Assembly: GCA_964035545.1 (NCBI GenBank) | Contig: OZ037765.1 | Span: 11,480,698-11,544,697 of the forward strand | Origin: Bugula neritina | Lineage: Eukaryota > Animalia > Bryozoa | Direction: 5' to 3' | Length of the DNA: 64,000 nt | Shown here: positions 1 to 64,000 of the stretch, one piece after another | Numbering within the stretch: the stretch's first letter is position 1 | Layout of the letters: every line of letters begins with the position of its first letter | Notes under the pieces: generated by a model | Databases searched by the model: none | Seen by the model: only the letters and a program-made list of their open reading frames with translations | What the model was told of the DNA's origin: nothing | Made by a program: the position numbers and the translations under genes

Positions 1-3
1 TAG

Positions 4-3000
4 ATAATAAGCCTGTGGAAAATATTATCTGCACTCTTCGCAACCTCTCCTTCCGACTAATGGAGGTTGACTATCCTGATCACTACGACAAGAAATCGAC
101 TGAACAGCGTCCCTCTGACAAGAAACCATCAGGCCAGGAGACACTGGCCCTATTAGGATGTTTTGGCAAGTCAAAGGAGCCAGTAGAAGTCAATACTGTG
201 TATCCATGGTGAGTTATAATTATTGTACAACTATCTGAGAATATAAAATTTTTGACATATTTTTCTTCATATTACATGTAAAATTTTTAACATTCACCCA
301 TGTTTATTAAAATGAATGAAATGGTTTAAAAAGTATTTAAAAATTAATTTTATTTGAACAGCTTTGCTAGAAGCAATGCCATTTGATTATATTCAATTCT
401 TAACACAAGAAAATGTGTTGATTGCTAAAAATAGTATGGTGTCAAAATAGCATAATTGTGACATTCTAAATACACTCAGGTTGATTACCATTCAGTAGTG
501 ATGCTTGGCTTTACCACAAAATATTATGTGACAATTGTCACTCGTACATGTAAAATATAGTAGCAAAATGGTGGAATCTTTGCACCGTTTATTAAAAGGG
601 AAATTTTGATATAAAACCCATGCATTTTATGATAAAATTTACTGATTTTCTGGATTTAAAATTGCAGATTGCTTTTTGTTTCTAGCACAATTCAGCATTA
701 AACTGTATCACTATTATAGCCGAACTCCTTTGGGCCGAGGGAAAGGGGAGCAGCTGTGGCAGAGAGAGCTGGTGCACACATATGTACCAATCATATCTGA
801 CTGCTCCAACACTGATACTTTAGAGGCAGCTGTTGGTGCCATACAAAACTTGACGGCGTGTGAATGGCAACCTTCTAAAGATTTCAGTGAACAGGTATAT
901 AATAGTATAATGCACTTGTGGAATGGAAACTGTTAGTTGCATTTCTGTATAAGCAGTATTCATGGTATATACGGAAATATAAATTATTAATTTTGGTCAT
1001 ATCGCAACAGTTAACTTCTAAATATCAAGTCAACCCAGCTATTAGCTTGTTGACTGTATTTTGCTAGTATTGTATTTTCCTCCTCATACTTTAGATGCGA
1101 AAGGGACGAGGCTTACCAAAGATTGTGGAGTTACTGGGCTTAGAGGAAGCAGATAATGTAGTGTGTGGAGCAGCTATAGCCTTGAGGAATTTGGCGTTAG
1201 ACAAGAGCAACAGAGTTCTAATTGGTAAACTGATGTCATTAGATATTTTCAATAACATTAATGCTAACATCATTGAAATGCGTGTACTAAAATGAGATGG
1301 CTAATACACGTGTCTCGATTGTATATTCACAGGTAAATATGCCACAGAGCATTTGGTGTCCAAGTTACCGTTGCCTGGTAGCAGGAATGCTGGTGACAGA
1401 GCCAGAGCTTCTGAAGAAACTATACGTGCAGTTTTAGCTGCGCTGTATGGTGTGCTGAAAGAAAGAGATGCAGAAAGTCTGCAGCATGCCAGGTAGATAT
1501 GGTGCTCTTTCTCGGTGGTTTGAAATCAACTCTGGAAATTTATAGTTAGGAAACTGCTTAGCAGGTTTCAAGTTGCTAAACAATGCTATAACCCTAGTTT
1601 ATTACTGATAAGTCATTGGTGAGAAGCATATAATATACAAGTTGCTTATCGTCAAATGTTGTGATCTTTCGCTGTAAACTAATACAATTTTCTTGTTAGT
1701 ATCTGCAATTGTCATTAGTTTTTTCTCTGAAGAATGATTAAAAAGTTATCAGCTTGCCGACTTGGTTTTTTCACTGTCTATTGTGTTATACATAGTTTCA
1801 TAGACAATAGTATTTTAATTTGTATTCTATTTCTTTTTGAATGTATATTAAGTATTTTATATGCTTTGATATATTACTAAATGTCAATCTCAACAACAAA
1901 TATTTCAAACTAGAACTATTAGTCAGTATTGGCATAGCTCCCAGGTCAGTAGGAAATACAGATCCTGTCCTATAATTGCAGTACATTAGTAAATGACTGT
2001 GAAGGAGTGGAAAGGTTGATATCTATGTCAAAAAGTCAAAGAAAGTTCTCAGCCAGGACCTTACGCAGTGTACATCAGCTACTCACTCTTCTGTGGAAGT
2101 TTGCAGCCTTGCGAGAAGTCTATAAAACCAAAGGGTACAAAGAATCGGACTTCATTTCTCTGTCTATGATACCGAAGTAAGCGCCAAAAGTGTTTCAATA
2201 ACAATTAAAAAACTGGAAAACTCAAGTAGACTATTACTACTCAGTTTACAAAGTAATGAGTAAACTGTTGCTAAGTAGAAGCTCTGTAGCTTTTTCACAA
2301 TTATGTATAAAAATGTTATTTAAAAATAAAAATGGATTATATTGTAATTATTGATGAAATAAGTATATTATATATAATCAGTGGTTTGTTTTTGTATTCC
2401 ATGAGTTTTTGATGTTGTCAAAGGTGTGCATCTCTTTTCTTCCAATATTAAAACCTAAGTATTAGCTCTATAATCTTTTAGAAGTGGAGGTAACACTGGT
2501 ACTATGAGTTTAGCTAGCACTCTGACCAGGCCTAGAAGTGACCCACCTAGCAACTCTAACACTATTTCTAGAAGTAATGCAGCATTTAGAGACGATAAGG
2601 CAGATGAGAGGATTACTGGCGAACCTCTGTTGGATGCTTACCCTTCCAGTGGCACCCTCCCCATACAAAGACCATATTACTCTCAGGTGACTCAATCTAC
2701 GCTCTGCCATTTATAACCATAAACTTCACTCACTTGTGTCATAATATTATGATAGTTGCTTATATTTTGAGCTCCTCCCACTTGTTGTATCTATATTAAT
2801 AATGTGTTTTATATTATAAATCATTCAGCCTAATAATCCAGTAAATGATCCATATCTTTATAAGCGCCTACAAATTATTACAAATTACGACTATACAAAT
2901 AAGTCACATGACAAATCAAACAATTACGACAACTTGCTGCATTATTATATCAACTCTTGGTTTTACAGTCTGATCTTTCGAGGTACAAATTACAATTTAA

Positions 3001-3673
3001 TGTCACTGTTGCCAAATATTTTAATATTGTAATTTTTGTATTTTACTAGAATGATCTTCATGGTGATCAATTTCCAACCAACTCATATAATTATCAAAGA
3101 CAAATGAGTCAAGCTTCAAATAGTGAACATCTGCAAGATGTATATGATGCTGAACCCACTGGTAATGTGCCATACAGCTACCAGCAGCCGCCCACCAACT
3201 CATATAGACAGCACAGTACCTACAGCAGGCAGCATTCATATAATCTCAACATGGAACATACTGGCTACCCTCATCAACCTTTTCAACACTCTCAACAATA
3301 TTCGCTTTCTGAAGATAGTCCAATAGCAGTAAGTTTTACAATGAAGTTTGTCAACAGTGCCTAGACTGGTTAAATGTAGTTATGACTTGTTGCATTTTTG
3401 CTGTATTTATATGCTAATGGTTCTATTATATTCATACAGAATGGTAATAGAAATCTCAATTCATCTCAAAATGGAGGTCTCCAGCAATCTGAACCACTTT
3501 ATGCTCGGGTGGAAAAAAGGAAGAATGATAATGCAAGCCAGTCTTTCCTGAATCCTAGTTACAGTCACACTGGAGGTGCGATAAGCATGGAATCTCTTCA
3601 CAACAGGGCAGACTACTCATTACAACCATCATCTCAACAAAATACTAGCACTGGTGTGGACAGTTGGGTCTAG
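4..3673 (+). CDS. CTNND2: p120/delta-catenin (CTNND2/ARVCF/PKP4-like) armadillo protein, 5'-partial; exons 4-208, 720-894, 1095-1224, 1333-1492, 1982-2176, 2482-2686, 3050-3328, 3440-3673
   Basis: Spliced translation contains NKPVENIICTLRNLSFRL, SNTDTLEAAVGAIQNLTAC, GLPKIVELL..AIALRNLALDKSNRVLIGKYA and LWKFAALREVYKTKGYKESDF, which are p120-family ARM repeats. It ends in VDSWV*, the PDZ-binding tail of delta-catenin/ARVCF/p0071. All junctions are GT-AG and phase-consistent. Exact paralog assignment is uncertain. Confidence 0.9.
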
Positions 3674-4272
3674 CATTATCTACATTATTTTTAAAAAAAT
3701 TGTGGAGTTTGTGTTTATTAGTTTATACTATAGACTTGTGTCTCTTAATGTAGCATTTAGAAGTTCATTTTCAGTAAATATTTTGACTCCTTTTGAACTT
3801 CATACATGTTTATAATTTTTTTACCTATTATCTTGAGCCAAAGATATTATTGCTCATAACAATCATGATTCAAATATTAGAATTTTATCAATTCTTTTCA
3901 TTATATTAGATATTAGTTAAATCAGTCAGCACAAGGTTTTACAATGCAAACAATAATTTCCTGTTCGTAGTTAATTATGTGTTTTTAAATTATGTTATAG
4001 AATATCTTTACTTAATTTTTTTTTCAAAATAATTACATTTTTATATATTATATATATAACTATTTACTAGTTTACACAGTTCATAGTCTATGCATTCTTT
4101 GTAAACATTCCAAATCATGGAACTTCTACATCAAAATCACTGATATAAAGGTTATATGGTGACATTGTAATTTCTAATAAAGTATGCTTATTAAAAATAT
4201 GACAGTTGGATGGAATAATCTTTTGAAAAAATTCAACTCAAATAAAAAATCTGCCAACACAGAATTTTGCCA

Positions 4273-5377
4273 TTAAGATGGAGTTTTAATAAACAAAGGA
4301 GAAAGCTGTTGTATCTTATCATGCAAAAAATTGTGTAATTTGTATGTTTCCCCTTGCCAAGTAAATTGAGTAGGTGGATCAAGTTCATTTGAGCTTTCAT
4401 ATCCAAAATACTGACTCCATTCAATGGCAATTTGTGATTTAACCAATCCCACGCCACCGACACGATCTGGGCCTTTGTGGTAGACACGGCCAGATAAGGG
4501 TTGCATACAAATACTTGAAGGATCAAATGGAAATGTCAACTTCTCTTCTCCATTGTTATAGGATAGCTTGGGAGTATTATCTATTGTCAACATCTTTGTG
4601 AATACTATTGGTATATCATCGCACCTTATATAGTTCATCTCAGGTCCACATGGTGATATATAAGGGAACTCTGAATATTTATCTGTGTTGTTAGGTTTAA
4701 TCCGTTTAAAGAAAAATCTCAAAAAGTCTTTTTCTACAGAACAAAAAAATAAATATGCAACCATAACATGGTTTTAAGCTGTCTTAAAACAAAATAATGC
4801 TTAAAGGTCAGAAACTATGCTGTTGAAATAAATAAAGTTTACTTGCAATTTTATATTTTTACCTTCTTACCTTTGAAACAAGAGGTAAAGTTCTTCATTT
4901 TAGAATCATCTAAGAAAAGCTACAATAAAAACAAGGGTTTATACACATTATGTTTGAAATTGGAATTTTAGCTCTAACAGAACGATTCGAAAATGGTAAA
5001 TTTTACATTGTAGAAACAAGCTTTTACTTAAAATATAATTGGTCACTTTATGTTTTAACTTGTGATTATTTGTTAATTAAAAAGTCACATGGAAAGTTAT
5101 ATATTTAAGTTAAATATCCAGATTACGTTTTAATTAAAACAAATGTTGAGATTCATATATTGATAATTTCATGAACCGCTGTTTCTTAACACCATCACTG
5201 AGTTTTTTAAGGCACCATTATAGTTTTAAATACCTGGCCCTGATGATCAATAAAGTAGAAATATTCTCGAACATTATTTTCTGAAACCTGTCCTTGAACA
5301 TAATGAACTGATCTATGGAGTATGCAAGCATGGCTGCACTTGAGGCCATTTGGTAAAATTCGAATGAATGACAGCAT
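4273..5377 (-). CDS. C8orf82: UPF0598 protein C8orf82 homolog; coding exons 5377-5234, 4919-4871, 4733-4273
   Basis: Translation reads HYVQGQ..REYFYFIDHQGQ|LFLDDSKMKNFTSCFK|EKDFLRFFFKRI..FPYISPCGPEMNYIRCDDIPIVFT..GRVYH..GGVGLVKSQIAIEWS. The ATG at 5377 follows an acceptor at 5395-5396, implying a non-coding first exon near 8043. Confidence 0.9.
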
Positions 5378-5599
5378 TAGAACAGGAACTGGCACTAAAA
5401 CATATATAAAAAATACATTCATCCAACCAGTGCATTGTTAAGAATATCATTCACGCAGCAGTATAATAACCGTCAACCAACTATTTGCTAATATGCATCA
5501 TGGCTCATAAATTTAATATGAATATAACACTCAAATAGCAGTCAGAAACTGTTGCATAAAATTGAACACTTTAAAAAAACAATGCCCATGGTTGGGTAT

Positions 5600-5900
5600 T
5601 GCAGCAAGGCAGCGGATGTTTGAGACCAGAGTTTTCCTTCCTCTAGATGAGCTGTTTTCTCAGACTAATAAACCCCATCTACCCAAAGCACTGGTTTTAA
5701 GGCACCGGTAACTAGCCTTCGTCCCTTCTGTTATCAGTAGGAGCAGGGCCGCTGAGCATATATTTATGCTACACGAGCAGGATAGGAGTTGGACTTGGTT
5801 GCCAGAGGCTATTTGTGACGTGTGTCAGAAGAAGAATTTTTTGACATTGGGAGCTTATCCTCACTGCTACTTCTCAGCTATAACAACCTTTAGACGAGTT
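5600..5900. repeat. Probable degenerate interspersed repeat (SINE or RTE-UTR-like)
   Basis: GC-richer block in an AT-rich intron (tagatgagctg..ccccatctaccc..gagttggacttggttgccagaggctattt..gggagcttatcc). It resembles recalled invertebrate retroposon UTR sequence; not verified. Confidence 0.3.
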
Positions 5901-6065
5901 AGTCAGCTTATATATGCTAATAACCAGCTATACATAAAGCAATGAGAAGTTGAAAGTGGAAGCTTCAGAACTTTTTTGGAAAGCATGTGCTCTATTTTAG
6001 ATATCAAATAGAATTTAAAATTGACTTTTGTTAAAAATTTTGATCTATACTTTAAACTAACATTA

Positions 6066-7290
6066 TTAATAAAGATTATAGAAATAACCAATAATTAGCA
6101 ATTTTCTATTGCTATTTTTCATTACTGATTCTGCATGATGGTTGAACCAATAGTCTCTTTTCTGAAACCTGTGAACTTCACACAACTCCCAGCAAATTAT
6201 TGATGCCGCACGGTCAAGTCTTTTCTTACATTCTCCTTGTGCTAGTTTCTCCCCTTCACTAAGTATATGCATCACAGTTTCATCCCATACATTACAGAGT
6301 CAACACTTCTTGCTACCTTGTTTTTTTTATTATAGCCACTTTGTAATTTTAAGTACGAAAAGCCAACAGCCCTTCTGTTTTCTTTTTTGACCAACCAGAC
6401 TTCAACAGGTTTCATGAGAATGTTTGCATTTCTTCCACCCTTTTGATGTACTGACCATGTAGAGCCTTTTCTTTCTACCTAGCTACTCCAAATAGTGCCA
6501 TCCAATCTATAGTCTCATATGTACCTCCAAGAGCTCCAATTACAATGGGGGGTCACTTTTGTTGATGTTTTTCAAAGTTGGGTTAGTTCTAGCGCTAAAT
6601 CATAATGTTTTCTTGGTTTCATCCCTGTCACATGCTTCCAACTTAGACGCTTCCCACTTACATGCTTCCCAGTTAGACACTATTTTTTATTTTGGAGCAA
6701 TATATATAGTATAAATACTTATATAAACCTATATAACTGTCGCATTGATTGCTAAACATGAAGTAATAGTTAATATGAATTATCTGGAATAATATTCAAA
6801 TTTTCACGGATTTATGTAGAACAAACAAAGCAGTAATACATCAATAATAGATATTATCTTCAATGAATGTGAATTATTGAAATATTTTTTCAAGCAACAA
6901 GAAGTATAGAAAATGCAAAATTAATAAGTTAATGCAGATTAAAAAAATTTATTTCAAGATTAGAGGAAATCTAATAATGCTAAAATATGCTCAACAGTCA
7001 CACTTCACCTAGTGTTAACCCTTAATAAATAGCCTTTAACTGGGAAACGTCTATGTGGGAAGCATCTAAGTGAGAAATTCAGCCTAGCGTGTATATGAAA
7101 TGACACCATTTTCTCTTTCACTCGGTAGTCACCAGGGACTGACATCAATATTATTATTATTGGTTGCATCACAGTTTTTTGCTGGTGTAACCTTCTACCA
7201 TCGGCCTAGTTAAACTAGGCTGGGATGAATAAACTTAAAGATTTCCTCAAGATGTGAATTGATCCTAGTAAGGCTGTATGTTGAATTATT
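6066..7290 (-). mobile_element. Degenerate fragments of an RLE-type (R4/Dong/NeSL-like) non-LTR retrotransposon
   Basis: Minus-strand peptides with stops and frameshifts: KEKALHGQY..KKKTEGLL (6480-6370), ETVMHILSE..LAQGECKKRLDRAASIICWELC (6290-6150), YDLALELTQL..IVIGALGG (6610-6520), VPGDYRVKEK (7140-7110), and IQHTALLGSIHILRKSLSL..* followed by a short (TAA)n tail (7290-7150). Confidence 0.7.
6631..7080. mobile_element. MITE-like insertion with imperfect, internally repetitive terminal inverted repeats, nested in the retrotransposon remnant
   Basis: Left end ttccaacttagacgcttcccacttacatgcttcccagtta is roughly the reverse complement of right end taactgggaaacgtctatgtggggaagcatctaagtgagaa. The interior is AT-rich and non-coding. 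Confidence 0.5.
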
Positions 7291-7329
7291 GAGTATTTGT
7301 TTTCAGCTACTCCAGTAGCTCTCAATATC

Positions 7330-7890
7330 ATGAGATTGAGTGAATATCAATATGAAATTGAATATGACTAGAGTAAGACTATCACTATTAGTATCACTGT
7401 CTAAGTATCACTACCAGTATGAGTATGACGATGAGTGTAAAACTAGCAGTTAGACTTGCCCTTAGTCGCTTACTATAAAAGTAAGAGCCTTACTCTTGCA
7501 GTCAGTGCTATAGTTACACTTACTGTTACTGTTAGTCTTAGACTGCTACACAGGCATATTCTTATTTGACAGTTAGTGTTACATTTATTGTAATACTAAA
7601 ATATAAAAGTAAATAATAATTATAAACAATAAAACTGGAAGACTAAGACTAAGAGTAAGTGCAGTTATACGAAGACGTTAAATTGAAATAAATATTTATT
7701 ATAATTATTATTATTTCATTTCAGTGTACTATGAATATTACTTTCATTATCATTTATCACTATGAGTATGAGTGTGACTATCAGTATCACTGTATGAGTA
7801 ACACTATGACCATGACTATCAGTATCACTATGAGTATGAGAGTATGACTATGAGTATCAGTATGAGTATGAGCAAGAGAGCAAGAGATGC
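7330..7890. repeat. Degenerate hexamer-periodic tract (A[GC]TAT[GC]-like) in the C8orf82 first intron
   Basis: e.g. actatg agtatg agtgtg actatc agtatc ... actatc agtatc actatg agtatg. Confidence 0.8.
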
Positions 7891-7899
7891 CACGCCTAC

Positions 7900-8420
7900 T
7901 GAAACTTATCAACAAAAATATTCAGCTATATATTTTTCTGTTTTCAATTACATTTCCTGGAGTACTTTGAGTTCATGAAAAACACATACAGTATGGGTAT
8001 ATAATATATTAATTAATTAAACTCAATATAAAACTACCATACCAAACCGTTGCAGTTCGTATTTATCACGTGCACCGTGCAGTTGATTTATTATAGGCGG
8101 ACCACTAGGCATATAGATCTTATAACAATATTATTATTATGTACCTACCATTTTAGAAACTAAAACTAAAACACAGAAAAGTGAGTCGCATAGGCTACAT
8201 ATTTTATAAGCTGATGCCCAATCACGTAACGACTGAAAAAGAGGTGTCCAATAAAAATATCAGTTTAATTCCGTGCAGATGTAAATAACACTGTAGCGTA
8301 CAAAATGGTATCTTCGAGTCAGAAAAAGCAGTAATCGAGTTTTAGTTTCAGTTTGGATTAAACTTTCCCCAAAGATCCTAGCTTAATTGGCTAAAATTGT
8401 TTGTGTTTTATTGATTCATT
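7900..8420. promoter_or_regulatory. Putative bidirectional promoter for C8orf82 (-) and KATNB1 (+)
   Basis: Local CpG enrichment; CACGTG at 8067-8072; CCAAT boxes near 8218 and 8248 and ATTGG near 8386; minus-strand donor GTATG at 8042-8038; plus-strand donor candidate GTGAGT at 8181. TSSs are inferred only. Confidence 0.55.
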
Positions 8421-8499
8421 AGTTTTATAACTACTATTAACACTGTTCCTAATAGTAATACAAATATAATTTGTTCCAATATAATTTGTCTTAACTGAT

Positions 8500-9170
8500 A
8501 AGATTAACTTTAAGTTTAACTGTAAGTCAAAGTGATAACATTAACAATAACTCACTCTCAGAGTCACACTCACTATCAGTGTCTCTAATAGTAATAGTAA
8601 TCTCTTGACTTTGAGTCTAGGCAGTTGACTCTTAGTCTTACAGTAACTGATACTGATAGTGATACTCTTATTTAACTATAAGTATAAGTAAGGCTATTAC
8701 AGTTACTCTCTTGGAGTTACTCAGTTAGTGTTACTGTTAGTGTTAGTCTTAGAGTTAGTAATAGTTAGTAAAGCTAAATGTAAGTGTAGTACTAGGAGTA
8801 ACAATAACTGTAAGATTAAGAGTACGAGACTTTTAGTCTTACAGTTGGTGTCTGTGAGTGTGTTACTGTTAAAATTGCAGTTGCTGTTAGAAGTAATGCC
8901 AGTGCTACTCTTACTCTTAGCAGATGTCTTTACAGTTTGAGTTTACACTTTACAGTTAGAGTTAGTGTTACTGTTACACTTACTCTTTAGTCTAAAGTAA
9001 AAGTTCAAAGTTATCAGTGTAAAGTTGTCAGTGTCAGTATAAGTATCTGCATGATCATAATAATAATAGTGATGCCCATAGTCATACTCTAATTCACAAG
9101 TCATACTTATAGTCATACCGATCTTTGTAGTTATAGTTCCTATGACAGTAAGTGTAACTGTCATACTGAT
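8500..9170. repeat. Degenerate hexamer-periodic tract ([AT][GC]TTA[GC]-like) in the KATNB1 5' intron
   Basis: e.g. agttag tgttac tgttag tgttag tcttag agttag ... tagagt tagtgt tactgt tacact tactct. Confidence 0.8.
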
Positions 9171-10124
9171 TGTGAATACAATATTACATTATTAGCCTAC
9201 TCATATGGTATAAAACATCGCCTAAATTATAGAAAATAAATTTAACTCTCTATATAGGAATAAAATTGCCAGATTTATTTGCTTCACTGAACAATTTTCA
9301 TTAAAACCCATTTCAAGTCAATGAATTTTAATTTTTATGTGTAAAGGAAAATTTTGTTTGTTTGCTAGAAATTTAAAAAAGCTATTAGTTTACCTGATTG
9401 ATAACTTTTTCTTATTTCAAAGAGCTGTAGCAAACCAATCAAACTCTTCCATGTCAAGTCAATTAGTTAAGCAAGGCAAATTCTTAATTTCAACTAGTGG
9501 GTGGGAGTAAATAAATTTCAAGTCTCAAGTTACAAAATATTTAAATTAATACTTCTTGAGATTACCTCTAGCTCACTTCAACTCATTTAATGGTGACGCA
9601 CTCTAACTAAATTTAAAGCTAAGTAACAATAATACTGGTGTTCATTGCTTAATGATTATCATCAACGTGTTTGTTACAGCAGCAAAACTTTGAATCATTG
9701 AGTATGAGATGAATGAACCAACTGCCAAGCATTAGCTTGAACTTCTTTTTTGTCATTGAGTGACAATATAATAGAACAGTCTAAGTTAGGTTGTTGAGGA
9801 ATAAGCCTTTTTTATTTAAATTGAATTTTTAATTTGGTAATAATAAATTACTCAATCAAGGATTAGTCATTAATTCCTCTTGAATTTAAGTTGAGTAGAT
9901 TCTGTTACTTTTACACTTGCACTAATGTACAAAACAAATTTTGAATTAACATAAAGTAAGTTTCCATGGTTAATCTCAATTTTAGTTAAACTATATCTAC
10001 TACATGGCAAAAGCGACTCAACCATAACTATAATTCTTATCATTTGCATTATTTTATACTGATTCTGTTGTAGAGTCTTTAATATATTCAGCCAAGTTCA
10101 ATGGATTAATGATATAATTGTAAA

Positions 10125-13100
10125 ATGACAGCACCAACTACTAAGAGGGCATGGAAGCTCCGTAAGTCAATGCACTTAACCATATGATATACTATTACTT
10201 TTTAAGTTATATGTATGGTTGCTTAAATTTAACAAATATTACAATATATGTGAGAAAATGGAATAAATGAGTTTGATGATTAGGTAGTTATCACTGTTCT
10301 ATCATAGACATTTATTTACCTGGCTATTAATCTTTGCATGTATTCAACTCGGTGTGGCTTTATTACTTCTTGTTGCTCAGTCTAAGTTGCAAAATTCTAG
10401 AGTTAAACTACTGCGAGATGTTCTTTGCTGACTAGTTTGGTGTATGTCTGATTTTAATTTTGTTAAACAGAGGAGTTTGTGGCCCATGGGGCCAGTGTCA
10501 ACTGTCTAGCCCTAGGGCATAAAACCGGCAGGGTGATGGTCACAGGGGGAGATGACAGAAAAGTGAACTTGTGGACAGTTGGGAAACCTAACTGCATCAT
10601 GGTAAGATAACTGTTATTTCTATCACAAACAAAGAAGTAGTGATCTTTTAGCTGTAGTTTGAATGCCTGTAACATAAATATTTAAAAATGTGAGCTTTCT
10701 TTTTAAGGCCTAAATACATAAGATGTTGAGTATATTCTTTGTTTGACAGGTTGTATGTCATTGGGTTCAAATTGATGCATCTTTTTCTATTTAAACAAAG
10801 TTTTTTCAAATCCTCACTTGGCTATAAGATTTTAATATCTAAAGGTTGAACTCTCCAAGTAGGTTTAAAGTTTGACAAGGTGTTGCAATGTCCATATAGT
10901 GTCCATATAGTATCCATACAAGTTATAATGCACAATGTTTCCTTGGTAACACCTGTGGCCTCATGTAGACCCTCTTATTAATGGAGTTGACAGTAATTAT
11001 GTGTGACAGGAGCTGCTCTGTGCACTTGACTCACAGCTCACTTGCAGTAACTGACAGATTCCACTTAGTCAAACGTAGTATTTGTCATTGAAGCAGCTAG
11101 TTTAGAAATTGTATAGCAAATTCTCTCAGGATCAATGTTTTGTTCAATAATCATTTACACAGTGAATAAGTATAAAGATAAAAATGCTCGACTCATTTAA
11201 TTATCTTTAGTTGACTGTTTATTAACACTAAGCTTGTCTTTACAACGTGTAGTCGTGTGCATTATATAGGTGCTCTAGACACTCCCTTCTACTATCCAAT
11301 AACTTGAGTTAATGTATATAAAATGCTGCATTCTTGATTGTTTATTGATTAAGTACTATAGATGATAGCTCTTATATTCAGTTATAGTTTGTCCAGTTTT
11401 CTTTAGGCTTTTGTTACAGGAAAAGGTTTATTTAAATTAATCTTATAACAATAGATTTTTACTCATCAAATTTTTCAGTAGCTGCTATCATGAATAATAA
11501 GTGTTCATTTTTATTATTCTATTTGCTCCTTGATATACCTAAAAGATGCACACAAAAATTTAGTATTTATTAGCACTTTCTAAAGAAGTAAATGCTATTT
11601 AATGTTACAGAGTTTATCTGGTCACACAAGCCCCGTAGAAGCTGTGAGGTTTGGTAATGCAGAGGAGATGGTGGTTGCTGGGTCTATGTCTGGGGCCCTC
11701 AAGTTGTGGGACCTGGAACAAGCTAAAAGTAAGAACAGTTTTGTCTAAATTCAACCATATATTATTTTGTATTTCTTAGCGGAGAAGGAGAAGTTTTTCC
11801 AAAGTAGTACTTACCAGCCTTACATTTGGTAGTTAACCCTAAAAACTAATAATTGATTATATTAATTCAATAATTAGCATGTTCTAGTCAAGTACCTAGC
11901 TGTCTAGCCAGCTTAGTGCTACTTCTGATTACTTGGTATATTTTATTAAGCCAAGTTTAACCACTTTATCTACTAATTGAGATATGGCAGCACCCCTGAT
12001 GAGGCAGCACAGATATTAGCATGCTATTTATACAATTACCCTGTGTCCTGTTTTTTCATCTTTCAATCATACAACAATCTGGTTTTTTTTGTATGAATTA
12101 TAAGCCAACTTCACCTTGATTATGGGGAGTATGTATTGCAACCTGCATAAACTTTCTATTGAATGTAATTCTTTAGAAATGAATCAAATTACAATCAATG
12201 AAAGCATTTAGACTACAGCAACTTGTAAACTTGAAGAAAGCATCTTAACAATACAATATTTTATTACAATGTTGTAGATGATACATGTTGTGTTTATTAA
12301 AACTGATTCTCTAGTTTAATCTCTCTCAGCTGAATAGATGGGATTTAGTTCGTGGCATCATTATTGATCACTTTTGCATATTTTAAGACTATGAGTGTGG
12401 TGTTGCTTTCCAGTTGGTAGTGTCTTAACTGTTATGAATGAATAATTTGATAGCATCAGACAAGGTGGCTACTAATTGGTGTACCTACTACTACTAATAT
12501 TGAGATAGAATGAGATGTGGAATATACCTACAGCACATGCTCTGTCTGTATATGCTAGGAACTATAAACTGTATTGTTCAAAATAATAAACATTTTTATT
12601 GATCAATTTATAAACACATGATTACATAATTGATAAAATTGATTAGCATGTAAAAAGTTCTGCTCCAAACTTAGGCTGGAATATTTTAATGTAGCTTTTC
12701 TATAAACAACTAGCAATACTTGTGTTTAATTCTAACAGGAACTAAGGCATTATAAGAATTCAACATAAAGTTATATCATATATAGGTGACAGTATTATAT
12801 CTGTTTTAGTTATCAGAACCCTAACTGGTCACAAGGCGAACATCAGATGTCTTGATTTTCATCCATATGGAGACTTTGTGGCCAGTGGATCCCTAGATAC
12901 TAATGTCAAGGTAAACTAACTGTACGCATGTGTAGTATCTTGTGAAGAGGCTAGTATATTATGTATAAGTGTATAAGCTTTCCATCTATTAGATATCATT
13001 GCTTAATTTACAGCCCATGTTATCAGTTGTTATGTGATTATTCCTCCTGGTGGTAATTTCTCACTTCTATCAGCACCTTTATATAGAACATGACATACCA

Positions 13101-16100
13101 ACAGTGATACTAATGTTTGCATATGCTGATAGCTCTAATCAGCCTCTGTTATTATTATTTGTAGTTGTGGGATATTAGAAGGAAAGGCTGCATATTCACA
13201 TACAAGGTAAGCTGCCAGTCCTGTGCACATCATTATAAAGTGTATTTAGACTGTTGAGTTATGCATTTTGCTTTGTGTCTGAATAGGTTAAGACAGCTAG
13301 TATCAAGGGAGTTCAACAGCTGATTGGATGTATGCTGTTAGTCATGAGTGCAGTATGAATCATGTTATTGATTATGCATTTACACCTCACCCTTGTATCA
13401 CGGCAAACCAATTTGAAACATTATCACATTATATATGCAGACGGCTTGTTTTAGGGCCATTCAAATGGTGTGAATAGCCTGAGGTTCTCCCCAGATGGAA
13501 GGTGGGTGGCTTCAGCCAGCGAAGATATGACTGTCAAAATCTGGGACTTAGCTGCTGGAAAACTGCTGACAGACTTAAAGCAGCACTCGGGGGCAGTCAA
13601 CTCCATTGAGTTTCATCCTAGCGAGTACCTGTTGGCGTCTGGAAGCAGTGACAGGTAGGGGACTAGTTGAATCAATGCTGTTTGATATTTTATGGGTTAT
13701 TTTCTCAAATAACTTGCTTCTGTTTCACACAGCTGTATCCTGTTTGAGATATCAATGAAAAGAGTTGAGGCCTGGCCTCACGATCGTGAGAATCACACGA
13801 AATCGTCTATTTGACATGAAAAAACATTCATACGAGAAAATTTGAAGAAATTCAAACGAAATCGTCTTCGTTGGGTGTACACAACGATGACGATGGGCGA
13901 AAAATCACAATCGACGATAAGCACCATTTGATTGGTCAATAGAATTTTAGCAACAGTAATTATTTCATTTCTACCATGTTTCTCTATTTAGCAATTTTCT
14001 GTTGTTTGTATCTCGTGCAAGACTCATTCACGGACTATTTATTACGTGTTTTGTTCAACGAGTGTGTGGCTGGTCATAACGAGAGGATAACTCACAAAAA
14101 TTGTCACACAGTTTCATGTGATTCTCACGAGCGTGAGGCCAGGCCTTTATTAAACTCAAGTTGAGTGATGTTGATAGGTTAGGACCTTCTTTTTCCTGTA
14201 TGAATAAGACAGCCCAGCACCAAATAGTTCATCGGCCAGCTTCAGTAAAAGAACTCTTAGCTTTAGACCTCTCAAAATGCACAGACTTTTAAATAGAAGA
14301 TTTTTAGACTTCCTGTTTCGCATAAAAGCTAAATGCAGTTTACTCGCACAGAGTACGTCAGATATTGGTTTTCTTTAAATGTTTAGGTGAATTTATCAAA
14401 TAATTCTTATTTTAGATCTATAAGGTTCTGGGAGCTGGAGAAGTTTCAATGTGTTGACTGTACAGACTACGACAACAATGCCATTAGGTAAGTGAGGTCA
14501 TCAACTCTGTGATTCTGGTTTCCCGCTTGTCTCTAGCCATCCTGTAAAATTATATATGTGTGTCATGTGAGTTATTTCATTGAAATGTAACATTTATCAT
14601 AGGTCTGTGGTGTTCCATCCTGACGGAGCCTGTATATTTGGCGGCTCTACAGAGCTTCTCAAAGTGTACGGCTGGGAACCTTCCAGATGTTTTGATTCAG
14701 TGAACATGTCGTGGGGGAAAGTGGCCGACATGGCCATAGCTCAAACACAACTGGTAAGTGTTGTTACTTTTGTCTAGTATACAGTTTTTGTAACAGATGG
14801 ATTGCAAGCATATTTGCCCATGTAATAACGAGCTAGTAAATTTTATCTGTCTCTTTCACAATAAAAAGACATGCTACTGTGTTTTTTTTTATAAAATGTC
14901 TTATCACAGCACAGACTGCTCTTTTCATTAGTAACATTGGGGATAAAAGATGCTAGACCAATAATTTTGCTAATATGTCTTGTGTGCTTGGAACATGGTG
15001 TTTTATACGTTTCTGCTAGATTCTAGCAAGTCTTGCTAAGAGTCTATACTATCTGTCCTGAGATATTTACATCATCATTCGGTAAAACTTGTCGAGTCTC
15101 GTGGTAAGACATGTGAAAACATGGGAGTCATTGTTTTTTGGAAATGTTTTTGTTTTGAGCTTACAATACTTGCAACTGCAAACTTGTAGGGGATGACAAC
15201 TTTCAAAATATGACATCATTTGACTGTGTATAAGGGTCATTACTGAGTGAATATTTCTACTAGCTTTGTACCGCTGAATTATGCCATGCAGTATGTTGTA
15301 TTGTTGCTGCAAGTTGAAAATTTTGAGAACTATCCTTTGCTTTTAAAGAAAAAACTCAGATTGCACATTTGTTTACTTTCAATTCATATTCTAGTCAACT
15401 TATAGAATTAGCATGTTCATACTTTATTGTACTGCTGTCATATACGTGAGCAGAAAGTTCAAATAAATTGTATTTGTAGATCGGTGCCTCAATAAATCAA
15501 ACTACAGTATCTACTTTTGTATTGGATCTCACAGTGAGTAGCTTTTCTTCAGTAAAATACAAACTTTTTAATTATTTCTTATCTTTTGTCCTGTGAGCTT
15601 AGATACTTTATTTGTTCTATTGAAGGTGTAGAAGAGCAAATATTTGTGGATACATTTTACTACTGGCTGAGTTTATGTTTAATTGCGTCCTTGCAGCAAA
15701 ATTTTAACCATTAATTTGTTTATTAATACTGTTTTAGCTGAGAAATAACATGATTTACTTTGATTCTAATCTAATCTTCTCTTGTCGTTATAATACATGT
15801 AGAAATTGGAAAGTATGTTAGTCTGATTTTCAACATGTTGGGCAATTCTACAAGTGATATCAGGGGTGTTAGAGAATAATGTTGTCTTCTCTAATGTATT
15901 ATAGAGAGTTGCTCCTTTGGGCCAAGTTCCCAGCACTCCGCTGCCTCTTTCTTCGAGTGGAAGAAAAAACTTTACTCCTGATCGACCTTCTACCACATCC
16001 ACTAAACAACAAATACCGTAAGTATTTGGGAGTTGTCTGTACGATAATATTAAGCTGACTACTAATACTAGTTTGTATTGAAAAGAAGTTAAATTACTTC

Positions 16101-19100
16101 AGGCTTAAATTTGTTTTATATACAAATTATCCTAAATTCTACATACAAAAAGATTTACTATCTAAAAGCTCTCATAAACCCCACGCATGGTGTTCTTTGC
16201 TGACTGAAATTGTGTCGTCATTTTGTGCAGCAGTTCAACTGGTTCCATCCAACTTAAACGTCGTATGAGCAGGCAAGTAGCTAAATCTATGTATGTTGAT
16301 GGCATGGGTAGTGCTCCTAACTCCCCCTGTGAGAACTACAGAAGCTTGTTAGATTCCCGGTCTAGTAGCCCCACACTCAGTAACCGTTCAATCAGCCCTA
16401 GCGTTGTGAGAAATCGCCGTAGTCAATCAACTCGTAGTGATGATTCATCTAAAGCTATTGTCAGGCAAACCAAATCATCGACTATCAGACGTGCAAATTC
16501 AATGCTGGTGTCCTCTGTCGGCTCTCCATCATTGCAATCTGTAGCAAATAACCTACAGTCTGCTAGAAGGTCTAGTAGAGGTGTGCAAAGATCAGAATCT
16601 GCATTGAAATCAACTCATGGCGCTAGATGCTCACGTAATCTAGACCTTATTAATAATAACACGGAAAATAAGGATGTGATGCAGAGATTGCCTGGTAAAC
16701 GTAGGCCTGTAACTATAGGGAGCGCGTAAGTCTATCTGGAAGTAGTCATTAGTTTCTGGCACTAGTAGCCAACTCACTCTTTCACGGCAATCGCTTCACT
16801 GACAATTCTAGTACTCAACATCTGACCTAAGGCTAAGGCATATCACAAGCATAGACCAGCTATCGATCTTTTAGCATTTCTTGAAACAGGTTTCTAGGTG
16901 CTCATTTATTTTCTCGTTGAAGCATGTATAACCAGCATGTCGTAGTATATTATGTTGCAGTCACCGCTCTATGTCTAGTCATCTGCTTGTGCTCAGCTCA
17001 CTAGCTGTAATTACGACTCTATTGCTAGTCGACTACCTGGCTCTAATGCTTTATACTCCAGAATAACCACATAACAGTAACAACATACTCCTTATGTTCG
17101 GCTTGGGCAAGCATGCTAATAATTTTTCCATTAACACGTATCATCATTTGCCAGTATATTGCTCATATTTGCTACGCAAATTTAAGTTGCTGCTAAGCAT
17201 GATGGGAAATATCAACTATGACTAATTCAACCAAGTGGTTAGATATGGTGACCAACATGTATACTCACCCTTCTCGTACACTGTATAGGAAGCCTGCAGA
17301 AGAGCCAGAGGAACCTGGTAGTATTCTAGATGATGCAACAGAAGACAATTCTTCTGTTGCAGACGTCAAGGATCTTAAGGAATATGAGGAAGTCTTCAAA
17401 CCCAATCATAAACTAGGTAAGTGGTACATGTTTGTGTATTTATTTACATGCACTTATAAATCTTGAAATCCTATTTGGACACGTATAGTAAGGCAGTCAG
17501 TTCTGAAGGTATAGGGTGCTTTTTAGTTTTGTTTTATAAAGTTGAAAACTTAATACATTTTTTGTACATTAATCTACTTAATAAAGTTCTAAAAATATTT
17601 AATTAAATTTTACTGCCTTAGTTACACTTATTTGGTAAGAAAATATGTAACAAATTATAATACAACTACCAACACTATTTCAGAGTTGTATTCTCCATGT
17701 TTTTGCATATTTGTGAGTCAATATCTTCAATTGATGTTGGCTATTATCACTTTGAGAAGATAATTGACAAGGGTTGTCATTGATTATGTAAAACACTACT
17801 TTATTCACTGCTTGTTGGAAATTATTTTAAGCTTGTTTATGGCATATATTTTTAAATATTCAATTGACAATGTGGTTGATTTTAGCTTTGTCTCCACCAC
17901 GAAAAATGGATCCTTTTCCTGCTCCAAAAGAAGATGGTAGGCAGTTTAGTTTTGCCATGCTGCTATATTAGATATTCCATGAATTTTAAGTAATTGGTTT
18001 TATTTCTGTGTTTTATTGTGTTAAAATGCTCATACAGATGTCTCTGTGGCGAATCAAATGAAATCTCTAGCACCATTCCAACCAGCTGTTGGGAGTACAA
18101 AACCCTCTGGTAGTGAGACTTACAGAGGAGAATCCAGAATACCTCCCCAGTATCGAGCACCTGCTTTACCTTCTCAACAACCTGCTGCTCCTCATCAATC
18201 ATATCAAACTCCGTCCAACAAACCTCCTGGTCTTGATCCTGCCGACTTCATGCCTGTGAGTATCTACAGAAGTACTCACACACATACCTACACTGTACCT
18301 ACACATGTACCTACTCACACATCTACACACATACCTACATACGTAATGCTGCTATGTGATCTCATAAATATATCATTCATTATATTTAAAAATATTTTGT
18401 CAGCCTCAACAGTCGAGCTCTATGGCAATAGGTGATTATGATGCCCTTGGTCAAATGTCTAAGGGACATAACTCTATGAGCGCTTTGCTCGCAGCCAGGA
18501 ATAAAAATCTACAGATAGTTAGAGCCATGTGGTCGTCTGGAAATGTGCGGGTGAGTTGTTTCCCATAGAGATTTTGCTCTTTACTATACACATGTTCTAC
18601 AAGCATAGCTCTGAATAGTTGATGGGTAAAAAAATTGCAAAATAACTTCTTACCTGGAATTTAAAATTCAATTTAAGCTGTAGATTAGTTGCCTAATAAA
18701 CTTCCTTTATACCAAGTCAATCTGCATGTTTGTTTTTGTAGACTGCTCTAGAGTCTGCCATTCAAATGCAAGACAACTCCGTAATAGTTGATGTTTTAAA
18801 TGTACTGAATGATAAACCGTAAGTTAAATTTCTTTGTTAGATTTTATATTTGCTTAGTTACTTGGTGGTTCTAACAGTCTTTAGAAATTATGTCCATCAA
18901 TTAGCTTTTTTATTGCATTTTTTTCCCAAAAATACAGTTTTGAGCCCGCATTTGCCAGTCAGTGAAATCAACTCATGGAATTTTCAAATAAATTAGATGA
19001 ATAATACAGTTGAAGCTTTTAGTATATTTTAGTTTTTTGTTGATAATTTTTATATTGTGCCTATTTGGTGTAACTTGAATGTCAGATACACAGTTAAACT

Positions 19101-21077
19101 CGTGTTTGTATTATGTGTGATGTCATATCACTCTGAATATGTTCAAGACTGGTTTGTTTTCATATGTTTCTAGATTAGATTGGAATTTGGATGTTATAGA
19201 CCTGTTGATTCTCCCCATTTATAAATTACTTATTAGTAGATATGAAGTGTAAGTTCACATTACGTTCTGCTTTTCATCTTGTCAAAATGTGATGCATGTC
19301 ATTATGATACTTCCAGACACCTGTGGAGTCTTGACGTGGCAGCATTAGTTCTGCCACATATCAATTCATGCATGAGTAGTAAGCATGAAAGGTAGATACT
19401 ACACTCAGTATTGAATGTTGTGTGGAGTGTCAGCTACCTTATATTTCCTAGCTTTTCTGTTTCTGTTTCAATTTACAATAGTGTTGTGCTGCATTTACCA
19501 AATAACAGTTGCATGTTGCGTTTAAGCTTATACCTATTTTTTCTGAAATCACATTCACCCACCTTCAGTGTAAATGCTCCATGGTATAAATATATCAATT
19601 AAGTGTTGAATGAAGTGGTAAAACCTAAACACTAATATTTTCTCATGCATAGTTTCATTAAAATAAGTGACACTTAGTAAGTATTTTTGAACAAAGTTAT
19701 ACAATGGTTTCAACAGCTTGTACCATCGAAAGTTTGTTTTGCACGACTATGCACATATATAAATACTAACCAATTATTGAATAGAACGTTTAGATATTTC
19801 AACTGCACAAACTTTCAGTAAGTGCCCAAAGTTTTTTTTCAAAATTCTACTTCATTTAGTAGTCATTATAGTTTAAATTAATAGGTAATCAATCATTTTC
19901 TATTAATCAATAATTATAGTATACATGTATATTATTGTTAGCTTGCTGCTAAATATTGTGTTTTAATGCATGAAACTGGCCTCAATAAATCTAGAATATA
20001 CAATGTTTATGTTGCATTGTTATTTTAAACTATTTTTCATAAGTTCTGCCTCCATCACCAAGTGTTCTGACAATAATTATGTTGTAGTAACTCACATAAC
20101 ATTAATTTATAGCTTTATGTTGTGAATATTTAATGTATAGATAGATGTGTGTGTTATTATTGAAAGAAAATTAGTTTTTATTAGGTTTTAGAAAATAATA
20201 TTACATAGTAATGATAATTGTTAGCTAGTATTGTATCTTTTACCAACTCAGATGCCATGCTAATGCTAGTTATTATTTCATTGATTTACTATTACGAATT
20301 AATTCCAGATATCTCTAGATATCTGAATTTTCAACTGCTATTATTTAACTGCACCAGTTTGTAAAATATCAGTAATCGGAGTCTAAATCACCACTACAAT
20401 AAATATTGAATTTTATTATATTGCATTACACAAACTATTTCTTGTCTGGTTTAAAATTTACATTTGACTTGTGTAGCGAACTTTGGACAACGGTTTTTGC
20501 CTGGTCTTTTTTTTATAATATTTTAATTGCATAATTTTAGTCATGTGATGGTAGCATGCTCATCTCTCAAACTTATTTTGAAAACCTACTCAACACTGAT
20601 CAGACAGAATTTGGCTCCTCCTGCTAGACTTGGTGTAGATATCAGCGGTGAAGAGAGGTGAGTGGTTCCCAGTGATATACTGCTCTGTAATCTTTACAAT
20701 ATTCAGGATCTTTGATTAGTGTTTTTAAATTTGTTGAATCAAGTAACCTAACAGCTGGTGACATGTTGCAGATAATTATATATACTTTGCTAACTATGAA
20801 TATGAAACCATGTTTTCTTCAGTACTTAAAATGAGATGTTTACTTGGTGTCTAGCATAAATACTATATATGTATATATTGCAGTATAAATGTTCAGTCAT
20901 TTTAAACTGACTTGTTACATTCTGTTCTTAATGTTCCACAGGCATCGGAGGTGTGTGAATATCTACAAACACATACAGGACATCAGGCATTGTATTGACA
21001 GCAAAAAGTATCAAAGAGGAAAACTTGAAAACACATTCAGAGAGATACAGCTGTTGCTGAACCACTTGGACACTTGA
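10125..21077 (+). CDS. KATNB1: Katanin p80 WD40 subunit B1; exons 10125-10161, 10471-10601, 11611-11728, 12810-12910, 13165-13206, 13455-13654, 14416-14487, 14603-14753, 15480-15533, 15905-16017, [16231-16725 cassette], 17289-17416, 17886-17936, 18038-18255, 18404-18550, 18742-18818, [19174-19248 OR 19317-19391], 20541-20657, 20942-21077
   Basis: Starts [44 protein letters not shown]; WD repeats include [35 protein letters not shown] and [22 protein letters not shown]; the C-terminal p60-binding domain includes [23 protein letters not shown] and GVDISGEER. Confidence 0.96.
13768..14146. mobile_element. Non-autonomous DNA transposon (MITE), about 380 bp, in KATNB1 intron 6
   Basis: 35-bp TIRs aggcctggcctcacgatcgtgagaatcacacgaaa and tttcatgtgattctcacgagcgtgaggccaggcct, with 2 mismatches. 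Flanks ttg/tta resemble a PIF/Harbinger TWA-type TSD (uncertain). Confidence 0.85.
16231..16725 (+). CDS. KATNB1: KATNB1 candidate cassette exon (495 nt, Ser/Arg-rich)
   Basis: Acceptor tgtgcag, donor gc|gtaagt, phase 2-2 matching both flanking exons, 165 open codons. Confidence 0.75.
18272..18342. repeat. Short degenerate ACAC/ACCT-rich tandem repeat
   Basis: cacatacctacactgtacctacacatgtacctactcacacatctacacacatacctacatac, with a unit of about 12 bp. Confidence 0.6.
19174..19248 (+). CDS. KATNB1: KATNB1 mutually exclusive exon A ([24 protein letters not shown])
   Basis: 75 nt, tag|...|gtaagt, phase 2-2, paralogous to 19317-19391. Confidence 0.75.
19317..19391 (+). CDS. KATNB1: KATNB1 mutually exclusive exon B ([24 protein letters not shown])
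   Basis: 75 nt, cag|...|gtagat, phase 2-2; matches the canonical LW.LD....VLP.I...SK.E helix. Confidence 0.85.
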
Positions 21078-21855
21078 TTGTAGCACACAGTAAACATAAA
21101 GTATAGGATGTTATCAGTCACAGCTGTTGATTCATCAGTCATGTTTAAGCTCAAGTTTACAGTCCAAATATCACTCTCAGTCAGATTACTGATGGTTCAT
21201 CAATGCTCACCTGTTCTGTGTGAAGTTTAAAAATAATTTTTATACTTGCATGTACATAATTAACTAATTTTGGTTTACTGTTCTTGCATCATCACTATCT
21301 GGGACTGTTGAACCGCATGCTGCTGTGATTAAATTAAACCTGGTTTTACTTTAGACATCGTATTTATATGAACTAAGATTTGCCCATAGCTTTGACATAT
21401 CATTTTTCCAATTGTAAGAAACAAAGCTTTAAAATAGTTTTACTTTAATTTAAATTATAAGTCACAACACAGCTGACTATCAATCTTATATATTTAAATA
21501 TTACTTTAGCTTTTTCACACCTTTTTTCATATCTTATTAAATTATAAAGCATATCTGTTTCTGCATCATTCCCACTGCATTGTAAAGACTGACCTCTAGC
21601 ATTATATTATATGCGATGCCTTAAACAATGTGTGTTTAGTTTTTTGCAATTCTTTTATTTTCTTTCTTTATTTAGCTGTTACTTGGTTGACAATAAATGA
21701 GTTTTTATCAAAACTTAAAATCCTAGACATATTTTGATTACAGTTAAGTGCATTCGAAACTATTTAATAATTAGTAATATGATATTTATGTTTTGGGAAA
21801 GAAATTTAATTCATAGATCAATATAAAATGAAAATATTACTTGATCTTATGTATG

Positions 21856-21915
21856 TGTAGCACAGTTAGTAGGGCACATAGATCTTTTACTCAGAAGGTT
21901 TTGAATTTGAATCCA
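21856..21915 (+). repeat. Degenerate tRNA-like sequence (SINE head or tRNA pseudogene)
   Basis: A-box-like tagcacagttagtagggca and B-box-like gaatttgaatcc at tRNA-like spacing; no intact cloverleaf. Confidence 0.3.
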
Positions 21916-22432
21916 GCTGATCATATCTAGGGAAAAACTTTGAATGAGCTCTACTATGCTGTTAAGATTAAAGGACTGCAGTAGAACATAGGAAGCTTTA
22001 TGCACTTGCATTGCATTTTACCAACCACACCTCTGGCTACCAGCGATTGACAAACTTGAAAAAAAAAATTTCGTTTTCAAGCTTAGTCAATCGAAAAGTC
22101 TCACAATACTCCAAGAACAATTGCTACTATTACTCTAATTATAATAATGTAAAGACTACAATATCTAGTGTATTGAACTATATTGCATGTATTATATTTT
22201 AGTGAAATTAAAGTTCTGTTTGAAGTAACATGCTAATTACTCTAAATTGCTTTTATTGTACTTGAGTGATGTTGCAGTAATATTAAGTGCACTTTTCAAG
22301 CTCATTCAATATATTGTATTGAAGAGTTATCCTTTCCTAAGTAATTGCTTTATTGCGGGTAAATGAGATAACTGTTTGATGAGTTTTTCTCCTATTATAT
22401 TATCGGAACTTATTGTAGTTTCTTCGAAGTAA

Positions 22433-26677
<4,245 letters not shown>

Positions 26678-27156
26678 ATTGCTATTGCACACACAAGTTT
26701 AGTCTTTTGCTTTTAGTTAGTTTTTAATGGCTTTTTGCAAGCATTGTCCCCTTCCCCTCCATGCTAATTATTTTTAAAACAAAAAATATATGCTTTTATA
26801 TATGAATAATTTATTACTGGAAAGGAGAATATAATCTATTGCACTTGATGATGTAACACCCTGGGAAAATGTAGCTATTGTCTACTGTTGTATGTTGCAA
26901 TGCTGGAAATGAAATATCAGGCACTTTCAACACTGCTTATTATAGCATCCCTATGTGAATACATAATTAACTGTTATATATTTGTACACGGTTGTTATGT
27001 TTCAATTACTTAGTTAAGATGTTAGTTGCCCTGCATTTATAAACTATCTTTTTAAATATATTATAGAATGCCAAAACTGGAGCAAATTAATTTCATCCAT
27101 AAACCGGAGTGTTTGATGTATACTTCCATTAGATATATTTCTTGCAATATAATACT

Positions 27157-27180
27157 AATAAACAGTGGATACTGTTTATT
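27157..27180. terminator. Palindromic candidate bidirectional poly(A) signal between DPM1 (+) and FANK1 (-)
   Basis: AATAAACAGT-GGAT-ACTGTTTATT has perfect 10-bp arms, with AATAAA on each strand. Confidence 0.55.
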
Positions 27181-27448
27181 CTACATTGTTATTTAATATA
27201 ACTTATATTAACATCATGTTTTGATTCTACGTTATTAAAAATACATAAACTTAAAAGATTGGACGGAAATGATGCATAAGAAGCAGATTGGTCTGCACAG
27301 TAGCAGTGTGAAGGTCAACCTTCTGTTATTCTAAATATTCATAAAATTAATTTGACTAAGTTGCTATACAACATGATATTAAATAATATAGTATGTTTTT
27401 AGTTTTCCACATATAGTTTGCCTATCAGGTTGTTTGGAGTTATCTTGT

Positions 27449-30400
27449 CTAGTTGATTGTAATGCCAAGTTTTTCCATGTGGTCCTCCAGAGTTTTTGTG
27501 ATTCTCTAGAATACATAATGTAATGCAGAATGTTAAAGGTTAGAGCAGAAGCTTATGAATAGAGTGAAATTTTAAAGAAATAAATTTGTCTTGAAAGACA
27601 TATTCATGTTCAGCAAAGAATAACACCTTTGGCAGCTGAAATTGAAACCAGTTTGGAACCTCTTTTTGCTATTTTCAAATAATTAATAAATGCAATTAAT
27701 AGACACAAATGCACATTGACCAAGCTGTAACAATTAAGCTCAGAATATTCAGTACAATGTTTTTATCCGCATATAAGGTATCAATGAGAAAGAACATTTG
27801 TTCAAAGTTTAAAGAAAATAATAAAATGTGAATTTGGAAACCAAACTTTGGTGATAAAAAATTTAGAACCAATCCTGTGCTCATCATAATAATTTGGTTC
27901 TGGTGGTACTATGGACTAAAGTTCTGACACACTTACCCTTTTTTCCATAGATTGGGCCATTTCATAAGCACTTTTGCCAAACTAAAATGTAAAGTAAAAC
28001 ATGTGAGAATAGTACAATACTTACTGCTATATTACCTATTTTATAAGTAATAAAAATTAAATTCTAGTCTTTTATTAAATTGTAGATAATAAATCATCAA
28101 AGTTTACATAGTTCTGACAAAATGGCTATCTTGTTATTAGCTGGCAACATATGATGTTGCTAGCATAGAACATAAATATAGGGGGTAACCACACAGTATT
28201 TTTGTACTCAAGTTTTAAATTTACAGGCAGATAGAAATATGTGGTGCAAAATTTCACAGTAAAATGTAAAGCAAGAAAAAGTAAACATTTTGGTACTCAG
28301 TTAACTGTTAGTGCTACTATATTCCTAATTTAATTACTTTTTGAAATTAAAAGAGCTGTTAACAAAGTTAAAGTTAAAACCTAATTAGCCTAAAGTCATA
28401 ATAACACCATATGCCTAGATTCGTAGAATAACAGAGCTAATAATAGTACAAGAGTAGTGTGTGTAACAACTCATATTAAGCACATAGTGGGAGTTAGTTA
28501 TTTTCTTGTGTCACCCACTAGGCTTAAGCAACTATTAAAACAGAACTCATATGTAATAAACTTACTGCATTTTTTACTTTAATATTTGCTTCGTGTTTCA
28601 ATAATAACTCTACTAGATTTTGATGTCCATTGATGACTGCAATCATCAAAGCTGTTTTACCATCTCCATCACATGCATCGACATCAGCACCATTTTTGAT
28701 CAGCAATCTAGCAATATCTGCATTTCCATTTACTGCGGCTGCAAGAAATTATAATCAAAAGTTACATCTGCCAAATAACTTACATTATTGTTGAGAACTG
28801 TAATAAATGATTGCTCAACCAGAGTGGACAGTTTATAGCAGAACACAGTGTGAAAAAACTACCCAGGAAGTAGCATTCTTACCACATCTCAGTAAAGGAG
28901 TCCACTGAGATCCCGTGTCTTTGATATTCACATCCCAACCATCATCAATGCACCAAGACACTGTGTCCATGTGTTGCCCGTCTATAGCCCAATGAAATGC
29001 TGTGGAGCCACCTTTGTCTCGCACATCATATTTGGCATGACACTCCCTCAAGAATTCAATGGACTTGAGTTTACCAGCAAATGTTGCCAGCATTAATCTA
29101 TATGAAATATCAATAACATAAAGAACATACATACACCTGTAACAAGTGTCACATCTTCCCTGTGACACTTGGTGAATAGCTATGGTGATGTAGAAACTTA
29201 TCTAAACATACAATAGAACAGTCTGAAAAAGAGAGGAAAGTAGAGATCTTCAAGCATGCTGTAAGACCAACAAATATAAAGGTAGTTGTGGGGCTGAGAC
29301 AGCAAAGATGAGACATGGAAAAGGATCGAAAAGACTAGAAAAAAACAAAGAGAAACTAAAAATACAAAAATTAGAAAGAGTTTTAAGAAATTGGGAGTAT
29401 AGAGAAGGAGCTGACTATAAATATAAGAGAGAAGTATGTAGAAAGATGGGTTGTGAAGATGGCTTTAGAAGAAAAAAGCAATGAAGAGATGTGCAATAGG
29501 AGTGGTATATGGATTACCCAGGCTTGAAACAATTTTAGGAACACAACATAGATTGAAGCCAGCCATGAGAGGTTAAAAGAGAAAAACAAAGGTTACTCTT
29601 AATACCTCACACACAAACATTTCTGCAGCTTCAATTTAAACTTCATAGTTTCTTCACCAGAATAATAATACTGCAGGCCTTAATAATTGATTTATAATAG
29701 TAAAGCTAAAAAAACACTGAAAGGTCTACTAAAAAAAACTTAAACTCTATAATATACAGTAAATACAATTATTGCATTAGCTTATTGTATAGCGTTTGTT
29801 AACATTAAATGTTGATAAATAGAGAACTATTGATAATCCATGTCTCTATTTGAAATATTGACGTCACAATCCAATAAAATCATAACATAAATCCCAAACA
29901 ATCATTAAACATATATAAAATTCTAATGTAAGCATTTAGACAAATAATAAGTCAATAAAATTCTTTGACTAAATAAAAATTCCTTCTCATATTTCAGCCA
30001 CCAGCATTATAGAGGCAAGGCATTAGTATGTGAATTGCTTGAGCCAACCATCTTAAGGGCACGATTTCCCAAAACTAGCACAAGCTTTATGCAAAGTAAA
30101 TACACATTTCCTGACATATCTCTGTGAAGAACATAATATTATAAATAGTGGCCTTATTACTACTTACGCTGTTTTCCCAGAATCGTTTTGTGTATCCACA
30201 TCAGCACCATGTTTTATTAGCACTTCCATAACTCTACACACAATACACATGATTAATTATTTACAATACATTTAATTTATATTCATACAGGTATCTACAG
30301 CATAATTATGGTGTAGGGAACTTAATATAACTAGCAGGTGAATAGCTATTTACTCAAAATTTTAATTTAATTTGCAAAGTTCAAAATCTTGCACATAATG

Positions 30401-33400
30401 TTTCGCTACTTCTGTTCAGCTTAAAAATTCTGCAAAAATCGTGAAATAATAGTTTATCTGTTGAACATTTACTGAGAAAACACATTAAACAAGTTGTGAA
30501 TATTATGTTACAGTAACTACTTTCATTAAAAATGCTATTGAATGATTATATTATTTGCATTACATGTTTATTTTAAATTTAAAAAAAGCACCATAAAATA
30601 TTTGCAGTGAACAACCTACTCTGGGTAACCCTTCTGAGCAGCTTGCATAAGGGGTGTGAATCCATATTTATCTGTTACCTCTGCATTCACTTCACTGAAA
30701 CAAAGAGCTCGGTCACAGTCACACATAAAAAGGTCTAGCTTGAATATAATAATTATATTATATAATGAAATGGTGCTAAAACTTATCTGTGGGAAAACTT
30801 AAAGTAAAATATAAAATTATAAAAACTTCATAATAAATATTGCCAACAACTGATGCATGTTTTACCACCATTAAAAGTGTGCTTTTAATTGTTTTCAATT
30901 GATTATATAACCAATGTTTTAGAAAATATTTAAATCTGAATACCTGAATAATTGTGTGCAACTTACAAATAAAACTATTATCAATAAAATATTTCAACAA
31001 GTTTGATCACAAAATTTCAATTATATTATATAGCATACCATACACTACATAATTTCAACTTGGAAAGGATGTACACTGATTCATTTTAACATTTTAAAAG
31101 GATGTGCAGATAAACAGAAATAATCTGAAGGTAAGTATAATGTGAATTCAATTCATTATTGTTATAAACTATAATGAGAACAGCTGGCATTAAATACAGA
31201 AACAATCATAAATTAAATATATATATATATATAATATGTTATATATATACATATATATGATATATAATATAATATATAATATATATAATTTGATAGATAA
31301 AATACAGAGTAATTTCGAGAAAGATATCACATACTGCAGAGTGCAGGCAGAAACTGTGATAAATTACTGAATTGTAAATATTACTCATTGTGCAGTAAAT
31401 GAAACAGAATCACTGCAATTAAATCATGTGTTAGTAAACCAGACACACGTAGTGTTAAATACACTATGTATTGTAGCATAGGTACCTGTCCATACCAAAA
31501 CTACAAAAATGTGAAGAACAATTAAAGAAAACCTGACATTTACAACCTAGACGAATTAATGCTGCAAAACACAAGATGTGAAATAATATTTATGAAGAAA
31601 TCAGACAATTGCAGTAATGGAGCATCAGTAATTGATGGGAGTCCAAATAGTTTCCTATCTCTAAATAGTTCGGTACAATAACATAATTTGTGTTGAAAAT
31701 TATAACACAGCATGATTATATTTTAACATCTAATTGCAATACTTTTGAGAATAAAAAATCATTAGCTAATATTAGCATAAAAGATGAGCCAACATTTGCT
31801 TGAAGTAAATGTCAACTTTATGATAAAATAATACCACACCAACAATGAAAATCAATATATGTAATAGGCATATATGTTGGCAGTTATTTTAATTAATCAA
31901 TTTTCTTTAAAAATCTACTCACTATTCAGTTTTCTACTGTAACTTTTTAGAATGAAAATGTAGCTTTAATTAAACATTTCTATATTATATTACATCACAT
32001 TATTATATTATGTTAATAAATAACTGATGCAATTACCCTGTTTCCAAAATTCTCTCTACTCCCATCACATCATTTAACAAAACAGCCCTGTGCAAATGTA
32101 TTCCGGTCAGTGGCTCCTCTACAAGCAAAAATATACATAAATTATATTTCTAGAAATGTCTTGTTTATCAACGAGTATGAAGAAAATGTTACTTCTAAGG
32201 AACAGACAACTCCAGATTCTCCTTTCACAATGAGCAACATATAACATCCATACTGCTCCAACCAATACAAATGTTTTCGGCCATTTAAAATGTAAGGTGT
32301 TATAAAAGATATAGTAAGCAAACTACATGTAACAGCTGAACTTCTTGTGCATTGCATTCAGTATTGAGCATACACTGTACAAATATGGATTTCTATTCAC
32401 TGGGGGAAATCGAATTGCTTGAATGATTAAATGAGTCAACAAAGAAAGACAAAAAGAAGTTTGTTTAGAAAAGGATGCAATAAATGTCAAACAAAAACAC
32501 TAATCATGCAAGAAACAAGATTCTCTGATATTTGCCGATATTTAGTCAAGATTCAGTCAATAATTACTGTTAAGGTGACAGATTGAAAAGAAAGGAAGCA
32601 TTTTGCTGAATAGCTTTACAGTGTTATATTAACAGACTACCTACGTAATACTGTATTGTGCATAGCATTTAGTGGCAGAAATTAGTTGTAGGTACATAAA
32701 CAAGTTTAGAACTCAATTTAATAATCTTAATGTTTAGTATCGAAATTACAACATTTAAGTTACAGAAATGCTAAGCCCAGATTTGTAAATAAATCAGAAA
32801 ACAACTGCAAACAGATAATTGAACTGAGGTGAAGAAAGTTGGAAGTAGTGGAGAAAAGAGAAAAAGAGAGAGAGGGAGGGGAGAGAGAAGGGGGGAGGGG
32901 AGAGAGAGAGAGAGAGGGGGGGAGAAGAGAGAGAGAGAGAGGGGGGGGAGAAGAGAGAGAGAGAGAGAAGGGGGGAGAAGAGAGAGAGAGGGAGGGAGAG
33001 AGAGAGAGAACCAAGTGAGGGAGAGAGAAGGAATCAGGTGGGGGAGAAAAAGAAAGACTTACTTGTGGTGGAAACACTCGTTACTTGACTCCATTCACTA
33101 TTTCCTTCATCATTTTGGAAGCGTATTCTGTATCGGTAGAGAGTCTGTGGCTCAAGTCCTTCCATAGAGTGTCTCTTTGCATAGCCCCTGCAAACAGCAG
33201 CACTAAATTACATAATTGTAAGACCCAGGTGCCCAATACATATCATACACATTATATAAATTAATATCAACCTCACAAGCAGTAAATTGCATGCTTGGGT
33301 TTACTAAAAAATAACAACAATTATGTCACGAATTAAAATTTGCATAGGGAATACAGATCTGTGTTTTGATAGCCAGGTTAGGAGAACAATGGGGCTATCA

Positions 33401-36197
33401 CTAGATTAATAATAAATGTGCTAATCCTCTGGGAAATGCTCAACAAATATATAGGAGTTATTTCAGGGCATAAAATCTACTCATGGCCACGTAACATCCC
33501 CTATATTTCTTACAAGGCCTAGTAACCAGTTGACACTGCAAAATGTATAACTATGCTTCGCTGTAAATTAGAATTACAGGTAATCATCATTAAGCAATTG
33601 TGATACAATAGATTTTGGAAACTAGCGTAGCAATGGGATTGGAAAAGCCAAGGTTTGAAAAAATTAGATAAAAATACAATAACAAAGGCAATCAATTTAT
33701 TATCAGTTTTATAACACAGGAGTAAACAAATATTCTAGAAAATTCTAATAACCAGTTACTATATTTAATATAACTTGTATTATTTTTTCAATTATCTAAT
33801 GCCAAGAAACAAGAGCAAGCTTTTACTCTGTAGATCACAACCGTAACTCACTCTGAATATATAATGGCACATAAATATTTAAAACTATTGATTTATAGGT
33901 TTGCAACTATTGAATTTGAGGAAAGTAAATGTATAGATTTCTTTGAAACAATATTTTTATCTTTTATCTAAACATTAATAGCTCAGCAAGTTTACACTCC
34001 TCCTTAATACCTCTTAACATTTGTTGCCCCAAGTGTTCATGATCTAACGATATTATAAAATTCTGACTACAATTTAAACTGATAGTGGCTGAAAAACTGA
34101 ACCAACTTTGTAGGACATGCAAATAAATGAATGATTATGTACTGCACAGGCTATAATATCAGTTTAAATGATGGTACATATGGCTGATGGTGCATTAAAC
34201 TCTACTTTCAATTGAATTATTCTACTTGATTTGAGGGCATACTGTCAACTGCTTGTAGTATCGAAGGCAAATTTCAATTAGCTTTACATTTGATCTAATA
34301 TCAATATTCACCCAAATAGATTTTGTTTAAAGATACAAAACCTGGCCACCTGTCAACAGGTGTGCTACATTGATAGTTACTATACAAGTAGGAGCTGATT
34401 AGCATGCAGTTTAGTTCAGCACACAGTTTCATATTATGATTTTCAACTTTCATAGCAAATATTATATCTTCTATTTCGCCATTTAAGCTACACTCTATAT
34501 TCTAGTCTCATTATACAAATCTTTTTAAGTTATAGTAATATCATTTCAAAGGTGATGAATCTACATTCATATACATACACGTATACAGTGCCCCATTCCC
34601 CCTGTTTGTCTTCTTCCTGCACAGCTACCCTAACTCTCTCATCTCCGCACAGATTATTATCACAGGCATCATTTAGAGCATCTTCCCAGTAGAGCTCTAT
34701 GTTATGATGAGTCACCTTGCCAACAATGGGTGGCGGAGGTCTTTCAGGAGCACCTGGGTTCAAGGACAAACAAACATTTCAATACAAGGAGTTAATTGGT
34801 CGAACCAAACAGTTATTTCTCAAACATTTCATTGTAATGACTGATCCAAAAAATTACTTTTAGTATTGATCTAAAATTTTCACAGATAACCAACATGTGA
34901 ATTTATAGCCTAAATTCGTAAAATACAATTATTTAACTCAGTCGTGATACTGGAAATGAGCATTGTTGTGAGAAAAAGCTGAGTTTAAAAGAAATAGTAA
35001 TCTACTGTGTAAACTTGATACACTATTTATGTATAGAAAATGAACTGGTTTTCTATAAACTATAATGAAAGAAATATAAGTAATAATTCATTTCACTGTG
35101 AAGTAGTCTAGAATGAAGGTTGCAAGGAATATATACCCATCAGAAGAAGAATGGAAATGCCGCTAAATGGCAATAATGAAAGTCACTAGAAAATATCGAA
35201 ACTCCAGCAGTTACAAATGAACAGGCTTTAGCCCAAAAAGAAAAACATCATTAGACATTTCAGAAAAGGTGCACATTAACAGAGCTTATTTGCTCACACC
35301 TACCAATTTTTATTACAGAAGACTATTGGTAAAATAATAGCTACTTAAAAAATTATATAAAAATTAAAGAATAAAGATGTAAGTAGAAACACCGAAAACA
35401 TATGTGAGGGCAAATCTTGCTACATCAGACTAGATACAGGACAAACAGAAGATCTGAAACATTTAGACCAGCATATCATGTGTAAAGGTCTAATGAGTTT
35501 GATGAGAAATAATAACGCTAATATTTAAACATAATCATCACCATAAAATACATAGTAAATATAATTAAAGTTGCAAAACATGCACACTTGGGTAAAATTA
35601 CACACACTGGGCCACCCTTTAAATTGAAATGATAAACAAATAAACTCTCAACAAGGTCATCACTACTTCTACAACTCTAAAGAATTGCAAATTTATTCTA
35701 CAGAATGTGTGATGTGTGGGAATGGAAGTTACTACAAAACATTAAGTTACCAATACCGTAATAAAAAGCTAAAATATTATTGAAAACAACACCTGACATG
35801 CATATCACATATTAAATTTAACAATAACAATACATTTTAACAATAACTTATATGTAAGGCCAAAGTATTTAAGAAATGCAATAAATCAACAGGCTGAAAT
35901 CAAAATTGAAGTTATAAAGTTTTCAGTAATAATTTACTATCTCCAACAGCAAAAATATTCAGAAACAAAATTTGTTGCACAAAACATTTCAAAATCTTTT
36001 GTGATCAAAATATAGAATGTCTAGACTTTAGATGGTTCTTTTATTTTGTAACTAAAAGCTAAAAAATTAACAATGCTTCTTGAAAGAAATTGTATTGGAA
36101 AACCTTTAGCCTGATTATATGCCTTTCAATGTGCAATAAGTTTTAATTATTTGGTTATTACAGACTAATAATTGAAACAACATGACTCACCAGACAT
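27449..36197 (-). CDS. FANK1: Fibronectin type III and ankyrin repeat domains protein 1; exons 36197-36191, 34753-34579, 33187-33063, 32118-32037, 30694-30620, 30233-30168, 29097-28883, 28738-28566, 27981-27937, 27505-27449
   Basis: FN3 domain PPPPIVGKVTHHNIELYW..GYAKRHSMEGLEPQTLYRYRIRF..EWS, then EPLTGIHLHRAV and ankyrin repeats DKYGFTPLMQAAQKG, DSGKTALMLATFAG, WTPLLRCAAVNG, DGKTALMIAVINGH. The N-terminal exon is less certain. Confidence 0.92.
31216..31270. repeat. (AT)n-rich microsatellite
   Basis: atatatatatatataatatgttatatatatacatatatatgatatataat... Confidence 0.7.
32852..33050. repeat. Polypurine (GA)n/G-run tract in a FANK1 intron
   Basis: About 200 bp of gagagag and ggggg runs, directly after the minus-strand donor at 33062. 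Confidence 0.9.
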
Positions 36198-37379
36198 TAC
36201 AACTGTGTTTAATATCAAACTAAAGGTCACTGTAGTTCAGGTAAATCCCATCAACTATCTGATTGAAACTCTGGGGTCTTTTATCTGACTGAAATATGTA
36301 AACTGTTATTACATAAATTAATGTTATGCTTCATTGTAAAACTAGCAGAAATATTGTAAATTCTAGATTAGTAATTCATTAGCAAAAAATCTATAACTGT
36401 AACCAATGAACTAATAAAACAACTCAAATACTCCTATATTTATTTTCACATTCATTTAAGCTTTAGAATCTCTAATGAATCTTTTATAATTAAGTGTATG
36501 GAAGAAAAAAGAAAGCAACTTTTAGATAATTCAAATGACCAACTTTCTTTTTCATGTAAACAATACATGCTACAATTACAATCCATTACACCAACAGCTT
36601 TAAAACATAAAAAACTTCACTGCAAGGGCAAATTAAGTTACAACACTAAAAGAAAAAGTGGATATAGTTACTAGTAAATCATAGAAGCAGACACAAACAA
36701 TGCCAATACAAGTATTATTGGTCATTGCAGCACAACAATTGAAGTATATTTACTTCATTTAGATTCTACATAGATTAAAAAAAGAAAAATATTGATTCAA
36801 AATATAAATTCTATGTAATCTATGTTACAGATTTTAGCATAGTAAAAGTACAAATATTACATTTTTCTAATCAGGCAAGATTCTTACTCCGGACTCAATC
36901 TGACAGACATTGCTAGAAGATGAACATAAAAGTTTGACTATTAACCTAAATGAGTTAATACTTGCAGCTCTGGTGTTTATGCTTCAAATTATACTACTGA
37001 TCATATGCCAGATCACACTACAATAATCATCTGACTAAAATTGACAAATCACTTGTATAATTACAATCTTATTTGTAGCTATTATCATATAAACCAAAAT
37101 GAATTTAATTTAATATTTTTAAAATAGTATCACAGATAATGCAATTGCAAGTGTAAATTTATAAATTAGTCTCACTATTACTGTATCAGTATTACTTACT
37201 AGTAGCATAAAAGCAAACATAACAATTTTTTAAAAACCAAGAGCAGTATTAAAAGTGAAATGTTTATTTTGCAAAAATACTAAATAAATAAACCAAAACT
37301 CACACTGGTTACTTATTACATTAGTCCTACCTTGACTTTCATCATTAATATAAATTTAAAAAGTTAATATGGCAAAGCC

Positions 37380-38010
37380 TAGTATAACTAATACTATAAG
37401 TATGACATTAACTATATGGGCAAATGGTTAGGCTTAGCTTGGTGGCTATGTCTATTAAATTATTACTGTATATTTACAAACTTCTGCTGAGGCACTGTAA
37501 CTGCTTCTTTGAATTGGGGTTATACAGAATAAGTTATAGTACTAGTAAGACTAATAGTTAGAGAAGGTTTAAAACAGTAATTCAGATTGTAAATACCAAT
37601 AACTATATTTTATAAGTATAAGTATTATAACAAAACAAATACATTCAGAATCAGATGATACTCTTACTGATAAGCATCATCTGATCATAATCATGCTGAG
37701 CCCAAATTTGAATATCATAATCATTATGATTAACAGAATGATTATGATAATTATCATTATTAATCTTAATGTTATAATATAAATATTCTTATATTCATTT
37801 TGACAGTGATACTCAGACTGGCATTTTAATTCTTAGCGCATATTGATATAGTGATATACTGTAACTGTACGTGTATAATCTTAATCGTACCGATACACTT
37901 ACAGTCACAATAAAACTAAATCAGCATGAGTATAACTATGAGCATCACTCATTCTTAAAGTCACTTTGAATAACTGAATAACTAATAAGTAACTACTAAC
38001 TAGCAACTGT
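37380..38010. repeat. Degenerate 3/6-periodic tract in the FANK1 first intron
   Basis: tataac taatac tataag tatgac ... aatcat tatgat taacag aatgat tatgat aattat cattat ... taataag taactac taactag. Confidence 0.6.
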
Positions 38011-38053
38011 AAGTGCAACGCTAAATCAAAATGAAAATGTGGCAGAAAATCAC

Positions 38054-38568
38054 CTTCAGAATATTCGCTTGGCCAATGAAAAAGAAATAATTTACAACAA
38101 TGCTACGGCTGGAGTTAGTAGCGTCAACTTAGCAGTAGTTCGAAACGGCCAACAAAATATTATTTTCAATTTGGGTGCACACTTCTTGTAAGAAGGTTCT
38201 TTTCAATTTGTTTACCCAGGCAACCAATGAGTGATCTAGAAAAGAATGGCAATTATTGGCTGTTTGCGAACACAAACATCAACATACTATAATGCAAATT
38301 AATTGTTTTGCAAAAAGAAAACATAAAACTTATAAGATTAAAATTCAAATTGTAATTTTATTTCAGGCTTTTCACACCAACTAATATTGGCTAATGATAT
38401 CTTTTAGAAACAAAATGAATAACGTCGCATTGTGTGTTGGGGGAGATAAATCTACATTTTGCTCGTGAGGCCTTTTTCAACGTCCCTGAACGACTAGACC
38501 TGCAAGAAGACATCGCACCACTAAACTTGCCCGTTACTACACGTCATTGTCCGTGGATTTTCCAAATC
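38054..38568. promoter_or_regulatory. Putative bidirectional promoter and non-coding first exons for FANK1 (-) and PERK (+)
   Basis: CpG-richer island; several CCAAT/ATTGG sites (about 38073, 38225, 38255, 38386); X-box-like gtttacccaggcaac at 38210-38224; donors at 38053 (-, gtgat) and 38569 (+, gttagt). Confidence 0.55.
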
Positions 38569-38689
38569 GTTAGTGATTTTACCAACATTAGTAATTGCGA
38601 CAGTTAGCAAAGTAATAATGTTAGTTTTGTTCTAGAACCAACTGCAAATGCAAGAGTATCCAACCCCAGTTGACTATCACTATATTATA

Positions 38690-39610
38690 TAGTTAATGGT
38701 TATAGCTTAATTAGGCTATTAATTTATTTAACTATTACTTATTAGTATTAGTATTACTATTAGACATTAGTAATCAGTGACTGTGAGTGTAACTTACCAA
38801 CTATCACACTCACTCTCAGTATCACTAATCTAATTCTATTAGTATACTTATACTTATAGTATAAGTATACTAATAGAGTTAGATTTACTAATACTGATAA
38901 TATATTATTAATATACAGTTATTATTTATAGCTTAAATACTAAAATAGACAATTAATGTGTTTAGTTATTAGCTTAATACCTTAAACTGGCTTAAAGTTA
39001 AAGTTTAAACCTAAAGTTAACCATAGCGATTCAGCCATTCACCATTCACTGTGATTCAGTGATTCACGTAACCGTGGTCTCAAGTTTGCAGTTCAGATTA
39101 TTATTATGATTATTATAAAGTGATTACTATTAATATTATGATTATGAGATTGTAATTAAGTTATTAAGTTTAATTCTTAATGATTAACATAATGGTGATC
39201 ATTGTGATTATCATTGTCATACAGTCACATTGAGTCATTGTGATTGTCATTATGATGATGATGATTATTATGATAAGTGATCATGATTAATATTATCATT
39301 ATAATACTAATAGTTATGCTTATAGTTATAGTTATACTAAATATGAAATACTAATAGTATTACTATTAGTAAATGTAATACTCACTCAAATAGTATAACT
39401 AAAAGTATGGAGATTACTGATTATAAAATTATGCTTTAGCTGAAAGTTAAACAGATCAGATTATGATCAGTAGGCTAATCACTGATTAGCGATTAAGCTC
39501 TGGGCCTCGCTTAGCATAATAAATTAATTATTGCTACTATTAAGTATTACATTTACTTTTAGATTTACTATGATGGTATGAGACTGAGTATTACTATTAC
39601 TATTAGCAAT
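38690..39610. repeat. Degenerate 3/6-periodic tract in PERK intron 1
   Basis: attagt attagt attact attaga cattagt ... gatcat tgtgat tatcat tgtcat ... tatagt tatagt tatact. Confidence 0.75.
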
Positions 39611-40721
39611 ATTATATTGAATATATTTGAAGCAAAACATGAAAGAATTTCTCTGGTTAAATTTACTTCTAGCATAAGTAGCAGCTGCTTCAATTTCATC
39701 TATCACAAATGCTTACGATGACTCTGATCTTAGAAATTACTCCTATACAAAGTGAAAGTTTCAATTTAATACTAAAAATGGTTAGATTCATTTTGAGCTT
39801 GCAATCCTAATTTCGAGAAATATTAAAATAGCTAATGTTGCCCTTACTGATTACCATACTTATAATAATTTTATTCTAACAAATATTAATAAGTTCTATG
39901 GTAAACTAGAAAAAAGTTTAGTTGCTTATTTAAATCATATTTAGCATCTGCATAGTAATAATAATAAGTTAGATGATTGTTGAATAAAATTAAAACAGGC
40001 CTAATTTTAAATGCATATAACAAAAACTCTTTACATCAAGGGTTTTCTCACAGGGATAGTGACTATAAGTTTACTTTTTTTTTATTTTAAATGCATTTTA
40101 GTTTGCTGTCCTGCAACAGACAGCAAGCTGGCAAATATAAAAGTTAGATATACTGTCGGGCTGTCTCCTTACTAGCTTCAAGCTATTAGACAGTACTCTT
40201 TTGCTTCTTCTTTTTGTACTCCTTTTTCCTTGGCTTAGCTTAAGATTTGTATTTCTTTTATATTTTTCTTTCTATATTTACTATTAGAAGCGATAAATTA
40301 AAAACAACAACAACTGAATGATTGCTGTCACGAACACAAAAATTATAACTATTTATGAGTCAAGTAACACGGTAATTTATTGAGTGTCATAGTGATTAAT
40401 ATCTAACAGTAATACCTAACCCGGTTAATTTCTGCAAAAAAATTACTCTTTATATAAGCTTGCATAAAGTTTATAAGGTCTACTTAGGCAGTTTATCCTT
40501 TCAACATTTTTATGTGCAGTGCAATGTAAAACTTGTCTGTGCCCTATATTCCACCAAAAGCACAATATCAAGAGAGAGTGGGGGTTTGACATGCTTATAA
40601 AGGGGAGATAATTAATATAAAGAAGGTTGTATGACTACCCGGAATTATTTATTAGTTTGAATCTAAGCATTGCAACAAACAAAATGCTAATAAGTTCAAT
40701 AAATTATTTTATCTTTCAGAA

Positions 40722-40796
40722 ATGCAGGATGTTGCTGCACATATGAGCCTAGCTCATTTGTGTTACTCGTTTGAGTCTAGTGAAAAGCAAAAATGA
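40722..40796 (+). promoter_or_regulatory. 24-aa uORF whose TGA overlaps the PERK start codon (aaaATGA)
   Basis: [24 protein letters not shown]; main ATG at 40793-40795, uORF stop at 40794-40796. Confidence 0.6.
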
Positions 40797-43700
40797 TAAG
40801 CTTTGGACGGACTTCAAAGAAATTTTATTATATGTGGCTAGTTTTAGTGTCAACACAGCTGCTTAAACATTTAGTCGCAGAACAAGATGACCGTGGTGCT
40901 CTCATCCAACACAAAACTTGCAACCTTGGTCACAGGTAAATTAATTCTTGTACAAGCTTACTTTATTTTCAGCTCATAGGATATTATCTTCTTGTAAACC
41001 TGTTAAAGATCCATATTAAATGTTCATTACATGTTTTTATTTGCAACTTTTATTTTTACATGTCTTTATTTGTTAATATAGAGGCCTGCTGTTAGTTAGT
41101 TTGATGAATGGTGAAGTTGCTGCTTTGAATCTATTTGATGGAACAGTATTGTGGCAGATATCTACTGGCCAAAAGCTCTTGTGTTCTAGTTTATCTACTC
41201 TAGAGGTCAGTTGTGTATGCTTCAATTTGGATGTCTAAGTTTAATTTTATTTGTTTATAATATTTAATTTAGTTTGTAATTTCAGCATCACCTTCGTTGG
41301 AAAAACTCAAATACTTCAATTAAATACTTTCAGTTACATTACAACAAATGATGAAAGAATTTTAACTTACTCATAGTTTTCTGAGAATGATTGCCATGTG
41401 AGTAATATAATTGTTTACAGGTCCTATACAATGGTATTCCAACTAGACTCGTTCCTTCGCTAGATGGATCTCTTTTCCGCTTCCACAATGAACATTTCGA
41501 GCCGTTACCTTTCTCTGCCGAGACCCTTTTATCTTCTTCTTTTAAACTTCCTGGAGACTCTACAATGGTTGGGTCAAAGGAGTTACGAACTGTTGGTTTA
41601 GACCCTGCATGTGGCCAGGTTGGTAAACAATTCAGTCAGTGTGCATATATATATTGATGACCTATTCAAGTTCTCATAATGTTCAAAGAGTTGTTATTTT
41701 GATTGATCAACATCAATATTGTACAATGTTTATAATACTCTATTGTATGTTTAGCTCTTTTATCGCTGTGATAAAGACGGTTGTGATAGAAGAGAGCAAA
41801 GTTTGCAGGAGAAAGATGTTCTTGTAATTAAGCACATGACACACACTGTTAGAGCTGTTTCTGCCAGGGATGGGGCTGAGAAGTGAGTATTAAAACATGA
41901 CATTAAGGTGTAAACAGTTTGATTTATTGCTTATTTTAACTTTTTTTATAAATTTGTGTAAAATTTAGAGTAGCCGTATTTATTACTAGTATAACTATGC
42001 TATTTGTGCCAAAAATAATTGAGAAACTTTATCATTTTTTATGAAACTTCATCATTTTTTATGAAAATTTTTATTCAGCCTACATTCATACTTTGTCATC
42101 GGTTTCTTCAATACTTTATATTAAATCTCATGCTAATGCATTGTTTTGCAGGTGGAATTTTAGTGTTGGGCACCATGAATTGGGTTTTTCAGAAAAAATG
42201 GATTCTGTTTATACCTCTGATGGCAAAGAGCAATGCGACTCTTCATTTTGTCAAACAAGTTTGTATCATTTATCACTTTAAATCTTCATTGTTTTATGTT
42301 ATAGTATCATAAACTTGTATTTTATCGTATAACAGCTATGAACAAAATCTACATTCTAAAATAGTGTTTGAAGAAAGCTAAAAAATGAATGCCAAATTTT
42401 ATAAACTTCACTTTTGATTTCAGAATTACCAACACTAAAGTTTTCTATATCTGACGGAATGGTTAGACGACAGAGTTTTGAAAATACTTTAGAGAAGTTG
42501 TGGGAAAGAAAGGTAAGCTATGCTTGACTTCTGCCACAATCATTTATTATCTAGTTCTGTTGTATCAGGTTTGTGAAATCAAAGCTTTATATCTATCTGT
42601 ACAAACCATGAATTTGACTGAGCTCTCCCTCTAATTGTATGTTTAGCTAGTGGCTCCTATATCAAAAGCATGGGTACTGGTTGATGGACAACTTGAGAGC
42701 ATAGATCTACTCAACCGTAATCACCTGATACTAGAAGAGCAAATATCTAGCTCTGATTTCGAAACTCTTCCGCCACCGTCACTTTATGTTGGTGAGCTTT
42801 TAATCTCTAGATTACCTGGTTATACAGAATCCCATTGATATGATTTTCAAGAAAGTTGTTGGTGCAACTTTAAAGATTGTAAGTAGAGCAAATTAACTCT
42901 GTGTTAAATTTTTTTATTGCCAAATAATCAAGTGTAGTTTTACTTTTGTCTAAAGACTAATTTTCGATGTTCTGTAATGGCCATAATACTTTTCATTCAT
43001 ATTTTGATTATGCTGAATTGAATTTTTATTCTTATTTTAATAAAATTGGAATTGTTTGTCAATTTGTTACATTATCCACAGTATAATTTATGTTATTTTA
43101 CTACTATTGTTTTCAGGGGTTTATGACAAGCAGGTGTACCTCCAGCCATCTGAGTTATTGCTGAAGAATATATCTTCTCTAGCAATAAAAAGTAGTGGTA
43201 GTCTCTTTGCAGACCTTCCCAAGGTTCAATGGGCTCCTTATTTAGCATCAAGTAGGTCTTTATGTTTATGTGTTTGCATTATTTTGGCTTTAACATATGT
43301 AATTTCGGACGGTAAAGATTGTTGAAAAATAATTTGATAAATCTAAAAAAAGTTTCATATGAAAGTTTCTAAAATTGTTCAATATTTTTATGGTAAATCT
43401 TTAGTTTTTTTATGAAACTCATCGTTTATGCGAGTATCTCTAATTGAAACCAGTTGTCTCATAAACGTATATTATATTGTAATTATGGTTTTATTCATAG
43501 CTCTACTTTTTTGATCTGGAAAGCCAAAAAACACATTTTTATTATTTTGTAATTTGTTGATAGGCATAGATGTAGCAATTTATTTCAATTAAGAAATTAC
43601 CGGATACGTCTTTCATCAATGTATGTTTCAATTTATCTGTATTTAGTCTACATTCTCTTCATAGCGGTATTTTCCAATATATTGTATGTAGCTAGAATTT

Positions 43701-46700
43701 ATTTATTTTAGCTCCCTCAAGAACGCCTGCACTGAACTATGGGCAAACAGATCCTACAAAGGAGCCACCGTCCAGTAGTAATGCCATGGCCTTGTTTAAT
43801 CCAAAAATGGACTATCCATATGGTAGTTGTAACATCCCCTATATCTATAAAAACAAATGAGTGCATAAGCATAACATATATCAACTCTGCAGGTCTAATA
43901 TTTTCTTGTTTTATGCTGGTTTTGATTTCTTAAATTGCTTTTAGATCAAGGATTTTATTTATCTACTGAGATTGTCCTTGTAAATGACACGCCCAGTGCT
44001 GCTCCTGATGTTGATGTCTGTAACAATGACTCTGAAAGTTACCCTGGCCACGATTGGGTGTTTGAAGATATACAGCCAACTATTATAGTAAGACAGCCTA
44101 CTTACTTCATGTACAAAATTAGCTTTCCCTCGTCAGTTCTCATTACCTTTCAATGTCTGTTCATCATTTGATTATGTGTGTTATATTCCATCAGTGTATT
44201 TTATTGGTGCGATATTCTGAACAAGTCTAGTCAATGTTTATGGACTTGAGTTTCACTGTAGTTTATATTTACTGTCACTAACGAAAGTTCTGCCTATTTA
44301 ATAAGTAAGTGTGACTTTCATGCAGATAGTATCCTTACAATATTACTGGAGGGAAGTGGTGGCTATTAGTTGTCTCTCTGCTATACTACTCAATGCCATA
44401 ATCTACTTTACAAGAGCTTATCGGAGGCGTCTGAGAAGTAAACTCCTGGTAAGGTGATGTCAATGTCTTCGCTTGTCAGAGGGATATTAAAACTTGATAA
44501 ATGTAGTTTATATCCAACATGTGTGTATTGTATTTTTTATTAAACTGCACTATTTCAGCTAAAGCAGTCTATTGTCTAATAATTATTATCATTATAGTAT
44601 ATTTATATATAGTAAGGTTTGGCCTGTTTATTATTTATAAACAATTTTTTTAATTTTCATCTAAAAATTATATTGCTTGCAGTGTATAACATAATATATA
44701 GATATTGAGCTGTTGAGATGCATATATGAATCTGTTGAAGTTATTAATGAAATGTTGGATTGTTCACAGTGCTTAGTTCAAGAGCAGGAAGTCACTAGTG
44801 ATGTTAGTGATTTTGAGGAAGGTGACAAACAGCGAAAGAAGCATGTAAGCAGTAAATCCTCTGATAAGCCTGACATACCCCCTACAGCACCGCCCATTCC
44901 TCAATACCATTCCAGGTATCTGGTAGCTGTACATACTATATACAAAACTAATGTAAATATTTATGTGCTAAAACCTACCTAAAGCCTTATCAATATTCTG
45001 GCATCTTCCAGTTATTTTTTGTTTTTAAAGTTACAAATTTAAACAAATCTTCTAAAAACAATCAAGTTGTTCGTATAAAGTTTCAATTTGAAAATTTATT
45101 AGTTAGTATTTTTCAATAGATGATAGAAATTATGTGGTATAAATTGAATACGTGTGCTTTTGAGCATTTATAATGCACATTTAAAGATATCGGCTGAAAT
45201 TGTTAATAGATTCCTTGCTACATTGCAGTTTTCATTTGTAAATACTTGGTAACCAATACAACGATTTACAAAGTAAAACCAAATAAGTAATCAAACTGCA
45301 TGTTGCAAAAAGCTTCAAATGATATCAGGTCAACCTGTTAGACCAATTACATTTCACATTCATTTAAATGGCTGTGCAAGAAAATTAAAAAGTCAACTTT
45401 CAAAATTATTCAATTGTATAGAAAAAAAAATTGTATCAAGAGTGTGCAGTATACAGTAAGTAAAGTATAGGCCTTTGATGTGATGGCTTTATTTTCTGTA
45501 GATATCAAACTGATTTTATGCATATACAATGTTTGGGAAAAGGAGGCTTCGGAGTCGTCTTCCATGCTAGAAATGCATTAGATGAATGTGACTATGCAAT
45601 AAAGAGAATAACCCTTCCCAACAGGTATTTGATCAATTTATGTATTCCTGCATCATCTTTAGTGGGAGAAACATTTTGTAAAGTTTTCTTAATTCTTTAA
45701 AGTTATTAGTTTAATGTCACGTTAACAAACCCAACACACAAACTAATATGTGTTAGCTTTGATATAAATATATGTGAGTTTTTAGTGAAGTTCATTCAAA
45801 GTTTTTATTTGAACCCAATTGCTATAATACTTATTATCACAATAATATTGTGTCTGGTGGTTGTTGTCTCACATGCTTATGACTGCAGTGCTGATGCTAA
45901 AGAGAAAGTCACCAGAGAAGTAAAGGCTCTGGCTAAGCTGGATCACCCTAATATTGTCAGATATTTTCAGTCATGGTTTGAAACGCCACCTCCTGGATGG
46001 CAGGAAGACAGAGACAAGATCTGGGAATCAACGTATGTATAGCTTGCTATACTGTAGATTATACTGTAGACATACGTTATACTGTAGACATACATTATAC
46101 TGTAGACACACATTATACTGTAGACATACTTTATACTGTAGACACACATTATACTGTAGACATACTTTATACTGTAGACACACATTATACTGTAGACATA
46201 CTTTATACTGTAGACATACATTATACTGTAGACATACATTATACTGTAGACATGCATTATACTGTAGACACACATCATACTGTAGACATGCATCATACTG
46301 TAGACATACATCATACTGTAGACATACATTATACTGTAGACATATTTGATGCATTATTTTGCCATATGGATGCCATGATCCTCTCAACTGTTATGGGACT
46401 TCATTGATAACCTTGACAATAGTGTCTTAAGAATAATTCTTGGTTTTTATAATATTTCAAATGCACCTTATAATTCCCATGCTGAGTTGAAAAAGCACAT
46501 GTGTATGTTTTATTGATGCGTTAAAACTGGTTGGTTTAGTTGAATATCTCCTTGTATGTTGATACACAGTGAGAAGTTTGTACCGACCCCTATGAACAGT
46601 GGATATCCCCTGGCTATTAGCAGACAGAGCTCCTCTCTTACCAACCCTCCTGCACGTAACAACTCTAGCACTCAGAGCTTTATTCCTAAGTTTAAGTTTG

Positions 46701-49700
46701 ACGAATCTAAAGAATCTTCACTTTCACTCGGTGAGTTTGTTTGGTTGTTTTCAGACACAGTTTGCTTTAGTGTTAGAATGTAGTACAAGCACCCACTGCC
46801 TTTTTCTGTCCTACTCAGTAATCTTCATAATAGTGTTTTAAAAAATCCTTAAACTAGTTATAAAGTCAAGAAATGAGTTCAGCTACTAAAATCACAGTTC
46901 TTAGTAAGTCCAGCTATAGTTACTGGAAAACTCGACGGTTACATATCTCTCATCACTAAAGCTTGAGCTTCCATACTGCTTTAGGCTTTCCTGTTAACAA
47001 GATGGATGACTCACTGGAGATAGTATTCAGTAGTAAAACGGAAGACGTGCCCGTTGAGCATCCTTTTCACAAGTATGCCGTGGCACCAGTAGATCAGCAA
47101 CATCTTTCTGATAGCGAAAGCAGCAGAGAGCTGGAAAGACTTGACGATTCTGGATATCATAGAAATGATATCGGTTTGGTAAGGGCACATTGATCATATT
47201 GAACTGCTTTTATACTCACACAGTGTAGTGCATTTTTGATGAAATGTGTGATAGATGCTGTTTAGTTATCATTATGCACGCATGTTGTATCATGTTTAGC
47301 TTTTTGGTTTGGTAAGGGGACATATTGAAATGCCTTTATACTCACAGTGTTGTGCCATGTTTAGCTTGTTTGATAACCTGATTAATTTCATTATATGTTA
47401 TAGATGGTTTCCCAGGGTAGCTTTGGTGAAATAACAGAGGATAAGACAAGCTTCAGTGAAAAGGAGGGCCCTGTTGTTTCATCCCAGACTTCTAGTGTAA
47501 AGGAAAAGGAGAATCATCAAGCTAAGCTATTTCTTTACATTCAAATGCAGGTATGTATACCAACAGAATTTCTCATGCTTTAAAATCTAATTTGTTGTTA
47601 CTGATTTGGTGTCACCAGACCGTGTGTTTTCTAGCTGTGCAAAAGGGAGACACTCCGTGACTACCTCAATGCTAACACCTTGCACCGAGATAAGAACGAC
47701 ATCTTACTTATATTCAGACAGATATGTGATGCTGTTGAATATATTCACTCCCAGGGACTCATACACAGAGATTTAAAGGTATCTCAATATGGAATTTTCT
47801 GTGCTAACTTTGTTTTGTTTTATGTTTATGTATTTCGGCTTTAAATTTGTTTAGTTAATATTTAATAACTTCATGTATATAGTCATGACATCTTTGGGTG
47901 TTGAATAAGAATTTACCAAGATTGAAGCAACCATTACATAAATAATATTTTCAGTTTGAGTGTTTGTTACTTAAGAGATTTGTGCGTTTGTATTTCAGCC
48001 AACCAACATATTCTTTGCAACTGATAACACCATAAAGGTGGGAGATTTTGGACTTGTTACGGCTCTGTCTGTGCTTCCAGACCAGAGCTTTGATGGGGTC
48101 ATAAGTAGTCCCAACGCAGTGGATCAACTTAACCTCACCAACAACGTTGGTACTAAAGTCTACATGAGTCCAGAGCAGGTGAGATCTACTTGCATGCATT
48201 TATCTCTTAGAAATTTTTCTACAGAAATTGCTTTTCTTTACTGAATACTTGTTGCATCGTGTTTTTACAGCATACAGTTTTATCTATTCAGGTGGCTGGG
48301 AGACAATATAACAGCAAAGTTGACATTTACGCCCTAGGTCTGTTGTTCTTTGAGTTGAAGTACCCATTCTCAACAATGATGGAGAGAGTTATTACGCTGC
48401 TGAACGTTAAGAAGAATGAATATCCAGAGAGATTTATAAGGGAATTGCCATCTGAGGTTAGCATACAGTAGTTACTGCATACATATCGTCGGTTACAGGC
48501 TTGGGAATTAAAAAATTACCACTAAATTTAGTTTAACTTGAGCTATCCCAAGGTATTGTTTGTTTAAAAACAATTAATGTTTAGAGACATGCAGTGAATT
48601 GCTTGTATTTTTATCAGGTTCACAATGGTTAATCAAAGACGTAGTAATTTGAAACCTAACTAAAAAAAACTAGATCAGGTTTAAGTTAAATCAAGCATCA
48701 GCATCAGCTCAATAAATTCTAATCAGATTGCATGTTAGCTAAATATATTTTTTTTAAATAGTTGAATGGTTAGGTTATTGATAGTTTAAGTCAAAATAAG
48801 CGTGTTGGTTTAGCTATGTTAATCTGTGCTAAGTGAATGGTAATATAATATTCATGCAGTTGCTATAATCACTTGATTTAGCATTATCACACATTTACAT
48901 AGCTATGTTATTACCTGGTGACATGTGTACAATAAGTAAATCAAAATTAAATATTTTAGCAGATGATTAATTTTAAAAACTTGTAGAAATTTCAAGTATT
49001 GGTAGCAAAGTTCAATATGAAATATGTTAAAGTCATCACAGCTAATCATAAAAATATGGTTTAAACGGTGTTAATAAAATCATCGCAATAATTAACTTTG
49101 CCAGAACTTTTCTTTTTAATAATCCTGAAAATAGCTGGTTGTTTAACTAAAAATAGTTAAATAGTAAGACTGTCAATTCACTAAGATTCAATCAGAGGTG
49201 AATCAAATGTTTAACAGTTTGTTAATAGTTGACTGAAAATTTTAAAAAAGTGTTTCCAGGTTTGAACTTTACTTCAAGTGAGGGAAATTTTCCAATCAAT
49301 TAGCTGAGGAAATTGAATTAGGGATTTTAGTAAGTCAATGATTGACTAATTAGGACAAGGAATAATAAGTTCTTGCTGCAAGTAACCTGGACTAGCTCTA
49401 TATTTTGGAAAATTTGTTGAAGCTTATTTTACAATAGACTTTTACTATACTATAGCAATCACCACTGACTAGACCTTCAAATAGCGAGTCTAGTCTACAA
49501 ATGCTGTCCTGCAAGAGTAGTGAGACTTCTCGCTTTTCTTTAATTATGTAATAAAAGATATTTGTTTGCTTTGTCAAATGCACCTTTAGAAAGATTATAC
49601 TTTTAGTGGATGTACATTATGTACATGCTTTAACTCGTATTTGAACCTGTATTTTTGAGTGAATAATTGCACCAAGCTTTTGTAAATTTAATAACAAAGA

Positions 49701-49912
49701 GAATATCAAGTACTGCTCATTTTGTTAATATTTCTTGGAATATTATTTTATCACAGTACAAGTTCATCAGCTGGATGCTTGCCAGAAATCCTAAAAATCG
49801 TCCTTCTATTACCGAAGTGCTAAACAGTGAAGTGATGCTTGGCTCGGATTCCCTGTTGCATGCTGACAGAGTCAGGACAAGGACTGTTTCCCGGTCTAGC
49901 AATCATGAATAA
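40793..49912 (+). CDS. EIF2AK3: PERK / eIF2-alpha kinase 3; exons 40793-40935, 41082-41205, 41421-41618, 41755-41882, 42152-42258, 42424-42512, 42647-42791, 43117-43251, 43712-43822, 43945-44087, 44326-44448, 44770-44915, 45502-45624, 45889-46032, 46570-46730, 46985-47178, 47404-47550, 47635-47778, 47999-48178, 48292-48456, 49757-49912
   Basis: Signal-peptide-like N-terminus; IRE1/PERK luminal motifs ([22 protein letters not shown]); TM segment [22 protein letters not shown]; kinase motifs [44 protein letters not shown], kinase insert, [34 protein letters not shown]. Confidence 0.96.
46048..46344. repeat. 18-bp minisatellite, about 16 copies, in a PERK intron
   Basis: Unit tatactgtagacatacat, with alternating cacacat/catactt variants in the middle. 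Confidence 0.95.
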
Positions 49913-50749
49913 TGTTATGTAAACTTTATATGTTATTAGTAGTTGTTAGTCAGAGTATATTTTAGTATTTTTTTTTGTAAATAATATTTTCAGTTATATC
50001 ATATTTTTGTGCAAAATACATGTTCTTGATTTTTAACAATTGTAATAATGCTGTTTTTATTAGAAAAATGTATATAGTCAGACTTCATGCTGCCATAAAG
50101 TATATATTCTGTAATATACATCTCAAATTAGCTGTCTAACATTAATTTTTCTGTTCCAGCAAAACTTGTTAAACAAAAGTTAATTTGCTAGTGAATTTTT
50201 TTAATTGTTAGCTTTAGTAAATGAGAGTAATTCTAAAGATAACAGTTTTCAAAGGGTGAATCTTCAAAGTAAATATTGCTTTATCATTAATAAAATAATA
50301 TGTGTAATCGGTCTTTTACAGAACATTTAGCTGAAACTTATATCTTTTGAGTCATGACTTGTCATATAAAATAAATATAGGATAATTTCAAATGAAAGTG
50401 TTGTATATGAGGTAATTTTCTAGCAATAAGTTCTCGAATGTGATATTGATGGGTAAAAACACTTTATATCTACAAGTGCATGGTAGGCTATTACTTATTT
50501 ACCATGATATTTATTTTCTGCTTACTTAATCTTTTTTATTTCAACATAATCCTGCACATAGTCAATTCCAGAATTACTAGTAACCGTTTGATTTTAATAA
50601 CTTGCTTGCCAGGTTTTTGGTATTCAAAAGCCCAGCAAACTTACTTGGTATCTTTAAATATTATTAACTTGCAAATAAAAAGTAGGAATTTTTTGTCATT
50701 TTAAGGAGTTGTCTTTCTTTGCTAAAAACTACAAGCGAAAATTTTTTCT

Positions 50750-50915
50750 TGGCACAACTCCAGATTGAAAGATTAGTTGCTTGTTGGGTTGCTACACAAC
50801 CATTGTGGGACAATACATCTATTGGTTGTATGGATTTACACGTGATTTATAACATGGCTGCAATGTGACCATCTATTTCCTCCTGGCTTCTCGAGTTTTT
50901 TTGCCGAGTAAGTTA
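50750..50915 (+). promoter_or_regulatory. Putative CDC14 promoter and non-coding first exon
   Basis: X-box-like gttgctacacaac near 50788, ATTGG at 50821, CACGTG near 50839, and donor ga|gtaagt near 50908 followed by the periodic tract. Confidence 0.45.
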
Positions 50916-51079
50916 TACCCCAATAACAATTAAATTAGTATTCGTTTAAGGCAGTGTTGCTGTTGCAACGAATTGAAATATAAGCTTTAAATATAAGGCT
51001 ATTCTTATTTTTTATTTACTACTTTATTGCTTCTTTATAATTATTTGTATTTTAATGTTGGTTTCAATTTTATTTTCTG

Positions 51080-51400
51080 CCACTCATAGTCATTTACTGT
51101 TAGTGTTGCTATTAGTATTACCACTTCTACTTTGTAGTTACTAGTAGTAATACTAATTGTAATACTAGTAGTAGCTAGTAGTTACTCATAATTATTTTAC
51201 TTGATCATTAAATTTAATGTTACACTTAGAGTTAGTCTTACTAAAGTGTCAGCGTAAATATTGCTCTATTACTTATTACTATTACTATTAGTATTACTAT
51301 TACTATTATTATTAGTATTAGTGCTGCTCTCAGTCTCAATTGGTTCTCTTGATAAGCTTAGTTTTACCATACTCATAGCTCATAAGTCATGAGCAAGGTT
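51080..51400. repeat. Degenerate 3/6-periodic tract downstream of the putative CDC14 first exon
   Basis: tagtagtaatactaattgtaatactagtagtagctagtagttact ... attactattactattagtattactattactattattattagtattagt. Confidence 0.7.
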
Positions 51401-52778
51401 AAAACTTAAATTTGACTTTGTATTTAAAGTGAAGCTTTACAAAACTTGACGCCTGTTAAAATTATTTAATACAAAACTTCAATCCTTAAATTTGAAAAGG
51501 ATATCAATATCATATATCAATATGGGATAATCACAAGATCAGATTATAATATTATTTAATTGATGATGAAAACATAATATAAATATATTATGAACCAACT
51601 TAATTCATTTTTGGAATGTCAAAATTTAAATATTGAGTTTATTGATGAATAGCTTTTTAAATATACTACTTAGTCATGGTTTAATTATACTGAATAATAG
51701 TAACTATTGAATGTGGCTAATTTCTGTTTAGGATTTGATTATAATCATGTAGGTAATTATAATAGAATTTATTCTTGAAATAGTGTAAGTGATTGTAATT
51801 CTAATTGTGTTAGTACTAGACCATCATTAAAAATTTAATTGTTTAATCTAGCATTGCTGATTAAATGTAAATGGAGTGCATGGTGTATGCATTATCAGAA
51901 AAGATCATCAGTTTATGGTTTTACATAATTTTATCAACTATTCAAGTGCTTTACAATTTCAATTATGATGTTTAGTTTCATGTCTCAGTTGCGGAGTCAG
52001 CAGGTAGATGTTACAATGCATAAGTTTAGCTGCACGTTTTATTAGAAAGATTAATTAATAAGACAGCTAAAAATAATATTTTCCAGTTCTTGCTCTATTT
52101 TTGACAACATGATGGCTTGGTATTCAAAAGCCTGCATCTTCATTTTTCGTTGTGTTTTTCTTCTTTATAATAACTTAAAGGATTTTTTTCCATTTGTACT
52201 GGTGGGTTATCAAGCAATATTTCACGTGGCTCAACTAAATATAGTAATACTCTTCATTCTATATACTTGCACTAGCTGACAGGCACTTGAACTTCAAAAT
52301 TTTACTTGAAACCCCTTGATATCTCCCCAGTCACAGATAAGCATGTCCTTCAACAGAAGGCGTCCATTGAATAATGAGGCCTAAATAATTGGGTTATTAT
52401 CTAAAAATTCTTATATGAATATTTTTTTGTTGTATTATATTATATGTCCATAAGCTTGCATTTTATGTCGTCACAAGTGAAAACTGGTAGTGTCAGTTTC
52501 ATGTTGCAGTAAAGCAAATTTCTAATATATTTTGTTTTTTGTTTTATATTACTTATTTTTTAGGTTTTAAAATAATTCACTGACAACTTAAGGAATCTTG
52601 TCTCAAAAATTTTTGTATAACAAAATATTTATGAAATCAACCATTTCATTTTAACAGGTAAAATCAAGGGCCTCATCTATTGTAGATTCTTCTATCTGAG
52701 TTCAAAGAGAAAGTTGGTGTCTGACTTATTCAGTTGGCTGGAAGTGCATAGAAGTGTTTTGATTGGCTGCTCAATTCG

Positions 52779-55700
52779 ATGGGTCCTCATTCTTATAACG
52801 ATGAGAATGATTTGCAAGTATTACACTGTGCCTCAGAGATTGTGAGAGGTACGTCAACATAGTCACTCTGAACTATTAGAATTACTTTCTAGTTTTTCTC
52901 TTTTTCTCCTCCATTTACCAAAAATGAAAGTCACCTATAAAAACCTATTCAATTGTCTTACGAATTTACTATAAATATTTTTATTTTTTCCATTTGGCAA
53001 TCTATGAATTCTGTATTCATGCTGAATTATATAAGTTTTTTTTTGTATAATCAAGCTTGGCAAACTTCCCTTTTTTAAAAAAATTGTGACATTTTATTAG
53101 TGGCAAATGTGTGTATCAAATGCTCTAAAGTTGCAGTTGCACAATTAGCTTACTTTACTCTCTGCTATAATACAATAGAGATAATGAGCTGACATTGTAA
53201 AATAACGATAGGAACGTCATACAGCATGTAGCAGCGTATAAGTAAACAATAAGGCATTCAGCACTCTACAAACAAAGTAACTTTTCATCTATTCACAATC
53301 TTACTTAACTTAAGATAATTTCCTTGCATTGTGACTGTATTAAGTATTTGTCATTAATATAGCTTGGGTGTATCCTAGCAGCATAGAGAGTCAGCGCTGT
53401 GCTGTGCTGCTGCCTAACAGTTGTATCAACTTGAAAGTAGCATAGTTGTTGCTGCCAATTTGTTGAATACAGTAGCCACTTTATGCTCCTTGTGTTTTGC
53501 TCCTCACATTATGTATGTATTTACTAGATCGCTTCTACTTTGCTGTGTTGAGAACTAAACCAAAATCCACAATCAACACACATTACTTTTCCATTGATGA
53601 TGAGTTAGTCTATGAAAAGTAAGTCTCCTCCATGGTTTCTCTCCAAGACCTGTTATTACCAGCTCTTTCTATTCCCATTTGTAAAAAATTCAACAGCAGC
53701 ACTGAATGTTTTATGTTATGAGAAGAAAATCCTATTAATTATGTTATTTTTAGTTAACTTGCACTGCTTATTCATAAAGTTTCAGTAAATACAATAATGA
53801 CTTAAAAACATCTAGTTGAGCTAAAAATTTCAAATAAAATTGAATTTAAAAATTTGTTTAATGAAAAAAGAACAATTTTAGTGACTCATTTCAAAATGCC
53901 ACGCTGACTTGAAGAATTAAGTTGAAAATTCAGTGCTCCATTTTAACAATGACTATTACAAATTGGCATCTTTTTTTCTAAATTGAATTAACTGTATTGA
54001 CATTCACTTTCCATTATCAGATAAGTTTATGTCAACTAACCAGCTTCTGTAAACTGTACATATTTACTTCTCTAATACTCTAACACTTGTTATCTTTCAG
54101 CTTCTATGCAGATTTCGGGCCACTGAATCTATCACATCTCTACAGATATTGCTGTAAGGTGAACAAGAAACTTAAGGTGAGTTCCTAAGCTTACCTGGGG
54201 TGGGTGGGACATGAGCTAGTTGAAAATTTCTGGTCTTGTGGATCTAAAGCTAAGCACTGACCTTAGATTAAGCAATTGATTTTACTGCCCAGTAGGTAGA
54301 TAGTTTTATTCTAAGCAAGAAAACTGAGTATCTATTATAGTTTGGTACTACATTGCCAAGTGTTGTAAATTTACTAGTCCAAGTACCAATAAAGTGAAGG
54401 ATATGTATCTTTTATCTGCTACATTGCGTAATCGTATAAATACTTTCGATCCATAACAAGCTCGAATGACCGAGTGCCATGAAAAACTACCTCTTGAACT
54501 ATAAGTTTTAGCCATTGTGTCCTTTTACACTCCACAAAATGGACAGCAAACGATATATTATTGCTAACAAAACCAGGCAGCTTCTGCTCTATTACCTGCG
54601 AACTGTATAGTACTCAGCTAATTATTCAGAGTGTTCAACTGGTCTTTATAATAGTGAGGTCATTCTCTCAAAGCTCTTTGGTGTTTTCACACACTTACGG
54701 GTTTAATATTAATAATTACCTTACAATAAATTATCAGTGAAGTGAGCAATGACCAGGAGAAACCAATTACCTTTCATTGTTTACCACCAGTTCAAGAGAT
54801 GAAAGGTAACATACAAAGCAGTGCTATTTGCTGTCATCGTCCTTAGGCTTTACTGTCAGCTAAAAAGATGAGACAAACTACATTCTGTCACAATGCCTGT
54901 TGGTAATATGTGACCACTTGCAGTACTTCTAAACTGCTTTGTGAAATGCTAACTTTTTTGAAGTTATATAATTCACTAGATAAACAAATTGTCTCCAAAT
55001 TGTAATTCTACTGCACTGTAAAGCTACCCACTAAAAAGCACTTTTTATGCATACTGCTACATGATAACACATAAGTAGCTGCTCCTCTGTCAATTCTGGA
55101 TATCAGGAAGAGTAATCTGCTAGTGAATTAAGGCTGGTGTGTTTTACACCCCAACTTGAAGCTTATAATTAGAGATTTGGGCTAAAATGTATCATTTACT
55201 AACTTGGCCAAATACCATATAATGGTAGCAAACACCACAGTTCATTCAACATGGAACACTCTCTTCTAAGGAAATTCCATGCTGAACTGTGCATGCCATC
55301 GTTGTTTTATGTACAGTCACAATATTGTATCCAACTTACTTTATTCTCCGTTCATATTTGAATGTATACTTCTGCAAGTTTTATCTTCCGTTACAGTTCT
55401 GGGTTTGTTTTGTAGTCATACTCTCTTGGAAAGAAGAAAATAGTTCATTACACTTCATTTGATGCCCGTAAACGTGCCAATGCAGCCTTCCTGGTTGGGG
55501 CTTATTCCGTATGTATAATATATACACTTATATAATTTTGCAGAAATTTCTTACAGCCCATATAGTAATAGCATAGTATATCGTTTATTTTATATTATCA
55601 ACTGAAGTGAGAGTAACTTAAAGATATTTAGGCAGCTCATAACAATTTACAGCCGAATTCAAGTAGAAGACAGATTTTTAAAGTAGAACTTTGGCTAATT

Positions 55701-58700
55701 CTATTAATTATTTTTGGTACAATAAAGTGTTTTGATGCTGTCACTTGGGAGTGTTTTCTTTTGTTGCTTCTTACTTTTTTCTGTTTTATACTAATCAGCG
55801 TTTAGTTTTCTAAAGCTGCTACTATTTGCAGTGAAGTAACCTGTCAAGATATTTTCAAAATATGGTCAACAAAAATATTAGATTTTTTATTATGGATTTT
55901 AAATTTGATTTTTCAATAGCTAAAGTTTACTGATTTCTACTCCTAGTTACTAGATGGTGATGTCATACATCAATTTGATTTCCACTCAAGTGAATTTAAA
56001 AATAGAACGGGTGTTATTCAATTCTTTTTAAAAGAGATAGCTACACACATTTGAAAGGGGAGAAAAAGATTCACTATTATTTTTGTATAGTAAACGATGC
56101 TAATTTGTAATTTTTAAATATTTTGCTCTGTTTTTTGCATAGTTTTTTATTTACACGGACATGTCATTTACGCTGGCATGTCATTGAAATAACTATCTGA
56201 CTTTTTTAATAATATGCCATTTTGCTGTGGATACCTGGGAAAATATGTTGACCAGGTGTTGCTTAGCACGACTACTTGTCTGGTGCTAGAGAGGCCATGG
56301 CAATGGAGTAGGCTGTACAATAAGTTTCCTACTTCAAAGCAAATTGTCAATTTTGGGACTTGGCATGAAAATCAGTCGAGCCATTTGTCATGATATCATT
56401 CATTTTAACATGGCTACATTAATGGCTCTTTCATGGCAATCTACCATGTAGTGTTGGCATAAATTCCTATCAATAGACTGTCTCTTTCAAAATTATGAAG
56501 ATTTTTATCTGTTTTCGCTTTGAGAGTAAATGGTTAGTGACATTCCTTCTAAATCAGTGCAACATTGTTTATAGCTTACAACTAGTCATAATACTCTTGA
56601 ATAATATGCATAGTTACCATACTATGTGCACTTGTGTGTAAACTGTAACACAATCCACACATTGGGAATTTGTGCTATTATTAATATGCAAACTCAAAGA
56701 AACCATCGCACCATGCAATCACCAGCTATGCATGTGTCATTTCCTTCTTTTTATGTGAATGTAGTAATAGAATGCACACTGACTTTCAGTGAATCAATAT
56801 TTTGTTTTGATGTTTTAAAAAATATTAAGTTTTATCTCTATTTTTAACAGTTACAGTACAATAAGTCACTATAATATGCAGAGTATATCTTATTCTAATT
56901 AAGTTAAAAATGGACTAGTTTCTTAAATATGGTTGAGTTGTACAACTTCTGCAATTGAATTCAAACAGCCCACAGCAGTCAAGCTTTCCTACTTCGAAGC
57001 TGAGACTCTTGTAGCTTCTGAGTGAGAACCAGGCATTGTTTATAAATTCAGGCACTCATTACATACAAATAAGCATGGGTGTATGTTGAGTACCAGTAGG
57101 CTGTTCTGTGCCTTCACTTTGTTTAAACAGCTATAAAATTACTAGTTTTAGTATGTTCAGTAAATATTGCTGTGAAAAAATGCTGTCATTTCATGCATCG
57201 CTGCATTCACATCGCTGTCAATAATGTCTGGCTAACATATTGGCAGCACTTCAATACATTCATTGCTAACATGATATTGATCCGACTAGCTGGCTATAGA
57301 ACCATAGCTAATAATGTAATAGTATTGATTTTCTATACTCTCGAACCATTGATAATCATGATACACTGAGCATGTACATATCTCCTCTCTCTTGTATACA
57401 TTACACTGAAGATATATCGTCTATCAATTATACTCTAATGTTCGTCTCAACTTCCAACTACTCTGTTTGCGTAGAGAGCTGATATTGCTGGCCATTACAT
57501 TATGTTATGCTAAATATTGCAAACCATAAATATGCAGCTCCCCTACTCTATAGCCTGTTATCTACTTTATAGCCTGTGTTATCTCATTTCTAGGTGTTAT
57601 ACTTGAAGAAAACTCCAGAGGAGGCCTACAGACCCCTGATTGTTGGTGACCGAGACCATTATTTGCCTTTCAGGTAACGTGCAAGTTGTGCTATACGTAG
57701 GTTAGAAAGGATGCAGGGTAGTGGCAGTAGTGAGTTAAAAGTTGGTCGTATTCTATTCCAATAGTATTAGTATGTGTTGCAGATAACTTTGATGGTGGCT
57801 ATGTGTTAACCAGTAGTTTAAAAAAACATTAATAGCCAATCATGGCAGCAGCAGCAATGTGTTAAGTAGTAATTGAAGCAGATAATGATGGTGGTCTATC
57901 ATGTACTTGTGGTGGTATACAGAGGTGACATCACTGATGGTTTTAATGCTCCATGGTGACAACTGTGATGATTGTTAGCTTTAAGTAGAAGTATATGTAG
58001 TAGAAGGAGAAGATTTTGAAACTGGTTTCTCTTTCTGTCCTCATTGTAATTTGCATTAATTTCTAGTGCTACTAGCTGTATATGCACGTTGCCTGTTGCT
58101 ACACCAGATACTGTGTAGCTCTACATGTTGTTATAGCGGCTGTATGTGTAGTAACACATGTTGCTGTATTTGTAGAGATGCCTCATTTGGAACAAGCTCC
58201 TACAATCTCACGGTGCTGGATTGTCTTAATGGTATTAACAAGGTATTTCCAGCATTATGTTCTTTACTTCCCACCTTTGGGCTACTTTATACCTGATAAA
58301 AAGTATTATAGCTGTAAATACCAGTTCTAAATATACCTCAGTTGGCACCGAGTCAGCATGCCAATCAAGTAGCTGTTGGCTAGGAGTTGCAACTGTTGAT
58401 AGCTTGGCTACTCAATTAAATTAATTACACATAGTTACAATAACAGCACTAGTTACTGCTTGCTAGGTATTATACAGGTTTTATTGTGATATTCTTGTAG
58501 GCATTGGTCCATGGATTCATCAATTTTGATAGTTTTGACGCAGATGAATATGAGCACTACGAGGTGAGAACACAATCCTTCTGCTCGTGTAAATATCCTC
58601 CATTTTATGGGCAGCTGCCGACTTGAATAGCCCCTGTGCTGCCTGTAACTAGTAACTGACCTTTCTCTGCAGTCCCAGCATTTTAAATTTTAAAAAAAGC

Positions 58701-61700
58701 TTCAATTGAGACAATTGATTAGATTATATATCCTAATTTAGCACTGCAGTATTCCAGAACGAAATTGCCTCACAAATATACAGGCGCAGTATTGAATATA
58801 TATGCAGCTGACCATTTATTCATGAAATCTCATATTGCTGTACTCTAGCTAAATACACATTTGATATGGTCAGCAAGTTGTTTAGTTGAGACGTACATTT
58901 TGTTGCAATTAACCACACAATTTGGTAGCTAAAATGACTTAGAGAAGTTTGGGCAAGTAATAGAATCAGCTCAGGGCATTCAGTCGTGTCATTTAAACCA
59001 GATTCATATTTTATTCATGTGAAGCAGTCCGATTAAAAATTGTCATTCATGTCACTGCGACTGCTATTACAATAGAGTATTGGGTAGAGGCTTGAAGTTA
59101 TACAATCTTAGCTAACAATGCTGCTTAATATTATTGTTTTTGTTCAAGTGAAGTGTTGATGGAATAAATCCATAAATACCATTGATTAGGCATTAGCATT
59201 TGCTTAACACGGTAACCATTAATCTGCTTCATGCAGTAAAATAATGTGTGCCATTGTAATAATAATCCTAATTGTGATTAGCAACTGACCCTATTGTACC
59301 TGGTTCGCTGTTGCACATGTACATGTATTATACGACATTTTAGAAAGTAGAAAATGGTGATTTCAACTGGACTTTACCTAAAAAGTTTTTATCTTTTTGT
59401 GGTCCACATCCAAAGAGCTGTATAGAGAATGGTAAATGTGGCACCTAGTAGTGTTGTGATTGGCTGTAACATGCTCAGTGTGGCTGGCACTAACACCTTG
59501 TAGTATTTCTTCTACACACAAAATTTAGTGAAAATTAGCTTTCGGTTGTTATCTAATCTTAGTGTAGATTGCCTTCACTCCAACTATAATTGTTTTAACA
59601 TTCCAAATGTTTGGTATCATCTGGATTATGGGTATATCTGAGTCTATTATATAAGATCACATAAGATGGTGACTAAAATAATACTAACTTGCTAGTCAGT
59701 TCAAGTAAATAGCAGTCAGTGTAAAACTCTTGATACTTGGAACTGCCTACCAAGATGCCTAGAGTCGATTGTAAAACTCAGCAAGTCAACAATTATTATG
59801 TTGGAGTTGGAAATTTCTTGCTTTTATCTTCACAGTAGGACGCTCCTTTCTCAGACTTACTAACGTGTGTGCAAACATATTTGTGTTGTGTGTGACATTC
59901 CTAATTATTTGTTGTATGTATTTTCTTTTTGGTTATTCCTAAAATCTGTAGAAATTAGAGAATGGGGACTTGAATTGGGTGCTGCCAGGAAAGTTTGTGG
60001 CGTTTAGTGGACCACACGCTCAGTCAAACAATAACAGTGGTAGACGTATTGTTTTATATTTCATGCTTCAGAATAGAGGGTGTTCATACTTGAATGGTTG
60101 TTACTAAAATAGATTTACTACTTGTGTTTTACAACAAGCAACTAGTATACACACCCGGTTATTCTTTAACCAACACTGAAGGTTTATCCACCACATATGT
60201 GTACCTACACACAATATTCTGGCTATGAAACTTCCTGATCTGTTATTAGAATTTAAAATTGCCTACTCGCTAGACTGATCATAGTTGTATTAAATGAATA
60301 GTTAGGAGTTGTTATTTCATTGCTTTAATTCTAACGAATTAATATTGGCAATAAACTGGTCAATATGGGGGATTGGTAGTTGACAATGTAGGTAGTTGTT
60401 CTAGTAAAACTTGTTTTCATTCTAAGTTGATACCCTGATAAAGTCAATCAGGAGGGATACAATACATATTATTTCTATGGACGATTGCTTTTTCAAGTGT
60501 TAAATCAGTCATCTATCAATATGTATGTTGGCAACTTTCCATCCAGTTTGAATATTTTGTCAAAAGTTTTAATTTGCAATGATTAATAGAATTAGGAAAT
60601 GAAACTGCATGAATTAGCCTACCTAGTGTACACATTTAACTGAACGCAGTAAGGGGTTTACATATATAACTGGTGGATAGATTTTCAATCATGCTTCAAT
60701 TTATGCTCTGTTTGCTATGCTGGCTTCATTAAAACTGCTAAACTGATTTTAGGCTTTGGTGAGAGTGAATTGCCAAGTTTACTCTTTGTAATTGAACTTT
60801 GAGTATCAGGTTCATGAACCTTATTGTTTTAAGTAAAGGCCAAAAACATTTCTTTGAACTTGGACAATAGCCACTCACCCAAGCTATAGTAGTATGCTTT
60901 ATCTTAGAGAACTGCACTGTAAAGTTGTAATAATTGGTTATGAAATATAAATTGATACTTGTATTAATATTAATGAATAATTCGTGTTATTTGATATTGA
61001 AAATTCCAGCATTGTTTAATTAGTATAACTAATGTAGTTCCACTTTCTTTATCTTCAAAGGTTATCCATTGCATGCCCCTGAAGCCTACTTCCCATACTT
61101 TCGGAAAAATAATGTGACAACAATAATTCGGCTAAACAAAAAATTATACGATGCCAAGAGGTTTACTGATGGAGGCTTTGATCACCATGATCTCTTCTTT
61201 ATTGACGGCTCAACTCCTAGTGAATCTATAATCAAAAGATTTTTGGAGATTTGTGAATCAACGGATGGTGCTGTTGCTGTTCACTGCAAAGGTTAGCATG
61301 TAATTCATTACTTCAACTTGTTTGCTTCATTCGTGTCTTTGTTGTGTGGATAATCCACGCTTTTCTCCTTTATGCTCTTCAGCTGGCCTTGGTAGAACAG
61401 GCACACTCATCGGAATATATATCATGAAGCACTACAGATTCACAGCTGCCGAGACGATAGCGTGGCTGAGAATATGTCGGCCTGGCTCCGTGATTGGACC
61501 TCAGCAGAACTTTCTAGAAGAGTAAGAGCTTTACTTGAATACCCCCCCCCCCCCCTTCATTATTTACTCAACTCTGCATTCTAATAAAAATATTCAAAAT
61601 AAAACATTTTTAAAAATTAGATTTATTCACTTTAGATACAAACTAATTATAGTGTTGAAAAAGCCAGAACACATATTTTTGTTGTGGACAAGACATGCAA

Positions 61701-63949
61701 CTATAATAACAACCATTCTACTTGTGGACTTTAAATCAATGATGCATAGACTTATTCTTATCACTCAGTCTCATCACCACTCTCTTCTTCTCTCTGTATA
61801 CCTGTCACTCTCATCTAATTTCTAAATCTTCTTCTCTCCTTTCCTTCAACCCCACACAGCAATGAAAGTTGGTGTTGGAATCTCATTGTAAAGACTTACG
61901 CCAAAAAACATGAACCAAAAGTAGAGCAAATTCAAAGCTATTACCATAAAGATTGCATGCCTCTACCATATAATGATGTTTCTCCCAGCTCCTCTTATGA
62001 CGATCTCGATATTTTAAAATTTGCCCCAAATAAAAAGACTCGTGAACGTACACGATCTACATGTGCTCGACAAGTATGTACTCGGTATATTTTATCAAGG
62101 TGCTGAAACATTTACCCATTTGGCATATAATCTATAAATAACATCGTGAAATCTCTACAAAAAGTTGTGAAAAATTGACTGATTACCAAATATGCCTACT
62201 TTCGAAAATGTATTCTGAACAATGATAATTGACTATTTAAATTTAAAAGTTAGAAAGATATTTTGGAAAACAAAAATTAGATTTATTGTAAATGCCAAAT
62301 GTGTACTGTTTGCAGCACAAAATATGGTGCTCTTGTTTAGGGCAGCGTTAGTCACTCTGAAGCTTATATTTGAGCTTAGAGGTGGCAAGAAGCAGGTCCT
62401 GTATAGATTGGAGGGGTTGTTAGCATATGCCTATGTCATGTCATGTGTTTCAGAAAGCAGGCTTGGGCGTGGATGCAAGGAGATAGTCACAGGGCTAGAC
62501 AGAAGCATGGCCGGCAAGGGTATAAGTCAGTTAGTCCCACTCGGTATTCATACGACCATTTAGTCAGCTCTATGGACAGGATGCGCATCAAAGACTATGC
62601 CGACGATGATTATACACTTAGTAACAATAATAATGATGTTGACACCCGCTCCAGATACCTTGACAACTCGGTAAATTCTCAACTACCTTCATTTTGATAC
62701 TGCATGGCGAGTCACCCAACCAAACCAAACAAGCATTTGTCTTCCCCACACTTCTGCTGTTGCAAATGGCTGGACAACTTTTGTTTAATTGTCGGCTGCT
62801 GTTTATATGTTTTGTAAGTTGGCGAAGTGAAAGTAGAATGTCATTGGTTGTATTTGTAGAAAGTAACCTCAAGTCCTGCGAGAACTGTGGACGTGACGCA
62901 AGGAGATCGGCTGAATGCTCTAAAGGCAGCACATCAAAGGCAGCGACACTCCAGGGCAGCCACGACAGGTTCAAGGTAATTTATGCATAGAAATCATGTC
63001 TTGTATATCAACTATTTTGTTCCATCTTATGGGCGATATATGCATAAAAATTCTTCAGTCCGCAAGCTGTTAATATTAAATATAAATATATTTATTAATA
63101 TTGCAGCATTCTATTTATAAGTTTCATATTCTAGGAGTTTTGACCTAGCCCAAGCTAGATATCTGCGCTACAGTGACTGGTTGTAAGTTGGGGCATAACA
63201 ACGCACCCCCTTACTATTATATATAAATGCATACATGTACTAACAGTAGTCTCAGCCTGCTAAGCCGCATGGAGCATGCAACTCCTGGCTGGAGGCTGTT
63301 TTATTCAAAGCTCTTTGGCTTTTGCTCTTTCCAATGTCTTGTAAATGCACACTAACGATTTCCACACGTCATATACTTACCTTCTTTGATCAATTACTAT
63401 TTCGTGAGTTTTTGTTGTTTTGATTGGTTGATATGTACTATAATTATATCGTTTCGTAATGTTGTCAATGTCCTTCACTAAGTCCTTGAAAAGTTGTACC
63501 TTTAGCTTTGATATGCTTACCTTTTTCTTTCTGTTGAACAGTTAATGCTGTGTCTTCATAACATTATGTTTCATTGCTCTAAACACACATTGCACAGTTT
63601 TGCCATTGTTGCTATTGTGCTGATGTAAAGTGAAATATTTATGTCGCTACGTTTACTTCCAGAATTAATTGCTAAGATGTCAAAAAGTCTCTTTTGGGCT
63701 AATCAAAAGATCCATCTTTTTCAGATTTATTTTAGTAAGTTTCAATATCATATCTTACGTTGTATGATTTCGCAGCACTGAGGTGCCAAGAGATCACCAC
63801 CGAACCAGCACACAGCCGTACAGAAGCAGCGGTTCTCTGGCCAAGTCTGGCAGCGCGTCATCACCACATAAACACACGAGTACTGCTCATGTCACTGACA
63901 GCAAACGACTCGGTCATTCTGCTACGAGCAGCTCTTCAACTCTCAAACC
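52779..63949 (+). CDS. CDC14A: CDC14 dual-specificity phosphatase (CDC14A-like), 3'-partial; exons 52779-52848, 53528-53618, 54101-54176, 55416-55508, 57594-57673, 58176-58242, 58501-58563, [59344-59431 OR 59952-60039], 61061-61291, 61383-61521, [61860-62073 OR 62454-62670], 62860-62975, 63776-63949
   Basis: [76 protein letters not shown], catalytic [33 protein letters not shown]. Confidence 0.96.
59344..59431 (+). CDS. CDC14A: CDC14 mutually exclusive exon 8a ([29 protein letters not shown])
   Basis: 88 nt, tag|...|gtaaat, phase 0-1. Confidence 0.85.
59952..60039 (+). CDS. CDC14A: CDC14 mutually exclusive exon 8b ([29 protein letters not shown])
   Basis: 88 nt, tag|...|gtagac, phase 0-1, paralog of 8a. 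Confidence 0.85.
61860..62073 (+). CDS. CDC14A: CDC14 alternative exon 11a ([16 protein letters not shown]...TCARQ)
   Basis: Long polypyrimidine tract plus cag acceptor; open for 71 codons in the CDC14 frame; donor caa|gtatgt; same phases (2-0) as 62454-62670. Confidence 0.65.
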
Positions 63950-64000
63950 GTGAGTATTGTTAGTGTGACCATCTTTCACCGTGTAACTTCTCTGCACGAT

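Follow-up and report, generated by a model that had tools for sequence, protein, structure and literature searches.

Why does the gene for the phosphatase CDC14 in the bryozoan Bugula neritina carry two versions of one short exon, and what does the choice between them change in the enzyme? The locus lies on chromosome 1 of assembly tzBugNeri2.1 (216.00 Mb in 320 scaffolds plus the mitochondrion, with chromosomes of 35.64 and 33.58 Mb; PMC11480708), within a stretch of 64,000 nucleotides that was analysed as a whole and is referred to here as the window. The data indicate that exons 8a and 8b are almost certainly a functional and ancient exon pair, and that the splice choice most likely generates two catalytic cores, one with and one without a resolving cysteine.

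The identity of the gene follows from exon 9, which matches solved CDC14A (E 5e-41) and CDC14B (9e-36), from exon 10, which matches DSPc, and from the hallmarks of the family, namely tandem DSP domains, the EYEHYE linker and the HCKAGLGR active site; the upstream exons match the A-domain exons of relatives. Searches were run one exon at a time and the exons were joined in local scripts to test the frame, with exon 1 and the ends of exons 2-4 placed from sequence only; Pfam gave no match for the 30-residue exons 8a and 8b. The first-pass annotation had described two 88-nt exons encoding a segment at the junction of the A and B domains, and both stand as described in position, AG/GT ends, phase (0 to 1) and exact peptides, with the segment at the start of the catalytic (B) domain (Table 1). 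The copies lie in tandem with equal length and phase, and share 53 of 88 nucleotides and 16 of 29 residues. A profile search of the interval from exon 7 to exon 9 finds no third copy of exon 8: the two exons score 92 and 80, and the next best match scores -10. An assembly artefact or segmental duplicate is rejected because the region (59300-60100) is single-copy, apart from a paralog and a contaminant contig that match in the exons, and because both exons are also present in a second individual. Further upstream, positions 48000-49915 of the + strand appear to hold the end of another gene, which would encode the C-lobe of a kinase, including DFG and an activation segment of the eIF2-alpha-kinase-like (PERK-like) type.

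Table 1 Coordinates of the CDC14 features in the window
Feature	Position	Strand	Remarks
Coding exons 1-6, A domain	52779-58242	+	about 52779-52849, 53530-53618, 54102-54177, 55417-55509, 57594-57673, 58176-58242
Coding exon 7, 63 nt, upstream constitutive, acidic linker EYEHYE at its end	58501-58563	+	
Exon 8a, 88 nt, Cys form (K1, F7, C19 = human CDC14B Cys228 position)	59344-59431	+	RNA joints 58563>59344, 59431>61061
TGT codon, Cys at exon 8a position 19, catalytic Cys 86 residues later	59398-59400	+	
Intron 8a-8b, 520 nt; 95-nt AG-free zone and UG runs ahead of 8b	59432-59951	+	
Exon 8b, 88 nt, Ser form (L7, S19), weaker donor GTAGAC	59952-60039	+	RNA joint 60039>61061, run X1
AGT codon, Ser at exon 8b position 19	60006-60008	+	
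Exon 9, 231 nt, downstream constitutive; general-acid loop, catalytic HCK at its end	61061-61291	+	
Exon 10, 139 nt, remaining P-loop (AGLGRT) and DSPc domain	61383-61521	+	

Inclusion of both exons or of neither had been expected to shift the frame, and joining the exons bears this out. Specifically, with 8a or 8b as the only copy the frame stays open from exon 7 to the end of exon 10, 8a plus 8b runs into a stop at 60005 inside 8b, and skipping of both leads to a stop at 61115 in exon 9, both stops lying far upstream of later junctions. As both wrong products stop early and no other conserved mechanism was found, the sequence is consistent with NMD as the enforcer of single inclusion. Competing RNA structures of the docking site/selector type were rejected as the control of the pair, since the strongest helices of the window hardly differ from those of shuffled sequence (-24.2 vs -22.4) and are not shared with other species, a strong stem being seen in locus L012 only. 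A hairpin after the 8a donor scores z +2.1. Control by STAR/Quaking proteins or by a distant branch point was likewise rejected: the second individual carries a mutated form of the TACTAAC that lies 93 nt before 8b, and ACTAAY does not recur across species. Conservation of a CACTAAC at 58 nt past the 8a donor is confined to the species. The stem in L012, a contig probably from another bryozoan by its peptides, joins 844-862 with 978-996 over 19 bp at -33.7 kcal/mol (best of shuffles -22.4) and spans the intron between 8a and 8b; its element can also pair 3' of 8b (1287-1298), and it has no equivalent in B. neritina.

RNA contigs from four runs of four studies (X1, X2, X7 and X8), placed on positions 57500-63000, lose rare forms and do not quantify the others. 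The joint of 8a to exon 9 occurs in X1, X2 and X8, and that of exon 7 to 8a in X2, with a further loose end in X1; the joint of 8b to exon 9 occurs in X1 only, as one joint at depth 58. Neither the 8a-8b joint (59431>59952) nor the skipping joint (58563>61061) is present in the contigs of the four runs, which drop rare forms. The mutually exclusive use proposed in the first-pass annotation fits these contigs, with 8a-exon 9 joints in three runs, an 8b-exon 9 joint in one and no joint of the double or skipped type. Among the four junctions it had named for checking, three are present in the contigs of these runs and the fourth, from exon 7 to 8b (58563>59952), is absent from them. X7 contains no spliced form of 8a or 8b, perhaps through a gap left by filtering. 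In X2 and X8, 8b is covered about as deeply as introns are; in X1 its coverage lies well over that of the introns on either side, which suggests that 8b use depends on the sample, a comparison of depths that contigs cannot turn into quantities. In the RefSeq models of molluscs each exon copy is carried singly.

The introns flanking the pair (58637-61089) are themselves covered by RNA contigs from three or four of the runs, and the intron before exon 6 (57684-58051) by none; one reading of this coverage is that introns around the alternative exons are slow or retained. Downstream of exon 10 lies a second candidate alternative pair, 61860-62073 (11a, 214 nt) and 62454-62670 (11b, 217 nt). Exon 11a is open, has the same phases as 11b, a similar W-x-W motif at its start and a GTATGT donor; no RNA joint to it is found in the four runs. 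In L012, an exon start similar to that of 11a lies 460 nt downstream of exon 10. A 10-residue motif in exon 12 (about 62890-62940) resembles the 'vertebrate' SLiCE pseudosubstrate motif of PMC11407943, and its presence in both this exon and a paralog on chromosome 2 makes the SLiCE-like motif older than vertebrates.

Purifying selection on both copies had been proposed from the pattern of substitutions between them, and a comparison of substitution rates had been suggested as a check; the results agree with it. Between 8a and 8b, pN is 0.28 against a pS of 0.90, at which synonymous sites are near saturation. In the second individual (L010, L011) both exons encode identical peptides: all five differences between the individuals, two in 8a and three in 8b, are synonymous, and the flanking introns differ by 6-7%. 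At the intron rate about 4.6 amino-acid-changing differences would be expected per exon and none is seen (P about 0.01 for each). The conservation of the pair in four phyla points the same way.

How old is the pair? Genomic contigs of other animals were reached via their exon-9 matches, and the order a then b, with both copies 88 nt long, recurs at six loci, namely the window, L012, the bivalve-like L015, L016, Lingula anatina (brachiopod, L017) and Capitella teleta (annelid, L018), with canonical AG/GT on both copies in the window and in all five other genomic pairs. The protein record of Capitella teleta contains the a copy alone. In RefSeq, equal-length isoforms that differ only within residues 174-202 are found for Mercenaria (XP_045159847/XP_045159848), Ruditapes (XP_060605214/XP_060605215), Haliotis rufescens (XP_046353487/XP_046353488), Patella (XP_050402649/XP_050402650) and Mytilus edulis, and both exon types also occur in Magallana, Saccostrea and Argopecten, giving RefSeq pairs in at least eight molluscs. 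A single exon of the Ser type is present in genomic DNA of Lineus (nemertean), Saccoglossus (hemichordate), Adineta (rotifer) and L014; amphioxus, crinoid, mite and sponge records have one exon type each, and no such CDC14 exon pair occurs among the vertebrate proteins fetched.

A tree on the 29 columns places the 12 a-copies on one side of a branch with support 94/92. A recent, lineage-specific duplication is rejected by the shared pair and by the clustering of a- and b-copies; a tree that forces both window copies together is only borderline rejected, with p-AU 0.06 on 29 columns. The dating in related genomes that the first-pass annotation had called for thus yields an ancient duplication, found in a bryozoan, a brachiopod, molluscs and an annelid. 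The simplest reading of these sequences would be one duplication at or before the split of these four groups, with 8a lost in nemerteans; an older origin, with more losses, is a possible alternative. The split of the four groups dates to the Cambrian or earlier.

Several further CDC14 copies were seen along the way. B. neritina has a second paralog on chromosome 2 (C2:22572700-22577500; L002, L006, L007), 70% identical in exon 9 and with most introns kept, in which the intron between exons 7 and 8 is lost and only an 8a-type (Cys) exon, more similar to the a than to the b form (76% vs 60%) and fused to exon 7, is present. The Lingula contig carries exons 8a-10 twice in tandem (L017:6517-8484 and 10502-12433) with identical peptides, probably an assembly duplication. 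Two equal-length CDC14 isoforms of Branchiostoma (P0426 and P0575) differ in 11 residues at 135-151, the equivalent of exon 6, which is probably a different and independent mutually exclusive pair in the A domain. Finally, three 'CDC14 copies' on the small scaffolds C190, C217 and C80 (L003-L005, L009) are nearly intronless, have 29% GC and carry in-frame TAA/TAG mostly where relatives have Glu; these scaffolds are probably contigs of a ciliate epibiont with a peritrich-type code that were left in the B. neritina assembly.

What distinguishes the copies is concentrated at three positions of the exon, with a and b assigned by genomic order at six loci and by resemblance for six mollusc species. 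Position 19 is Cys in all 12 a-copies and Ser in 11 of 12 b-copies (6/6 upstream and 5/6 downstream copies at the order-read loci), position 1 is K in 12/12 a-copies and R in 10/12 b-copies, and position 7 is F in 12/12 a-copies and L or I in 11/12 b-copies. The exception at position 19 is Lingula, which has Cys in both copies, still distinct at positions 1 and 7; these two copies look partly homogenised (pS 0.39). The Ser of the b-copies is encoded by AGY and TCA codons alike. Both copies share invariant E3, G5, D6, N8, W9, G20, P21 and H22, and b-copies are free to vary at positions 10-17 and 23-29.

Position 19 corresponds to Cys228 of human CDC14B, because exon 8 and residues 172-201 of the crystallised CDC14B chain can be aligned with no gap; the catalytic Cys, Cys314 of the protein, is residue 276 of that chain. 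The spacing from position 19 to the catalytic Cys is 86 (314-228), and it holds in 418 of 431 proteins. This position is Ser in the human CDC14A chain and in frog CDC14A and Cys in vertebrate CDC14B; across the CDC14 family, Cys and Ser are about equally frequent among distinct sequences. In a model of the Haliotis a-form (pLDDT 91.8), the exon covers the last part of the linker helix, two strands (180-184 and 188-192) and the next loop, a composition by which skipping or doubling of exon 8 would not be tolerable. Strand 188-192 terminates in the Cys and strand 273-278 in the catalytic Cys; in the dual-specificity phosphatase fold these strands are neighbours, so that the predicted placement fits proximity of the two cysteines. 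In human CDC14B, of ten cysteines only Cys228 and Cys314 are needed for a reversible mobility shift in H2O2, and a Cys228-Cys314 disulfide has been proposed (Lim et al., PMC4493999).

These findings suggest a model whereby a tandem duplication gave CDC14 two exclusive versions of a 29-residue segment made up of the end of the linker helix and the first two strands of the catalytic domain. Each copy is spliced to exon 9, as the RNA joints show, with the frame kept, and products with both or neither would meet the computed early stops and presumably be removed by NMD. Purifying selection holds both copies, together with their fixed differences at positions 1 (K/R), 7 (F/L) and 19 (C/S), the last of which alignment and spacing equate with Cys228. 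By analogy with CDC14B, H2O2 would lead the 8a enzyme to link its position-19 Cys reversibly to the catalytic Cys by an intramolecular disulfide, a bond that the 8b enzyme could not make. Exon choice would in turn set the response of the phosphatase to peroxide and its recovery afterwards, with 8a in general use and 8b confined to particular tissues or stages, as the three runs suggest. We infer the disulfide of the 8a enzyme from human CDC14B, the only enzyme for which it is reported.

That this redox difference is the selected function of the pair is our tentative preference, held at a little short of even confidence. The wider proposal, in which lophotrochozoans have had a tissue-regulated redox splice switch in Cdc14 for more than 500 million years and vertebrates separately split the two states between CDC14B and CDC14A, is possible and put forward with further caution. 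Against the redox reading, Lingula retains a pair that lacks the Cys/Ser contrast, positions 1 and 7 separate the copies just as well, and the Cys228-type site may be tolerant, given the nearly even split of Cys and Ser across the family.

Positions 1 and 7, kept distinct in Lingula as well, lend weight to an account in which the pair is functional and the selected trait is the tuning of substrates or partners, Cys/Ser being one packing difference among several. With the acidic end of the linker, the strand 1-2 hairpin and the GPH loop, the exon lines the groove between the A and B domains and the active-site rim. Changes in the loops, together with K/R and F/L, may alter which substrates are preferred, the rate of turnover or how the C-terminal stimulatory motif docks. 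The substrate groove, acidic groove included, is shaped by both DSP domains (PMC11407943), and the b-copies differ most at surface loop positions. However, the acidic and invariant residues are alike in both copies, K/R and F/L are mild, and the sharpest chemical change sits at the residue with a published redox role, and we regard substrate tuning as a possibility with a chance of about one in three.

An unlikely third explanation is that the two enzymes are nearly equivalent and the pair is kept by tissue-specific splicing programmes (subfunctionalisation), or by control of CDC14 dose through slow splicing and NMD. It would accommodate single-exon genes of either type (Ser in nemerteans, the hemichordate, the rotifer and L014, Cys in the second B. 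neritina paralog), the near-homogenised Lingula copies and the RNA coverage of the introns around the pair, but a/b differences that stay fixed across four phyla suggest that the difference itself is under selection. That 8b of B. neritina is decaying or barely used, its joint to exon 9 being a splicing intermediate, is very improbable: 8b does have the longest branch in the tree (0.93), diverged last four residues (NNNS), a weak donor and joints in one run only, but its three inter-individual differences are all synonymous, its splice sites are intact, its invariant residues are all kept and its depth in X1 stands out from the flanking introns.

Peroxide control of Cdk-opposing phosphatases has been proposed to time mitosis. 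Animals keep Cdc14 both with and without a Cys228-type residue, and the exon pair opens a direct test of the cysteine's value: two enzymes identical save for 29 residues exist side by side in four phyla, and existing RNA-seq of oyster, mussel, scallop and annelid would allow mapping to tissues. With this pair, the few deeply conserved exon pairs beyond vertebrates and insects come to include a cell-cycle enzyme, and single-isoform gene models (Capitella, Lingula) are seen to miss a second core.

Tandem duplicated exon substitutions, or mutually exclusive homologous exons, are a well-known class (PMC9741552, PMC8373072, PMC5740500). Like the cases described there, 8a and 8b are homologous, equal in length, tandem, probably used singly, ancient and confined to a small part of a folded domain; unlike those human-centred catalogues, the CDC14 pair is lophotrochozoan, with no vertebrate counterpart seen. 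CDC14 was not found in the text of these three papers or in the available part of their supplements, and a literature search with incomplete coverage of subscription journals and supplements found no published description of the pair. The molluscan CDC14A/AB-like isoforms of RefSeq represent the same orthologous exon pair with the same Cys/Ser contrast, as automated, merely numbered entries that do not describe the pair, its age or the cysteine. The pair itself is thus already in databases as mollusc isoforms; what is new is that the contrast at position 19 falls on the equivalent of CDC14B Cys228.

A functional parallel is PKM1/PKM2, in which the mutually exclusive homologous exons 9 and 10 toggle the regulatory sensitivity of an enzyme. 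Exons 4a and 4b of OGDH (PMC7969005) are likewise mutually exclusive and toggle enzyme regulatory sensitivity. The PKM and OGDH pairs, both from vertebrates, are in frame and depend on splicing factors or distant branch points for their exclusive use. Unlike in PKM and OGDH, no conserved distant branch point was found in CDC14, and the 88-nt length makes frame and NMD the simplest safeguard. With human CDC14B, exon 8a shares a Cys at the same position and the same 86-residue spacing, and regulation by a resolving cysteine is also known from PTEN-type phosphatases. In vertebrates, however, the Cys/Ser difference lies between the paralogs CDC14B and CDC14A, whereas in B. neritina it is made by splicing inside one gene.
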